From Chitinophagaceae bacterium (GTDB taxonomy: Bacteria > Bacteroidota > Bacteroidia > Chitinophagales > Chitinophagaceae), in assembly GCA_043737055.1 (NCBI GenBank), contig JAYTBG010000001.1:806-64805 (forward strand): a stretch of DNA of 64,000 bases. The letters are read 5' to 3'. A program made the translations under genes and the position numbers. Shown in pieces: positions 1-64,000 of this stretch (within the stretch, counting starts at the first letter, position 1; every line of letters starts with the position of its first letter). The notes under the pieces were generated by a model. The model did not search any database. It was not told where the DNA came from and was given only the letters and a program-made list of their open reading frames with translations.

Positions 1-2
1 CA

Positions 3-2306
3 TCCTGTATTACCAATCCGCCCACTCTTACCTATACTGTGGGGCTTTACTCATTCGATATAGAGCTGCCCTTTAATGCAGCCGGGTATACCGCGACCTA
101 TCAAACCTGCTGTCGCATAGACGACATATCTAACATTCCTAACTCCATTGGGGCCACATACACCACCGAAATACCCGGTTCAAATACCTTGGGTACGGAG
201 CTAGATAGTAGCCCGAGGTTTGCACAAGGAATATCTATTGTATGCTACAACAAGCCTTTTACCTTAGACTTTAGCGCTACCGACCCAGACAATAATATTT
301 TGAAATATAGCTTGTGTGAAGCCTATAGTGCAGGAAACGTTTCAAATGCCAGCCCGGTAAATCCTGCCCCTCCCCCATATGGTACCATCGATTACATCAA
401 TGGATATTCTGGGGCCCGGCCATTGGGTAACCAGGCGAGTATAAATCCACAAACTGGTATTATAACCGGGATTGCTCCGGACGCAGGCAAGTATGTAGTA
501 TCTGTTTGCGTGAATTCCTTTAACCGAACCACAGGTCAAATTATTGCCACGCATCGCAAAGATTTTATCATAACAGTGGCTCCCTGCGATTTTGCAGGCG
601 CCCAGCTTTTGCCAAGTTATATCAGTTGTGATGGGTCTACTTTTAACTTTGAAAATCTCAACACCTCTCCCCTGAACTTAACTTTTCGGTGGGACTTTGG
701 AGATGGTAATACGTCTTCTCAACAAAGCCCGACACATACTTACCTCGTGCCCGGTGTGTATACCTTGAAGCTGGTTGTTAATCCCGGGGGCGCCTGCTCA
801 GACTCTACTAGTTCTCCCTTAAGTGTTTTTCCTGGCTTTTTCCCGGCAATGGAGGATAATGCACCGATGTGTAAAGGCTTGCCAGTGCAATTTAGAGACT
901 TAACAACTTTGAACCACGGCAGCGTAAATTTTTGGAAATGGGATTTTGGGATACCGAACGTGGCCACTGACAGCAGCCGGATAAAATCGCCAACATTTAC
1001 TTACGCCAACTCGGGGCCATATGACATTTCATTGATAGTGGGCAGTGATAAGGGCTGCCGGGATACCCTCTACAAAACGATTCAGATTGTAGACAGGCCA
1101 ACATTCACAGTTCCTAACGATACCCTCATCTGTTCGATAGACACTTTGCAGCTAAACGCTGTAGGCAGTTCTAATGGAAACATTACATGGTCGCCCAATT
1201 ACATGATAAGCAATGTAAATAGTTTTACTCCTTTGGTGAGTCCCAATGTTACTACGACCTATACCGCAACCTTTACAGATGCATTTGGATGTGTAGCTGT
1301 AGAAACGGTTACCATAAATATAGTGGACAGGGTAACATTACTGGCCGGAAGAGACACGACCATTTGCCTGACAGACACTGTTTTTTTACAACTGAACAGT
1401 GATGCATTGCAATACTCATGGACCCAACCAATAACACTTGATAACCCGCTGAAGAAAAATCCACGTGCATTGCCCACAGCCGCTACCACTTTGTACACTG
1501 TGACGGGGAGAATTGGAAAATGTGTTGCCCAAGACAATATCCAGATTACCACTGTACCATACCCCCTCGCAAACGCCGGCAGAGACACCACTATTTGTTT
1601 CGGAAATTCTGTGCAATTGCAGGCAAGCGGAGGCAGCACCTTTAACTGGACGCCGGTAAGATTTTTAACTAATTCTAAAATTGCAACTCCTGTTTCACAG
1701 GCGCCCAGAAGCGACATCAGGTATATTGTAGAAGTGAGAGATAACAGGGGTTGCCCTAAGCCGGTATATGATACCGTTTTGGTAACCGTTGCTAAAATAA
1801 GTGCCAATGCGGGTCCCGCAGATACGAGCGTTGTACTCGGACAACCATTGCAACTTAATGCGACTGGCAGCACAACCTACAACTGGACCCCCGCAACTTT
1901 TTTAAACAATCCCCGCATTTTTAATCCGGTGGCAAGGCCCACTGAGGATATCTCGTATGCAGTGAGGGTGAGCAATGAACAGGGATGTTTTGATCTGGAT
2001 ACTATCAATGTAAAAGTGTATAAAATTGACCCTGACCTACTGGTGCCAACTGGTTTCAGCCCTAACAAGGATGCACAAAATGAAGTGTTTCGCCCAATAC
2101 CTGTCGGTATGAAATCGCTGGATGCATTTAGGGTGTATAACCGGTGGGGCCAATTGGTGTTTGCTACCACTATCATTGGTGCAGGCTGGGACGGCACGTT
2201 TGGTGGGCAAGAGCAAGCATCGGGTACCTATGTTTGGTATGCAGAAGGCACCAATTATCTCGGCCGAAAAATAGAAAAAAAGGGAACGGTAATCCTCATC
2301 CGGTAA
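3..2306 (+). CDS. T9SS type B (gliding motility-associated C-terminal domain) sorting-domain protein with PKD-like repeats; 5' end cut by the window edge
   Basis: The frame is open from nt 3, so the listed GTG at 39 is internal. Upstream residues SCITNPPTLTYTV align with PCISNIPTICYKI of the paralog at 2401..5727. The C-terminus VPTGFSPNKD..FRVYNRWGQLVF..GWDGTFGG..GTYVWY..GTVILIR fits the type B CTD pattern. WDFGDGNTS..HTY..GVYTLKLVV units are PKD-like. Confidence 0.85.
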   Translation, partial: SCITNPPTLTYTVGLYSFDIELPFNAAGYTATYQTCCRIDDISNIPNSIGATYTTEIPGSNTLGTELDSSPRFAQGISIVCYNKPFTLDFSATDPDNNILKYSLCEAYSAGNVSNASPVNPAPPPYGTIDYINGYSGARPLGNQASINPQTGIITGIAPDAGKYVVSVCVNSFNRTTGQIIATHRKDFIITVAPCDFAGAQLLPSYISCDGSTFNFENLNTSPLNLTFRWDFGDGNTSSQQSPTHTYLVPGVYTLKLVVNPGGACSDSTSSPLSVFPGFFPAMEDNAPMCKGLPVQFRDLTTLNHGSVNFWKWDFGIPNVATDSSRIKSPTFTYANSGPYDISLIVGSDKGCRDTLYKTIQIVDRPTFTVPNDTLICSIDTLQLNAVGSSNGNITWSPNYMISNVNSFTPLVSPNVTTTYTATFTDAFGCVAVETVTINIVDRVTLLAGRDTTICLTDTVFLQLNSDALQYSWTQPITLDNPLKKNPRALPTAATTLYTVTGRIGKCVAQDNIQITTVPYPLANAGRDTTICFGNSVQLQASGGSTFNWTPVRFLTNSKIATPVSQAPRSDIRYIVEVRDNRGCPKPVYDTVLVTVAKISANAGPADTSVVLGQPLQLNATGSTTYNWTPATFLNNPRIFNPVARPTEDISYAVRVSNEQGCFDLDTINVKVYKIDPDLLVPTGFSPNKDAQNEVFRPIPVGMKSLDAFRVYNRWGQLVFATTIIGAGWDGTFGGQEQASGTYVWYAEGTNYLGRKIEKKGTVILIR

Positions 2307-2328
2307 TATATTGTTCAACGCCTTAAAA

Positions 2329-2366
2329 CAAAAAGACTGCCGGTAACCCGGGCAGTCTTTTTGTTT
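2329..2366 (+). terminator. Rho-independent terminator after the first adhesin-like gene
   Basis: AAAAGACTGCC / GGCAGTCTTTT inverted repeat followed by a T-run (gtctttttgtttt), 25 nt after the stop codon. Confidence 0.7.
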
Positions 2367-2400
2367 TAAATTGGTATATTGTGCGTTACCGTCTAACTAA

Positions 2401-5400
2401 ATGAAAAAAATTTTATCGATACTCTTATTCATTGGAGCCTTTTTCCCATCCCAGGCAACACACACTAAAGGAGGATGGATGTACTACGAATATTTAGGGC
2501 CGGGGATAAATAACCCAACCCACCTGCGGTATAGGGTTGGCCTTAATTATTACATTGAATGCTCGTCTACTATCATAGAGCCATTTTTAAATTTTTCTGT
2601 TTTTAGTGCATCTTCGCCTTTTTCGTTCGTAGAGGATATACCGGTTGCTCTTGGAACCAACAATCAGTCTCAAAATTGCAATCTCCCTGGCTGCTACCCC
2701 TGTATAAGCAACATCCCAACCATCTGTTACAAAATATTAAACTACGAAACCATTATAGAGCTTGCCCCAAATGCTGCGGGCTATATTCTCTCTAAGCAGC
2801 GCTGTTGCAGGATAAATAATATCAGCAACATGCTAGCACCCTCCAATGTTTCTGGGGTAACTTATACCATTAGCATCCCCGGTGTAAATGCACCTATTGC
2901 TAATGCACATATCAACTCCAGCCCACGATTTAATTTTAACGACACAACGATAGTTTGTGCAGACAACCCATTTTTTGTAAGTTTTGCAGCTACAGACACT
3001 GATGGCGATTCTTTAGTCTATTCATTCTGCAATTCTTATACCGGCGCATCGCAATCCGTTCCAGATCCGGCAACTTCTTCACCCCCACCTTTTTCCCCGG
3101 TTCCTTATGAATTGGCATTTTCGGGCGCACAGCCCCTTGGCCCAGGCGTAAATATTAACCCGGTTACAGGCGTAGTAAGCGGCACTGCCCCACCCTCCGG
3201 CGAGTATGTGGTTACAATTTGCGTAGCAGAATATAGAAATGGCGTACGGTTTGCCGATTCAAGAAAGGAGCTTCACCTCAAAGTAACGCCGTGTACCCCA
3301 GTCATCGCTACATTAGACCCTACCTTTTTAACCTGCGGCGATCTTACGCTGGCGTTTCAAAACAATTCTGATGGGCCGTCCATTCAGAACTGGTTCTGGA
3401 CGTTTGGCGATCCAACAACAGGCTCCAGCGACACATCTATTCTGCAATTTCCCTCGCACACGTTTAGTGCTGCAGGCGTTTATTCGGTTAAATTAGTGGT
3501 GAACAAAGGTTTGTCTTGCAGCGACTCCTCTTCCCAGATTGTTAGTGTATACCCCGGCTTCTTCTCCGGCTTTTCCAGCATTGCACCATCTTGTGAAGAC
3601 GTGCCAATTCAATTTATTGATACCAGCAGAACCAATCATGGCGTGGTAAATCAATGGTTTTGGAATTTTGGAGTAACCACTACACTTGCAGACAGCAGCC
3701 GCAGCCAAAATCCAACCTTTACATTCTCCAACCCAGGCACCTATATAGTGAAATTAATTTCTGGAAATAGCCTCGGGTGCAAAGACAGTATCAGCATTCC
3801 GGTGGTGATCAGTCCAAGACCTGCATTGGTACTGCTTACTCCGGATAGCACCTATTGTGGTTTAGACAGCGTGCAACTAACGGCAACGGGTACCGGCAAT
3901 TTTACATGGACGCCTGGCACAAATATTATTGGAGCTAACACAGGTGCACCTACAGTTTTTCCAACGGTGCCAACCACTTACACGGTCACTTTAGAAAATA
4001 TGGGCTGTCGTAGCACAGACACAGTGCGCCTCAACCCCTCGTTTAATTTAACCAATAATATCAGTGCTTTTCCTGCCAGCATTTGCCAGGACGACACACT
4101 CAGGCTTACCGGCGGCAGCAATAAAACCAGCAATGTTCGTTGGCTGTGGGGCCCTGCTGCCAGCGTTGCTACTGCAACTGCCTCTACTACGCTGGCCTTT
4201 CCCCAGGTGAGCACCAATTACACTTTGCAAACAAGATGGGGCAACAATTGTGTTGTTTCAAAAACAATCAACATACCTGTAAAGCCTCTGGCAACACCCG
4301 GGGCGGGAGCGGATGTAGATTTTTGTAGTGGCCAGGCGGCAGTGCAACTTGTTGCAAGCGGAGGACAAACTTACAACTGGTCGCCCACCGCAGGGCTTAG
4401 CTCTACCACAATTCCTAACCCTTTAGCTTCTCCTGCAACCACTACGAGCTACGTGGTAGCTGTTGGCGTAACCGGTTGCGCAAAAAAAAGAACGGATACG
4501 GTGGTGGTTACTGTTCGCCAAAAGCCAATTATAAACATAACCAACGACACACTTATTTGTGTAACGGATACCTTGAGACTGAATGTTACAGGCCAGGGAA
4601 GTATTTTGTGGAGTCCGAATTATATGATCGACAATATCGGCTCGTTCTCGCCACTGGTGAGTCCAGACGTTCCTACCACATACCGCATGCGCTATACAGA
4701 TTTGTTTGGCTGCTTTCAGGATGATACTGTACGGGTAGATGTAAAGGCACAGGTGACACTTGATGCAGGAATGGATACTGCTCTTTGCTTCGCCGATGGT
4801 TATCGGCTTCGCACTACTGGCGATGCGGTGAGCTATACCTGGATTCCGACCCTCTACCTTGATAACAGTCAAATCAAAAATCCATTCAGCTTACCAGACA
4901 CAAGCATCACCTACACCGTTATAGGAAACATTGGTAAGTGCCAGGCACAGTCAGAAGTTACCATTAAAGTTATACCTCCGCCAACTGCTTTTGCAGGCAG
5001 GGATGCCACAATTTGTTTTGGAGAAACCGTACAACTTTTTGCATCCGGCGGCAGCAGTTATAGCTGGACCCCCGCCAACTTTTTATCTGATAAAAACATT
5101 GCCAACCCGTTTGCGCAAATACCTAGAGGTACTATGACCTACATAGTAACGGTAACGGATACCCTGGGTTGCCCTAAGGCAATTAATGATACCATTATTG
5201 TAAAGGTAATTCCTCCGCTCCGGGTAAATGCCGGCCCCTCAGACACCAGTATAGTGGACGGGCAACCCCTGTTTCTTCGGGGTACCGGCGCATTAAATTA
5301 CACATGGTCGCCACGCACCTGGTTAAGTAATGCATCTATTGCAAACCCAGTGGCAACACCTCCGGACAGTATACAATACATCTTAACGGGGACAGATATT

Positions 5401-5727
5401 AATGGATGCGTAGGCACAGACAGTATTAATGTAACTGTATTTACCATTGAACCGAGTATGTATGTGCCTACAGCGTTTACGCCTAATGGTGATGGGCGAA
5501 ATGATGTGATTCGCCCGGTATTAATTGGCATGAAATCACTAACCTACTTTAGAGTTTATAATCGTTTTGGAGAGTTGGTGTATATAACTTCAAAATTTGA
5601 AGAGGGCTGGAATGGCGTCTTCAAAGGAAAACCACAAGATACCGCAACGTTTGTGTGGGTAGCGCAGGGTATAACCTACAAAGGTGATGTGATCAATAAA
5701 AAAGGTCATGTTGTATTGATCCGCTAG
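2401..5727 (+). CDS. T9SS type B sorting-domain protein, PKD-repeat adhesin-like, tandem paralog of the preceding gene
   Basis: 1108 aa with signal peptide MKKILSILLFIGAFFPSQA. It shares N-terminal blocks with the upstream gene (CCRINNISN / SPRF / D.D.D.L.YS). The C-terminus VPTAFTPNGDGRNDVIRP..FRVYNRFGELVY..GWNGVFKG..HVVLIR is a type B CTD. Confidence 0.9.
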   Translation: MKKILSILLFIGAFFPSQATHTKGGWMYYEYLGPGINNPTHLRYRVGLNYYIECSSTIIEPFLNFSVFSASSPFSFVEDIPVALGTNNQSQNCNLPGCYPCISNIPTICYKILNYETIIELAPNAAGYILSKQRCCRINNISNMLAPSNVSGVTYTISIPGVNAPIANAHINSSPRFNFNDTTIVCADNPFFVSFAATDTDGDSLVYSFCNSYTGASQSVPDPATSSPPPFSPVPYELAFSGAQPLGPGVNINPVTGVVSGTAPPSGEYVVTICVAEYRNGVRFADSRKELHLKVTPCTPVIATLDPTFLTCGDLTLAFQNNSDGPSIQNWFWTFGDPTTGSSDTSILQFPSHTFSAAGVYSVKLVVNKGLSCSDSSSQIVSVYPGFFSGFSSIAPSCEDVPIQFIDTSRTNHGVVNQWFWNFGVTTTLADSSRSQNPTFTFSNPGTYIVKLISGNSLGCKDSISIPVVISPRPALVLLTPDSTYCGLDSVQLTATGTGNFTWTPGTNIIGANTGAPTVFPTVPTTYTVTLENMGCRSTDTVRLNPSFNLTNNISAFPASICQDDTLRLTGGSNKTSNVRWLWGPAASVATATASTTLAFPQVSTNYTLQTRWGNNCVVSKTINIPVKPLATPGAGADVDFCSGQAAVQLVASGGQTYNWSPTAGLSSTTIPNPLASPATTTSYVVAVGVTGCAKKRTDTVVVTVRQKPIINITNDTLICVTDTLRLNVTGQGSILWSPNYMIDNIGSFSPLVSPDVPTTYRMRYTDLFGCFQDDTVRVDVKAQVTLDAGMDTALCFADGYRLRTTGDAVSYTWIPTLYLDNSQIKNPFSLPDTSITYTVIGNIGKCQAQSEVTIKVIPPPTAFAGRDATICFGETVQLFASGGSSYSWTPANFLSDKNIANPFAQIPRGTMTYIVTVTDTLGCPKAINDTIIVKVIPPLRVNAGPSDTSIVDGQPLFLRGTGALNYTWSPRTWLSNASIANPVATPPDSIQYILTGTDINGCVGTDSINVTVFTIEPSMYVPTAFTPNGDGRNDVIRPVLIGMKSLTYFRVYNRFGELVYITSKFEEGWNGVFKGKPQDTATFVWVAQGITYKGDVINKKGHVVLIR

Positions 5728-5772
5728 AGAAGCTAACAACTCGTTGTAAATACATTCCACAAAATTAAAATT

Positions 5773-6537
5773 ATGACAAGAACAGTTTTTATATCTGGTG
5801 CTACGGCAGGCATCGGGCGTGCTTGCGCAGAGAGATTTGCAAAAGAAAAATGTAATGTAATTATCACTGGCAGAAGAAAAGACCGACTGGAAGCTTTGGC
5901 TGAGGAGCTAACTAATAATTACCAGGTTGATGTGCTTACACTATGTTTTGACGTGCAGGATAAAAAGGCCGTTTTCGATGCTATTGAAAGTATGCCCGAA
6001 GCGTGGCGCCAAATAAGTATACTCATCAACAATGCCGGCCTTGCATTGGGCAAGGAGCCTTTTGACGAAGCCGATATGGACGATTGGGAAACAATGCTTA
6101 ACACAAATGTAATTGGGCTGTTGTACGTAAGCCGGGCGCTGCTTCCATTTTTAAAAGCTGCAGGTAATGCACAGATCATTAATATGGGATCTATTGCGGG
6201 CAAAGAAGTATATGAAAATGGAAATGTGTACTGTGCCAGTAAATTTGCTGTAGATGCTCTTAACAAAAGTATGAGGATAGACCTGATGAAACATGGCATC
6301 AAAGTATCCGCCATTCACCCCGGGGCGGTAGAAACAGAATTTTCCCTCGTTCGGTTTAAAGGCGATAAAAACAAAGCTGATACAGCCTATCAGAATTTTG
6401 TACCACTTACTGCCGAAGATATTGCAGACACGGTGTATTACTGCGCATCCCTACCACCACATGTATGCATCAACGATCTTGTAATAACTTGTCTGCAACA
6501 GGCTGGCACGTATTATTTTAATAAAAACAGTCATTAG
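5773..6537 (+). CDS. SDR-family NAD(P)-dependent oxidoreductase (YdfG-like short-chain dehydrogenase)
   Basis: Cofactor motif SGATAGIGRA, NNAG motif and catalytic YCASK are all present. 254 aa. Confidence 0.85.
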   Translation: MTRTVFISGATAGIGRACAERFAKEKCNVIITGRRKDRLEALAEELTNNYQVDVLTLCFDVQDKKAVFDAIESMPEAWRQISILINNAGLALGKEPFDEADMDDWETMLNTNVIGLLYVSRALLPFLKAAGNAQIINMGSIAGKEVYENGNVYCASKFAVDALNKSMRIDLMKHGIKVSAIHPGAVETEFSLVRFKGDKNKADTAYQNFVPLTAEDIADTVYYCASLPPHVCINDLVITCLQQAGTYYFNKNSH

Positions 6538-6712
6538 GAGTGCGAACAAATGCTTACACTATTTATGGTTTAGAAACACTGTTGACACCAGTTTTTTTTA
6601 AAAGTTGACCGACACAATATTATAATCCCTTTCACGTTACGATGGCAGATATTTTAGGCTGGTTAAAAAATTTGTTTTAACCTTGCTTATCCTTTATCTG
6701 AAATCCTCTCAC

Positions 6713-7213
6713 ATGAAAAACCTTGTTCAAATTCTTGCGCTATTTCTCTTATCACTTGTGGGGCCCTCTGCTTTCGCCCAGGCGGTAATTCGCCAGGTTC
6801 CCTGCTCCAATCTTTCCATTTTACAACAAGCTGACAGTATTAAGGCCAACTTAAGCCTTGCCGGTTTTATTGTGGTAAAAGAAGCCAGTGTATCTATGGA
6901 AAGCGAGTATGAGTTGCCTGTGGTTGTTCCAATGACACAAGGAAGCTGGTACCAGTTTGTATTTATTGGTGACATGAGTTCCCGGCTTTATGAAGTGCGC
7001 ATGTTCGACTGGAATGAAAAACAGGTAGTGTATCAAAAGAAAATGTGGGGCGATATAGATGGAAATGTAATTCGCTACGACTACATTCCAAAATTTTCCG
7101 AATACCACATGATCAAACCTGTACAGGTAAATAAAAAGAAGAAGAAAGATCTTTGCGGTTATGTGATATTGCTAAAGAAGGTGAAAGAGAATGCGGTTTC
7201 TAAAACAGAGTAA
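6713..7213 (+). CDS. Hypothetical secreted protein
   Basis: The ATG at 6713 gives signal peptide MKNLVQILALFLLSLVGPSAFAQ. I recognise no family. The C-terminus is Lys-rich. Confidence 0.55.
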   Translation: MKNLVQILALFLLSLVGPSAFAQAVIRQVPCSNLSILQQADSIKANLSLAGFIVVKEASVSMESEYELPVVVPMTQGSWYQFVFIGDMSSRLYEVRMFDWNEKQVVYQKKMWGDIDGNVIRYDYIPKFSEYHMIKPVQVNKKKKKDLCGYVILLKKVKENAVSKTE

Positions 7214-7233
7214 AGTTTAGTTATTATACATGT

Positions 7234-7263
7234 CCTGGCTTTTCAAAGCCGGGGCTTTTTTTT
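7234..7263 (+). terminator. Rho-independent terminator
   Basis: CCTGGCTT / AAGCCGGG stem followed by a T9 run, just after the 7213 stop. Confidence 0.6.
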
Positions 7264-7413
7264 GCTCTAAACAGAAAGCTTAGGAGGATGTTTACCAATT
7301 CATTGGTCATTCGTCATTGGGTTATTAGTCATGCGGCATTGCGCAGGCTAAATTCGTTCTACGTTCGCTACTCAACATTCGTCATTGGGCTTTCTGGCTA
7401 TAGCCTTGGGTCC

Positions 7414-7449
7414 TACAAAAAATCCCCACCTTTCATGGTGAGGATTTTA
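7414..7449 (-). terminator. Rho-independent terminator of sprA (minus strand)
   Basis: The minus strand reads AAAATCCTCACC-ATGAAA-GGTGGGGATTTTTT directly after the sprA stop codon. Confidence 0.65.
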
Positions 7450-7469
7450 TATAAACGATTTAGAAGGTT

Positions 7470-10400
7470 TTATTGAGCCAGTGAGATCCTTACCTGCACC
7501 CCAGCCCTTGTATTTACGGTGGGCGCACTAGAGGAAATGTAAGGCGTCACCCTGCGTTGATCGAAATAAAGTTTCAGGTTTACACGATTGTTTAAGAAAT
7601 AATCAATCGTTGGGGTAATGGTAACCTCTTTGCTTCCCCCCGTTGCAAAATTATTATCCTGATCAAGCCGGCTATTGGCAGTTACATTGTCTCTGATCCT
7701 CAAATCCAGTCTGAAGTTGATCTCGTTATCCAGCGTACCTTTTCCTTCTTTATCCAAAAATTTAGGAAGTTTTAAGCCAGCTAGCAGCTTCAATCCCCTC
7801 TTGCGATAACCTGCTCCAATCACAAACTCGGTACTGCGCACTTCACTCAATTGGTAGTCAAAAAGACTTAGGCTTAGCATGCGTGTTTTTGTGTACTCAA
7901 ACTTCGCTTGCATCTGGTTTACAAACATCATATCGAAACCAACAAGTGGTGAAAACTGCTCATTGATCGTTACATTCGGCACCAGGAAGTATGGAATAAA
8001 ATTTTTGGATTCAGGATCAAAAAAAGATGGATATCCAAAACGGGAAACATCCTGGTAAAGCAAGGCTGAGGTAAACCCATTCATACTCAGCGTGCCGTTG
8101 TAACCATGAGACAAAGTAAAATTGGTGAAAATTTTATCGAAGCCTTTAACCCTGTTCAGGCCGTTGTAATCGAGTTTCCAATTCGGCATCGGCATGATGT
8201 CCTTAAATGGATTGGAGCGGATGTTTTGATTCTGTTGGTTGATGAGCGAAACATTCTCGGGGTCCTGGCCAGTGTATGCTGCGATGAACGATGGGATTAA
8301 AACATCAACAGCATATTTTGAGTAGCCGAGGTAATAACCATCGGCGCCCACCTGGTTATTGGTGTACGGATTTTTTTGTCCGAGCCTGCGGGAAAGAATT
8401 ACACGATTTCCCTCAAACTCTTTGAACGTAGCAGACACCCGGTTTGGATCGAACTTGCCAAACAAGGTTTTAAAAGATATATACGACACATCAAAACTTC
8501 CCCCAACATATGGATTTAAATGTTGGAACGTTCTGTTATTTCCGCCAGTTGTATCGATGTAGCGGAAGGTTTCGTTGTAATTTTTATTAAATGATTTGGT
8601 AAGGTTAACTGTAATTATCAAATCCCTCACCGGCTCTATCTGGCCACTTAAAGTGAGCCTTTGATTAAACGTTTGTTGAAACAGGTAATTAAAATTGGTG
8701 TCTTTCGTAACCAGGCCCTTGTCCGCTTTACGGTTCAACCAATTGGTATCTGGTTGATACCCCAGGATAAAGTCGAAACCCGGTGCCATGCTTTTAAAAT
8801 TCTGCCCAAGAAATTGGGTACTATCTGTATACCCTGGCAAACGGGTATTAGCATCTTCTGAAAAACTGACGTTCACATTTTTAATACTCGTGAGTAATTT
8901 CCCAAAAACACGGGCTGCTGTGCCCAGGTATGGTACGGCAGTTTTATCCAGGATCTTTCTGGTTCGTAACACTCTCTTGCCACTTTTCAATGTTACACTA
9001 TCGCTCACCTTTGTGTACCTGTTTTTCCATTTTTCTTTGTCTGTTGAGATAGAAGGAACGTCTAGTTGCTTTAGCCATTTAGACTTCATGTAAAGCTTCG
9101 TAAAATCCAGTTGAACATTCGCTTCTTTTTGCTGGCCGTTCTCAAGGGTATTGCCTAACTCTACTGCCAGTCTCGAAGCGCCTATCCACCGATAAGTTGC
9201 CTGGTATTTGATGTTCATCGTCGTCCAATCCAACAATGGAAACTTTGCCGTAGGCAGTGTGTAGGAGAAATTAGCTGTTTGGTAAAACAAGGTATTTCTT
9301 CCACCTCGCAGCAAATTCTTCATCACTGAATCTTTCTTTGCCTTAGTGTCAATTCTTCCTATCGGTTCATCTATTCGGGAATTGTTGGTTGCTACATAAT
9401 CGAGCGAAAGTGCACGTGTAAAATTCCACCGCATAATATAATCCCGTTGAAAAACAAAGTACTTGTCATAGGTCTCTGGTATGGCGTATTTAGGTGCACC
9501 AATACTCCTTGGTCTCACTACGCCAAATTGCCTGCTGATGTCGGCTCTAAAACTTAACTGAGCAGGAACATAGTTGATGTTGAAATCTTTTATAAGATCA
9601 AACCAATGATGTTTTGTTTTCTTAAACATCTTTTTAAATGGCTCGAAGTAACGAGGCTGCGGTGCAAAGTTATAACCTATTGCTCCGCGGTGCCGGGTAA
9701 CATCATTGTATTCAATTAGCGGAGTGTGGCTTCTGGCTTTTATGTATGAATAGCTTACATCCACATTCTCAATATCGTAGATCTTTGGCTTTTTACCATT
9801 GGTTTTATTTTTCTTAACGTTGGTGAAGTTAACAGTGGTGATCGAAGTAAAATCAACAGCAGCCTTGCGGATAGAATCTCTTGCTCCGGCATCCCTGTTT
9901 TTCAACTTGTCATTAAGCTTTATATCCTGGTCAAAGGGGTCATACTCCGGGGTACTGTTGGTTTGAGAATAACTGGCAAAAACCGGTATAGACATGCCTA
10001 TATTTTTGGGCAGTAATTTTCCAAGTTCCAAATTGGCCGCTACATCAAACTGAACAAAATTATCCCGATAGCGATCGTTTACTCTTTGTTCTAAAGTACC
10101 AAAACCTTGAGTATGCATATTGGCAGAAAGCGACACACTACCGAGGTCAGAAAGTAGCAAGTCTACCCTGCCTAAAGCGGCATAGCCACCTTCTTCATCG
10201 AGTGAGGAAAGCCGCAGCTCATTAGCCCACATCTCTCCACAAATCGGCTCAGATGCATTGGTATTCTCCACCCCAATTAATACGCCCTTTATTTCTCCAA
10301 GATTGGGACTGCCCATAACCGAATACTCATGCCCATTATCTTGCAACTGTCTGAAAACCTTGTTTAGTGGGGTGCTGCTCAAATTTCGTTTTTGCTTTAG

Positions 10401-13400
10401 CCTGGTAAGCACTGTCAGATCTACATCCATGGAGTTTCTTGGGTTCCATAATGTATCATTGTATTGGTCTGAGTCCGGATTTAAATTGCCGGCTGCATGG
10501 GGTGTAAGAATCAAGGGAATTCTTATCTCATAATAGTTGCTCACAAAATCTGTTCCCAGCCTCACTACGGCAGTAAGGTCTCTGTCTTTTATAGAAGACG
10601 GATCAGATTTTTGTGCTCTTTCTGCATGAAGGTACATTTGAAATTTGCGGAATTGGCGCAAATCCCTGTTCGCAAATGTTTGAAAAACTGCCTTGCCATC
10701 ATTCTGCGAAAGCTCACAAAATTGTAACTGCAGGGCTTGCTCATTTTGCAATAAGTTTACGCCGTTGTTACTGAGCGTTTGCACTCTTTGAATTTCACGT
10801 GGTGTGCGGTATGGGAGTGGCACTCGTTTGTCATTCTCTTCAATATTTACAGCCCCCACATTTAGTGGCGATGCCGATGGTGGTGTGTAAAGTCCGGTAG
10901 AATCTAAACCATATTGAAACTTACGCCAAATATTACGGGTAAGTTGAAGAGATCCAAAGCGCATCGTAACGCTGTCTTCAAACCCGGTCATGAACATCCG
11001 GATGAAGCGGATAGATTTAAAGTCGGGAATATTTCCGATTTTTTTATTGTAGCTGCCAATCGGTATCCGAAATTGGTACCAGGTTTCATTCCGCTGCTGG
11101 CTGTTAGGCAAGCTTACTGTAACTACTTTTTTGTCTACAATATAATTTGTGCCCACCGACATTTCCGGTGCTGAGCTTGGTTTGATATCTACGATGTATT
11201 GAAAATATTCCTCCGTTTCATTAAGCGTATTGTCCCGGTTAAGGTCTTCAGCATCCGGGTAAAGTGTGGCAGCGCTGGAAAACTCAGCACCGTCAGAAAT
11301 GGGAGAGTTCCCCTGGGGGCTGTTATAATTTTTATACCTGGCCAAAATACCATCGTTGCCATCAAACGAACCATCCCGGTAATTTGTATAGTTATCTGCC
11401 GAAGGATCACTGAGTGCATCCTGGTACGCCTTGCTATTGGTACCAAAATTTGCCTGCAACTCGGCAAGGTAGGCCTGGCGTTTAGAAACTTCTGAAGTGT
11501 CATTGATACCATCAAGACCTACATCCTGAAAAAGCCTGTCTTCAGGAATATTGCTAAAAGCAGTTGTTACTTGTATAGGATTGCGGGGAACTTTGCCCCA
11601 ACTGGTAGTATCAACCGGAGCAGGTGCATTGGGGGTGGCCAACCCATTTTCATAAAAACGACGTCCGTCTTTTAATATATCCTCGGAAATATTTCCAAGG
11701 TTAACATACATCTTACCCCCAATAGAGTTACCAATACTAGGATTGGCTGCAGTGGGAATAAATGGATCCTGCACCCAAAATTCTACAAACTCAATGTTAC
11801 TTGTTTCAAAATCGGTCTGATCGATGGAGCGCATCAAACCACCCCAATTTTTTCGTGGCTGCCTGAAGCGGCCGGCAACATTCAGTTTGGCCAAATCCGA
11901 CTCATAATTGTAAGGACCTTTTTCTGCCGGGTAATAACTCAAATCGAAAGTCACCAATTGGCTTTCGCCAAAACCTGTTGTGCGCTGCGGAAAAATTTCC
12001 TTCTGATAAACCTGGCGCACCCGTGGGTCGCTTAGTAATTCCGCATTGTCTGCAAGAGGATTGTTAGCCCCTTTATACTGTTGCAAGGTTTGTTCTATCT
12101 GGTACCACGCAATTTTCGATCGCTGTTTACCGTAATTGATGTTGTCATTCAGCGAAGCCTCGGGAAAAAGTAGCTGACCAAATTGATCTGTTGCACCAAA
12201 CGGAGTAGAGGCCAATGCCCAGCTTATGGGAGGAAAGCGAAGGTCTATGCCAGACTTGCTGCCTTCAAAATCATCTATATTAACAATACCAGCGTCGCCT
12301 TTTCCAATCTGCGGTGCATGTCCCGGGTTGAGCATGGCGCCCTCGGCGTATACATTCATGCTGGAGGATGCGGCTGCATTGTAAAACGGAAGTTTATCAA
12401 GCAATTTGGAAAGTCGTGGCATGTCTTTACGATAGTTCACATCCAGGCCATACATAGCATTCCTAATGGGGTCTTCTCCGTAAGTAACTTTTGTAAAAAA
12501 AGGCCGTTCACTTAACCTCACAATGGTTCCCCCAAAAGACAATTGCTCTTTAGCTGTATTTTTCGCAAGATAGTCCATCCTTAACCCCAGGTAAGATCTT
12601 TGCTGCAAACCAAAAGACGCATTGTTTTCAAAATTTACCTGCACCGGCAGGCCAGCATTTAAAATCGCCTGATTGGTAACCTTGATGGTGCCCAAATCGT
12701 AGTTGATATCATAATCTACCCCTTCTTGCAGGCTGCGTCCACCAGCAGATACGGTAACAGAACCTACCGGTATGTTGTAGCCAATGCTGATATCGGAGGA
12801 CCCCGAAGATTTGGCTCTTCCTTGTAAAAGAAATCTGTTTAAATTAGGGAACTGTTGTGCCACAGCTTTAATAGAATCGTACAGTGCAAAAAACAACGTG
12901 TCTTTTGCGTTGGCAGGAACAGTGGTGTAAAGCTGGGTTGCAAGATCCCTACCAAACGGTTCTAACACCGGAAAAATAACACGGCTATATTGAGAGACAA
13001 CTGTAAAGTTTTCTACGTAATCAAATACACCATCAGGCTGCGGGTCGTTCTGGCTATTTAGTCTATCCAGGTTTATTAAGGAGATTATGGGAGTTCCCTG
13101 GTTTCTTTCACCAAAGGGAACGTACCTCTTAGCTCCTAACCCAGGTTCTTCATACAACACATCCAATTTAAAATCGGACGGAGTGAGCACACCATAGCCA
13201 ATGCTGTACACATTCTTCATCATCAAGTCCCAGATGGGTAGTGTAGGCCTTTGAGAAGTAGCTTTCAACAATTTTAAAAACAACACTTTTTGAGTGGCTG
13301 ATGAACTGTCTGGCGGCACATCCTGAGAAAATTCTCCCACCTGGTAAATACGCCCGTTGAAAGAATATTGATAGGCAACACCAAGCACTTCGTCTGTTTG

Positions 13401-14789
13401 AAGAGGTTGACTCAGCGACAATGTTCCTACCCCAGCCTGGCGGTTGAAAGTATATTGAGTAGAATCCAGTTTACGGGCAAAGGTTTTTTCAAAATCCTGC
13501 ACAGGACTTAGGCCAAGGCTGGTAAGATTAATGAAGGCCCTTGCCGGGTTACGGGGATCTGGTTGACTTAATACTTTTGAGTAAAGGTCATTGGCAGCAT
13601 TATAGGGCACTTCGGCACTTGTTAGAACATTGATAGTAGGTGGTTGTTGAAATGGTTTGTTTTCGCCGAGATCCATCAAGCCAACAACATCCCTTGTTTC
13701 TGTGGTGGTTCCATTTCTGTTGGTAACCCACACTTCCATTCTAAGAATTTGTACAGGGCTGGTTACTGCGGGCAACCTGCTCATCACAGAATTATACTTG
13801 TTTCTAAAATATTGTCCTACCAGGAAGTGGCGATTTTCCTCGTACTCATCTGCTTTTATTACGAAAGGTTGTGAGGCTGCGCCGCCCTGGAGATCTACAC
13901 TTTGCCGCTGAGATTTTTGATTGGCGAGCACCGTAGTAATAAATAATTTACCAAACTGCAATTGTGTCTTCAATCCAAAAAGCTGTTGGGCACCAGGTAT
14001 TAATGTTCCCCGGCTGGGAAAGTTTACGTTTCCTGCTTCAAAGCGTTTCAGAATTTCATCGTCTTTACCAGTGTAGTCTAATTTTAATTGGTTCTCCAGG
14101 TCAAAATTTGCAAGGGTGTTGTAATTTATCGGGAATTTCATTTTGTCGCCAATGCTGGCGTTTACATTCACCTGGGCGTTCATGTTAAAATCGAGGCCAC
14201 CATTTTTCCTCGCTCTTTCTGGCAAAGTCGGATTATCTATTCGCTGGCCCATGTAGCCTGCAGTGATGTCTACATTCCCCTGGGGGCTGATCTCAATTTT
14301 GCCATTTCCAAAAAGCCTGTTAAAGAGCCCTTCAGACAATGAAAGTTTTGGCTTGGAGAAACGATTACGGTTTAGAAGGCTGGTTGTATTCGCTCTCTTT
14401 TTGAAATATTCCACTTCTGCCTGGCGGTTACGCATCTGCCAATACTCATCTAATGAATAAATGGTGGGGATACGGTAAAATCTGTTTCCTATTTTTTCGT
14501 AAACAATGTACCTGCGGCTGATGGCATCATACACCACCGAGTCCTTAATGTTAGATGGATCTTTCAGGTTGTAGGTATTGCTGGAGCTGCCAGAAACGAA
14601 ATCGCCCCTCCTGTCATTGATAGGAAAACGCAAACTGTCTCCACTCCTTACGGGAGTAATGGTATCTTGAAAGTAAAAGGAATTGTGAGTTCCTGAGGCA
14701 AATGAAGTACCCGAAGTATAAAACACAAGGAGCAAAGGCAATAAACCCAGGATCACCAGCGTGTAGATAGATTTTCTAATAAGCAACAT
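7470..14789 (-). CDS. sprA: T9SS outer-membrane translocon SprA (Sov)
   Basis: 2439 aa, the size expected for SprA. It has an N-terminal signal and the N-terminal blocks typical of SprA (FPINDRRGDFVSG, YNLKDPSNIKD, EKIGNRFYRIPT..DEYWQMR). The rest is beta-rich. It sits next to ruvA, as in many Bacteroidota. Confidence 0.93.
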   Translation of the reverse strand: MLLIRKSIYTLVILGLLPLLLVFYTSGTSFASGTHNSFYFQDTITPVRSGDSLRFPINDRRGDFVSGSSSNTYNLKDPSNIKDSVVYDAISRRYIVYEKIGNRFYRIPTIYSLDEYWQMRNRQAEVEYFKKRANTTSLLNRNRFSKPKLSLSEGLFNRLFGNGKIEISPQGNVDITAGYMGQRIDNPTLPERARKNGGLDFNMNAQVNVNASIGDKMKFPINYNTLANFDLENQLKLDYTGKDDEILKRFEAGNVNFPSRGTLIPGAQQLFGLKTQLQFGKLFITTVLANQKSQRQSVDLQGGAASQPFVIKADEYEENRHFLVGQYFRNKYNSVMSRLPAVTSPVQILRMEVWVTNRNGTTTETRDVVGLMDLGENKPFQQPPTINVLTSAEVPYNAANDLYSKVLSQPDPRNPARAFINLTSLGLSPVQDFEKTFARKLDSTQYTFNRQAGVGTLSLSQPLQTDEVLGVAYQYSFNGRIYQVGEFSQDVPPDSSSATQKVLFLKLLKATSQRPTLPIWDLMMKNVYSIGYGVLTPSDFKLDVLYEEPGLGAKRYVPFGERNQGTPIISLINLDRLNSQNDPQPDGVFDYVENFTVVSQYSRVIFPVLEPFGRDLATQLYTTVPANAKDTLFFALYDSIKAVAQQFPNLNRFLLQGRAKSSGSSDISIGYNIPVGSVTVSAGGRSLQEGVDYDINYDLGTIKVTNQAILNAGLPVQVNFENNASFGLQQRSYLGLRMDYLAKNTAKEQLSFGGTIVRLSERPFFTKVTYGEDPIRNAMYGLDVNYRKDMPRLSKLLDKLPFYNAAASSSMNVYAEGAMLNPGHAPQIGKGDAGIVNIDDFEGSKSGIDLRFPPISWALASTPFGATDQFGQLLFPEASLNDNINYGKQRSKIAWYQIEQTLQQYKGANNPLADNAELLSDPRVRQVYQKEIFPQRTTGFGESQLVTFDLSYYPAEKGPYNYESDLAKLNVAGRFRQPRKNWGGLMRSIDQTDFETSNIEFVEFWVQDPFIPTAANPSIGNSIGGKMYVNLGNISEDILKDGRRFYENGLATPNAPAPVDTTSWGKVPRNPIQVTTAFSNIPEDRLFQDVGLDGINDTSEVSKRQAYLAELQANFGTNSKAYQDALSDPSADNYTNYRDGSFDGNDGILARYKNYNSPQGNSPISDGAEFSSAATLYPDAEDLNRDNTLNETEEYFQYIVDIKPSSAPEMSVGTNYIVDKKVVTVSLPNSQQRNETWYQFRIPIGSYNKKIGNIPDFKSIRFIRMFMTGFEDSVTMRFGSLQLTRNIWRKFQYGLDSTGLYTPPSASPLNVGAVNIEENDKRVPLPYRTPREIQRVQTLSNNGVNLLQNEQALQLQFCELSQNDGKAVFQTFANRDLRQFRKFQMYLHAERAQKSDPSSIKDRDLTAVVRLGTDFVSNYYEIRIPLILTPHAAGNLNPDSDQYNDTLWNPRNSMDVDLTVLTRLKQKRNLSSTPLNKVFRQLQDNGHEYSVMGSPNLGEIKGVLIGVENTNASEPICGEMWANELRLSSLDEEGGYAALGRVDLLLSDLGSVSLSANMHTQGFGTLEQRVNDRYRDNFVQFDVAANLELGKLLPKNIGMSIPVFASYSQTNSTPEYDPFDQDIKLNDKLKNRDAGARDSIRKAAVDFTSITTVNFTNVKKNKTNGKKPKIYDIENVDVSYSYIKARSHTPLIEYNDVTRHRGAIGYNFAPQPRYFEPFKKMFKKTKHHWFDLIKDFNINYVPAQLSFRADISRQFGVVRPRSIGAPKYAIPETYDKYFVFQRDYIMRWNFTRALSLDYVATNNSRIDEPIGRIDTKAKKDSVMKNLLRGGRNTLFYQTANFSYTLPTAKFPLLDWTTMNIKYQATYRWIGASRLAVELGNTLENGQQKEANVQLDFTKLYMKSKWLKQLDVPSISTDKEKWKNRYTKVSDSVTLKSGKRVLRTRKILDKTAVPYLGTAARVFGKLLTSIKNVNVSFSEDANTRLPGYTDSTQFLGQNFKSMAPGFDFILGYQPDTNWLNRKADKGLVTKDTNFNYLFQQTFNQRLTLSGQIEPVRDLIITVNLTKSFNKNYNETFRYIDTTGGNNRTFQHLNPYVGGSFDVSYISFKTLFGKFDPNRVSATFKEFEGNRVILSRRLGQKNPYTNNQVGADGYYLGYSKYAVDVLIPSFIAAYTGQDPENVSLINQQNQNIRSNPFKDIMPMPNWKLDYNGLNRVKGFDKIFTNFTLSHGYNGTLSMNGFTSALLYQDVSRFGYPSFFDPESKNFIPYFLVPNVTINEQFSPLVGFDMMFVNQMQAKFEYTKTRMLSLSLFDYQLSEVRSTEFVIGAGYRKRGLKLLAGLKLPKFLDKEGKGTLDNEINFRLDLRIRDNVTANSRLDQDNNFATGGSKEVTITPTIDYFLNNRVNLKLYFDQRRVTPYISSSAPTVNTRAGVQVRISLAQ

Positions 14790-14818
14790 CCCGTAAAATG
14801 ATTAACGTAGAATTTCTC

Positions 14819-15403
14819 TCAAATGGCTTTTAATGCTTTTTTTATCAAATCTTCCAACTGTGATATATTGGGCTCGGCACGGATAATTTTTTGAACAGAC
14901 AGCTCGGCCTGTTGACGGGATATACCTAAAGCAGCAAGAGCAGTAGAGGCATCTTGTTCTAAACTATTGATAGCGGATGGCATTAAATCTCCACCTGCAG
15001 ATTGCTTGCCGACTTTATCTTTTAGTTCCAACACCAGTCTTTCTGCTGTCTTTTTCCCAATCCCCTTCACACTTTCTATCAGTTTTAAATTTGCTGACAG
15101 AATCGCCATCCTCACTTCATCAGATTTCAAGGAGGACAACATCATACGGGCAGTAGCTGCACCAACACCAGAAACACTGATTAACAACACAAACATTTCC
15201 TTTTCTTGCTTCTCACTAAAACCGTATAACACATGCCCATCTTCCTTTACCTGCAAGTAGGTATATAATTTCCCGGTTTCATGAGGCAGAATATCAGAAT
15301 ATGTGTTGAGGCTGATATTGACTTCGAACCCAATTCCATTAACATCTACATAAACCTGGGCGGGTGTTTTATAAGTAAATTTTCCTTGCAGGTATGCATA
15401 CAT
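14819..15403 (-). CDS. ruvA: Holliday junction branch migration complex subunit RuvA
   Basis: 194 aa. MYAYLQGKF..VYVDVNGIGFEV start and the helix-hairpin-helix block VSGVGAATA..VKGIGKKTAERL. Confidence 0.93.
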   Translation of the reverse strand: MYAYLQGKFTYKTPAQVYVDVNGIGFEVNISLNTYSDILPHETGKLYTYLQVKEDGHVLYGFSEKQEKEMFVLLISVSGVGAATARMMLSSLKSDEVRMAILSANLKLIESVKGIGKKTAERLVLELKDKVGKQSAGGDLMPSAINSLEQDASTALAALGISRQQAELSVQKIIRAEPNISQLEDLIKKALKAI

Positions 15404-15536
15404 AGTAAATAAATAAACAAGTGGCGAAAATAGGAATATTTTATCAGCCCCAGCGGTTAAAAAATAGCAATAACTATTAAACCTTATTTTTACAACTTTA
15501 GTATAATTACAAATTAAAAAATATAAATATTAGTTC

Positions 15537-16535
15537 ATGCAAAAAATTACTGCAGCTATCACAGGGGTTGGTGGATATGTACCGGAGTTCAGACTTACAA
15601 ACGCTATTTTGGAAACAATGGTAGACACTAACGATGAATGGATACGCAGCAGAACAGGTGTAGAAGAACGAAGAATTTTAAAGGGGGAAGGTTTGGGTAG
15701 CAGTGATATGGGCGCAGAAGCGGTAAAAGAGTTATTTAAAAAAAGACATATCGACCCTAGTGAAATAGATGCTGTTATCTGTGCTACGGTTACCCCAGAT
15801 ATGGTTTTTCCTGCTACTGCCAATCTTATTTGCGAAAAAACCGGTATGACTAATGCATTCAGTTACGATTTAGGAGCTGCGTGTTCGGGCTTTTTATTTG
15901 CCCTTACTACTGGCGCCAGTTATATTGAAAGTGGTCGTTACAAAAAAGTGGTGGTGGTGGGTGTTGATAAAATGAGTGCCATTATCGATTATACAGATCG
16001 GGCAACATGCATCATTTTTGGCGATGGCGGCGGAGCCGTATTGCTCGAACCCAGCGAAGACGGCCTGGGGGTGCTGGATAGCATTATGAAAAGCGATGGA
16101 AGTGGTGCTAAGCATTTACATATGAAAGCTGGAGGATCTGTGAAGCCTGCTACGGCAGAAACGGTAGCAGCGAGAGAACATTTTGTTTACCAGGAGGGTC
16201 AGGCAGTCTTTAAATTTGCAGTAAGAGGAATGGCCGATGTGAGTTACGAACTGATGCAGAGAAACAATTTAACAGGCGATGATATTGCATGGCTGGTGCC
16301 GCATCAAGCTAACCTTCGCATCATTGATGCCACCGCCAATCGTATGAGTTTGCCAAAAGAAAAAGTGATGGTCAATATCCAAAAATATGGCAATACTACA
16401 GCGGGCACATTACCGTTATGCTTGTGGGAGTGGGAAAAGCAACTTAAAAAGGGTGATAATGTAATACTAGCATCGTTTGGGGGTGGCTTTACCTGGGGTG
16501 CCACCTGGCTTAAGTGGGCGTATGACACGGTGTAG
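15537..16535 (+). CDS. fabH: Beta-ketoacyl-ACP synthase III
   Basis: [14 protein letters not shown], active-site GAACSGF, HQANLRI and GNTTAGTLP motifs. 332 aa. Confidence 0.93.
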
Positions 16536-16612
16536 GAACAATATTAACCAATAGGTGCGAGCAATGTTGTTTTATAATTACATGGTCCATTGAAAACAAT
16601 GAATGATCCATT

Positions 16613-18535
16613 ATGCAAAAACCAATTATAGTATTTTTTACCGCATTGTTTTTTGTTTTGCCGGGCAAGTCACAGCTCACCAGATATATCATTGAATTAA
16701 CAAACAAAGCAGAAAATACCTACACCCTCTCTGCGCCTTGGGAGTTCCTTAGTGCCCGGGCTTTGGAGAGAAGGACAAGATTCAATATCGCCCTCGACAG
16801 CACAGACCTACCTGTTACGCAGAGATACTTAGACAGCATTCGGCTGGCAGGAAATGTCAGCATCCTCAATTCCTCGAAGTGGCTGAACCAGGTGGCGATT
16901 CAAACTACCGATGACGCTGCTCTTGCAAAGATCAACAGCTTTCCCTTTGTAAAAAATTTCAGAGCAATTGCACCACGTACTGCTTCTAGCACGTCTCCAC
17001 TAAATAAATTCGAAACTGGATCAACTCCTGCAGGTTCCCTATCTTCCGAGAGCTTGCAGATTGACTTAACTAATTTATACAACTACGGGCAGTCGTATGG
17101 ACAGGTGCATTTGCACCAAGGCGAATTTTTACATAATCATGGGTTTAGTGGTCAGGGAATGCAACTAGCGATGCTAGATGCGGGGTTTCCTAACTACCCG
17201 ACAGTAGCGACTTTTGATAGTGCCCGCATCAATAATCAATTCTTGGGTACATGGGACTTTGTTACCAATAACAGCAATGTGAATGGGGCTAATTCTCACG
17301 GAACTCTTTGTTTGAGCACGATTGCAGCCAATGTGCCCGGTTCGTTTGTAGGTACTGCCCCTAAAACCTCCTTTTACCTATTTAGAACAGAAGACGCAGC
17401 CACCGAGTACCCAATAGAGGAACAGAATTTTGCGGCCGGTTTAGAGAAAGCAGACAGTTTGGGAGTTGAACTGGCAAGCGTTTCGCTTGGCTACTACACA
17501 TTTGATAACCCCGCTTTTAATTATACCTACGAGGATATGAATGGGGATAGAACCATTAGCGCCAGGGCAGCAGATTGGGCTGCCAGGAAAGGGATGCTGG
17601 TGGTTGTTGCCAACGGAAACGAAGGGTCAACTCCCTGGCATTATTTGATCACACCAGCAGATGCAGATAGTGTACTTTCTGTGGGCGCAGTAAATACAGC
17701 GGGTGCTGTAGCCCCATTTAGCAGCTATGGACCGAGCAGTGACGGACGGGTAAAGCCTGGGGTAGCGGCAGTAGGTTGGGGCTCATTGGCCGACCCTTCC
17801 TCTGGCATCTATGGTTTTTACAATGGCACTTCCCTGGCTTGTCCCAATATCGCGGGGCTTGCCACATGCTTGTGGCAGGCATTTCCTGAAGAAAACAACA
17901 TGGGAATTATCAGCGCTTTGCAGCAATCGGCCACAAGGGCAAATACTCCGGATGATAGGATGGGGTATGGAATACCAGATATGAAAAAAGCTTTTGTAAT
18001 TCTTTTAAAAAGGTTTTACACGCAAAAAATTCAGCAGGCGGGTTGCAATGCAACCATAAATTTTACTGCCAAAAGTTCTTCAAACATGAATTTTGAAGTT
18101 CAAAGGAAGTTACCTACCGATGCAGATTACGTTACGGTGCAGATACAATTAGGATCAGGCAATTTTGCCAGCGGTACTTTTAGTTATACCGACGACCTGG
18201 CTTCTTTTTCTTCTCCCATTAGCATCAGCTATCGAATCAAAATGAATATTGATACTGATACTAGTTTTTTCTTCGACCCCGTAACCATCAATCATGCAAA
18301 TAATTGCATTACTTACATTTTCATTGGCAATGGGCAATGGACTGATCCCAGCAATTGGGATGCTGGGTTAATTCCTCCCGTTGTATTGCCTGGCGGGAGT
18401 ACTATTGTAATTAATCCAGTAGCTAATGGTGAGTGCATCTTGAACACCCACCAGCAAGTGCTTGCTGGTGGCTATTTTACGGTACTGCCGGGAAAGCGGC
18501 TCATCATTCCTGGCAACCTCAGCATTCAGCAATGA
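16613..18535 (+). CDS. S8-family (subtilisin-like) serine peptidase, secreted
   Basis: Signal peptide present. Asp/His/Ser triad contexts are AMLDAGF, HGTLCLS and NGTSLACP. The C-terminal ~180 aa are unassigned. Confidence 0.85.
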   Translation: MQKPIIVFFTALFFVLPGKSQLTRYIIELTNKAENTYTLSAPWEFLSARALERRTRFNIALDSTDLPVTQRYLDSIRLAGNVSILNSSKWLNQVAIQTTDDAALAKINSFPFVKNFRAIAPRTASSTSPLNKFETGSTPAGSLSSESLQIDLTNLYNYGQSYGQVHLHQGEFLHNHGFSGQGMQLAMLDAGFPNYPTVATFDSARINNQFLGTWDFVTNNSNVNGANSHGTLCLSTIAANVPGSFVGTAPKTSFYLFRTEDAATEYPIEEQNFAAGLEKADSLGVELASVSLGYYTFDNPAFNYTYEDMNGDRTISARAADWAARKGMLVVVANGNEGSTPWHYLITPADADSVLSVGAVNTAGAVAPFSSYGPSSDGRVKPGVAAVGWGSLADPSSGIYGFYNGTSLACPNIAGLATCLWQAFPEENNMGIISALQQSATRANTPDDRMGYGIPDMKKAFVILLKRFYTQKIQQAGCNATINFTAKSSSNMNFEVQRKLPTDADYVTVQIQLGSGNFASGTFSYTDDLASFSSPISISYRIKMNIDTDTSFFFDPVTINHANNCITYIFIGNGQWTDPSNWDAGLIPPVVLPGGSTIVINPVANGECILNTHQQVLAGGYFTVLPGKRLIIPGNLSIQQ

Positions 18536-19726
18536 TCATTTTTGTAAGACCGCAACAAACATGGTATCCGCTTGCATGTGATATCCCATGAGATATTGTT
18601 GGTGGAGTAATTTTAGAGATTGATTTTGTTGGAGGCTAGCAACAACATCTTCGTTTTCTTTTTTAAAAACGGAGCAGGTAATGTAAAACAAAAGACCTCT
18701 TTTGTTTAAATATTTGGCAGCGTTGTTGGCGATAGCCAATTGTTTTTCTGCATATTTCTTTATCGTTTCTGATTTGAAAAAAGCGAGCTGTTCTGGCGTG
18801 CGGCTCCACGTCCCGCTGCCTGTGCATGGAGCATCACACACTACAAGATCGAAGGGGCCAACCGAGCCGGCGGGTAATGATTCTTGAAGGTTTGCAATAA
18901 ATTCTTTATAGATGGGCACTTTCGCCTGAGCCAATCTCTCCTTTAGATTATGTAGAATAGATTTGCGTATATCTGACACCGTTAGTTGTATTTTGCCGTT
19001 CAATTTATCGTGCAATAAAATTGACTTCCCACCGCTCGCAGCACAACAATCCCAAACTACTACTTGTTTATTATCGCCCGGGAGCATGGGCTCATTTTGT
19101 AAAAAGTCAAAAACTTGTTGCGAGTTATAATCCTGAACAACAACGTCTTCATTTAACCGAACTATTTTTTGAAGTGAACTAGCGTTCGGTAGAGCCAGGC
19201 ATTTGGGTGTTAGCTGCTCGAATGGTAGAGCTGCCTGGGTTATTTTTTCAATTACGACGGGCATTTTTCCGGGCCTGGCCCTTAAGTATAGCAAGGGTTG
19301 AACTAGCATTGAAGCGCTGAAGTCGTAGGTATTAATCGGCTCTCCTAAATCCTCTAAGAAGGGGAACAGAGTCTCAATTGGAACCCCGAGAAGCTCTAGT
19401 TTTTTGGCGGATGACCAATTAATTTTTTCATTGAGCTCTGGAGCAAGCTGGGCCAGGAAATTACCCGGATTCTTTTCGCAAAGAAAAAAACTTTTAATGA
19501 TAGCTTCTTCAGTTTTTTCGTGCTGCCAAAGGTGAAAAGTTCGAAAGTAATTGTAACACAAATTTGAAATTGTCTTACGATCCCTTGAACCAAATTTTTT
19601 ATTGGCTGCAAGGTATCTTTTAATACAAAAATTAAATGGCTCTTCACCCTTGTAAGATGCTACAGCGCTGGTGGCTGAAGAAAGATAAGAGAAGGCGTGT
19701 CCCATAATAAAAAAGGCCGGCAACAC
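18536..19726 (-). CDS. RsmB/NOP-family class I SAM-dependent RNA m5C methyltransferase
   Basis: CAASGGKS SAM motif and VCDAPCTGSGTWSRTPE catalytic-Cys motif. The start may be the internal Met at 19705. Confidence 0.75.
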   Translation of the reverse strand: MLPAFFIMGHAFSYLSSATSAVASYKGEEPFNFCIKRYLAANKKFGSRDRKTISNLCYNYFRTFHLWQHEKTEEAIIKSFFLCEKNPGNFLAQLAPELNEKINWSSAKKLELLGVPIETLFPFLEDLGEPINTYDFSASMLVQPLLYLRARPGKMPVVIEKITQAALPFEQLTPKCLALPNASSLQKIVRLNEDVVVQDYNSQQVFDFLQNEPMLPGDNKQVVVWDCCAASGGKSILLHDKLNGKIQLTVSDIRKSILHNLKERLAQAKVPIYKEFIANLQESLPAGSVGPFDLVVCDAPCTGSGTWSRTPEQLAFFKSETIKKYAEKQLAIANNAAKYLNKRGLLFYITCSVFKKENEDVVASLQQNQSLKLLHQQYLMGYHMQADTMFVAVLQK

Positions 19727-19744
19727 CGGCCAGTAGAAAAGTAC

Positions 19745-20986
19745 TTAACTGGATATTTCTAGCAGTGCATCTAAGGGATCTTTGCCAAACAACAAAAGCG
19801 CTGGACTTTCCAATAACTGCCTTACTCTAACTAAAAATCCAACTGACTCTCTACCATCAATTACCCTGTGATCATAACTCAGGGCTACATACATCATCGG
19901 CTTAATTACCACCTGGCCGTTTACCGCCATGGGCCGTTCTACAATGTTGTGCATTCCTAAAATAGCACTTTGCGGAATATTAATAATAGGTGTGCTCATC
20001 ATAGATCCGAATATGCCTCCATTGGTGATGGTGAAGGTGCCACCTGTCATCTCTTCAATCGTGAGTTTATTGTTCTTAGCTTTAGTTGCCAATTCAACCA
20101 CCGCCGCTTCTATACCTTGCATGCTAAGACTCTCCGCATTCCGAATTACCGGAACTACCAGGCCCTTGGGAGCACTCACCGCAATGGATACGTCGCAATA
20201 ATCGTGGTAAATAATGTTCTCGCCATCCAGATATGCGTTTACGGCGGGGAAATCCTGCAAGGCATAACAACAAGCTTTCGTAAAAAAACTCATAAAGCCC
20301 AGGTTTACGCCATGCTGCTCCCTAAACTTGTCCTTAAACTTCTTTCTTATCTCCATGATAGGCCCCATATCTACTTCGTTGAAAGTAGTGAGCATAGCCG
20401 TGGAATTTTTTGCTTCTATCAATCTTCGGCTTATGGTTTTACGCAGACTGCTCATTTTCTCAGGCCTTTCTTCTCTGCTGAATAACGACTTATCAAGGCG
20501 GCGACCAGGGTTGTTCAAGATGGCCAATACATCTTTCTTTATTATTTTGCCATTACTGCCTGATGGAACAATTTGATGACTGTCTACCTTTTTATCTGCG
20601 ATAATAGCAGCCGCTACCGGTGTAGCTTTTATGTCTGGAGGGGTTGGTTCTGCAATTTTGCCATTGCCACTTGCTGCCGGGGCGGTTTGTGGGGCTGCTG
20701 TAGGCTCTTCCACTTTCGGAATGGTCACCTCTGCGATAGCTGGCTTTAAGCCTCCTGTATCAATACTCCCAACGGAGTCACCAATTGCAAGTGTGTCACC
20801 TTCTTTAGCAATTTGTTTGACTGTTCCGGATTGTTCTGCGTTTATCTCGAAGGTTGCCTTTTCGCTTTCAAGTTCTGCTATTACCTCATCTCTTTCGGCC
20901 CACTCACCGTCTTTTTTAAGCCATTTTACAAGGGTTACCTCACTTATACTTTCTCCAACAGTGGGAACTTTTATTTCTAATGCCAT
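19745..20986 (-). CDS. sucB: 2-oxo acid dehydrogenase E2 (dihydrolipoyllysine-residue succinyltransferase-like)
   Basis: N-terminal lipoyl domain ([13 protein letters not shown]), an Ala/Pro-rich linker, and catalytic [11 protein letters not shown] near the C-terminus. Confidence 0.8.
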
Positions 20987-21219
20987 CTTGTAATATATTT
21001 TCGCAAATTTCGGGAAAATTGCTCATGAGCCTGAAATAATTAGTATTAAAAAAAAATAACCCTATTGTGGTATATGAAATAGATATTTTATGTATATTTT
21101 TATCGTCTAATAATCCTACGTCAGACCGTTTAATAAAAAGAAGTTGCATTCTACTAAGTTAAAGTGCTCCTTGTGCAATAGAAAGTTAGCTTTACATAAC
21201 TGATTAAAAACGAAACAAC

Positions 21220-22899
21220 ATGTTACCCAAAAAATTACAAACGGCATTTGCTGCACTTTTGTTACTTGGCTTCCAAAGCCAGGCACAGCTAAACATTCAA
21301 AGCGGTGCTACCTTCTTTATGCAAACGGGCGCCCAGGTTACCGTGCAGGGAAATGTAGATAATGCCGGAACACTAACCAACGATGGTTCTCTTAGGGTTC
21401 AGGGTAACTACCTGAACACGGGCAGCTACACAGGCGTAGGTACTACTGGTATTCTTGAGATGTATGGGACGGGAAATGCGACCTTAGCGCCAGGCGCATC
21501 AACTATTGCAAATCTTCTTATCAATAAAACTGCTGCTACCGATCTAGTAACCTTGACGGCCTCTACCACGGTTAGCACTGGTTTCACATTGACCAATGGC
21601 GTGCTGACAACTAACCCGACTGTTACGCCAGCAGTTGCATTGATATCCCCTGCTTCAACGCCATACAGTTTTGCTTCAGGAAAAGAGGTAGTAGGCAGAG
21701 TAACCCGCACTGGGTGGTCGAATGGGTCTGCAAGAGTTTTTAACCAACCAAACATGCTGGTTACAACCAATGCTGGTACTGCACCATCAGATCTGACTGT
21801 TACCATGATTCCCAATGGTGATCCTACTCAGGTAGAAAGAGAAGTTAAAAGAAAATTTGGTTTTGCTTACACCGGCGGAACTGGTTTTACTGCTGACATC
21901 CGATATCCATATCTAACCTCAGAACTTAACACCAATAACGAAGTAAACCTTGTTCCCTGGAGACTTGTTACGGAGTGGAATTCTCGCACAATTGATATTA
22001 CCCGCAACACCGGGAGCGACTGGGTAAATACAACTGGCATTACCCCCACTGAATTGATCCAAGAGTGGAAACTGGCAGATCCGAATTATACAATGAATCT
22101 GACGGCTTTCATGCGTGGGGCATGGAACAATCCTACTGCACTGATGAGAACAACAATAAACTCCAGTGGTCTCCTGCAATTAAATCAGCCATACACAGTA
22201 CCTCCTTATCTTTATCTTGGATCCGAATCTGTAGGAGCCATACCTAATGGCAATGTGGTTGACTGGATTTTGGTTGAATTGAGAAAACCCGGTACAGGGT
22301 TGCCTGCTGACGCAATTTCTTCAACAGTTATTGGTAGACAGGCGGCGTTCTTATTAAATAATGGAGCTATAGTAGGATTAAATGGAGTTTCCCCAGCTGA
22401 ATTGGTTATTTCTAAACAGGGATCTGGAAATTTCATTGTTTTACGCCATAGAAACCATCTTTCGGCAATGAGCATTGTAAAGGCATCTAATGTTTCGGGT
22501 GATTTTACGAATGATTTCTCCGTTTTAGCGAACGTTTATGAAAAGCCACTTGCTAATTCTCAGCCAGTTACTGTACTAGCATCTACGGCACCAGGTAACA
22601 CTAAATATGGTTTGTGGCCAGGAGACGTTAATGCTAACGGAAGTATTACCACGGGAGACTTAACTCAAGTTAACGTGGCGATTGCGGGGCCTGCCTCAGG
22701 TAATCTGAATGTATACAATAGGCAGGATGTTAACCTAGACAGAAACGTTACCACTGGAGATCTGAGTGTAGCAAATGTTTCAATTGCTGCGAGTGCATCC
22801 ACAAGCTCCAGTAAAGCAAATAGTACCACCCCCTCTCCCAAGCCTAATCAATCTACCAAGCCAAAGGTATCTCATGTACCAGGCGAGGTAGTTCAATAA
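21220..22899 (+). CDS. Secreted protein with C-terminal dockerin-like double EF-hand repeat and S/T/P-rich tail
   Basis: Signal peptide present. GDVNANGSITTGDLTQVNVAIAG and QDVNLDRNVTTGDLSVANVSIAAS (nt 22621-22788) fit the DVNxDGxIxxxD dockerin pattern. No T9SS CTD is recognisable. Confidence 0.6.
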   Translation: MLPKKLQTAFAALLLLGFQSQAQLNIQSGATFFMQTGAQVTVQGNVDNAGTLTNDGSLRVQGNYLNTGSYTGVGTTGILEMYGTGNATLAPGASTIANLLINKTAATDLVTLTASTTVSTGFTLTNGVLTTNPTVTPAVALISPASTPYSFASGKEVVGRVTRTGWSNGSARVFNQPNMLVTTNAGTAPSDLTVTMIPNGDPTQVEREVKRKFGFAYTGGTGFTADIRYPYLTSELNTNNEVNLVPWRLVTEWNSRTIDITRNTGSDWVNTTGITPTELIQEWKLADPNYTMNLTAFMRGAWNNPTALMRTTINSSGLLQLNQPYTVPPYLYLGSESVGAIPNGNVVDWILVELRKPGTGLPADAISSTVIGRQAAFLLNNGAIVGLNGVSPAELVISKQGSGNFIVLRHRNHLSAMSIVKASNVSGDFTNDFSVLANVYEKPLANSQPVTVLASTAPGNTKYGLWPGDVNANGSITTGDLTQVNVAIAGPASGNLNVYNRQDVNLDRNVTTGDLSVANVSIAASASTSSSKANSTTPSPKPNQSTKPKVSHVPGEVVQ

Positions 22900-22945
22900 A
22901 AAGAAGCATATAGTAATCACCAGAACTGTTTAAAACGTCATACAC

Positions 22946-24085
22946 ATGAAAAAAATTATATTTGTAGGTTTAATGTTTGCAAGCTTTACAGTTGCAGCAC
23001 AAACTGTGTCATTAAGGGTTGTCCAGAGTAATTATAACTCAACCGATCCAGACGGTGTAGGCCCCGCGACCGGATCGGTGAGTTTTAGATTTGAAATATT
23101 CTCTTCCACGCCTGTTCTAGCAGATGCTCTTGGGCTCAGCGTTGTATACCAGTCTGCCAATTTGATGGCACCAAGTCCTTTAGGAACAGTCGTTAGACTT
23201 GGGACACTTGCAACAGCTGTTAACTGGAGCCAACCTATCAATAATCAAGTCGGCAATACCATAACCCCTCTTTCCTATGGCGGACAATCCTTTAATACAA
23301 GAATGATCATCGGTTTTACGCAAGGAGAAGGAACTCCAAACTGTGCATTCGGGCCGAGTTGGACACCAGTTTGCGAAATAACTTATTGGACAAAGGGCAC
23401 CGGGTTCCCCCAAGGAGGTTACGTAGTAAATGAACCGGGAACAATACTGCCTCAAAACGAACTTTCATCCGATGGTGGTGGTACACTCTACCAGTTGGAA
23501 TCTCCTAATTTTAACAGTCCGACGCCACTCGGCGGTGCCCTACCAGTGCTCTTCTCCAGCTTCGATGCCAAGTGCTCTAATAATGGAACTCTTATTTCGT
23601 GGTCAACTGCGCAAGAAGCCAATAGCAGCAAGTTTGAAGTAGAAAGAAGTATTAATGGAAGTACCTGGACAAACATAGGGTCTGTGCCTGCGGCGGGTAC
23701 AAGCGTGAGCAACCGCAACTATCAACAAATTGATTTATTTGGCGGAACAGCGCTCTATCGGATCAAACAGATTGATAAAGATGGCCAGTCTATTTATACC
23801 GATGTGGCAAGAACAAACTGCCAAACTAAAAATATCAGTAGTGTAATTTATCCGGTACCAACAAAAGATATACTCAATTTGGTAATCAAATCGGATAGGT
23901 CAGTTAGAACCCAATTCCTGGTGTACGATATGCAAGGAAAATTGGTGAAAAAGGTTGATGCAGCGGTGATAAGTGGAAACAACAATTTCCGAATCAATCT
24001 GATTGGTCTCGCTTCTGGTGACTACATGTTAAGGAGCAATGATGCATCTCTCCAGTTAAACAAAGTATTTACGATCGCTAGATAA
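22946..24085 (+). CDS. T9SS type A sorting-domain (Por_Secre_tail) surface protein
   Basis: Signal peptide present. An internal W.T..E..KFEVERS.NG module is followed by the C-terminus VIYPVPTKDILNLVI..FLVYDMQGKLV..LASGDYMLR, which is a typical type A CTD. Confidence 0.8.
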   Translation: MKKIIFVGLMFASFTVAAQTVSLRVVQSNYNSTDPDGVGPATGSVSFRFEIFSSTPVLADALGLSVVYQSANLMAPSPLGTVVRLGTLATAVNWSQPINNQVGNTITPLSYGGQSFNTRMIIGFTQGEGTPNCAFGPSWTPVCEITYWTKGTGFPQGGYVVNEPGTILPQNELSSDGGGTLYQLESPNFNSPTPLGGALPVLFSSFDAKCSNNGTLISWSTAQEANSSKFEVERSINGSTWTNIGSVPAAGTSVSNRNYQQIDLFGGTALYRIKQIDKDGQSIYTDVARTNCQTKNISSVIYPVPTKDILNLVIKSDRSVRTQFLVYDMQGKLVKKVDAAVISGNNNFRINLIGLASGDYMLRSNDASLQLNKVFTIAR

Positions 24086-24115
24086 TAAGCGATTTACAAT
24101 TTTCGTCAGACTTCA

Positions 24116-24148
24116 AATAAGCCCCGCCCGAAAATGGCGGGGCTTATA
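24116..24148. terminator. Hairpin downstream of 22946..24085
   Basis: TAAGCCCCGCC / GGCGGGGCTTA perfect stem. The flanking T-run is weak. Confidence 0.5.
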
Positions 24149-24253
24149 ATTTAGCTGGCAACATAAAGGTTGCGGACAAATGATCATATCTGCAAAAACA
24201 GTAGAGCGGTAAGAACAGAAGTAAAAGGAATAGAATGGAATCTAACATGTATA

Positions 24254-24283
24254 AACAAAAAAAATCCGCCTTTGAAAGGCGGA
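24254..24283 (-). terminator. Rho-independent terminator of rpoD (minus strand)
   Basis: TCCGCC / GGCGGA stem. On the minus strand it is followed by a T8-T9 run. Confidence 0.7.
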
Positions 24284-24308
24284 CTAACCGTTTTTAACCT
24301 AATTTTTT

Positions 24309-25178
24309 TTAGGCTCCCAGATAGGGTCTCAAAAGCTTGCAGCGAGATGCTGTTCTGAGCTTTGTAATGGCCTTGTCTTTTATCTGCCTCACTCTTTCCC
24401 GGGTAAGGCTAAACCTTTCTCCAATATCCTCCAGGCTCAGGGGATGGTCTATTCCTATGCCGAAAAAAAAGCGAATCACTTCCTTTTGTCTATCCGTTAA
24501 AGTACTTAACGATCTTTCAATTTCAGTGTGCAGTGATGCAGTTACAGCTAGTTCATTGTCTGTGCCAACGGCATCTTTATTGATCATAATATCGATCAGC
24601 GTGCTATCTTCTCCGTCTGCTAAGGGCTGGTCCATGCTTACATGTCTTGCAGACAGCCCAAGCGTGGCGGTTACTTCTGCTACCTCAATATCCAGAAGAA
24701 AGGCCAACTCCTCTGGGGTAGGCTCCCTTTCGAATTCTTGTTCCAATTGAGAATATGCTTTGCTAATCCTGTTGGTTAAGCCCACTTTGTTCAATGGTAG
24801 TCTCACTATTCTGGATTGCTCTGCCAATGCCTGCAGGATACTTTGCCTTATCCACCAAACTGCATAAGAAATAAATTTAAAGCCACGGGTTTCATCAAAA
24901 CGTTGTGCTGCTTTAATGAGACCAAGATTACCTTCATTAATAAGATCCGGAAGAGTCAGTCCTTGATTTTGGTATTGCTTTGCAACCGAAACAACAAACC
25001 TTAGATTTGCCTTGGTAAGTTTATCGAGGGCTTTGGCATCCCCTTTTCTAATTAAAACCGCAAGACTAACTTCTTCTTCCGGGGTTATTAAATCTACTTT
25101 CCCTATCTCTTGCAAATATTTTTCCAGGCTTTGGCTTTCCCGATTTGTAATTGACTTAGTAATCTTTAACTGACGCAT
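24309..25178 (-). CDS. rpoD: RNA polymerase primary sigma factor (sigma-70 family, Bacteroidota sigma-A type)
   Basis: [15 protein letters not shown] start, region 2 block [40 protein letters not shown], and region 4 block [18 protein letters not shown]. Confidence 0.92.
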
Positions 25179-25436
25179 ACTCATAAGCAAAAGTTTTAAG
25201 GGTTTAAAAACAAATAGCCAGGCGAAATCTGAATTTGGTAGTGCATCAGATATTAACGTAATTTAATATAATTCATAGAGCCATCAAAATATATTATATA
25301 CCCTTTTTGTACCATACACAATCAAAATTTTCCAACGCACGAAAGCCAAAATACTTTTAAAATAAAACAGCAAATATTTTGTTACGTTGATTAATTTACT
25401 ATAATTGCAGCTTGTAGTATTTTGTAAAAATTGAAA

Positions 25437-25817
25437 ATGAGTAAGAAAATTTTGTACACGTTGGAATATCCTGTGAGGTGCTCACCTGGAATATTATTCG
25501 AGTTTTTAAGTACCCCTGCGGGGCTTCAGGAATGGTTTGCAGATAAAGTTGACGAACGTGATGGTTTATTTACTTTTGGTTGGAACGGAACAGAAGATAA
25601 GGCCGACCTGTTAGATAAAGATGAGTCGAAATTTATCAGATTTCATTGGACCCATGCGGCAAAAGAAGAATATTTCGAATTTGCAATTGAAAAGTCTGAG
25701 GTTACGAACCAAACTATTTTGATTGTTAAAGATTTTGCAGAAAAAAAGGACATAAAAGATCAAAGTCAGTTGTGGGAATACCAGGTAAAAGAGTTGTTTC
25801 ACCGAATAGGCAACTAA
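25437..25817 (+). CDS. START-like (SRPBCC-fold) domain protein
   Basis: About 126 aa. YPVRCSPGILFEFLSTPAGLQEWFADKV resembles the small START-like proteins conserved in Bacteroidota. I prefer the ATG at 25437 over the TTG at 25431. Confidence 0.55.
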   Translation: MSKKILYTLEYPVRCSPGILFEFLSTPAGLQEWFADKVDERDGLFTFGWNGTEDKADLLDKDESKFIRFHWTHAAKEEYFEFAIEKSEVTNQTILIVKDFAEKKDIKDQSQLWEYQVKELFHRIGN

Positions 25818-26428
25818 CGACTCAATAACTTCAATATCTGCTTATAGGCCGGTGGCAGAAATTCATTCAGATTGTTCCATTGTCTAAGCTCTATCTTCAA
25901 AGCGATTTTCAGAAAGTGCTTGTTAAAAATGTAATCCCTCAGCTCTAGAATACTTAGAACTTCTAATGGTACGTAATTGTCAGCTTTAAAATGATGCTCC
26001 CATGCGTCGTAATTTATGCAGAGGAACAATCCATCGCTTGTGTATGTTGTTAGATTTTTGATTATGTTTTCTTCAAAATAAACTTTGTGTCTGCCGGACA
26101 AATGTAGTGTTACACTGAAAAAGTTACCCCACCAAAACATTGTTCGCAGCGCAAAAATATTGTCCTTCTGAAATATCGAGGGATAATCTAGCATTACGTA
26201 TGGAAGGCCCTGATAGTTTTCTCCTCTTGATATTTTCGGTATTACTGATAAGATTTCTACTGGCAGTTGATCCTTTTCTTCTAATACAACCTCCCCTATT
26301 AATAATACCTGGCAATTAAATATTTCATACACAGTTTCTATAATTTCCTGTTTCGTTAAAACCCAACTGGTATCCTCCACAATTTTAAGTTCCTGCGAAG
26401 AAAGCGTTATTTTCGTTGCATCGGGCAT
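25814..26428 (-). CDS. Hypothetical protein
   Basis: Clean 204-aa ORF with no motif I recognise. Its stop overlaps the stop of the convergent gene by 4 nt. Confidence 0.55.
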   Translation of the reverse strand: MPDATKITLSSQELKIVEDTSWVLTKQEIIETVYEIFNCQVLLIGEVVLEEKDQLPVEILSVIPKISRGENYQGLPYVMLDYPSIFQKDNIFALRTMFWWGNFFSVTLHLSGRHKVYFEENIIKNLTTYTSDGLFLCINYDAWEHHFKADNYVPLEVLSILELRDYIFNKHFLKIALKIELRQWNNLNEFLPPAYKQILKLLSR

Positions 26429-26474
26429 AGTGAAAAGTTAAGCAAATAATTTTTCATGAATAGGTTCAACGGTA

Positions 26475-27947
26475 ATGATAAAAAAATTAGATAAACTAAT
26501 ATTAAGAGCTTTTTTAGGTCCTTTCATTGCTACATTCTTCATTGCATTCTTTATGTTAATGATGCAGAGCTTGTGGAAATATATTGATGATCTGGTAGGC
26601 AAGGGGTTAGACTTTATTACTATCGGTCAGTTTCTATGGTACGCAAGTGCTTCTCTTCTTACACTCGCTATGCCCATAGCCATCTTGATTTCCTCTATCA
26701 TGACTTTTGGTAATCTGGGAGAAAGTTTTGAACTCGTTGCCATTAAATCTGCTGGCATCTCCTTGCTTAGATTTATGCGACCGCTGATGTTCTTTACAAT
26801 GATGCTCTGCGGAATCTCTTACATGTTTGCAAACTATGTTATTCCGTATGCGAACCTAAAATTTAAAACACTATACTCAGATATTTATTTTAAGAAACCG
26901 GCTTTCGACTTAAAAGAGGGAGTTTTTTTTACTTACATACCCACGTATGCCATCAAAGTTGGAAAAAAGGATCCTGACGGAAGGACAATACACAACGTAC
27001 TTATTTACGAGCAGAGCAACCAGCTGCAGGATAACAGTATCGTGGCCCAGCACGGTGTAATGAAGATTTCTGACGACAAAAAGTTTTTGGAATTTAACCT
27101 TGAAAATGGCTTTAGATACCAGGAGCGTGGCAATTCTTATGACACTACCACGGAATATATACGGCTTGGTTTCAAAGAATTTAAAAAGCTATTCGATCTT
27201 AGTGTTTTGCAAAAGCAAAATACCAACGACAGCATTTTTAAAAATAGCCATCAGATGCTAAGCTCGAGGCAACTGGCAAAGAACATAGATTCATTAAAAA
27301 TTGTGGATGATAGCATGACTGCTAAAATGTATTCGGTAGTAAACGCCCAAATGCATTTTTCGTCCCTGAGAGATAGTGCGGCTATTGGCAAAAACAGCAG
27401 CAAACTAAATACAAAGAAAGGCAAGTTATTTCCCGATTCTGTAAAAACAATTTTGGACCAAAGGGCATTTTCGGTTGCTGCAGATATCAAAAATACAATT
27501 CTGTTCAATAACCTTGAGGCTGATGCAAGAGAAAAAAATATCAGGTTTCACAAAATAGAGTGGCACCGCAAATATTCCTTTTCCATAGCCTGCCTCGTAT
27601 TATTTTTTATTGGCGCCCCCCTAGGCTCTATCATCAGGAAAGGCGGTATGGGAATGCCGCTGGTGGTGGCCATCGTATTTTTTCTTATTTTTCACTTGCT
27701 GGGCATGTTTGGAGAGAAGTTTGTAAAAGAAAATCTGACTACCCCATTTATTGGCATGTGGCTGGCGGTGCTTGTCTTAATACCTGTTGGAATATTTCTA
27801 ACATACAAAGCAATGCACGACTCGCAACTCTTCAACAAGGAATACTATTACCGATCTTTTAAAAGAATTCGGCTTTTTTTAAATAATTTCATGGAGCGCA
27901 AAACTCTAACAACAAACATTGGATATGAAAACGCAACCAGAAAATAG
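26475..27947 (+). CDS. LptF/LptG-family (YjgP/YjgQ) permease
   Basis: N-terminus LDKLILRAFLGPFIATFFIAFFMLMMQ.LWKYIDDLVGKG. Multiple TM helices flank a large loop. Confidence 0.85.
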   Translation: MIKKLDKLILRAFLGPFIATFFIAFFMLMMQSLWKYIDDLVGKGLDFITIGQFLWYASASLLTLAMPIAILISSIMTFGNLGESFELVAIKSAGISLLRFMRPLMFFTMMLCGISYMFANYVIPYANLKFKTLYSDIYFKKPAFDLKEGVFFTYIPTYAIKVGKKDPDGRTIHNVLIYEQSNQLQDNSIVAQHGVMKISDDKKFLEFNLENGFRYQERGNSYDTTTEYIRLGFKEFKKLFDLSVLQKQNTNDSIFKNSHQMLSSRQLAKNIDSLKIVDDSMTAKMYSVVNAQMHFSSLRDSAAIGKNSSKLNTKKGKLFPDSVKTILDQRAFSVAADIKNTILFNNLEADAREKNIRFHKIEWHRKYSFSIACLVLFFIGAPLGSIIRKGGMGMPLVVAIVFFLIFHLLGMFGEKFVKENLTTPFIGMWLAVLVLIPVGIFLTYKAMHDSQLFNKEYYYRSFKRIRLFLNNFMERKTLTTNIGYENATRK

Positions 27948-28683
27948 CAGGCGGAAATTTATTGCTAAATCAGCTTTGGGGGCCGCTGGGATGATGTTAG
28001 GTACTGGGGTAGCCAGCTCATTTGTACAAGGATGCAGCGCACCAGCGAGGCTCCTCAATTCTACTTTCTCTACAGGCTTTGATCAGCAGCCGTTACCCTA
28101 TAATTACAGCGCACTGGAAGATATCATTGATGCCAAAACAATGGAAATACATTACTCAAAGCATTCAGCCGCTTACAGCAAAGCATTGAAAGAGGCAGTG
28201 GCAGCAGAGGCTATTGGAGAGACTTCTTTGGAAAATATTCTCCGCAAAGTTTCCAGGTATTCGGCTAAAATGAGGAATAATGCAGGCGGGCACTACAATC
28301 ATGAGATGTTTTGGAAATCGATGAAGCCCGCAGCAAAGTCAAATGCACCAAAAGGGAAACTGCTGGATTCAATCATGAAAGAATTTGGGTCTTTCGAAAA
28401 TTTTAAAGTACAATTTGCCGACGCTGGCACCAAAAGATTTGGAAGTGGCTGGGCCTGGTTGTACCTGGATGCATTAAAGAAATTACGAATCGGGAGCACT
28501 CCTAACCAAGACAATCCTTTAATGGACCTAAGTGAAGTAAAAGGTTTTCCTGTGCTCGGGCTTGATGTTTGGGAACATGCTTACTACCTTAAATACCAAA
28601 ATAAAAGGGCAGATTATATTTCCAATTGGTGGAACGTTGTGAACTGGGATTATGTGCAACAACGTTTTGAATCTGTATCATAA
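27925..28683 (+). CDS. sodA: Fe/Mn-family superoxide dismutase with twin-arginine (Tat) signal peptide
   Basis: SRRKFIAKSALGAAGMMLG Tat motif. SOD blocks HYSKHSAAY, GGHYNHEMFW, GSGWAWL and LGLDVWEHAYYLKYQN. The start overlaps the lptF/G 3' end by 23 nt. Confidence 0.9.
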   Translation: MKTQPENSRRKFIAKSALGAAGMMLGTGVASSFVQGCSAPARLLNSTFSTGFDQQPLPYNYSALEDIIDAKTMEIHYSKHSAAYSKALKEAVAAEAIGETSLENILRKVSRYSAKMRNNAGGHYNHEMFWKSMKPAAKSNAPKGKLLDSIMKEFGSFENFKVQFADAGTKRFGSGWAWLYLDALKKLRIGSTPNQDNPLMDLSEVKGFPVLGLDVWEHAYYLKYQNKRADYISNWWNVVNWDYVQQRFESVS

Positions 28684-29330
28684 ATAATACTTTTCATCTG
28701 CTGTTTACACTGCCCATTTACTGCTTGTAGATTTAGCTGGAAACTATATCCAAACACCCATTTTTAGTTACTTCAATTTTGCAATAGAATATGCAGCAGC
28801 TTACTTGCCATTTCAATACAGATGTGCTGGCAGGTTAGCTCTCAGCTTTTAAGCATGGCATTTATATTAGAAGGCTGTCAATGACAGCCGCACCTGCAGA
28901 ATTAATAAAAGTAAATGCTGATGCCGCTTTTTTTTAGGCGGAGGTAGCCAGCTGCATCGATAGTGATACTCACCCAGAACACTTTTAAAAATTTCTCTTT
29001 TTATCAGCTAGTTTTTTATAACACCCTCTGTGGCCACCCATGTTGCAACAACCAACTGTACTTCGTAAAAGGAGTTTCATAAAGAAAAAATATTGGCTGA
29101 AATTGACTCAGCCTTTGTGCAGTAACACTCAAAAAAGAAATTGAATGAACCACACAAAGGCTGATGAATTGACAAGCAATCGTAACGCAAAAGTAATATA
29201 TCAAAAACGGAATTTCCAAATAAAAAACAGAATGTTTTGATAAACACTTTTGAAATAATTTGAAAAAAACTGGTTTTAAAAAGGAATATATTCGCGGCTG
29301 CAATTTCATCTACTTTTATAAAAAATATTT

Positions 29331-30698
29331 ATGCAAGCTTGGAAAGATTACCAGGAAACACACAAAGAACGCTTTTTAAATGAATTGTTTGACTTGCTGC
29401 GTATTCCTAGTGTGAGTGCTAAAAGTGAACATAAGGCTGATATGCTGACCTGCGCTGAGGCAGTGAAGGATCGTTTGCTCGAGGCCGGGGCCGACACTGT
29501 AAGCATTTACCCAACAGAAGGCCACCCAATTGTATACGGCGAAAAAATAATTGATCCGGCCAAGCCTACAGTTTTGGTGTATGGTCATTACGATGTACAA
29601 CCAGCCGAACCACTTGAACTATGGAACAGCGGCCCTTTTGAACCTACAGTGGTAGATGGAAAAATATATGCCCGGGGAAGTTGCGATGACAAGGGACAGG
29701 TTTACATGCATATAAAAGCACTTGAAATTCTTGTACAGACAAACACCCTGCAAAGCAATATCAAGTTTTGCATTGAGGGTGAAGAAGAGGTAGGGTCACC
29801 TAATTTGGGAAAGTTTGTGGCAGCTAACACAGCCCTGTTGAAAGCGGACTGCGTGTTGATTAGTGACAGTGCAATGATCAGCATGGATACTCCAAGTCTT
29901 GACATCGGTATGCGGGGTTTAAGCTACATTGAAGTAGAAGTAACCGGCCCTAACAGAGATTTGCACAGCGGAGTATATGGTGGGGCCGTAGCTAATCCCA
30001 TAACCATCCTTGCAAAAATGATTGCTTCGTTGCACGATGAAAATAATCACATCAGCATTCCGGGATTCTACGATGAGGTAGCAGTGGCCACTCCCGAAGA
30101 AAGGGAGTTGATGGCCAGCGCTCCTTTTGATGAAAATGAATATAAAGAGGACTTAGGTGTGCAGGAACTGTGGGGGGAGGCTGGCTATAGCAGCAATGAA
30201 AGAACAGGTATTCGCCCTACCATTGAGCTAAACGGAATTTGGGGAGGTTACACCGGAGAGGGCGCTAAAACAGTTTTACCTTCTAAGGCATTCGCAAAAA
30301 TTTCTGCTAGGCTCGTCCCCAATCAATCCTCTCAAAAAATCAGCGACATACTAATAGAACACCTTCAAAAAATTGCACCGCCATTCGTAACCGTCAAAGC
30401 AACTTTGCATCATGGAGGGGAGCCCTACAGCACACCAATAGATAGCTGTGCATATAAAGCAGCATCTAAAGCTATGGAGACAACTTTCGGCAAAACCCCG
30501 ATACCGGTTAGAGGTGGCGGTAGCATCCCTATTTGTGCGCTGTTCGAAAAAGAATTAGGTATCAAGATAGTGTTTATGGGGTTTGGACTAGATAGCGACA
30601 ACCTGCATAGCCCAAATGAAAAATTCAACATCAAAAATTTTTATAAAGGCATAGAAACTATTCCATGGTTTCATAAATATTTCGCCGAGATGAAATAA
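29331..30698 (+). CDS. M20-family dipeptidase/metallo-hydrolase
   Basis: YGHYDVQP, GRGSCDDKG and EGEEEVGS metal-binding motifs. 455 aa. Confidence 0.85.
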   Translation: MQAWKDYQETHKERFLNELFDLLRIPSVSAKSEHKADMLTCAEAVKDRLLEAGADTVSIYPTEGHPIVYGEKIIDPAKPTVLVYGHYDVQPAEPLELWNSGPFEPTVVDGKIYARGSCDDKGQVYMHIKALEILVQTNTLQSNIKFCIEGEEEVGSPNLGKFVAANTALLKADCVLISDSAMISMDTPSLDIGMRGLSYIEVEVTGPNRDLHSGVYGGAVANPITILAKMIASLHDENNHISIPGFYDEVAVATPEERELMASAPFDENEYKEDLGVQELWGEAGYSSNERTGIRPTIELNGIWGGYTGEGAKTVLPSKAFAKISARLVPNQSSQKISDILIEHLQKIAPPFVTVKATLHHGGEPYSTPIDSCAYKAASKAMETTFGKTPIPVRGGGSIPICALFEKELGIKIVFMGFGLDSDNLHSPNEKFNIKNFYKGIETIPWFHKYFAEMK

Positions 30699-30793
30699 GG
30701 TTTCAAGATTTGGGGAGGCTGATCACCTATATAATTTTAAGCGACTGACAAAATTAACTTTCAAAATCATTTTCGGATGTTAGTAAATACCGC

Positions 30794-30801
30794 TATTTTT
30801 G
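30794..30801 (+). promoter_or_regulatory. Candidate Bacteroidota -7 promoter element for the tRNA
   Basis: TATTTTTG matches TAnnTTTG and ends 10 nt upstream of the tRNA 5' end. I found no clear -33 element. Confidence 0.35.
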
Positions 30802-30811
30802 CCGCCCGATT

Positions 30812-30885
30812 GCCGGGGTAGCTCAGCTGGTTAGAGCATCGGATTCATAACCCGAAGGTCGGCAGTTCAAGTCTGCTCTCCGGTA
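30812..30885 (+). tRNA. tRNA with anticodon CAT (elongator Met, or Ile2 if lysidine-modified)
   Basis: Hand-folded cloverleaf. Acceptor GCCGGGG/CTCCGGT (two G-U pairs), D-arm GCTC-AGCTGGTTA-GAGC, anticodon loop TTCATAA, T-arm GGCAG-TTCAAGT-CTGCT, discriminator A. CCA is not encoded. It lacks initiator features (no 1-72 mismatch, no GGG/CCC anticodon stem). Confidence 0.9.
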
Positions 30886-30887
30886 CA

Positions 30888-30924
30888 AAGCTCAAGTCCT
30901 TGTAAAAAGGGTTTGAGCTTTTTT
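30888..30924 (+). terminator. Rho-independent terminator directly after the tRNA
   Basis: GCTCAA..CCTT / AAGG..TTGAGC stem followed by T6. The hairpin is repeated in the second cassette at 31228-31262. Confidence 0.7.
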
Positions 30925-30927
30925 GAT

Positions 30928-31172
30928 ATGGAACAGTACATTGTCTACATACTGTTCTCTGCAATTGCTAATAAACATTACACTGGATTTTCCTCCCATC
31001 TTGAAAAAGAATCATATCCCATAATAAACTTGGTAAAGGCTGGACATCTAAATTCCGACCCTGGAAAGTAATATTTACAAGGGAATTTCGAATAAAAGCG
31101 GACGCCTTAAAGTTTAGAAGTGGCCTAAAAACAGGAGCTGGAAGAGACTTTATAAAGAACCTGGAACAGTGA
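30928..31172 (+). pseudogene. GIY-YIG (URI/UPF0213-type) nuclease ORF, copy 1, interrupted by a -1 frameshift at an A5 run
   Basis: Frame 0 reads MEQYIVYILFSAIANKHYTGFSSHLEK. The -1 frame from 31008 reads RIISHNKLGKGWTSKFRPWKVIFTREFRIKADALKFRSGLKTGAGRDFIKNLEQ*. Joined, this is an 81-aa GIY-YIG catalytic domain (YVYIL..YTG..LEKR..HN). Confidence 0.75.
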
Positions 31173-31173
31173 T

Positions 31174-31225
31174 ATCGAATTCATATCCGCCGCGGCGGAC
31201 GGCAGTTCAAGTCTGCTCTCCGGTA
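31174..31225 (+). other. 5'-truncated tRNA(CAU) remnant (diverged anticodon-arm-like segment plus exact T-arm, acceptor 3' strand and discriminator)
   Basis: ATCGAATTCATATCCG resembles ATCGGATTCATAACCCG of the live tRNA. 31201-31225 is identical to 30861-30885. There is no D-arm or 5' acceptor strand. Confidence 0.7.
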
Positions 31226-31265
31226 CAAAGCTCAACCTTGTAAAAAGGGTTTTAGCTTTTTTGAT

Positions 31266-31509
31266 ATGGAACAGTACATTGTCCACATATTGTTCTCCGC
31301 AATTGCTAATAAACATTCCACTGGATTTTCCTCCAATCTTGAAAAAGAATCATATCCCATATTGAACTTGGTAAAGGCTGGACATCTAAATTCCCACCTT
31401 GGACAGTAATATTTACAAGGGAATTTCGAATAAAAGCGGACGCCTTAAAGTTTAGGAGTGGCTAAAAACAGGAGCTGGAAGAGGCTTTATAAAGAACCTG
31501 GAATTCTGA
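31266..31509 (+). pseudogene. GIY-YIG nuclease ORF, copy 2: same A5-run frameshift plus a second 1-nt deletion and Y7H in the GIY motif
   Basis: MEQYIVHILFSAIANKHSTGFSSNLEK then -1 frame RIISHIELGKGWTSKFPPWTVIFTREFRIKADALKFRSG*. It is homologous to copy 1 along its whole length. Confidence 0.75.
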
Positions 31510-31510
31510 T

Positions 31511-31556
31511 ATCGAATTCATATCCGCCGCGGCGGACGGCAGTTCAGGTCTGCTCT
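31511..31556 (+). other. Third, decayed tRNA 3' remnant closing the repeat array
   Basis: The same ATCGAATTCATATCCGCCGCGGCGGAC spacer is followed by GGCAGTTCAGGTCTGCTCT (1 mismatch to the T-arm). Similarity is then lost. Confidence 0.6.
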
Positions 31557-31578
31557 TTTCATCCAACAAAGGATACAA

Positions 31579-32151
31579 TTATTTATAGGAAGATACCCTT
31601 GGCCGCCATGGAATTTCTTCAGCTCCCACCAAGTGCCCCACATATCTGGCAAGTACAAAAAGGTAATCGCTCAATCGGTTTAGGTATTGAATGACCAATG
31701 CATCTACATACAATTGCTCCTCTTTCATGTGTACGCAAATTCGTTCGGCACGCCGGCACACACACCGGGCTACATGCAAAGCCGAAACGCTAATATGCCC
31801 CCCAGGCAAGATAAAATATTTCATTATTGGCAATACTTCGTTCATCCGGTCTATTTCAGATTCTAGCAAGGCCACATCCTCCGCTTTTAGATCTGGCATT
31901 TTCATCAGGGGCTCTTTCTCGGGGTCGCAGGCAAGAGAAGACCCAATAGTAAAAAGGCGATCCTGAATCTCTTTGAGTGTTTGGTTGCTTGCGACATCTG
32001 CAACCTGATCGTTGCACAAACCGATATGACAATTTAGTTCGTCAATAGTGCCGTAACTCTCAATGCGCAGGTTGCTCTTTGGAACTCTTGTACCTCCAAT
32101 CAAACTGGTACTACCTGTATCACCGGTTTTGGTGTAAATTTTTAAAGCCAT
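31579..32151 (-). CDS. PduO-type ATP:cob(I)alamin adenosyltransferase
   Basis: MALKIYTKTGDTGSTSL..RVPKS..RIESYGTIDELN is the hallmark N-terminus. I prefer the start at 32151. Confidence 0.88.
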   Translation of the reverse strand: MALKIYTKTGDTGSTSLIGGTRVPKSNLRIESYGTIDELNCHIGLCNDQVADVASNQTLKEIQDRLFTIGSSLACDPEKEPLMKMPDLKAEDVALLESEIDRMNEVLPIMKYFILPGGHISVSALHVARCVCRRAERICVHMKEEQLYVDALVIQYLNRLSDYLFVLARYVGHLVGAEEIPWRPRVSSYK

Positions 32152-32234
32152 TTTATAGGGAATTTTTGGAAAGACTAACCCATTCACTGAGTGTCTTTTA
32201 CCAGCAACAAAGATATTTTCTAATTGTTCACACT

Positions 32235-32951
32235 CTAAACTGTTGCAAGCTGTGTCGTCATGGGCTGGGCGTTGGCAAGGTCCGATTCAATAAGACCATC
32301 CTTTAGCCTTATTACCCTATGTGCAAAGTGCGAGATATCTTCTTCATGTGTTACTAAAATTATGGTGTTACCATCTACATGAATTTTGCCAAGGATGTCC
32401 ATGATCTCATACGATGTTTTTGAATCAAGGTTGCCGGTGGGTTCATCCGCTAATATAATAGCCGGATCGTTTATTAGTGCCCTGGCGATAGCTACCCGCT
32501 GGCATTGCCCACCACTTAGCTCATTGGGTTTATGATGCATCCGGTCTGTTAGTTTAACTTTTTCCAAAACAGATGCTGCCCTTTCTACTCTTTCTTTTTT
32601 GCTAATGCCACTGTAGATAAGCGGCAATGCAACGTTCTCTGCAGCAGTAAGCCGCGGTAGCAAATTAAACTGTTGAAAAACAAAACCAATATCTTTATTG
32701 CGTACCCCTGCGAGGTCATCATCAGGCATGCCGCTAACATCTTTTCCATTTAAAATATATCTTCCGCCCGTTGGAGAATCCAGGCAGCCTAAAATATTCA
32801 TCAGCGTTGATTTTCCGCTACCGCTGGGACCCATCAGAGCAACGTACTCGTTTTTAAAAATCTCCATAGAGATCCCTTTTAGTACCGGTAGTTCTTGCTT
32901 GCCCAAGTAGTAGCTTTTTCTAATTTCTTCCAGGTGAATGATAGCTGCCAT
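32235..32951 (-). CDS. ABC transporter ATP-binding protein (MacB/LolD-like family)
   Basis: Walker [10 protein letters not shown], signature LSGGQCQRV, Walker [12 protein letters not shown]. Confidence 0.88.
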
Positions 32952-32954
32952 AAT

Positions 32955-33245
32955 TTATTTTTGAATTACCGTTGGAACCATGAAAAAATTGCTGTTATGT
33001 TTTCCTGCTGACTGCAGAGCTCGTTCCTTGCTGCAGGAACCGTCTACTAAATCTTCTCGAAATTGGTTTTGCTGGCTACTCATGTGCAAGAGGGGCTCTA
33101 CCTCGTCAGTGTTTACTTCATCCATTTGTTGAACAAAAGCGATCATCTTCTGCAGGTCAGTTTTGATTGCGTCCATCTCATTTTCGTTGAAACTAAGGCG
33201 GGCTAATGTGGCTAGCTTTAAAACCAATGCATCATTTACGTCCAT
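32955..33245 (-). CDS. gatC: Asp-tRNA(Asn)/Glu-tRNA(Gln) amidotransferase subunit C
   Basis: About 96 aa from MDVNDALVLKLATLARLSF.ENE...DL..I..FV.QM..V.T..VEPL. This is the GatC pattern and size. Confidence 0.85.
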   Translation of the reverse strand: MDVNDALVLKLATLARLSFNENEMDAIKTDLQKMIAFVQQMDEVNTDEVEPLLHMSSQQNQFREDLVDGSCSKERALQSAGKHNSNFFMVPTVIQK

Positions 33246-33415
33246 AGAACAAAAATAAAGGATTAAGCTCACAGCCCTTCCTATATTATACAAGTGGTCA
33301 TTAATTTCCTGCCGGCAAAGCCGTAGAGGTGCCGACTTTTATTATCTTCGCCCGCAGCACTTTTGCAGGCAAAAATCGATAAGCAAAACGGGGTTCTCCC
33401 AGTTAACAATTATAT

Positions 33416-34420
33416 ATGATAGAGAAGAAAATTGTCATGAGTGGTATTCGCCCCACTGGATTTCTACACCTGGGAAACTATTTTGGAGCCATAAGAAATT
33501 TTGTGAAAATGCAAGATGAATATGAGTGCTATTTCATGATTGCAGACTGGCATTCTCTTACAACGCACCCTGATACAAAGGAATTAAAAAAAAGCGTTCT
33601 TGGGGTGGTGGCGGAACATCTTGCATGCGGAATAGATCCAAATAAATCAGCATTATATTGCCAAAGCCAGGTACATGAAACGGCGGAGCTGTACCTGTAT
33701 CTGAACATGCTGGCCTACAAAGGCGAGCTGGAAAAGACAGTTACTTTTAAAGAAAAAGTAAGGCAACACCCGGAAAATATAAATGCAGGCTTACTTACCT
33801 ATCCTGTTCTGCAGGCAGCCGACATCATTCTTCACCGGGCTGCCTTGGTGCCCGTAGGTAAAGATCAGGAGCAACACCTGGAGATGGCCCGCACCTTTGC
33901 CAATCGCTTCAACCATAGATATGGCCAGGTTTTTCCTGAACCGCATGCCTTTAATTACGGTGGAAAATTGCTTAAAGTGCCAAGTCTCGACGGCGAGGGT
34001 AAGATGAGTAAAAGCATTAACCAAATGGCGACACTGTACCTTTCGGATGATGATGATACGATACGAAAAAAAATTATGAAGACAAAAACCGATGGAGGTC
34101 CTACCGTTCACAATTCGGTAATGCCAGATTTTATTGAGAATATTTTTTTGTTGATGAACCTTGTTAGTGCTCCAGAGGTTGTAGAGCAGTTTCAATCAGA
34201 ATACAATACCTGCACTATTCGTTATGGAGATATGAAGAAAAAGTTGGGGGAAGACATGGTGCAATTTATGAGTCCGATAAGGGAAAAAACTTTGGACATC
34301 ATGAACGACTCAGGCATCATCAAAACTGTGCTGGAATCAGGCGCCGAAAAAGCAAGAAAAAGTGCTGGTGCTACTATGCAAATTGTGCGAGAACTGGTAG
34401 GCTTGAATTACTACGCCTGA
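33416..34420 (+). CDS. trpS: Tryptophan--tRNA ligase
   Basis: Class I motifs GFLHLGNY (HIGH-like) and KMSKS. 334 aa. Confidence 0.93.
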   Translation: MIEKKIVMSGIRPTGFLHLGNYFGAIRNFVKMQDEYECYFMIADWHSLTTHPDTKELKKSVLGVVAEHLACGIDPNKSALYCQSQVHETAELYLYLNMLAYKGELEKTVTFKEKVRQHPENINAGLLTYPVLQAADIILHRAALVPVGKDQEQHLEMARTFANRFNHRYGQVFPEPHAFNYGGKLLKVPSLDGEGKMSKSINQMATLYLSDDDDTIRKKIMKTKTDGGPTVHNSVMPDFIENIFLLMNLVSAPEVVEQFQSEYNTCTIRYGDMKKKLGEDMVQFMSPIREKTLDIMNDSGIIKTVLESGAEKARKSAGATMQIVRELVGLNYYA

Positions 34421-34527
34421 TTTAAAACAGGGCGCTAACTTATCTGCTGAAGTGGTTAAGTTTGCCTATATTCAAGCTGGTAAGAAACAAACTTAAAAAT
34501 TAAACAATCCACTTGGGGGATTTGAAC

Positions 34528-35163
34528 ATGGCGAAAAATAAGAAACCAAAACACATTGCTATTGCCGGAAATATTGGCGCTGGAAAAACCACGCTTACAG
34601 AGCTTTTAAGCAAACATTATAAGTGGATACCTCAATTTGAAGATGTGGACCACAACCCTTACCTCAATGATTTTTACGAAGACATGCCACGGTGGAGTTT
34701 TAACCTTCAAATATTCTTTTTGAACAGCCGACTGAATCAATTACTGGAGATTCAACGAGGTACAGAAACTGTCATTCAAGATCGCACTATTTACGAGGAC
34801 GCCAATATTTTTGCACCCAATCTCCACGACATGGGTCTCATGGGCAAAAGAGATTTTGACAACTACTATAAGTTTTTTGAAACCTTAAAGTCAATGGTTC
34901 AACCACCAGACCTGTTGATTTATCTGAAAGCGTCTGTGCCTACCCTCGTTTCTCAAATTCAGAAAAGGGGCAGAGAGTATGAGGAAAATATTCGCTTGGA
35001 TTATTTAAAGAAACTTAACGACTACTACAACAATTTTATAGACAATTACAAGGAAGGACCATTGCTGATAATTGATTCTGATAATAACAAATTTGCAGAA
35101 AACGAGGAGCACCTGGGGCAGATCATCGGGAAGATAGATGCCCAACTATTCGGATTATTCTAA
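34528..35163 (+). CDS. Deoxynucleoside kinase
   Basis: P-loop IAIAGNIGAGKTT, DRTIYED block and dNK-family length. I prefer the ATG at 34528. Confidence 0.85.
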   Translation: MAKNKKPKHIAIAGNIGAGKTTLTELLSKHYKWIPQFEDVDHNPYLNDFYEDMPRWSFNLQIFFLNSRLNQLLEIQRGTETVIQDRTIYEDANIFAPNLHDMGLMGKRDFDNYYKFFETLKSMVQPPDLLIYLKASVPTLVSQIQKRGREYEENIRLDYLKKLNDYYNNFIDNYKEGPLLIIDSDNNKFAENEEHLGQIIGKIDAQLFGLF

Positions 35164-35205
35164 GTTGCCTGGCTTATTTCTAAAATACCTGTAATCTAAA
35201 TACGG

Positions 35206-35862
35206 CTACTCAATCAATTGATTTTTCATTGCATAAAAAACCAGTCCCACGGAGTTTTTTACTCCGAATCTTTCCATCAGCCTGTCTTTAATTGCCTCCA
35301 CGGTTCGGGCACTAATATTCATCTTCAGAGCAATTTCTGCTGCTGTAAATTCCATGCATACAAGGGTCAGGGCTTCTTTCTCCCTGTCACTTAGCACAAT
35401 CTCCGATGTGAGTGATGGGTTAAATTTTTGCTTGCCGTAGCTTTTTTTAATGAGCACTTTATTAACAAACGGGTTCAGGTAAAAGCCTGTCCTCATTACA
35501 TCCATCATTGCTCTTTTTATTTCTGAAGGTTCAGTGCTTTTTAGTAAATATCCTGCAGCGCCGCAATCCATAAGGTGACCCACGAAGCGTTCGTCCTCGT
35601 ACATGGTTAAGATAATCACCCTAATATTGGGATATGTTTTAGTGATGATCTTTGTCGCATCAATACCATCTTTGACGGGCATTTTCAGGTCGCATAAAAT
35701 TACGTCGGGGAGAAATTCGGGGATCTTTTGTATGAGATCATCCCCATTATCGGCCTCCATTACAAAACGAATGTTGGTGTAAGGTCTCATGGAGTGAATA
35801 ACACCTTTCCGAAATATCTTGTGATCGTCGGCAATTGCAACATTTATTGTCTGTGGGAGCAT
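35206..35862 (-). CDS. NarL/LuxR-family response regulator (REC + HTH_LuxR)
   Basis: IADDHKIFR and phospho-acceptor context ILCDLKMP. C-terminal LS.REKE.L.L...G.T..EIA..MNIS.RTVE. Confidence 0.88.
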   Translation of the reverse strand: MLPQTINVAIADDHKIFRKGVIHSMRPYTNIRFVMEADNGDDLIQKIPEFLPDVILCDLKMPVKDGIDATKIITKTYPNIRVIILTMYEDERFVGHLMDCGAAGYLLKSTEPSEIKRAMMDVMRTGFYLNPFVNKVLIKKSYGKQKFNPSLTSEIVLSDREKEALTLVCMEFTAAEIALKMNISARTVEAIKDRLMERFGVKNSVGLVFYAMKNQLIE

Positions 35863-35932
35863 ACTGTACCGGTAAAATTAAGAACATCTTTAGATATTAC
35901 TCGTTCTGCTCTTCAATTTTAGAAAAGAAGTT

Positions 35933-36757
35933 TTATACAAGCGGCTCTTTCGGAATTTCGAGTGTGACCTTGTAATAGGTCTGACTATTATCAATTTCGA
36001 AAAAAATGCGGCCGTTTAGGACCTTCATTCTGCTTGCCATATTTTTCAAGCCAAGACCCTGCGACATTTGGTTGAGTTTGTCAAACTCAGCCTGCACAAT
36101 TCCTTTGCCATCATGATGCAGGCGAATGTACATATGGGATGCTGAAGTATTTTGTGTTAGATGAATGAAACCTGCATTACTATGTTTGATAATGTTATTG
36201 ATTAATTCTTGAATAATTCTAAATATGAGTAACTCTTGTTCTACCTTCAGCCGTTGCCTGTAGTCATGGAACCTTGCACTTGCATTCAGGCTACCACTCC
36301 CACTAATTTTTTGAAATAGGTCAGTAGTAGCACTTTCCAACCCAAAGTTTTTTAAAGTTGGTGGCATCAGGCTATGACTTATATTTCGGATCAGTAATAT
36401 GGCGTCGTCAATTATTTGCTTGGCGCTAAAAATGCTTTGTAGTTGTTGTGCTTTCTCCTGATTCACCAGGTTTTCGTTTAAGTAAAGCCTTGCTGTAGCA
36501 AGTAAGGGCCCTGCGTCATCGTGCAAATCGGCCGCTATTCGCTGTCTTTCTTCTTCCTGAAAACGTATGGACGCATTTAGGTACATCTGCTGCTTGTCAG
36601 CTTCCATCTTCTTCATTTGGATGTGGTACCGAATTACCTTTCGCTGGTGCATTATTACAAAAACGATGATTCCAATGGCAAGGGTTATCATGCCGATGGA
36701 ACCAATAAACATTAGCTTAGAAACATCTGAGCTACCGGAAGCCTGTAAAAAGAACAT
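35933..36757 (-). CDS. Sensor histidine kinase core (HisKA_3 + HATPase_c), one TM helix
   Basis: H-box RIAADLHDDAGPLL, N-box ELINNIIKHSNA, and G-boxes HDGKG / GLGLKNM. It sits upstream of the response regulator gene. Confidence 0.85.
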   Translation of the reverse strand: MFFLQASGSSDVSKLMFIGSIGMITLAIGIIVFVIMHQRKVIRYHIQMKKMEADKQQMYLNASIRFQEEERQRIAADLHDDAGPLLATARLYLNENLVNQEKAQQLQSIFSAKQIIDDAILLIRNISHSLMPPTLKNFGLESATTDLFQKISGSGSLNASARFHDYRQRLKVEQELLIFRIIQELINNIIKHSNAGFIHLTQNTSASHMYIRLHHDGKGIVQAEFDKLNQMSQGLGLKNMASRMKVLNGRIFFEIDNSQTYYKVTLEIPKEPLV

Positions 36758-36763
36758 GGGCCG

Positions 36764-37498
36764 TTATGAATTTTTAAGGTTGGTTAGGGAAAATTCATCT
36801 AAGTCCATATGGTTCGGGATGTGAAGTTCATCACCTACCTGTTCCTTATGCTCTGTAGCAAATAACGCCAGGCATAACAAGATATTTTTGGCAATGGTTA
36901 CAAAGCTATAAATATAGGCTAGTTGCTGCTTGAAAACTTGATCCTTGCTGTAGCTAACCAACAAAAAGAAGAAGAATGTACCTGTAAATAATAGGAAAAA
37001 AGCGACGCAGATCCAGAAGATTATTGACTGATAGAGTGGGTACATCACCACTATTTTCATTTTTTCATAGAAGTAATAAATAATAAAAACAATAAGGACA
37101 AGGGATGAGATGAGGTTAGAGTGGTTATTGAATTGGGATTTTTCAGCAAGTAGATAATCCAGACTGGCAAACAGGAAAAAGCCGGCGATTAAAAAGAGGA
37201 TGATTTTCTTTATAACCGGTAACTTAATAACATAGTAGAAAAATAGGGCAATGACCGAAAACTCAACAATTGAGTAAAGACGTAAGACCATATAGTAAAA
37301 TGTCCAATCAGCTACGTACTTAATAATGAGAAAAGAACTTAAAGCAAAGACAAACAGAAGACATGTATATATAAAAAAAACCTTTAAAGATTTTGTATGT
37401 AGTTTCTTAAAAAACAACAAACAAAACATTAAAGGTGAAAGCTCAGAAGCAAATGTTATGTGAAGTAAGACTGATTGGATAATCGTTAATTTTCTCAA
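36764..37498 (-). CDS. Integral membrane protein with about 7 TM helices; probable detached sensor module of the downstream kinase
   Basis: Seven hydrophobic segments. It ends at a TAA that is in frame with the kinase ATG two codons downstream. Confidence 0.6.
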   Translation of the reverse strand: MRKLTIIQSVLLHITFASELSPLMFCLLFFKKLHTKSLKVFFIYTCLLFVFALSSFLIIKYVADWTFYYMVLRLYSIVEFSVIALFFYYVIKLPVIKKIILFLIAGFFLFASLDYLLAEKSQFNNHSNLISSLVLIVFIIYYFYEKMKIVVMYPLYQSIIFWICVAFFLLFTGTFFFFLLVSYSKDQVFKQQLAYIYSFVTIAKNILLCLALFATEHKEQVGDELHIPNHMDLDEFSLTNLKNS

Positions 37499-38200
37499 AT
37501 ATAATTAACAACTCGTCCTAATCAAAATTTTCTTCTTTACGAAAACAATTGCTCTACCAACTTAATTACCCAAACTAATCCTCCGTACATGGTTAAAAAA
37601 TTTAATTAGTGGTTTACGATTAAATATCATTGTAAACTTGCTCTAAAATATTTCCTTTGACAACCGAGTACCTATGTCAGGTATTTCTACGTAATAGGAC
37701 AAACCCATATCAGAAGCGGCTTTCAGAGCAATTCCGGCATTTAACATCAATAAATATTCAGTAAATGTACGAACAATGGATAGTAAATTTACTATTCAAC
37801 TTATTAGGATGTTTACCTACGTATATCTACCCACCCCTTGATTAAACTTATATCTCATGCCCGGTTAACCTCGTCTTTATGAGCATAAGGCTACTTGACA
37901 TTTGAATGAGTGCAAAAACTTCACCAAAGCATCGGTTGGGGTAAACCTATGTTTCCAAAGGGCACCGAACACAGGGACTGTTCGCTATTTTAATGTTTAT
38001 AAGCTCACTATCCATTACCTTATGAAGCGTATATGTACGCATGTAAGTAATCGTAAATTTACTTTATTAACTTGAGCATTAATATTGATTACCAAAATAT
38101 TGAATCCGGTAAACACTAATTTTTGTTAATATTTCGCTATCTAAAAATGAAAATGTAACTTGATGGCTTATCGTTGAGATTAACCCAATTTCCAATAAAA

Positions 38201-38866
38201 ATGACTGCTGAAAATTTCATTAAAATTGCTATTGCAGATGATCACAAGATCTTTAGAGATGGAATCAAAATGGCACTCTCCGGAAAACCAAATTTGAAAA
38301 TGCTTTGGGAGGCAGAAGATGGCAAAGACATGATGCATAAAATTGCCATTAAAAAGCCCGAAGTTTTACTCATGGACATTAGAATGCCCGAAATGGACGG
38401 CATCAATGCCATTCAACTAATCAGAAAAGAATACGAAGACATCAAAATTATTGTGCTGACAATGTACGATGATCAACAGATGATAAGCAAAATGATGGAA
38501 ATGGGCGCCAACGCTTACCTCACTAAGACAACCGATCCGGAGGAAATTTATGAGGCAATTCTTACCTGCATGAATGACGACTTTTACTTCAACGAATTGG
38601 TGAACAAGGCGGTGATGGGCAAGCTAATGCAGAAAAAGGCGGTTAGGCAACAATATGGTACCAATGCGCCTATTAGCTTTAACGAAAAAGAGATCAAAAT
38701 TCTTCAACTGCTGGCCGAAGACAAAACCACGGAAGAAATTTCAAAAATCATTTTTCTGAGCCCACGAACTATTGAAACAATCCGGCAGGGTATGAAAACA
38801 AAAGTAAACGCAAAAACTATTGGCGGGTTGATTGTTTACGGCATTAGGAATAAGCTGATTGACTAA
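38201..38866 (+). CDS. Orphan NarL/LuxR-family response regulator
   Basis: IADDHKIFRDG, LLMDIRMPEMDG, and HTH block EISKIIFLSPRTIETIR. I prefer the ATG at 38201. Confidence 0.88.
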   Translation: MTAENFIKIAIADDHKIFRDGIKMALSGKPNLKMLWEAEDGKDMMHKIAIKKPEVLLMDIRMPEMDGINAIQLIRKEYEDIKIIVLTMYDDQQMISKMMEMGANAYLTKTTDPEEIYEAILTCMNDDFYFNELVNKAVMGKLMQKKAVRQQYGTNAPISFNEKEIKILQLLAEDKTTEEISKIIFLSPRTIETIRQGMKTKVNAKTIGGLIVYGIRNKLID

Positions 38867-39084
38867 ATTTCACCCTTTTACAGGCTGGCGTTATCATACA
38901 CTGGCTGGAAGCCTAAGCATCAATGACGTCGTAAAGGTAAAACAGCGAAATTACCACGTAAATTTCCCATAATCCAGTAAGAGTAGATACACGCTTTCTT
39001 TAAAATTTGCATAATCCGGATAAATAAATAGCGTTATCTAACGTACTCTTGCTAACTAAAAAAAGCTTTATTTTACTCCCTAAT

Positions 39085-39762
39085 ATGAAAAAAGATCCAT
39101 CAGAACCCATCACAGTAATCATCGCAGATGATCATGTTCTCTACCGTGCGGGTGTAAAAACTTCATTAAGCGCCAAGAAAGATATAAAAGTGATTGCTGA
39201 AGCAGATAACGGAATGCATTTATTAAATTTAATTCGCTCTATTCCAGTTGACGTTATCTTATTAGACATTCAAATGCCAATAATGGACGGAATAGCTGCA
39301 CTCCCGGAAATAAAGAAAATCAGTCCGGATACAAAAGTCATCATGCTCACATTTATGGAAGACAATAGTATGATCACAAAGTTGATGGAACTTGGCGCCA
39401 ATAGCTACCTGGCTAAAACAAGCGACAGCGAGGTTATTTATGAGGCTATAAAAACATGCTACAGTCAGGAGTACTATTTTAACTCGATGACCAATAAGGC
39501 ACTGCTTACAAACCTCAAGCAGAAGAACATGCCCACTCCGCAGCAATTGATGCCGCAGGAAGCACAGCTAAATGAAAAAGAGACAACTATCCTTCGCTTA
39601 ATGTGCGAAGAGAAAAGTACCAAAGAAATTGCAGACCTGGTGGAGTTAAGCCCACGCACAGTTGAAGCTATCAGGGATAAATTGAAAGTAAAAACAGGGG
39701 CTAAAAGCACTGCAGGCTTAATTATGTATGCTGTAAAGCATAAACTGATAGAGGAATTTTAA
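39085..39762 (+). CDS. Orphan NarL/LuxR-family response regulator (paralog)
   Basis: IADDHVLYRAG, LLDIQMPIMDG, and HTH block EIADLVELSPRTVEAIR. I prefer the ATG at 39085. Confidence 0.88.
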   Translation: MKKDPSEPITVIIADDHVLYRAGVKTSLSAKKDIKVIAEADNGMHLLNLIRSIPVDVILLDIQMPIMDGIAALPEIKKISPDTKVIMLTFMEDNSMITKLMELGANSYLAKTSDSEVIYEAIKTCYSQEYYFNSMTNKALLTNLKQKNMPTPQQLMPQEAQLNEKETTILRLMCEEKSTKEIADLVELSPRTVEAIRDKLKVKTGAKSTAGLIMYAVKHKLIEEF

Positions 39763-39785
39763 GGGACGAAATTTATTGATATCTC

Positions 39786-39812
39786 AAATCCCCCGCTTGA
39801 GGGGATTTTTTA
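39786..39812 (+). terminator. Rho-independent terminator
   Basis: AAATCCCC-GCTTGA-GGGGATTT followed by a T-run. It lies inside the over-extended ORF call that starts at 39776. Confidence 0.7.
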
Positions 39813-39823
39813 TTTACAGCTTC

Positions 39824-40672
39824 ATGAAATTTTTAAACTACAACGGTAAGCATTTCGAAGAAGGCACGCCCATTGTTACGGCAGATAATAGGGGCTTGCG
39901 GTATGGCGATGGTTTATTTGAAACCATTAAGTATAAAAATAACACCTGCCTGTTGTTAGATGACCATTTGAAGCGGCTATGGCACGGTATTGACCTTTTG
40001 CAGTTTGCTAAACCCAAACTTTTTACCAGGCAATATTTACGAGATGAGCTAGATAAGCTGATTAAAAAGAACGAGGAAACAAGTGCAAGGGTAAGATTGA
40101 GCATCTTCAGAGGGAAGGGTGGACTTTATGACGCAGAAAATGATAATCCCCAGTTCGTAATTCAGACTATGCCTTTGGGATCAAATACGGGCACTTTCAA
40201 TGTGAATGGTTTGCAGATTTGTGTTTATCGTGACGCTTTAAAAGCAGCAGACGCCTTTAGCAATCTAAAACACAATAATTTTTTACCCTACCTCATGGGC
40301 GCCCAATTTGCAAAGGGCCAAAAATGCAATGATGCCATCATCTTGAATCATCATCTGCGTATTTGCGACAGCACGATCGCCAACATTTTTATAATTAAAA
40401 ATGGCGTAGTTCATACGCCACCGCTTACTGAGGGCTGTGTGGCGGGGGTGATGCGACAATTTATACAGAGCCAGTTGCCTCTCATTGGAATAGAAGTGCT
40501 TGAAAGTGTTATAACTGAGGAAACCCTTCTTAATGCAGATGAAGTTTTTCTAAGCAATTCTATATACAATTTGCGGTGGGTGGCAGGGATTGGCAACGTT
40601 TCGTATAGCAACAAGATAACCCGGAGTATTTATGACAAATTAGCTGAAACAAATGCTGATGTCTTTTGTTAG
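39824..40672 (+). CDS. pabC: Class IV aminotransferase-fold enzyme, aminodeoxychorismate lyase-like
   Basis: RGLRYGDGLFET N-terminal block and fold-type IV length. The start is moved to 39824, downstream of the terminator. Confidence 0.7.
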   Translation: MKFLNYNGKHFEEGTPIVTADNRGLRYGDGLFETIKYKNNTCLLLDDHLKRLWHGIDLLQFAKPKLFTRQYLRDELDKLIKKNEETSARVRLSIFRGKGGLYDAENDNPQFVIQTMPLGSNTGTFNVNGLQICVYRDALKAADAFSNLKHNNFLPYLMGAQFAKGQKCNDAIILNHHLRICDSTIANIFIIKNGVVHTPPLTEGCVAGVMRQFIQSQLPLIGIEVLESVITEETLLNADEVFLSNSIYNLRWVAGIGNVSYSNKITRSIYDKLAETNADVFC

Positions 40673-40681
40673 CCTGAGCAT

Positions 40682-41992
40682 ATGGATCAACGTATAAATA
40701 TTTTTTGGTTTAGAAGAGACCTGAGACTTTCAGATAATACTGGCCTCTATCATGCCCTAAAAAGTGACCTCCCGATATTACCAATTTTCATTTTCGACAA
40801 AAATATTTTAGATAAGCTTGAGAATAAGGAAGATGCTCGTGTAGAGTTTATCCACAACTCACTATTACAGATGCAGCAAGAGTTGGTGGAGCAGAATAGT
40901 TCCCTTAAAGTATTCTACGATACCCCGGTTAAAGCCCTTGAACAGCTTTGTTCTACTTACAAAATTGAAAGCATTTTTATCAACCATGACTATGAGCCTT
41001 ACGCTAAGGAGCGGGAAGAAGATGTTACCACCCTTCTCAATAAAAATGGAATTAGACTACAGACATTTAAAGACCATGTGATCTTTGAGAAATCTGAGGT
41101 TGTGAAAGATGATGCCAAGCCATACACCGTCTTTACCCCTTACAGCCGCAAATGGAAGTCCTTGTTTGGCGAATCAGGACCAGGGTTCTTTCCATCTGAA
41201 AAACATTTCGACAGGTTTTTAAAAACGCCCGCATTTAAAATTCCTACCCTTGAGGAGATAGGTTTTCAGCCAACAGAAATAAATTTTCCATCTAAAAAAG
41301 TAGATACAGATTTAATTGAGCACTATGCCGAGGGAAGAAATTTTCCAGGGATTGAAGGTACATCCCGGCTTGGGATACACTTTAGATTCGGTACCGTTAG
41401 CATTCGCAAAGCCGCTGCAAGAGCGCTGCAGCTATCACCCGTATTCTTAAACGAATTAATATGGCGGGATTTTTACCAAATGATACTCTGGCAATTTCCA
41501 CAGGTTGGACAGGGAAAGTCATTTAAGCCTGCCTACGACAACATAGAATGGCGCACCGACCAGGGTGAATTTGAGCGCTGGTGCAATGGGCAAACCGGTT
41601 ATCCCATAGTAGATGCAGGTTTGCGCCAGCTTAACGCAACCGGTTTCATGCACAACCGGGTGCGCATGATAGTGGCTTCTTTTTTGTGTAAACATTTATT
41701 GCTAGACTGGAGACTTGGTGAGGCTTACTTTGCAGAAAAATTGTTGGACTTTGATCTGGCCTCTAACAATGGCGGATGGCAGTGGGCGGCAGGCAGTGGC
41801 TGCGATGCCGCACCTTATTTTAGAATCTTCAACCCCTACTTGCAAACAGAAAAATTTGATTCAAAATTTCAATACATACAGCAATGGGTCCCCGAGTTTA
41901 AAGATGCAAGTTATCCCCCACCGATTGTAGACCATGTAGAAGCAAGAAAGCGCTGCCTGGATACATACGCTAAAGCGCTTAAACCCAACTAG
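40682..41992 (+). CDS. phr: Deoxyribodipyrimidine photo-lyase / cryptochrome-family flavoprotein
   Basis: IFWFRRDLRLSDN start and C-terminal FAD-binding blocks GYPIVDAGLRQL..TGFMHNRVRMIVASF and NNGGWQWAAGSG. Confidence 0.88.
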   Translation: MDQRINIFWFRRDLRLSDNTGLYHALKSDLPILPIFIFDKNILDKLENKEDARVEFIHNSLLQMQQELVEQNSSLKVFYDTPVKALEQLCSTYKIESIFINHDYEPYAKEREEDVTTLLNKNGIRLQTFKDHVIFEKSEVVKDDAKPYTVFTPYSRKWKSLFGESGPGFFPSEKHFDRFLKTPAFKIPTLEEIGFQPTEINFPSKKVDTDLIEHYAEGRNFPGIEGTSRLGIHFRFGTVSIRKAAARALQLSPVFLNELIWRDFYQMILWQFPQVGQGKSFKPAYDNIEWRTDQGEFERWCNGQTGYPIVDAGLRQLNATGFMHNRVRMIVASFLCKHLLLDWRLGEAYFAEKLLDFDLASNNGGWQWAAGSGCDAAPYFRIFNPYLQTEKFDSKFQYIQQWVPEFKDASYPPPIVDHVEARKRCLDTYAKALKPN

Positions 41993-41997
41993 GTTTT

Positions 41998-42807
41998 TCA
42001 GTGAGTAGATTGCGCCGCATTTGCTTGTTGGTACACTTCCATCAGGGTTGCCACCGCCTGGTGGCCTTGCTCTCCAAGGTTGAGGGTAAAGTCGTTTACA
42101 TAGAGGTCGATATGTTTGCGCATCACCACTTCGCTCATCTCTTGCGCATGGCTTTTTACATAGTCGCTTATCTGCGGATAACTACGGAATGAAAACTCGA
42201 CACTCTTTTTAATTAAGTTGCTTACTTGCTGCTGCAATGCAGGCTCAAAGTTCTTTTTCATAACAATGCCTCCCAGGGGAATAGCAACGCCTGTTTGTTT
42301 TTCCCAATAGTCGCCAAGGTCAATGACTTTAACCAGCCCCTTGTCTTGGTAAGTAAAACGATTTTCATGGATGATTACACCCAGTCCATGGCCATTAAAA
42401 ACAAAATCTTCTACCTCATCGTAACGGATGAAGATTTTATTCCGGGCGTTTGGATATTTTAAAGAAAACAAGAGATGGGCAGTTGTATTTTCTCCTGGTA
42501 TGGCGACGGTTTCGCTTTCTACATCAATGTTATCACTTGCTTTGTTTCCTATAAGCAATGGCCCCACCCCCATGCCAAGAGCACTGCCACTATCAAGAAG
42601 GTTATACTCATTGATGACCAAAGGCAATACGCCAAAACTAAGTTTAGTAATGGGCAATTTTCCTTCCATCGCCCATTTATTAAGGGTTTGAACATCTTCT
42701 AGTACAGCTTCAAATTCCAGATCCCCGGTATCAATCTTTTTGTTGATCAATGCATCAAAAATGAAAGTATCATTTGGGCAGGGTGAAAAACCAATAGTAA
42801 GTTTCAT
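41998..42807 (-). CDS. mqnD: 1,4-dihydroxy-6-naphthoate synthase (futalosine pathway)
   Basis: MKLTIGFSPCPNDTFIFDAL N-terminus typical of MqnD. 269 aa. Adjacent to an MqnB-like gene. Confidence 0.85.
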   Translation of the reverse strand: MKLTIGFSPCPNDTFIFDALINKKIDTGDLEFEAVLEDVQTLNKWAMEGKLPITKLSFGVLPLVINEYNLLDSGSALGMGVGPLLIGNKASDNIDVESETVAIPGENTTAHLLFSLKYPNARNKIFIRYDEVEDFVFNGHGLGVIIHENRFTYQDKGLVKVIDLGDYWEKQTGVAIPLGGIVMKKNFEPALQQQVSNLIKKSVEFSFRSYPQISDYVKSHAQEMSEVVMRKHIDLYVNDFTLNLGEQGHQAVATLMEVYQQANAAQSTH

Positions 42808-42841
42808 AAATAATGTTTACGCTGCGGGTGCAAGGCCCTTG

Positions 42842-43477
42842 TTATACTGAATCCAAGCTATGTTGTATCAATACCGCAAGCTCCTCATTCAAATTCACGA
42901 CTGCTTGCCGCATTTGCCATTTACTTTTATCTCGTTCGCCTACCCTGTTGCTTATACTTCTCAGTTGCAAATAAGGAATTTTCATTTGCAAGCAAGTATA
43001 GTGGAACGCAGCTCCTTCCATAGATTCGATATCTGCACCAAATTTTTGTTTGTATAGATTGATAATACCGCTGTTATCCGTAAGACTATTCACAGAAGCG
43101 GCAATTACACTTTTTAGTTTGTAGTGGGATAACAAAGGATGATCATTAACTAACCAACCCTCTTGGTATGGCCACTCATTTTGGGTTGCAAGACCCATAT
43201 CGAATACCGTTTGCAACTGACCTTGTTCAAAAACGCCCAGGTCTGCAAAGACGTCCTTCCTTACCAACACCACCTCTGACAATCCGGGCCAAACATCAAA
43301 ACTACCTGCAATGCCTGCCTGGATAACCAAATCATACCGGTTACTTTGCAAATGCATTTGTAGCTGAAACTGGCTGGCCGGTGCCCCTACTCCGGTAATT
43401 AAATGAGCGACACCAGACCCAATTGAAATATAAGGGGCAACTTCTAATTCCGTAGCCGATACCACTAGTATTCGCAT
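42842..43477 (-). CDS. mqnB: Futalosine hydrolase-like nucleosidase
   Basis: The PNP/MTAN fold is suggested by MRILVVSATE..E and DIESMEGAA. It is adjacent to mqnD. I prefer the start at 43477. Confidence 0.7.
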   Translation of the reverse strand: MRILVVSATELEVAPYISIGSGVAHLITGVGAPASQFQLQMHLQSNRYDLVIQAGIAGSFDVWPGLSEVVLVRKDVFADLGVFEQGQLQTVFDMGLATQNEWPYQEGWLVNDHPLLSHYKLKSVIAASVNSLTDNSGIINLYKQKFGADIESMEGAAFHYTCLQMKIPYLQLRSISNRVGERDKSKWQMRQAVVNLNEELAVLIQHSLDSV

Positions 43478-43526
43478 ACTGCAATTTCGAATAATAGCTT
43501 TACATTTCTGCCAATACTGTTTACAT

Positions 43527-43958
43527 TTGCAAAAATTTTTAAATGCTGTGGTATACATTACGAGGATAGAACATTTTAATGCTGCTCACAAATTATTCAA
43601 CCCTTCATGGAGCAAGGAGAAAAACGCAGAAGTGTTTGGGAAATGTGCCAATGAAAACTGGCATGGGCATAATTTTGAATTATACATTACTATCAAGGGA
43701 ACTCCTGATCCGGAAACAGGATTTGTATACGACGTAAAAAAATTAAGCATTATCGTTAAAGAACATGTGATTGAAAAATTAGATCATAAAAATCTCAACG
43801 AAGATGTAGATTTTATGAAAGGCAAGATGTGCTCTATTGAAAACCTCGTGGTAGCCATCTGGGAACAACTCACTCCACATTTGCCACAGAGCATAAAGTT
43901 GCACAGCCTAAAGTTGTACGAAACACCCCGCATCTTCACTGAGTATTTCGGAAATTAA
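43527..43958 (+). CDS. 6-pyruvoyl-tetrahydropterin synthase / QueD-family protein, paralog 1
   Basis: EHFNAAHKL, FGKCANENWHGHNF and LDHKNLN motifs. The start codon is uncertain (TTG 43527 or GTG 43548). Confidence 0.8.
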   Translation: MQKFLNAVVYITRIEHFNAAHKLFNPSWSKEKNAEVFGKCANENWHGHNFELYITIKGTPDPETGFVYDVKKLSIIVKEHVIEKLDHKNLNEDVDFMKGKMCSIENLVVAIWEQLTPHLPQSIKLHSLKLYETPRIFTEYFGN

Positions 43959-44081
43959 TAGTCCGGGCCTGTAAACTTTTTGTATATTTATTTGTTCTTT
44001 AAGTGACGTAAACAGCACACTTCTGTTTTAAGAACTACTGACTACGGATATTTCTTTTATTTCACTCAAGCTGGCCTATCC

Positions 44082-44498
44082 ATGAGCAACAAAGTTTCTG
44101 TTTCTAGGAAAGAACATTTTAATGCCGCACATCGGCTGCACAACCCGATGTGGGATGATGCCCGTAATGCGCTTGTTTTTGGCAAATGCAATAACCAGAA
44201 CTACCATGGCCATAATTATGAACTAATCATTAAACTTACCGGCATTCCTAATCCGGATACGGGCTATGTAATGGACCTGAAGGTACTAAGCGACCTTGTA
44301 AAGGAAAAAGTCCTCGATAGGTTCGATCATAAAAATTTAAATCTGGATTGCATCGAGTTTGCCGGCATCAACCCAACGGCAGAAAACATTGCAATTGTGA
44401 TTTATAACATCTTAAAGAATTCTTTACAACCCGAGTTGGATGTGCAGGTAAAACTGTATGAAACAGAAAGAAACTTTGTAGAATATCCTGCATCCTAA
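44082..44498 (+). CDS. 6-pyruvoyl-tetrahydropterin synthase / QueD-family protein, paralog 2
   Basis: EHFNAAHRL, FGKCNNQNYHGHNY and FDHKNLN motifs. 138 aa. Confidence 0.85.
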   Translation: MSNKVSVSRKEHFNAAHRLHNPMWDDARNALVFGKCNNQNYHGHNYELIIKLTGIPNPDTGYVMDLKVLSDLVKEKVLDRFDHKNLNLDCIEFAGINPTAENIAIVIYNILKNSLQPELDVQVKLYETERNFVEYPAS

Positions 44499-44516
44499 AA
44501 CAAATAAACCCCTGCG

Positions 44517-45113
44517 ATGGCATATAAAAAAATTGAGACCTACGACGAAGATGTAACAGTATCCCTGATGGAACATTATAAAGAAACCATCACGCTGCTA
44601 GGTGAAGATCCTGAAAGAGAAGGATTGTTGAAAACACCTGAAAGAATGGCCAAGGCAATGCAGGTACTTACACAAGGCTATCAACAAGATGCAAAAGCCA
44701 TCCTGAACTCTGCCAAATTCCATGAGAGAGTAAGAGAAATGGTGATTGTAAAAGATATTGAACTATACAGCATGTGTGAGCACCATATGCTTCCCTTCTA
44801 TGGCAAAGCACATGTCGCATATATCCCTAATGGCTATATCACCGGCCTTAGCAAAATAGCCCGTGTTGTAGACGTTTACAGCCGTAGGCTACAAGTGCAG
44901 GAGCGCCTCACACATCAAATTCTAACTGCCATCAAAGACACATTAAATCCTTTGGGTGTTGCAGTAGTTATTGAAGCATCGCATTTGTGTATGATGATGA
45001 GAGGTGTACAAAAACAAAATTCTGTAACAACCACTTCTGCATTTTTTGGCCAGTTCGAAAAGGAAGAGACCCGGTCTGAATTTCTGAAACTCATCACCGC
45101 AAAACTGCATTAA
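44517..45113 (+). CDS. folE: GTP cyclohydrolase I (FolE type)
   Basis: [18 protein letters not shown] and HLCMMMRGV motifs. Confidence 0.93.
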
Positions 45114-45259
45114 TAGACAATAAAAGAATATTTAAAAAAAGGGAATACGTGGTTATTCCATTCTTTACGCTCCGACATTTTCTAAAGAATTTTTTATCAA
45201 GAAACAATATCGAACGGCGATGATTTTAATCTTTTATTTTTGTTGAAAACAGATCATTC

Positions 45260-46150
45260 ATGAAACATGCATTTATATTTCCGGGACAGGGATCGCAATT
45301 TAGCGGAATGGGAAAAGCAATTTACGACAGCAACGACTTTACACAGAATCTCTTTAAACAAGCAAATGAAATTCTTGGCTTTAGCATTTCAGATATTATG
45401 TTTACCGGAACAGACGAAGCACTGAAACAAACCAGTGTTACCCAACCTGCTGTTTTCATACACTCTGTGGCTGCATTCCTAAATATTGAAAATGCAAAAC
45501 CAGATATGGTTGCCGGCCATTCATTGGGCGAATTTTCTGCATTGGTTGCCAACAAAACACTTGCCTTTGCAGACGCTCTACAACTTGTATCGGTGAGGGC
45601 TCGGGCAATGCAACGTGCATGTGAGTTAAATCCTTCTATCATGGCCGCCGTTTTAAATTTATCAGATGAAAAGGTGGAAGAAATTTGCCGTCGACTTTAT
45701 GAAGAAACCGGGGAAGTGGTAGTTGCTGCCAATTATAACTGTCCCGGTCAGCTTGTTATTAGTGGCACCCTGAAAAGCATTGAAATAGCCTGCGAGAAAA
45801 TGAAGGAAGCTGGTGCTAAACGTGCCATTGTTTTACCTGTGGGTGGTGCTTTTCACTCATCATTAATGTTGCCCGCCAAGGAAGAGCTTGAAGCAGCTAT
45901 CAACAACACTCATTTCGATAAGCCCATCTGCCCTATTTATCAAAATGTGGCGGCAAGTGCCATTACAGACCCTGCCGTCATTAAGCAAAATCTTATTGCG
46001 CAGCTAACCGGTCCCGTTAGGTGGACTCAATGTGTGCAAGCCATGATAGCTGACGGAGCCACAAGATTCACGGAGTGTGGGCCCGGAAAAGTGTTGCAAG
46101 GTCTTGTGGGAAAAATTGATAAAGAAATGCAAACAGATGGCGTGAATTAG
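45260..46150 (+). CDS. fabD: Malonyl-CoA:ACP transacylase
   Basis: FIFPGQGSQ, active-site GHSLGEFSAL and GAFHS motifs. Confidence 0.93.
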   Translation: MKHAFIFPGQGSQFSGMGKAIYDSNDFTQNLFKQANEILGFSISDIMFTGTDEALKQTSVTQPAVFIHSVAAFLNIENAKPDMVAGHSLGEFSALVANKTLAFADALQLVSVRARAMQRACELNPSIMAAVLNLSDEKVEEICRRLYEETGEVVVAANYNCPGQLVISGTLKSIEIACEKMKEAGAKRAIVLPVGGAFHSSLMLPAKEELEAAINNTHFDKPICPIYQNVAASAITDPAVIKQNLIAQLTGPVRWTQCVQAMIADGATRFTECGPGKVLQGLVGKIDKEMQTDGVN

Positions 46151-46260
46151 TTTGGATAAACGAATTTCAAACCTCGCACTTGTCACTTCACTTATAGGTT
46201 TTTTAAACTAGCCAGTTTGATTGTGCACATTTAAACTCCTACCATCTATAGGTGGCGGAG

Positions 46261-46292
46261 AAAAAAAATACCGGGTAAGCCCGGTATTTTTT
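46261..46292. terminator. Bidirectional terminator between fabD and mdh
   Basis: A8-ATACCGGG-TAAG-CCCGGTAT-T6. The stem is perfect, with an A-run and a T-run on either side. Confidence 0.7.
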
Positions 46293-46309
46293 AAAAACAA
46301 CTATTTCGG

Positions 46310-47245
46310 TTAAACCTCCAGCGTAGACAATACATTATTCATCGCTCTTACGGCATCTGCACTTTTTGCAAATGCTGCCTGCTCTTCTGCATCCAGTTTG
46401 TAATCTATAATTTTCTCCCAACCATTTCTGCCGATTATTACAGGAACTCCAATACAGATATCTGACTGGTCGTACTCACCTCCCACACTAACACAGCAAG
46501 GCATTAATTTCTTTTCGTCTCTCACAATAGCCTCTACAAGAGCTCCAACGGCGGCGCCAGGTGCGTACCATGCGCTTGTACCCAGTAAACCAGTAAGTGT
46601 TGCACCGCCCACCATTGTATCTGCCGCCGCCTTTTTCAAAGATTCTTCATCCAGGTGATCGGAAACCGGAGTACCCATATAGGTTGCTAATCTTGTGAGC
46701 GGAATCATAGTAGTATCACCATGGCCGCCTATTACGTTTGCCTGGAGGTCGTTAGGTGAGCAGTTCATTGCCTGGCTCAAAAAATACCTGAAACGTGCGC
46801 TATCCAACATTCCACCCATACCAATAATTCGGTTCTTTGGAAGTCCGCTTGACTTTAATGCCAGGTAGGTCATAGTATCCATTGGATTACTAACAACGAT
46901 AATGATCACTTCAGGGGAATGCTTCAATAAATTCTCCGTAACTGTTTTTACAATGCCGGCATTGATGCCTATCAATTCTTCACGGGTCATACCAGGCTTG
47001 CGTGGTATACCAGATGTAATAACGGCAACTGTGCTCCCTGCTGTTTTAGCATAATCGTTCGTACTGCCTATTACCTTCGTGTCAAAACCTTCAATTTGGG
47101 CCGTTTGCATTAGGTCCATTGCCTTTCCTTCTGCTACACCATCTTTGATGTCAACCAGTACCAGCTCGTCACACAATTGTTTGCGGGCAATATTGTCGGC
47201 ACAGGTAGCTCCAACAGCGCCGGCACCTACTACAGTTACTTTCAT
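46310..47245 (-). CDS. mdh: Malate dehydrogenase (LDH-like MDH family)
   Basis: MKVTVVGAGAVGA, GIPRKPGMTR and IGGHGDTM motifs. I prefer the start at 47245. Confidence 0.92.
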   Translation of the reverse strand: MKVTVVGAGAVGATCADNIARKQLCDELVLVDIKDGVAEGKAMDLMQTAQIEGFDTKVIGSTNDYAKTAGSTVAVITSGIPRKPGMTREELIGINAGIVKTVTENLLKHSPEVIIIVVSNPMDTMTYLALKSSGLPKNRIIGMGGMLDSARFRYFLSQAMNCSPNDLQANVIGGHGDTTMIPLTRLATYMGTPVSDHLDEESLKKAAADTMVGGATLTGLLGTSAWYAPGAAVGALVEAIVRDEKKLMPCCVSVGGEYDQSDICIGVPVIIGRNGWEKIIDYKLDAEEQAAFAKSADAVRAMNNVLSTLEV

Positions 47246-47406
47246 TTTTAAGTATTTTAAAAATTTAGAATAGATTTTTTCGCTGCAAAGGTATGCATTA
47301 CGGAAAGCCAACAGGTGAGGTTACGAGAAAATATTAAAGGGTCGCTGCAACTTTTGACTTACAATATTGGGCTGCTTTCATGTGTTCCTATTTCAAATAA
47401 AAACAC

Positions 47407-48005
47407 ATGAAATTCGCCCTTACTTTTCTTGGCCTTTTTGTATTCGCTTCTTCTTTTTCGCAAATTATTTTATCAGCATTTACGACAGTCTACGAAGACC
47501 AGCGCCAACGGGTAATATTAAAATGGAATCACCAGGATACACGGACACTGGCGTATGTAATTGAGAAGAGTGACGACAAGAAAACCTGAGCCACTTCCGC
47601 CGGATAAATCTTGTAAAACCTCAGCAATCGAAATCGATAAACTTTGCCGACGAGCAACCTGGGCAAGGAAAAAATTATTACAAATTGAAAGGAATCTATC
47701 TAAATGCCAGCACTCAATTTACACCCGCTATTATCGTCATTATTGGGCAACACCCAAACAACTGGCTGCTTTACCCGGTGCCCGTGAGAGAGGTACTCAA
47801 CTTACAATATAACGGGACCGCACCTATTTCCGGGGTAATAGCTGTCTTCATCCAAAGTGCAGCAGGCCGGGCTTTTCATAAACTCCGGTTTTCCTCCAAC
47901 ACACGTCTCATCAGCATACCCGTAGCCAACTTGGGCAAAGGCGTCTATGATATCAGTATTGTGGTAAAGGGAAAAATAATGTGGAACCAACGATTTGTAA
48001 AATGA
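47407..48005 (+). pseudogene. Small secreted T9SS type A sorting-domain protein, interrupted by a 1-nt frameshift in an A-run near 47581-47584
   Basis: 47407..47589 encodes a signal peptide and VILKWNHQD..YVIEKSDDKK. The frame entered by a -1 shift (1-nt loss) is open from 47574 and reads NLSHFRRI..GKNYYKLKG..LLYPVPVREVLNLQY..GVYDISIVV (type A CTD). Together they rebuild the W.T..E/ERS.DG..YYRLK module seen in 22946..24085. Confidence 0.7.
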
Positions 48006-48074
48006 AAATTTGGGCACTGCAATCTTCCCGTTTTCTTCCCTATTTTTGCTGCCTCTTAAAATTTAATCTTTTTT

Positions 48075-48638
48075 ATGGCAACAACAGCAGACATGCGTTC
48101 AGGGCTTATTCTCAAAATAGATGGCAGTTTATACACTGTGATTGATTTTGGACAAAACAAAACAGCCAGGGCCGCAGCCAAGGTTTGGGCAAAATTAAAA
48201 GGCGTAGACAATGCCCGCACCATTGAAGTAACATGGAATAGTGGGGAAACGGTTTACCCTGTTCGGGTTGAAAAGAAGCCCTACCAGTATTTGTATAAAG
48301 ATGATACAGGATATAGTTTTATGGATACGGAGACATTTGAGCAAATTACCGTTGCCGAAACTATGATAGATGCACCCAAATTTTTAAAAGATGGCCAGGA
48401 GGTTATGGTTGCAATAAATGGTGAAACAGACTTACCCATGGCTGTTGAATTGCCGGACAAAATTGTTTTACTGGTTACTTACAGCGAGCCAGGTATGCGG
48501 GGAGACACTGCTACCAAAACTTTAAAGCCTGCCACCGTTGAAACCGGGGCTACCGTTAATGTGCCTTTGTTTGTAAATGAAGGTGAGCTGATCCGCATAA
48601 ATGCGAAAACCGGGGAGTATGTAGAACGAGTGAAATAA
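48075..48638 (+). CDS. efp: Elongation factor P, Arg32-type loop variant
   Basis: 187 aa in the conserved efp-accB-accC arrangement. C-terminal blocks YSEPGMRGDTATKTLKPATVETGATVNVPLF. The loop reads FGQNKTARAAAKVWAKLK. Confidence 0.92.
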   Translation: MATTADMRSGLILKIDGSLYTVIDFGQNKTARAAAKVWAKLKGVDNARTIEVTWNSGETVYPVRVEKKPYQYLYKDDTGYSFMDTETFEQITVAETMIDAPKFLKDGQEVMVAINGETDLPMAVELPDKIVLLVTYSEPGMRGDTATKTLKPATVETGATVNVPLFVNEGELIRINAKTGEYVERVK

Positions 48639-48657
48639 GGAACAAGATATTGAAGTC

Positions 48658-48690
48658 AAAGGGGCCGTTCTACGAACTGGCCCTTTTTAA
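48658..48690 (+). terminator. Rho-independent terminator after efp
   Basis: AAAGGGGCC..GGCCCTTTTT stem with an inner GTTC/GAAC extension, followed by a T-run. Confidence 0.55.
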
Positions 48691-48859
48691 ATTTTGGCAA
48701 AATCAGCAACTTTTTTTGAATTTATGCTCTGTTTCCGCCACTTTTGTAGAAAAATAAGCGCTTTTTAGCAACACGTAAAAATTCAGGTGGTTTTTATGAG
48801 TAGGTATTTCTTACCTTAGCCAACTTTCAAATATGCCATACATAAACTAAACTAATCTC

Positions 48860-49345
48860 ATGGACATCAAACAGATTCAGGAGCTTGTGAAGCTCATAAA
48901 TAAAACAACGATTGGAGAAATAACGATTGAAGAAGATGGCACCCGAATAACCATAAAGCAGAAAAAAGATCCTTCTCAAAAAATATACGCACAGGGGGCA
49001 CCCCAGTTAGCCCAAGCCCCACAACCAGCACCGGCAGCAACTCCAGCGGCAGCAGCTAACACTTCTACACCCGCTGCGGCACCTCCGGGTCCAAAGCAAG
49101 ACAATCTTATTACGATTAAAAGCCCAATGATTGGAACCTTTTATCGCCAGGCAGGGCGTGATAAACCCGTTTTAGTAAACATTGGCGACGAGGTAGTTGT
49201 TGGGAAAGTGGTTTGCATCATAGAGGCCATGAAGTTGTTTAACGAAATTGAAAGTGAAATTTCTGGCACCATCGTAAAGGTTTTGGTAGAGGATGCAAGC
49301 CCTGTAGAGTATGATCAGCCTTTGTTTTTGGTAGAACCGGCTTAG
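48860..49345 (+). CDS. accB: Acetyl-CoA carboxylase biotin carboxyl carrier protein
   Basis: Ala/Pro-rich linker and biotinyl-Lys motif IEAMKLFNEI. Confidence 0.92.
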   Translation: MDIKQIQELVKLINKTTIGEITIEEDGTRITIKQKKDPSQKIYAQGAPQLAQAPQPAPAATPAAAANTSTPAAAPPGPKQDNLITIKSPMIGTFYRQAGRDKPVLVNIGDEVVVGKVVCIIEAMKLFNEIESEISGTIVKVLVEDASPVEYDQPLFLVEPA

Positions 49346-49426
49346 ATAAGTAAAAATTAAAAAGTCAAAAGTCAAAACCTTCTTGGCAATTTTTAATTTT
49401 CAATTTTTAATTATTAATTATTTACT

Positions 49427-50764
49427 GTGTTTAAAAAAATATTAATTGCCAATCGTGGAGAAATTGCTTTGCGAATTATTCGTACCTGTAAAGAAATGGG
49501 TATAAAGACTGTGGCTGTTTATTCCACCGCAGACAAGGATAGCCTGCATGTAAAATTTGCAGACGAGGCGGTATGTATTGGTAAACCACCAAGCATAGAT
49601 AGTTACTTGAACATGGCCCACATAATGGCTGCGGCAGAAATTACCAATGCAGACGCCATTCACCCGGGCTACGGTTTTCTTGCTGAAAATGCAAAATTTG
49701 CAAAAATATGCGGCGATCATGGGATTAAATTTATCGGGCCCACGCCAGACATGATCAATGCTATGGGAGATAAGGTAACTGCGAAAGAGACCATGATAAA
49801 AGCTGGTGTGCCTGTAGTGCCGGGTGTAGACGGGCTTTTACAAAATGTAGACCATGCTAAAAGATCTGCCGCAGAAATAGGTTACCCAGTCATGTTAAAA
49901 GCTACAGCCGGTGGCGGTGGCAAAGGGATGCGGGTAGTAACCCAGGAAAGTGAAATTGAAAAAGCCTTCGAAAATGCCAAAACGGAATCAGCGGCTTCCT
50001 TTAAAAACGACGGCCTCTACATGGAGAAATTTGTGGAGGAGCCCCGTCATATTGAAATCCAGATTGCCGGTGATCAATATGGCAACATCAGCCATTTAAG
50101 CGAAAGAGATTGCTCCATTCAAAGACGGCACCAAAAATTGGTGGAAGAATCTCCTTCTCCGTTTATGACAAATGATCTTAGAAACCGTATGGGTGAAGCA
50201 GCTATCCAGGCAGCTCGAGCCATCAATTACGAAAGCGTGGGCACCATCGAATTTTTGGTAGATAAGCACCGTAACTTCTACTTTATGGAGATGAATACCC
50301 GCATACAGGTAGAACATTGCGTAACAGAAGAAGTCATCAACTTTGACCTCATAAAGGAGCAGATAAAAATAGCGGCTGGCGAAAAAGTGAGCGGCAAAAA
50401 TTACTTTCCGCAAATGCACGCCATTGAGTGCCGTATCAATGCAGAAGATCCATACAACGATTTCAGACCAAGCCCGGGAAAAATTACCATTCTTCACCAG
50501 CCTGGTGGTCATGGTGTAAGGGTAGATAGCCATGTGTATGCCGGCTATGTGATTCCACCTTATTATGACAGCATGATTGCAAAATTAATAGCGGTTGCAC
50601 AGACAAGGGAAGAAGCCATCGACACCATGCACCGTGCACTAAGCGAATATGTGATTGAGGGAATCAAAACAACCATTCCCTTTCACCTGCAGCTGATGCA
50701 AAATGAAAATTTTAGAACAGGAAACTTCACGACCAAGTTTATGGACTCCTTCAAAATGCAATAA
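49427..50764 (+). CDS. accC: Acetyl-CoA carboxylase biotin carboxylase subunit
   Basis: [18 protein letters not shown], the ATP-grasp block, and [13 protein letters not shown] start. Confidence 0.95.
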
Positions 50765-50848
50765 GCCTGCAAAGATGAAAAGTGAAAGGTGAAACCTGCA
50801 TCCGGTTTACATTTGACCTTTGACCTTTCACCTTTCACCTTTCACCAC

Positions 50849-52921
50849 ATGACTGAACTACTGTTAAAAGCATACCGCCACATGTGCACTGCCCAAGCCA
50901 TGGCAGCAGTCTATGAGGCAAACCGCCCCATTTGCAAATATGTTCATAGCACAAGCCGGGGCCATGAAGCCATTCAACTGGCTACGGCTTTTCACCTGCT
51001 GCCCTGCGATTTTGTAAGTCCATATTATCGTGATGAAAGCATGATGCTTGGTCTCGGCTTTTCGCCCTACCAGTTAATGCTGCAACTACTTGCCAAAGGC
51101 GATGATATTTTTACCGGCGGCAGAGAATATTATAATCACCCCAATTTCAGGGGACCAGACAAACCAACCATCATTCACCAAAGCAGTGCTACGGGCATGC
51201 AGGTAATTCCCACTACCGGTATAGCCCAGGGAATAAAATATTTAGAAAAGATAAACTCCCCTCTGCTTCAAAGAGGGGCCGGGGGCGAGGTCCCAATAGT
51301 TATTTGCTCATTAGGCGATGCATCAGTGACAGAAGGAGAAGTGAGCGAGGCCTTGCAGTTTGCAGCATTGCAGCAGTTACCCATCATCTACCTGGTTCAG
51401 GACAATGATTGGGGCATAAGTGTAAGCGCTGCCGAAGCCAGGACTGCCAATGCTTTTGAATTTGTAGAAGGCTTTAAAGGCCTCAATCGAATGAGCATTG
51501 ACGGGAGCAATTTTCAAGAATCTTTTGACGCAATGCAACAAGTGGTGGCAGCAGTAAGGAACAAAAGGGAGCCTTGGCTGGTGCATGCAAGAGTTCCGTT
51601 ATTGGGCCATCATACGAGCGGCGTTAGAAAGGAATTTTACCGAACGGAGGATGACCTTACCAAACATTTTACTGATGATCCTGTTCCAAAACTAAGGACT
51701 GCACTCTTACAAGCTGGTGTGGATGAAAATAGTTTGCAACAAATAGAAACAGAAACTGCGGAGGAAGTAAAAAAAGATTTTGATGCTGCAGTGTCTGCTC
51801 CAGAACCTGATGCAGACACTGTTAGCCATCACATATTTGCTCCGGCTGCCATTACAAAAGAAGCAGGAGAAAGAATTCCGATAGCTAACGGAACAGGAAA
51901 AGAAAAAGTGCTTTTTGTAGATGCTGCATTATTTGCCATTAGGGAAATTATGGAAGAATTTCCGGAAGCGGTTCTATACGGCCAGGATGTAGGGCGCAGG
52001 TTGGGTGGCGTTTTTAGAGAAGCTGCCACACTTGCTGAACAGTTTGGAGATCACCGGGTTTTTAACACTGCCATACAGGAAGCATATATTATCGGATCAA
52101 CCGTAGGCATGAGTGCGGTGGGTGTGAAGCCCATTGTAGAAGTGCAGTTTGCAGATTACATCTATCCCGGCTTAAACCAACTGGTAACAGAAATATCTAA
52201 AAGCTGTTATTTGACCTGCGGAAAATTTCCGGTGCAAACACTCATCCGGGTACCTGTTGGTGCTTATGGCGGTGGCGGCCCTTATCATAGCGGAAGTATA
52301 GAAAGTACACTGCTTACCATCAAGGGAATTTTTATCGTATACCCCAGCAATGCAGCTGATATGAAAGGCTTGATGAAAGCCGCCTTCCTTGATCCTAACC
52401 CTGTGATAATGCTGGAACATAAAGGCCTTTACTGGAGCAAGGTTCCAGGAACAGAAGAAGCTAAAAGTATTGAACCTTCCAGCGACTACATTTTACCGTT
52501 AGGCAAAGGAAATATTGTGTTGCAGGCCAATGAAGAAAATATTTCCAACGGGGAGTCTGCCTGTGTTATCACTTACGGCATGGGTGTTTATTGGGCCAAG
52601 GCCGCTGCCAAACAATTTAATGGAAACATAGAAATCATAGATCTGAGAACGCTGTTTCCTTTAGATGAGGAATTGGTTTTTGCCACTGTAAAAAAACATG
52701 GTAAATGTTTAATTCTTACCGAGGAACAACAAAACAACTCCTTTGCAGAGGCGCTGGCAGGAAGAGTTTCTAAAGCCTGCTTTAAGTTTTTAGATGCCCC
52801 TGTAGAGGTGATGGGTGCGCTGGATTTACCTGCGGTGCCCATGAATATGATATTGGAAAAAGCAATGCTGCCGAGTGCGGAAAAGGTAGAGGTGAGATTG
52901 AGGGAGTTGTTGGAGCATTAG
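50849..52921 (+). CDS. Fused alpha/beta E1 component of a 2-oxo acid (branched-chain-type) dehydrogenase, TPP-dependent
   Basis: The N-terminal half is E1-alpha-like (GDASVTEGEVSEAL..). The C-terminal half is E1-beta-like (VFNTAIQEAYIIG, EVQFADYIYPG). I prefer the ATG at 50849 over the GTG at 50789. Confidence 0.85.
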   Translation: MTELLLKAYRHMCTAQAMAAVYEANRPICKYVHSTSRGHEAIQLATAFHLLPCDFVSPYYRDESMMLGLGFSPYQLMLQLLAKGDDIFTGGREYYNHPNFRGPDKPTIIHQSSATGMQVIPTTGIAQGIKYLEKINSPLLQRGAGGEVPIVICSLGDASVTEGEVSEALQFAALQQLPIIYLVQDNDWGISVSAAEARTANAFEFVEGFKGLNRMSIDGSNFQESFDAMQQVVAAVRNKREPWLVHARVPLLGHHTSGVRKEFYRTEDDLTKHFTDDPVPKLRTALLQAGVDENSLQQIETETAEEVKKDFDAAVSAPEPDADTVSHHIFAPAAITKEAGERIPIANGTGKEKVLFVDAALFAIREIMEEFPEAVLYGQDVGRRLGGVFREAATLAEQFGDHRVFNTAIQEAYIIGSTVGMSAVGVKPIVEVQFADYIYPGLNQLVTEISKSCYLTCGKFPVQTLIRVPVGAYGGGGPYHSGSIESTLLTIKGIFIVYPSNAADMKGLMKAAFLDPNPVIMLEHKGLYWSKVPGTEEAKSIEPSSDYILPLGKGNIVLQANEENISNGESACVITYGMGVYWAKAAAKQFNGNIEIIDLRTLFPLDEELVFATVKKHGKCLILTEEQQNNSFAEALAGRVSKACFKFLDAPVEVMGALDLPAVPMNMILEKAMLPSAEKVEVRLRELLEH

Positions 52922-52985
52922 TTGCGAGGCTTGAATATATTTACGTGTAACTCATTGTTGGGCAAAATTTAAGAGAGACTTTGCT

Positions 52986-53264
52986 ATGATGGAAGGAAAA
53001 TGGATTGGACAATATAACTATGGCGAAGGCTACACAGATATTAGTAAGGGGAAATCTGTCTTTTTTAAACTTGATCTAACCTCAAACGGAGTAGAATTTT
53101 CCGGAACACTCATCGATGAGGAGACAAGAAACATATTTGATGAACCTGGTATAGTAGAAAATGGTTTTTTAGAAAATACCGCTATTTCATTTACTAAAAG
53201 ATATTCATGCTTGTGGGTGGAAAACGAAACTGGTGACATTGAAGTACATCGAGATTTGGAATAG
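52986..53264 (+). CDS. Hypothetical small protein, possibly the first part of a decayed longer ORF
   Basis: 92-aa ORF. The same frame stays open past the TAG for 30 codons, and past a TAA for 17 more. Confidence 0.4.
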   Translation: MMEGKWIGQYNYGEGYTDISKGKSVFFKLDLTSNGVEFSGTLIDEETRNIFDEPGIVENGFLENTAISFTKRYSCLWVENETGDIEVHRDLE

Positions 53265-53670
53265 CATGTAATTTACTATTCCGGAAATTTAATCAACGGG
53301 CGCCTTAAAGGCGATTGGGAAATTCTTAGATTTTTAGTTGATAGTGAAGGGCCTTAAACAGAAACAGATGGATCAGGCAACTGGATGATGACTAAAGCTG
53401 ATCTATTATAAAGACAGCTGTGCTTTGCGATTCTATTGATAAGCAATAATGTTATCAGGAACAGTCTACAGCTCCCCTTAAAAATTTTATTGCTGTAAAT
53501 CGATGATTGCTTTAATGGCTGGGTAATGAAATACCGACGAGCCTAGCCCGGATTGAAGCGAAAATGAGGCAACCCTGTCGGCGGTTGTAAACCCCGGCAG
53601 CGGTTGGCGAATTGCAGCGAAAAGCCGGATACAAATATTGATACCTGTTTGCTGCTGATGCTCACATTTT

Positions 53671-54927
53671 TTAATACTTCTCCATCAAATCCATCGCACT
53701 TTCGTCTACATCTTCCCGTCTTGATTGATACTTAATTCTCCTGCTGCCAAGCAATAAAATCAGCAATGCTATAAACGCACAAGAAGCCATGAGGAGGGCC
53801 AGCGGCAAAGCAGAAGCAGGATTACTTAACCCGATGATGGCTGCTGCCAAAGCTCCAAACGCCATCTGCATTGCACCCATCAATGCCGAGGCAGTGCCCG
53901 CATTTTTTGTAAATGGCGCCATAGAAAGTGCAGAAGAATTGGGGAATGCAAAACCCTGACAACTGAGAAATAGAGAAATAAGAATGATGGTACTGTACAA
54001 ATTTAACAGGTTGAGTGCCGTACCAATTAACAACAAAATGCCTATCACAGTTTGAACACTCAGGGTAACCAAGGTGATTTGCTCACTGGTATATTTTTTT
54101 AGTAACTGGTTGTTAAGCTGGCTGCATAAAATGAGGCCGGCCGCTATGATGGCAAAGATGTAGCCATATTGTTTTTCAGTGGTATGATACAGTTGCATAA
54201 ACACAAAGGGAGAGCCGGCGAGGTAGGCAAATAGTCCAGCGGATGAAATAGCCCCCATCAAGGCATATGTATTAAACTGTGGTACTTTTATTACAGACAG
54301 ATAATTTGCGAAAATAACATTGGCCCTCAATGAGTACGACGAGTCAGCTTTTTTGCTTTCTGGGAGACCAAAAATTACCGCCAATAACACCATGACACCT
54401 ATGACAGTTAAGGCTAGAAAAACACTGTGCCATCCAAAAGCACTGATCAAATAGCTACCCGTAGTGGGCGCACAGATAGGTGCCACTCCGAGAATCAATA
54501 TCATTAACGAAAAAATACGGGCATTTTCATTAAGGGGAAAAATGTCTCTGATCATAGCCCGGGGAGCTACCATACCTACACAGCCTCCCAGTGCCTGGAA
54601 AAAACGAAACACAATCAGTACTTCGATGCTGTTGGAGAAAGCACAACCTATGGAGGCAACGCTGTACAGAATCATGCCGATAATTAACGGCTTTTTTCTG
54701 CCATACCTATCCAGTAATGGACCGCAAAGTAGCTGGCCGATGCAAACGCCTACAAAAAAACTAGCCAGGGAATAAGATATCATATCCACCGAAACGGAAA
54801 GATCTTCTGCCATTGCCGGAAAGCCGGGCAGGTACATATCTATTGAAAAAGGACCAATGGCAGATAACAAGCCAAGGATGACGATGATAACGGTACGGTT
54901 CTTTTGATGGATCGCTTGCATGTACAC
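53671..54927 (-). CDS. MFS transporter, Bcr/CflA-type drug resistance family
   Basis: About 12 TM helices. FSIDMYLPGFPAMAEDL and GPLLDRYGRKKPL motifs. Confidence 0.88.
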   Translation of the reverse strand: MYMQAIHQKNRTVIIVILGLLSAIGPFSIDMYLPGFPAMAEDLSVSVDMISYSLASFFVGVCIGQLLCGPLLDRYGRKKPLIIGMILYSVASIGCAFSNSIEVLIVFRFFQALGGCVGMVAPRAMIRDIFPLNENARIFSLMILILGVAPICAPTTGSYLISAFGWHSVFLALTVIGVMVLLAVIFGLPESKKADSSYSLRANVIFANYLSVIKVPQFNTYALMGAISSAGLFAYLAGSPFVFMQLYHTTEKQYGYIFAIIAAGLILCSQLNNQLLKKYTSEQITLVTLSVQTVIGILLLIGTALNLLNLYSTIILISLFLSCQGFAFPNSSALSMAPFTKNAGTASALMGAMQMAFGALAAAIIGLSNPASALPLALLMASCAFIALLILLLGSRRIKYQSRREDVDESAMDLMEKY

Positions 54928-55188
54928 AATTGTTTGAATATTTCAGGCAGCGTTCGAGGGCGCAAAAATTCTGGAATTGCCAAAATGGTTTTAGCAATTT
55001 TAGAACATCGATAACAGCCACTAGCAAGCTATGTTCAGAAAAAGTTTGTTTAACAGGTTATGCCCTTGCAACCTAAATCATTCCAATTTGCAGCTTCTTC
55101 ATTATTACATTAAGCCAGTTATTTAATACCTGATATCCAGCATCTACTATTCAGTGTCTCCTCACCTATTTATCAAATTATCTCATCA

Positions 55189-55839
55189 TCAAATTATCAT
55201 CCCATCCCTCATATGCACAATCCTGTCGCTCATTTGAGCAAGCTCTTCGTTGTGTGTTACAATTAAAAAGCTCTGCTGAAATTTGTCTCGCAGTTCTATA
55301 AAAAGTTTGTGAAGTTCCCGACCGTTTTCACTATCAAGATTTCCGGTAGGTTCATCGGCCATTACAATATCAGGATTGTTGATCAATGCCCGAGCCACTG
55401 CCACCCTTTGCTGCTCCCCGCCGCTTAGTTGATGTGGTTTGTTTTGAAGTCTTTCCCCAAGGCCAAGGCTTTTCAATAATTCAATCGCCCTTTGCTGTGT
55501 ATCCTTTCTTCGGGCGCCTGCAATCCACCCCGGGATGCACACATTCTCCAGTGCTGTAAACTCAGGCAGCAGGTGGTGAAACTGGAATATAAATCCAATG
55601 TGTTCATTTCGAAATTTTGCAAGCGCCTTGCCAGATAATTTGTCAATGCGTTGGCCATTTAAAAGCACTTCTCCTTTGGCGGGCGTGTCTAAAGTGCCCA
55701 ATATATGAAGCAGGGTACTTTTTCCAGCACCGGATGAACCAACGATACTTACGATCTCTCCTTTTCCAATACTGATGTCTACACCTTTTAGTACATGTAA
55801 CTTATCGTAAAACTTTTCAATATTGGTAGCCGTTAACAT
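55189..55839 (-). CDS. lolD: ABC transporter ATP-binding protein, LolD-like
   Basis: Walker A GSSGAGKST, signature LSGGEQQRV, Walker [13 protein letters not shown] prefer the start at 55839. Confidence 0.8.
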   Translation of the reverse strand: MLTATNIEKFYDKLHVLKGVDISIGKGEIVSIVGSSGAGKSTLLHILGTLDTPAKGEVLLNGQRIDKLSGKALAKFRNEHIGFIFQFHHLLPEFTALENVCIPGWIAGARRKDTQQRAIELLKSLGLGERLQNKPHQLSGGEQQRVAVARALINNPDIVMADEPTGNLDSENGRELHKLFIELRDKFQQSFLIVTHNEELAQMSDRIVHMRDGMII

Positions 55840-56011
55840 CGGTCGAAAATAAAACATTTCATCTTACCGGTAAAATTGGGATTCTAAGCAATTCTAAAGG
55901 CCGATAAATTGGTAAAATGGCTTGAAAAGCAGGGTAAAAAGCATGTTTAAAAAACACTTTTGGTTATTTCGAACTAACGTCTACATTTGCAAAAAATTAA
56001 ACCTATTCACC

Positions 56012-56233
56012 ATGTTTTGGACACTAGAATTGGCCTCCCACCTCGAAGACGCACCCTGGCCCGCAACAAAAGACGAATTAATTGACTATAGCATACGTAG
56101 CGGCGCTCCTATTGAAGTGATTGAGAACCTGCAGGAACTGGAAGACGAGGGCGACCTTTACGAAGGATTGGACGATATATGGCCTGACTACCCTAGCCAG
56201 GAAGATTTCTTTTTTAACGAAGATGAATATTAA
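56012..56233 (+). CDS. Small acidic protein, DUF2795-like
   Basis: WPATKDELIDYSIRSGAPIEVIENLQEL resembles the DUF2795 pattern. I prefer the ATG at 56012. Confidence 0.55.
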   Translation: MFWTLELASHLEDAPWPATKDELIDYSIRSGAPIEVIENLQELEDEGDLYEGLDDIWPDYPSQEDFFFNEDEY

Positions 56234-56280
56234 AAGCCCCCTCCGCTCCCTGAAGGGGAACAAGGAAATCTATAAAAATA

Positions 56281-56316
56281 CAAAGCCCTCTAACTATTTA
56301 GAGGGCTTTGTATTTT
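56281..56316. terminator. Bidirectional terminator between the DUF2795-like gene and fabI
   Basis: CAAAGCCCTC / GAGGGCTTTG perfect 10-bp stem with T-rich flanks. Confidence 0.65.
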
Positions 56317-56357
56317 AAGTCTACCTACAACTGATGTAACAATTTGCAGTTTTAGTT

Positions 56358-57182
56358 TTAGGATTCAGTAGGCGTTGCCATTTGTTCAATGACCCCCTGG
56401 GTAACGCCTGTAAAAGAAAACCCTCCATCATGAAAGAGGTTCTGCATCGTTACCATCTTTGTAAGATCGCAAAACAAGGTGATGACATAGTTTGCACAAT
56501 CGCCGGCAGAAGCATTACCGAGCGGGCTCATTTTTTCTGCATAATTAATAAATCCATTAAACCCCTTCACGCCGCTGCCTGCAGTAGTTTTAGTAGGCGA
56601 TTGCGAAATGGTATTAACCCTCACATGCTTCCTGATACCGTAATGATACCCAAAGCTGCGGGCAACACTTTCCAGCAGAGATTTTGCATCAGCCATTTCA
56701 TTGTAGTCCGGAAAAACACGCTGCGCTGCAATGTAGGTGAGCGCAACAACGCTTCCCCAATCATTGATGGCATCCTTTTTCATACAAGTGGCTAACACAC
56801 GGTGCAAACTGATTGAAGATATATCAAGGGTTTTAGCGTTGAAGCCGTAATCAATCTCTGTGTAGTGTTTTCCTTTGCGAACATTCAAGCTCATGCCTAT
56901 GGAATGCAGCACGAAATCGAAACCGCCGCCAAAATGTTCCATAGCCTTAGTAACAAGATTATCTACATCTTCATTATTGCTTACATCGCAGGGAATAACC
57001 GGTGCATTTACCAATGTTGCCAGTTTATTTATTTCGCCCATGCGCATTGCTACAGGCGCATTTGTCAACACTATCTCAGCACCTTCTTCGTGGCAGCGAA
57101 TGGCCGTGATCCATGCAATAGATTTTTCGTCTAAGGCGCCAAAGATGATCCCCTTTTTTCCTTTCAATAAATTATTGCTCAT
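56358..57182 (-). CDS. fabI: Enoyl-ACP reductase (NADH), FabI type
   Basis: LKGKKGIIFG..SIAW start and SDR-like FabI length. 274 aa. Confidence 0.88.
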   Translation of the reverse strand: MSNNLLKGKKGIIFGALDEKSIAWITAIRCHEEGAEIVLTNAPVAMRMGEINKLATLVNAPVIPCDVSNNEDVDNLVTKAMEHFGGGFDFVLHSIGMSLNVRKGKHYTEIDYGFNAKTLDISSISLHRVLATCMKKDAINDWGSVVALTYIAAQRVFPDYNEMADAKSLLESVARSFGYHYGIRKHVRVNTISQSPTKTTAGSGVKGFNGFINYAEKMSPLGNASAGDCANYVITLFCDLTKMVTMQNLFHDGGFSFTGVTQGVIEQMATPTES

Positions 57183-57228
57183 ATTCTTTTATTATGGTTA
57201 AATAACTAATAGTAGTAAAAGTAAATTT

Positions 57229-57438
57229 TTAGGGGCGAATTAAAAAACCAGAAAATTTAAGCATCAGTAGATTAATAACAAACGACAAAATAAATATGCC
57301 CACGAAGTGCGCTAGGAAAAAAAGGAACAGATGATTTAAAGACTGTTTCGGGTTTACAAACTTGCGAATCAGTTTATGCATGGCATACCCCAGGCCAATG
57401 AAAAGAATAAGAATGATTAAGATTGAAATTTTTGCCAT
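57229..57438 (-). CDS. Small membrane protein (2 TM helices), hypothetical
   Basis: 69 aa with two clear hydrophobic helices. Located between recN and fabI. Confidence 0.45.
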   Translation of the reverse strand: MAKISILIILILFIGLGYAMHKLIRKFVNPKQSLNHLFLFFLAHFVGIFILSFVINLLMLKFSGFLIRP

Positions 57439-57474
57439 CTGGTTGCTAAATAATCACGGGTGGAAATGCACCCA

Positions 57475-59130
57475 TTAAATCCCTACCATTTCCCTCGCAT
57501 TTTCAAGGGCCGCTGCCGTGGGTGGCTCACCACCCAACATTTGGGCAATGGCTTTTATCCGTTCCTCGTTGCTTAGCAGTTTTATGTTAGTCACAATTTT
57601 ATCTTTCACCAATTGTTTGTACACAAAATAATGTGCTGCTGCCTTGGCCGCTATTTGTGGCTGATGGGTAATGGCTATGAGTTGGTGCCCCGCAGACAAT
57701 TCTTTCATAATAATACCTACCTGCTTTGCAGCTTCACCACTTATCCCCGTATCTATTTCATCAAAAATTAAGGTGGGCAGTTGCAGCTTTTTTGCTACCA
57801 ACGATTTCACACTGAGCATCAGTCTGCTCAGCTCTCCTCCACTTGCTACTTTATGAAGTGGCTCAAAACGATTGCTTTTATTGGCGTCGAAAAGAAAATC
57901 AATGTCGTCGCTACCAGTGGCATTCAACACACCAGGTTCTAAACGAACTTTGAGCTGCGCATTTGGCATTCCCACCTGGGCCAGTAGTTTGTTGACTTTC
58001 TCCGTAAAAGGTTTTACCTCCGCAGTTCTTTTTGCTGTTATTTTTTTCGCAAGAACAATGCAGGCATCCTGTAATTGTATCGTCAGCTTTTCTAACTTTT
58101 CGATTTCGGTGGAGATGTTGAATACGGCGTCGAGCTTTACCTCTAACTCATTTTTAAGGACAATGAGCTCGGCAGTTTCTTTTAGGTTGTGTTTCTTCAA
58201 AAGCTTAAAACCCGCAGAAAGACGATCATTTACTACCTGTATCCTTTGCATGTCATGGCTTATACCATTATTAATTACTTGTAGTTCATCTGCAATATCC
58301 TGCAACTCTATAATGCTACTCTTCATCCTCTGGTGCAGGTCTATCATTCCCGGATGATAAGATTCCAGCGCATAAATTTTATGCTGTAATACTTTTAACT
58401 GCTGAACAAGCGGTTGCTCGCTGTCTTGCATCTCAAAATAAATACTGCTCAACTGCTCTTTGATATTCTCGGCATTGGTAAGTAGTATCAGCTCTGCGTC
58501 TAAATCTTCTAACTCATTTTCTTTTAATGAAAGTTCGTCTAACTCTTCAAACAAAAAGCGATGATAATCCAGTTCCTTATTGGCATTGTGTTGAAGAGCC
58601 TTCAGGTCTTCCAACTGTTTCTTTGAATTGGCAAATTCGTTAAACTGTTGCCGCAGTTCTCTCAAAAGAGGATTGTTGTCTGCAAGTGCATCTAATACCT
58701 CCCGTTGAAAATTTTCATTACCAAGTTCGAGTGTATCAAATTGCTGGTGCAGGTCTACTAACAAGACTGCCAGTTCCTTTAGCTGTGAAAGATTTACCGG
58801 GGTGTCGTTTATAAAACTTCTTGACTTTCCGTTCACCGCAATCTCTCTCCTCATAATAATTTCCTCGCTGGCATCCAGTTCGTATTTATGGAGAAAAGTT
58901 CTAATCGCATCATTATTTTTTAGGCTGAAAAATCCTTCTACAATACATTTTTTTGTCTTGTCTTGCAGCACACCACTGTCGGCCCTTTGCCCAAGTATAA
59001 GGTTAAGGGCGCCCATCAAAATACTTTTACCAGCCCCGGTTTCACCTGTTATAATGTTCAGGTTTTGAGAAAAAGAAATAAGAAGATCTGTGATGATGGC
59101 GTAGTTCTGAATATGGAGTTTTTGCAACAT
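57475..59130 (-). CDS. recN: DNA repair protein RecN
   Basis: MLQKLHIQNYAII..ITGETGAGKS Walker A, a long coiled coil, ASGGELSR signature and LIFDEIDTG. Confidence 0.92.
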   Translation of the reverse strand: MLQKLHIQNYAIITDLLISFSQNLNIITGETGAGKSILMGALNLILGQRADSGVLQDKTKKCIVEGFFSLKNNDAIRTFLHKYELDASEEIIMRREIAVNGKSRSFINDTPVNLSQLKELAVLLVDLHQQFDTLELGNENFQREVLDALADNNPLLRELRQQFNEFANSKKQLEDLKALQHNANKELDYHRFLFEELDELSLKENELEDLDAELILLTNAENIKEQLSSIYFEMQDSEQPLVQQLKVLQHKIYALESYHPGMIDLHQRMKSSIIELQDIADELQVINNGISHDMQRIQVVNDRLSAGFKLLKKHNLKETAELIVLKNELEVKLDAVFNISTEIEKLEKLTIQLQDACIVLAKKITAKRTAEVKPFTEKVNKLLAQVGMPNAQLKVRLEPGVLNATGSDDIDFLFDANKSNRFEPLHKVASGGELSRLMLSVKSLVAKKLQLPTLIFDEIDTGISGEAAKQVGIIMKELSAGHQLIAITHQPQIAAKAAAHYFVYKQLVKDKIVTNIKLLSNEERIKAIAQMLGGEPPTAAALENAREMVGI

Positions 59131-59305
59131 AGTTTGTAATGGCAAATTAGAGAAACAAGTTGAAAAGGAAATGGATAATTGATAATGAAATAATTATAAA
59201 TAGTCCCGAAATACAACCTCGAAAAACCCAGAACCTTGCTGCTTCATACAATAATGCCTGAACTAAAGCCCAGGCATTATGATTTGTCAATTAGGGATTT
59301 ATCAA

Positions 59306-60472
59306 TTAAGAAAACATCTCCCTCACCTTATCGAAAAACGATTTTTCATTCTTCTCTGGTTTTGGTTCAAAATTTACTGATTCCTGCATGGTCTCAAGCA
59401 TGTCTTTTTCTTCATTACTCACCTGCTGAGGCGTCCAGATATTAACCTGTATTAATTGATCGCCTTTCTCGTAACTGTTTACATGTGGAAAACCTTTGCC
59501 CTTTAGCCTGAAAATTTTGCCGCTTTGCGTACCCGGCGGTATTTTAATTTTTGCTCTACCATCTATTGTAGGTACTTCTATCTGTGTACCAAACACCGCA
59601 TCGGGAAACGATATGTAAAGATCAAACGCAACGTTCAGCCCATCTCTGTGAAGTTGTGCATGTGCCTCCTCCTCTATCAATACAATAAGGTCGCCCGGAT
59701 TACCGCCTCTTTCGCCGGCATTTCCTTTTCCGCTAATGCTTAATTGCATGCCTTCCTGCACCCCTGCAGGTATATCAATAGAAACTGTTTCTTCGCCATA
59801 CACTTTGCCATCTCCTTTACAATTGCCGCATTTGGAGGTAATGGTAGACCCTTCACCGTTACAGGTGGGGCAAGTGGTAACGGTTTGCATCTGGCCAAGA
59901 AAAGTGTTCTGTACTCTTCTCACCTGCCCACTCCCGCTGCAGGTTCCGCAGGTTTGTACACTGCCTTTGTCTTTTGCTCCGCTGCCATCGCAGGTATTGC
60001 ACTTAATGTGTTTTTTTACTTTAATCGTTTTATTGGCTCCTTTAGCAATTTCCTCAAAATTCATTTTGAGCTTTACCCTAAGGTTGGTGCCCCGTGTGCC
60101 ATTGCCACGACCGCCGCCGCCTCTTTTTCCTCCACCGCCAAAAAAACTACCGAACGCATCATCACCAAAAATATCTCCAAACTGGCTAAAGATATCATCC
60201 ATGTTCATGCCTGCACCTCCGTGCCCACCGCCTGCTCGTCCCTGGCCGAAGGCGTTGTGCCCGAACCGATCATATTGTGCTCTTTTATCAGCGTCGTTCA
60301 GCACTTCATAAGCTTCTGCCGCCTCTTTAAATTTTTCTTCAGAGGCTTTGTCGCCCGGGTTCCTGTCCGGGTGAAATTGCATGGCTACTTTACGATAAGC
60401 CTTTTTAATTTCTTCCTGGGAAGAACCTTTGGAAACCCCTAATATTTCGTAAAAATCTCTTTTCGTACTCAT
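59306..60472 (-). CDS. dnaJ: Molecular chaperone DnaJ
   Basis: J-domain with HPD, a G/F-rich region and four CxxCxGxG zinc-finger repeats. Confidence 0.95.
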
Positions 60473-60549
60473 TGAACTTGGGCTATGCTAAAAAGCACGC
60501 ATTTTTTATGAACTAGTATCCTTGTAGAAGCAAACGGCTATTGATGGTC

Positions 60550-61104
60550 TTATTTACCAACAACTACTTTGGCGAAACGGATCAGTTTGCTATTTAAATA
60601 ATATCCTTTCTGAACCTCATCCACCACTTTGCCTTTAGAAGCTTCGCCAGCCTCTATCTCAGTAATGGCCTCATGCTGCTCCACATCAAAATCTGCGTTC
60701 ACACTTTCCATAGCGGTAAGTCCTTTATGCTGCAAACTTGCTTTTAGCTTATTAAAAACAAGTTGATTACCCTGCTTGATCTGGGCAATATCTTCCGAAA
60801 CCTGCATCTGCTTCTCGGCACGATCGCAGTCGTCCAATACATCCAGAAGGTCAACAATTACATCTTTGCCGGCTGTTTGTATAAGTTCTATTTTTTCTTT
60901 GGATGTTCTGCGCTTGTAATTGTCAAACTCTGCGAATAAACGCAGGTATTTATCTTTTTGTTCTTGCAATTCCGCTGCAAATTTTTCAGCAATTGCATCG
61001 CTATCCTCCATGGGATTGCTAAGGTGATTGTTTCCCGGTATATCAGCATCGGCATTAATATCCATTTCTATATTATCAGGGCTTTCACTTAATTTTTCTT
61101 CCAT
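60550..61104 (-). CDS. grpE: Nucleotide exchange factor GrpE
   Basis: KDKYLRLFAEFDNYKRR block. It lies upstream of dnaJ on the same strand. Confidence 0.92.
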   Translation of the reverse strand: MEEKLSESPDNIEMDINADADIPGNNHLSNPMEDSDAIAEKFAAELQEQKDKYLRLFAEFDNYKRRTSKEKIELIQTAGKDVIVDLLDVLDDCDRAEKQMQVSEDIAQIKQGNQLVFNKLKASLQHKGLTAMESVNADFDVEQHEAITEIEAGEASKGKVVDEVQKGYYLNSKLIRFAKVVVGK

Positions 61105-61212
61105 AAAATTGTCGCTTTAAAATGTTGGCAAATCTACGACTGTCAAACTGTTTGCCAATAGCAAGCCAGCAGTCAAATTGACACTAAAAAAGAGGAAGTG
61201 TGGAGGGATAAA

Positions 61213-61557
61213 TCATTTCACTACCTGGAACTTGCCAGTTTGTGATATGGTGCCGTTTTTGTCTCGCACCTGGAAGATGTAAATACCTCTAAAGAAATCT
61301 TCGAGGTTAATACTGACACGGGCCGGAGCATTCTTAATATCGTAAACCTTTTTGCCCATGAAGTTGTAAACCTGTAAAGAATATGATAGATCTCCACTGG
61401 TTTTGTTAAACTCAAAAGTAATAACAGCACTGGCAGGGTTTGGATAGAACTTTATCAACTTTGCGCCGGCCACATCTTGTGTGGCTATTTTATTTTGAGC
61501 AAGAGAAGTAAAGTTTATTCCAAAAAGAAGAATTAGTATGTAAATAAGTTTATTCAA
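61213..61557 (-). CDS. Signal peptide plus T9SS type A sorting domain only (no recognisable passenger)
   Basis: 114 aa. MNKLIYILILLFGINFTSLAQ signal, about 14 residues, then FYPNPASAVITFEF..LQVYNFMGKKVY..GIYIFQVRD..KFQVVK. Confidence 0.75.
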   Translation of the reverse strand: MNKLIYILILLFGINFTSLAQNKIATQDVAGAKLIKFYPNPASAVITFEFNKTSGDLSYSLQVYNFMGKKVYDIKNAPARVSINLEDFFRGIYIFQVRDKNGTISQTGKFQVVK

Positions 61558-61667
61558 CTAGGTAAAAGTAGTACAATCTTTTTAAGGGAACCTTAAAATA
61601 ATTACAAAATAATACACAGTTAATAAACGACAGAATTCCCCATAATAGTATGTGAATGAAACTTTTA

Positions 61668-62144
61668 TCAGGCCAACTCTCCCAATTTAAAGTCAATGGC
61701 TTCAAAGTTGGGCAAAGCCCCAGGATTGTCTAATACTTCAACATACTGCAAGATGCCCTCCCTGTCAATAATAAAGGCGGATCGTTTGCTCACTCCGTGC
61801 ATATCCATATCCGTAAAAGACTGGTGCAAAGCGTCATAAGACGTAGAAACTGTTTTGTTGAAATCGCTTAACAATGAAAAATTATATTGCTGTTCTTCCT
61901 TGTACTTAGCCAGGGTAAAAACGGAGTCTACCGAAATGCCGAGCACCTCCACCGAATCGTTTTGATATTTGTTGATATCGTCCCTCACTGAACATAACTC
62001 TTTTGTGCAGGTGCCGGTAAAAGCCTGGGGATAAAATAGCAGCAACACATTCTTATTGCCTGCAAAATCTTTAAGACTTATTTTTTGTTTTTCAGAATTA
62101 TAGAGGTTGAAGTGGGGTGCTTGTTGCCCTATGTTTAATGCCAT
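61668..62144 (-). CDS. Peroxiredoxin (AhpC/TSA-Bcp-like)
   Basis: FYPQAFTGTCTKELC peroxidatic-Cys motif. 158 aa. Confidence 0.88.
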   Translation of the reverse strand: MALNIGQQAPHFNLYNSEKQKISLKDFAGNKNVLLLFYPQAFTGTCTKELCSVRDDINKYQNDSVEVLGISVDSVFTLAKYKEEQQYNFSLLSDFNKTVSTSYDALHQSFTDMDMHGVSKRSAFIIDREGILQYVEVLDNPGALPNFEAIDFKLGELA

Positions 62145-62539
62145 GGTAAAAATAGTTTATAGGTTATGTGTGCATAACAAAAATAAGGCCCTTTGGTTCG
62201 TAGTGCCGAAAATAAAAAGGCCCCGCCATAAAGCAGGGCCTTGTAATCCAAACAATCCATAAAAACAAATTTTCCAACTACAGGATAATTTTAGAATTGT
62301 CTAAATTTTTTAGCCTAAATCGGGCAAGTGTGAGTAATGCAGCATGCTGCATCTGCACATTTACTTAATTCGGTCGTCTGGAAAACGGGTGCTGATGGGT
62401 AATGTGTGCATCATGGTATGGTGGGTTAAGAAATAAGCCATTGTTTCGGATACATTAACGCAGGAAGGCAACAGATAGTATGCAAGAAGAAGCAGGGGCA
62501 ACCATTAGTTATCCACAAAGAACAGATGTAAAATGTAAT

Positions 62540-63019
62540 TTATAAACGCAGCATATGCAGTACCACAGGGGCTGTGCTGCCCCAGGGCGCTAATTCCATA
62601 GTAGGTAAATCTTTCTTGGTAAATCGCCACTCCCTATTTAAAAAAAGAAACGAGGGAGGCACACTTGGTTGATTTATGAGGATGGCAAGTTTTCCAAAAT
62701 CTTCGTTGCACTTCCAGCTGCCGCTGTAGGTAACGCCGCTTTTGATGGCCGTCATAGGACCATCGTAATAAGTGTTCTTTAATAATTTAAATACCCAGCC
62801 ATTAAAACGAGCAGTGCTGTCTGCACCATTATCAGTAGCTAGCGAAACTTTAAAATCACGGTTTAATACATTTTCTTCGAAGTATTGTTTATACAGATCT
62901 TCTTTAACCTCAGCACCAATTTTTTTACAGCCGTGTAGCGCCAGCATGGTAATTGCCATGCAAAGTGCAATTACAAAACGCCATTTATAAATAAAGCTTA
63001 AGAAATTAAAATGTTTCAT
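62540..63019 (-). CDS. Hypothetical lipoprotein
   Basis: MKHFNFLSFIYKWRFVIALCMAITMLALHGC is a lipobox-like signal. Its start overlaps the upstream gene's 3' end by 14 nt. Confidence 0.55.
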   Translation of the reverse strand: MKHFNFLSFIYKWRFVIALCMAITMLALHGCKKIGAEVKEDLYKQYFEENVLNRDFKVSLATDNGADSTARFNGWVFKLLKNTYYDGPMTAIKSGVTYSGSWKCNEDFGKLAILINQPSVPPSFLFLNREWRFTKKDLPTMELAPWGSTAPVVLHMLRL

Positions 63020-64000
63020 AGATGCCCTGGTATTTTTTGCTGGCATAGTTTATAAAAAAGCTGCTATCAAGCGAGCTTCCTGTGGCCTTCTGGCACAACT
63101 CGCTGGAAGTATAATAACGCCCGAATTTGTAAATATGTTGTTGGAGCCATTCTAAAACAGGCTTGTTATTGCCCACAGTCAGCGCTTCCTTTATAGACGG
63201 GTTTTGTTGTTCAATAGCTGCATAGAACTGAGCGGCATACAAACTTCCAATGCTGTAAGTGGCAAAATATCCAAAACTGCCATGACTCCAATGTACATCC
63301 TGCAGGCAGCCTCGCCTGTCGTCTGGCACCTGCACACCCAGGTATTGCCGGTATAACTCTGCCCAAACAGTGGGAATATCTTTGACTGCAATGGTCCTAT
63401 CAATGAGTTGCTTTTCAATTTCGTAGCGTATCATCACATGAAAATGATAGGTTACTTCATCTGCTTCTGTTCGTATAAGCGATGGTTGCACTTTGTTGAT
63501 GCCTTTGTAAAACTGCTGCAGGCTTGTATTTTCAAACTGTGTGGGAAAAGTTTGCTGCAGGAGTTTAAAATTGTGTTGCCAAAAGGGCAAACCCCTGCCT
63601 ACATTATTTTCCCAGAGCCTGCTTTGACTTTCATGAATAGGAAGGCTGCAATACTCACTCAGCGGCAAACCATATTCTTCTGCAGGCAGGCCCTGCTCAT
63701 ACAAAGCATGTCCGCCCTCATGTATGCAACTCCAAAGCATATTGGCAAAATCAGTTTCATCTATTCTGGTAGTTACTCTTACGTCTTTGTTATTAAAACT
63801 CGTGGTAAACGGATGCTCGCTGATGTCCTGTCGCCCAGCATCAAAGTCAAAGTGCATTCGCCGGAGTATTTCCATGCCAAGCTCCCATTGTTTGTCTTTA
63901 GAAAAATGCTGTTTTAAAAAGCTATCATCTACCGCGGGTGCTGCCTGTATTGTTGTAAGGAGTGTGCCAAGCTGGGGCTTTAAAGACGCAAACAGCTCAT
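63006..64000 (-). CDS. M32-family carboxypeptidase (Taq-like); 5' end beyond the window
   Basis: EHPFT, HEGGHALYE (HExxH) and IHESQSRLWEN motifs. The frame stays open upstream of the listed Met to nt 64000. Confidence 0.88.
   Translation of the reverse strand, partial: ELFASLKPQLGTLLTTIQAAPAVDDSFLKQHFSKDKQWELGMEILRRMHFDFDAGRQDISEHPFTTSFNNKDVRVTTRIDETDFANMLWSCIHEGGHALYEQGLPAEEYGLPLSEYCSLPIHESQSRLWENNVGRGLPFWQHNFKLLQQTFPTQFENTSLQQFYKGINKVQPSLIRTEADEVTYHFHVMIRYEIEKQLIDRTIAVKDIPTVWAELYRQYLGVQVPDDRRGCLQDVHWSHGSFGYFATYSIGSLYAAQFYAAIEQQNPSIKEALTVGNNKPVLEWLQQHIYKFGRYYTSSELCQKATGSSLDSSFFINYASKKYQGIYETF

Follow-up and report, generated by a model that had tools for sequence, protein, structure and literature searches.

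SegB of phages T4/T6 is a free-standing GIY-YIG homing endonuclease encoded in a phage tRNA gene cluster (PMC2330249; PMC13096335). It cuts inside tRNA genes and, with recombination proteins, gives rise to tandem amplification of a 718-bp unit of tRNATyr plus segB, in which the amplification junction joins the tRNA to the 3′ end of segB (PMC13096335). This SegB-driven amplification of a tRNA locus is the nearest analogue of the cassette described here, which lies in the window, the whole stretch of 64,000 nucleotides of Chitinophagaceae DNA that was analysed. The cassette protein finds its best sequence and fold matches in Slx1 and the bacterial UPF0213 proteins (BH0048, EF2693; COG2827), with which it shares a core nuclease domain of equal size. 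Slx1 acts on branched DNA and stem-loops, not on specific sequences, and differs from the cassette protein in needing Slx4 and in carrying a zinc-finger domain. For bacterial UPF0213 proteins, we found no function or genomic association in the searchable literature, and no report there that ties them to tRNA(CAU) and a partner hairpin. Integrase-borne islands and prophages resemble the locus in having added DNA between direct repeats of the tRNA 3′ part that begin near the anticodon arm, and such repeats are the typical att sites of tRNA-integrating elements. The type III toxin-antitoxin system ToxIN also places a small nuclease ORF, reached by read-through, behind a structured RNA gene and a terminator, with the RNA module repeated. 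This resemblance is one of layout only, as the nuclease families are unrelated, GIY-YIG proteins are DNA nucleases, the tRNA is a housekeeping gene, and PADLOC defence models matched neither P0003 nor the repaired window protein.

The array in the window starts from an intact, elongator-type tRNA(CAU) at 30812-30885 (forward strand, as for all features below unless stated). ARAGORN calls it as tRNA-Met(CAT) at 30812-30886, the sole tRNA called in the window, and Rfam RF00005 matches 30812-30885 with 62.9 bits (E 5.3e-13); the gene may encode Met or Ile2, and its sequence is identical in strain-level relatives. A candidate Bacteroidota-type −7 promoter box, TATTTTTG, was read from the sequence at 30794-30801, 10 nt 5′ of the tRNA. 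It fits TAnnTTTG, which we take to be the Bacteroidetes −7 motif, and a box of the same type also precedes the tRNA in relatives. Reading of the window revealed no further −7-type box between the tRNA and the GIY-YIG ORFs, and a sigma-70 promoter scan is uninformative for Bacteroidota. The candidate box is probably the sole promoter for the whole array. Immediately 3′ of the tRNA, the trailer (30887-30926) consists of a 15-bp hairpin and a T-run that scores as intrinsic-terminator-like (dG -17.8, z -5.5), and the first ORF begins after a 1-nt gap from the T-run (G 30925, A 30926, T 30927, ATG 30928). The trailer is native to the tRNA locus, since a homologous terminator follows the tRNA in a relative with an empty site (L221). 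Outside the element lie an M20 dipeptidase gene (29331-30698), assigned by homology and used as a synteny anchor, and, on the reverse strand, a PduO-type cob(I)yrinic acid a,c-diamide adenosyltransferase gene (31579-32187), likewise assigned by homology, whose true start is probably internal because relatives are called at 188-190 aa.

Between these genes, two tandem units occupy 30861-31200 (340 nt) and 31201-31537 (337 nt), aligning with 321 matches, 16 substitutions and 2 indels (3 gap columns), or 94.4% identity. A 39-nt block at 30857-30895 is repeated at 31197-31235 (97%) and partially at 31534-31572. The first of the two remnants, a pseudo-tRNA module at 31173-31225, was delimited by repeat comparison, folding and the same module in relatives. 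It carries the equivalent of tRNA positions ~25-37 (31173-31185), then the hairpin H2, TCCGCCGCGGCGGA (31186-31199), then C48, the T-arm (31201-31217), the acceptor 3′ strand and the discriminator, so that H2 stands in for positions 38-47. A second copy of the trailer and terminator follows at 31226-31264, with a 2-nt deletion and one stem mismatch (unit alignment and folding). The terminal module at the right edge of the array (31510-31556; repeat comparison and folding) keeps H2 intact at 31523-31536 and has a truncated, mutated T-arm at 31538-31556, with neither acceptor strand nor terminator; terminal modules are decayed in L210 and L213 as well. The window has two occurrences of TCCGCCGCGGCGGA, one in each remnant, against 0.01 expected by chance, and the region at the 3′ end of the ORF folds into three consecutive hairpins. 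Neither ARAGORN nor the Rfam tRNA model, even at E<=10, calls a tRNA on either remnant, and a cmscan of 30600-31800 against 4227 covariance models at E<=10 returned the tRNA and weak chance-level matches only, with no known RNA family on the pseudo-tRNAs. The first-pass annotation had already read from the letters the intact tRNA(CAU), the tandem units at about 95% identity with the same substitution and indel counts, the repeated tRNA 3′ end with its decayed third copy, the hairpin/T-run terminator and the 81-codon GIY-YIG frames, and it stands on all of these. Of the two spacer palindromes that it singled out, TCCGCCGCGGCGGA is the conserved H2, whereas GATATCGAATTCATATC is specific to the lineage and not conserved.

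Both nuclease genes of the window are pseudogenes. The first (30928-31172, 81 codons after repair) has a -1 frameshift in the A-run at 31004-31008, and the second (31266-31509) shares it in the run at 31342-31346, one A being missing from both, and has an extra 1-nt deletion near 31460. Since both nuclease genes are dead, the array in the window is a relic; intact ORFs are found in relatives, and the pseudogenes of strain-level relatives have inactivating mutations different from those of the window. After frame repair, copy 1 matches Pfam PF01541 with 42 bits (E 1.1e-10), keeps all 15 family-invariant residues and is 67% identical to its best homologue, while copy 2 scores 24.2 bits (E 4.1e-05), against a cut-off of 22.6 bits, and has lost family-invariant residues (Y7H, Y18S, R44P). 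A PDB profile search returned 1zg2 (2.7e-08), 1ywl (2.4e-07) and SLX1 (7.4e-06). The AF2 model (pLDDT 96.3) was matched by Foldseek to 1zg2 (E 7e-05) and Slx1 (TM 0.69-0.75), and to I-TevI only at E about 1. By sequence and predicted fold, the protein is a member of the Slx1/UPF0213 (URI) structure-specific branch of the GIY-YIG superfamily. Proteins of the family are 78-85 aa long and comprise the catalytic domain only, as Pfam, PDB profile and fold searches found no DNA-binding domain in these ~80-aa proteins.

A census of related 80-aa GIY-YIG genes, taking one genome per species, allowed us to assess how consistently the cassette is tied to its tRNA. A tRNA(CAT) lies upstream on the same strand in 51/57 loci that have upstream DNA, at a median gap of 38 nt. 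The association recurs in Bacteroidota and neighbouring phyla across several families, and involves both elongator tRNA-Met and initiator tRNA-fMet, with the pseudo-tRNA matching the adjacent tRNA in each case (L019, L042, L075, L082). The sequence TCCGCC..GGCGGA lies 3′ of ~64 of 86 ORFs. After most ORFs, the module has the same order as in the window, namely tRNA positions ~24-37, the hairpin TCCGCC-loop-GGCGGA for 38-47, and then a T-arm and acceptor strand that agree with the tRNA of the locus. The 24 nt 3′ of the hairpin are identical to the tRNA of the same locus in 57% of loci, versus 3.6% for the tRNAs of other loci, in a comparison that included 19 distinct tRNA 3′ parts. The hairpin stem hardly varies, being constant in two tRNA classes and at least eight types of T-arm. 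It is precisely positions 38-47 that set pseudo-tRNAs apart from the native tRNA, and the adjoining live tRNA keeps these positions in native form. The first copy or, in upstream-type arrays, the last is a complete tRNA, while in the other copies positions 1 to ~23 are missing and the hairpin is present. Some pseudo-tRNA modules lack an ORF, lie upstream of the tRNA or form arrays of pseudo-tRNAs only, and in metagenomes about half of those marked by the hairpin are without an adjacent ORF. Taken as a recurrent Bacteroidota feature, the cassette looks nuclease-linked and self-amplifying, living on tRNA(CAU) genes.

Unit number was compared at the orthologous site, defined as the interval between the M20 dipeptidase and PduO genes and located through near-identical dipeptidase homologues, the dipeptidase of the window itself having no exact match. 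The same flanking genes enclose 0, 2 or 3 units. Two units are present in the window and its strain relatives, and members of a sister species that share an identical dipeptidase protein have two or three. By locus, L204-206 and L210-212 carry two units and L213 three, whereas L221 and L223 have none with the same synteny, either ancestrally or through losses. In the empty site of L221, the cobalamin adenosyltransferase gene comes next after the tRNA and its terminator. At the same site, L217 carries two units of a divergent 84-aa subfamily together with an upstream pseudo-tRNA. Elsewhere, Ferruginibacter has arrays of two to four intact ORFs. The exact protein P0007 occurs in a single genomic context in 9 contigs, and thus gives no sign of recent transposition. 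Neither the hairpin motif nor a protein relative was found among 2.9 million IMG/VR contigs, and as the cassette is absent from these viral contigs no transfer vehicle is seen. Several expectations of the first-pass annotation are thereby confirmed: that homologues would sit systematically just 3′ of tRNA genes and be flanked by duplications of the tRNA 3′ part, and that strains with an empty site exist. In keeping with the amplification that it had suggested, copy number varies, here between two and three units in close relatives. Its remark that the architecture was undescribed agrees with the searchable literature, where we found no description. Its picture of the remnants as simple decayed scars has to be given up in view of the constant hairpin at positions 38-47. 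Its nuclease cassette on tRNA(CAU) genes holds as regards the linkage; a homing-like nuclease is less well supported, as the protein lacks the DNA-binding domain of homing endonucleases.

Our preferred reading, which we hold with about as much belief as doubt, is that the two units of the window are the decaying remains of a cassette that is chromosomal and conserved, dwells on tRNA(CAU) genes, is expressed by read-through, and changes in copy number by recombination that the nuclease initiates. Each unit consists of three parts, namely a ~80-aa Slx1/UPF0213-type GIY-YIG gene placed a few nucleotides past the T-run of the tRNA terminator, a pseudo-tRNA corresponding to positions ~24-76 of the neighbouring tRNA, in which the TCCGCC-loop-GGCGGA hairpin replaces the 3′ strand of the anticodon stem and the variable loop (38-47), and an extra copy of the tRNA trailer and terminator. 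Having no promoter of its own, the GIY-YIG gene probably depends on transcripts that start at the tRNA promoter and read through the terminator. Homologous recombination between the tRNA 3′ part and the pseudo-tRNAs, which together form direct repeats, lets arrays expand, contract or be lost, a step attested by the different unit numbers of relatives. By analogy with phage SegB, breaks made by the nuclease in the DNA of the tRNA gene or of the pseudo-tRNA would start this recombination. The hairpin may be either a nuclease-resistant replacement of the target in the tRNA gene, or a structured substrate that the nuclease cuts. If the native positions 38-47 were the target, the host tRNA gene would be cut repeatedly. 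As a counterpoint, UPF0213 proteins have no known cleavage specificity and the ~80-aa protein has no DNA-binding domain. The single context of P0007, the lack of viral copies, the many hairpin-marked pseudo-tRNAs with no ORF alongside and a unit that does not include a whole tRNA also speak against this reading.

Comparison with SegB shows both kinship and distance. In both systems a GIY-YIG nuclease gene adjoins tRNA genes, and the tandem unit combines the nuclease gene with tRNA sequence, has its junction inside the tRNA gene and, here as well, varies in number between close relatives. The amplification of SegB is recombination-dependent with an accordion-like instability, to which the cassette arrays can be likened. 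Upstream-type pseudo-tRNAs end within the T-loop, and the SegB preferred motif, RAWTSGAAC, becomes in reverse complement the T-loop consensus GTTCSAWTY. However, SegB comes from phages, possesses a DNA-binding part and exceeds the cassette protein more than twofold in length; the latter has 80 aa and belongs to the Slx1/UPF0213 branch. The SegB unit includes a whole tRNA and hence a dosage benefit, whereas the cassette unit contains a partial, hairpin-substituted tRNA. The cassette is also chromosomal and was not found in viral contigs, and its arrays, with dS up to 0.47, are old and have a wide phylogenetic spread. With I-TevI and the Seg homing endonucleases the cassette shares the GIY-YIG catalytic fold, a presence/absence polymorphism at a conserved gene, and, beside the gene, a sequence unlike the native target, a difference that could confer immunity. 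It differs from them in having no DNA-binding domain and no intron, in the native tRNA that remains intact beside it, in its weak fold match to I-TevI, and in the strength of purifying selection. Homing in the strict sense is not the sole reading of these data.

A broader interpretation is possible, and we put it forward tentatively. With these cassettes, Bacteroidota and allied phyla may harbour a class of chromosomal self-amplifying element not described before, made of a pseudo-tRNA(CAU) with a fixed recognition hairpin and a minimal Slx1-like GIY-YIG nuclease that would cut the hairpin or the matching site in the tRNA(CAU) gene. The tRNA gene would then provide a promoter as well as the homology for recombining, expanding and reaching new tRNA(CAU) genes, including the switch between elongator and initiator tRNAs. 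If true, this would give the UPF0213/COG2827 family its first biological role and substrate.

The strongest competitor, in our estimation rather unlikely, is a domesticated host module that is not selfish, in which the mini-nuclease and the hairpin-marked pseudo-tRNA serve the cell and copy number changes incidentally through unequal crossing-over. The nuclease could, for example, act on R-loops or branched DNA arising where a tRNA gene is very highly transcribed; alternatively, at the level of RNA, the nuclease mRNA could be stabilized or regulated by the hairpins of H2, the T-arm and the terminator. Selection lends weight to such a role, as the ORFs have a median dN/dS of 0.10, indicating strong purifying selection, and both copies within one array are conserved at dS 0.46-0.48. 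ORFs can therefore persist in arrays for a long time, and this combination is unusual for a purely selfish homing gene; a host-useful function fits as well. The stable genomic context of P0007, the predicted fold of a structure-specific nuclease, the row of three hairpins at the ORF 3′ end and the failure to find the cassette in phage contigs point the same way. Against this explanation, the cassette is dispensable, as seen from the empty orthologous sites and from the differently inactivated pseudogenes of the window and its strain relatives, and terminal copies decay. Additionally, the ORF-less, upstream and pseudo-tRNA-only copies have no obvious role, L217 has a divergent subfamily at this very locus, and the hairpin stem is conserved in sequence without covarying, which fits a recognized site or common descent over a generic stabilizer.

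The hairpins themselves might instead be the active party. H2 and the other palindromes could be independent small mobile or recombination-generated hairpins, comparable to REP elements or organellar GC clusters, which accumulate in non-functional copies of tRNA(CAU), with the GIY-YIG protein as their nuclease or a mere neighbour. We consider this improbable, while recognizing what speaks for it. Other perfect palindromes, CTCCGAAGCTTCGGAG, TCCCGATAGTYATCGGGA and CCTGCCTGCCGSAGGCAGG, take the place of D- or T-loops in pseudo-tRNAs, and TCCGCCACGGCGGA that of a D-arm. A perfect 14-nt palindrome is present in 42 of ~64 H2 copies, the others deviating at the centre alone, and H2 is embedded on both sides in locally matching tRNA sequence in 5′-type and 3′-type copies alike. 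The hairpin of L075 resembles the native 38-46 sequence plus an inverted copy of it. The placement of H2, however, is at odds with independent mobility: within the window it occurs only in the two remnants, it nearly always sits at the same tRNA site in the loci examined, and it replaces 10 nt instead of inserting.

It is very improbable that the locus is the scar of an integrase-mediated island or prophage insertion with the GIY-YIG gene as leftover cargo, for which the direct repeats of the tRNA 3′ part starting in the anticodon-arm region would speak. As the first-pass annotation had stated, no integrase is linked to the array; no integrase, transposase or recombinase lies within ~9 kb on either side (21.2-40.7 kb of the window), and none was found among the called genes of ~25 related loci. 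The unit is only ~340 bp and iterated in tandem, the 79 genome loci examined repeat this minimal content, a hairpin for positions 38-47 is not a product of att duplication, and IMG/VR yielded no viral copies. We can give almost no credence to ordinary decayed tandem tRNA(CAU) paralogues with an unrelated small gene between them, or to an assembly artefact: intact tandem tRNA-Met genes do precede some cassettes (L097, L122, L129), and many contigs break inside these arrays, which evidently disrupt short-read assemblies, but one hairpin substitution and one ORF family are found in different families and phyla, remnants still match the live tRNA exactly at loci whose trailers have diverged, and three independent metagenome assemblies of strain-level relatives contain the same 881-nt, two-unit interval, so the array is not an artefact.

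Two further ideas about the hairpin and the module were considered and set aside. A full tRNA-like fold, with the acceptor 5′ strand supplied inside the ORF at K-[T/S]-G-A-G codons, was plausible in the window and L003, but from locus to locus these codons do not track the acceptor 3′ strand. The hairpin centre is CCGCGG, the site of the GIY-YIG restriction enzyme Eco29kI; this appears to be coincidence, as the enzyme was not recovered by PDB profile or fold search and many hairpins have other centres. A count of G-U versus A-C mismatches, contrasting RNA with DNA hairpins, was limited to the 12 sites caught by the pattern.

Mini GIY-YIG proteins of UPF0213/COG2827 are very common, and the near-obligate link found here to tRNA(CAU) and the hairpin offers concrete candidate substrates. 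The association of a GIY-YIG nuclease, a tRNA gene and tandem amplification is extended from phages (SegB) to bacterial chromosomes. For annotation pipelines, such arrays yield pseudo-tRNAs and frameshifted or fused small ORFs that are prone to mishandling. The subfamily comprises 2049 clusters of 50% identity at E<=1e-10.

The feature in the window represents, in degenerate form, a widespread and apparently undescribed cassette family, each unit of which joins a GIY-YIG ORF of about 80 codons to a hairpin-marked partial tRNA(CAU) (pseudo-tRNA) and a copy of the tRNA trailer and terminator. The only tRNA that ARAGORN finds in the 64 kb is a tRNA-Met(CAT) at 30812-30886 (30812-30885 in Rfam, 62.9 bits), and its trailer (30887-30926) contains a 15-bp hairpin and T-run with a terminator-like score, folding far better than shuffled sequences. 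Three direct-repeat families returned by a repeat finder define two tandem units and the beginning of a third, with direct-repeat copies at 30857-30895, 31197-31235 and 31534-31572. The feature is real and was correctly described in the first-pass annotation, whose hand-counted 16 substitutions and two indels are exactly the values returned by global alignment of unit 30861-31200 with unit 31201-31537 (321 matches, 94.4% identity). A 14-nt palindrome, TCCGCCGCGGCGGA, lies at 31186-31199 and 31523-31536, against a chance expectation of 0.01. Only once its frame is repaired does the 81-codon ORF in each unit match Pfam GIY-YIG; both copies lack an A from an A-run (31004-31008 and 31342-31346), and the second has an additional 1-nt deletion and has lost three family-invariant residues. 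Neither ARAGORN nor Rfam calls a tRNA in the remnants, and the ~9 kb to each side of the array contain housekeeping genes and no integrase or transposase.

The repaired protein has 88 relatives of ~80 aa with identities of up to 67%, their named sources being Ferruginibacter, Parafilimonas, other Chitinophagaceae and Moheibacter. Three or four intact GIY-YIG genes, at intervals of ~350 bp, stand behind a tRNA-Met(CAT) in Ferruginibacter sp. SUN106 and in two MAGs of that genus, and after every gene come ...GATTCATA-TCCGCCGCGGCGGA-C-T-arm-acceptor and a terminator. With each GTDB species represented by one genome, a protein-alignment scan gave 305 confirmed matches, from which 79 distinct loci were retained (L numbers denote related loci from genomes or metagenome contigs). 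Hosts are mainly Chitinophagaceae, and also Sphingobacteriaceae, Weeksellaceae, Flavobacterium, Candidatus Kryptoniota and Balneolales. Linkage to tRNA(CAU) is near-obligate: a same-strand tRNA(CAT) lies within 400 nt upstream, at a median gap of 38 nt, in 51 of the 57 loci whose first ORF has 400 nt or more of upstream sequence. The six exceptions comprise one assembly gap hiding the tRNA, two loci with an upstream pseudo-tRNA (one of them, L039, with its live tRNA downstream of the array), one with a 5′-truncated tRNA and two others. Multiple cassette or hairpin copies in both orientations occur within a few kb at L060:840-4350, where two tRNA-Met genes each have a GIY-YIG gene, on opposite strands and one of them with a stop, and at L133:2850-10700, which has nine hairpin sites; hotspots or inverted duplications could account for such regions.

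The remnant is a conserved module and more than mere decay. A GC-rich perfect hairpin follows within 62 nt of the ORF in 72 of the 86 ORFs with enough downstream DNA, and about 64 of these hairpins are TCCGCC-loop-GGCGGA, 42 of them as the perfect 14-nt palindrome and the rest varying at the centre only, with loops of 2-6 nt. The segment that the hairpin stands in for is always tRNA positions 38-47 (ACCCGAAGGT), and its flanks match the tRNA of the same locus (about positions 24-37 on the left, 48-76 on the right). Over the 24 nt past the hairpin, 57% of loci are fully identical to their own tRNA, versus 3.6% in comparisons with the tRNAs of other loci, and 71% match their own at 22 or more positions; 19 distinct tRNA 3′ parts occur among the loci. 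At several loci the trailers past the tRNA and past the pseudo-tRNA have diverged, with the tRNA-derived part still identical. The 5′ edge is variable, the ORF stop codon usually abutting position ~20-24 and at times using the D-loop TTAG; a D-arm is still recognizable in four loci (L021, L043, L062, L079). The first palindrome that the earlier annotation had placed in the spacer, GATATCGAATTCATATC, is not conserved among relatives. One fragment, at L047:~2400-2494, is the sole pseudo-copy seen to retain the native 38-47 segment; it is a 5′-truncated, hairpin-less tRNA immediately upstream of a terminator and ORF.

At L019, L042 and L075 the adjacent tRNA has a GGG/CCC anticodon stem and an initiator-type D-arm, with C1 in L042 and L075, identity features from which we take it to be of initiator type. 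The pseudo-tRNA is likewise of initiator type at all three, as it is at L082, whose contig has no tRNA. The usual hairpin is present at L019, L042 and L082, and that of L075 (~2731-2780) differs: TCCCGAAAG|CTTTCGGGA resembles native tRNA 38-46 plus its own inverted copy, a hint that fold-back at a variable-loop break can give rise to such hairpins. A further variant, GGCGGA-CTCATA-TCCGCC-CGA-GGCGGA, occurs at L073:~2743-2790, where the left arm has two possible partners, the downstream arm and an upstream GGCGGA with which it would re-form an anticodon-like stem-loop, so that two alternative structures would be possible.

The module also occurs apart from the ORF. An exact-motif scan of metagenome contigs found at least 120 loci; among the matches listed, 90 hairpin sites were far enough from contig ends, and of these 20 lay directly 3′ of a GIY-YIG ORF, 15 after a tRNA with no intervening ORF, 21 just upstream of a tRNA and 14 in other arrays, while 20 were solitary, a few being chance matches in GC-rich coding DNA. 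Upstream-type copies (as at L123, L084 and L217) consist of the tRNA 5′ flank and positions 1 to ~54-60 with the hairpin; L123 has three, with a 111-nt period, and L039 shows a mirror layout of two upstream pseudo-tRNA-plus-ORF units and then the live tRNA. Tandem arrays of at least six (L200:1-740) and at least four (L162:1-530) units, each an initiator-type pseudo-tRNA with hairpin and terminator, have a period of ~105 nt, with no GIY-YIG ORF or intact tRNA on either fragment. Further perfect GC-rich palindromes (CTCCGAAGCTTCGGAG / CTCCGAAATTTCGGAG / TTCCGAAGTTTCGGAA, TCCCGATAGTYATCGGGA, CCTGCAGG and CCTGCCTGCCGSAGGCAGG, TCCGCCACGGCGGA) stand in for the D-loop, D-arm or T-loop of pseudo-tRNAs at L035, L017, L032, L001, L041, L044, L053, L056, L086, L123, L084, L015 and L039, and some look like inverted duplications of nearby tRNA sequence (CCCGAAG, CCCGATA). 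Five solitary modules with no tRNA or ORF nearby (L086:5836, L091:4694, L135:4749, L194:1534, L197:1068) have a context conserved in several related contigs, followed by a conserved AATCAAGGACTTACGTTAAATCGTGGGTCC that is also found past the L056 module.

Close relatives differ by gain, loss and copy-number change of the cassette, and tandem iteration has its junctions inside tRNA sequence. At the orthologous site, between the M20 dipeptidase and PduO-type adenosyltransferase genes, three independent assemblies, reached through near-identical dipeptidase homologues, share an interval of two units and 881 nt, and differ from the window by 2.0-3.5% in the cassette region versus ~0.7-1.0% in the flanks. 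Copy 1 of L204 lacks the window's frameshift and has a different 1-nt deletion, so the ORF inactivations are recent and partly independent. Two units with open 81-aa ORFs occupy the site in a sister species whose dipeptidase is 89% identical, and three units are present on one of its contigs with an identical dipeptidase protein. At L217 a pseudo-tRNA lies upstream, and the two units present belong to a divergent 84-aa subfamily. With the same synteny, L221 (Ferruginibacter sp.) has the tRNA and a homologous terminator, then the adenosyltransferase gene, with no ORF or hairpin; the cassette is also absent from L223. These empty sites could be ancestral or could be clean deletions between direct repeats; the dipeptidase flank is common to just 5 of the 79 loci. 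Short-read contigs very often stop inside or at the edge of arrays (L207, L208, L214, L215 and many of L005-L083), and in L213 a frameshift joins two units into one 174-aa gene call; systematic errors of assembly and annotation are likely in cassette arrays.

The protein is a selected Slx1-like nuclease. A family profile search of solved structures found UPF0213 proteins and SLX1, and the AlphaFold model (pLDDT 96.3) matches UPF0213 BH0048 and the Slx1 nuclease domain (TM 0.69-0.75), the match to the I-TevI catalytic domain being much weaker. PADLOC gave no match, PHROG a marginal one, and the sole NCBIfam match, a group I intron endonuclease, was sub-threshold. Median dN/dS is 0.10 (100 pairs), and copies inside one array reach dS of 0.46-0.48 with dN of 0.03-0.05. 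The subfamily comprises 2049 clusters at 50% identity (E<=1e-10) and was not found in 2.9 million viral contigs. One 2576-aa predicted protein, P0226, matches the 80-aa GIY-YIG profile at 18 separate places; it may be truly repetitive, or else a long array translated by read-through.

The most probable working of the cassette is as follows. The ORF starts a few nt past the terminator T-run and no Bacteroidota-type promoter box lies between tRNA and ORF, which makes translation from read-through off the tRNA promoter (candidate -7 box, 30794-30801) probable. No recombinase is present at the cassette loci examined. Array expansion, contraction and loss would be mediated by the direct repeats of tRNA sequence, with initiating breaks putatively made by the nuclease. 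Phage SegB is the precedent: in experiments it cuts inside tRNA genes and, together with recombination proteins, yields tandem tRNATyr+segB units (PMC13096335; PMC2330249). The hairpin may be a structured substrate of a structure-specific nuclease, where recurrent cleavage and repair would accord with variation confined to the centre. It may also be a cassette-borne substitute for the target in the tRNA gene, making copies resistant, or an independent palindromic invader. Four points count against a purely selfish homing model: the protein has no DNA-binding domain and is under strong purifying selection, the live tRNA keeps its native sequence, and genomic context is stable for the one protein checked.

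SegB-type amplification at tRNA loci is what the cassette locus would most resemble in its working. The cassette is not a SegB-family member, because its protein comes from a different GIY-YIG branch and lacks the DNA-binding part, it is chromosomal, and its unit does not include a whole tRNA. A direct repeat of the tRNA 3′ part is common to the cassette and to integrase-borne islands, but the cassette lacks an integrase; its resemblance in layout to type III toxin-antitoxin loci is superficial. Literature searches of open-access papers and bioRxiv found neither a UPF0213 gene tied to tRNA(CAU) nor a pseudo-tRNA with a substituted hairpin described, and a prior description may exist outside these sources. 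We rate the cassette as a variant of nuclease-associated amplification at tRNA genes and see a real, if lesser, probability that it forms a distinct element class.

Elsewhere in the window, Tandem Repeats Finder reports three short tandem repeats unrelated to the array, at 48903-48934, 49388-49424 and 50812-50846 (periods 15, 7 and 7). Downstream of the array, 38174-40672 and 35206-36757 encode a LuxR-type response regulator cluster and a HisKA_3 histidine kinase; three of the regulators have receiver and GerE domains, and the genes are ordinary two-component genes.
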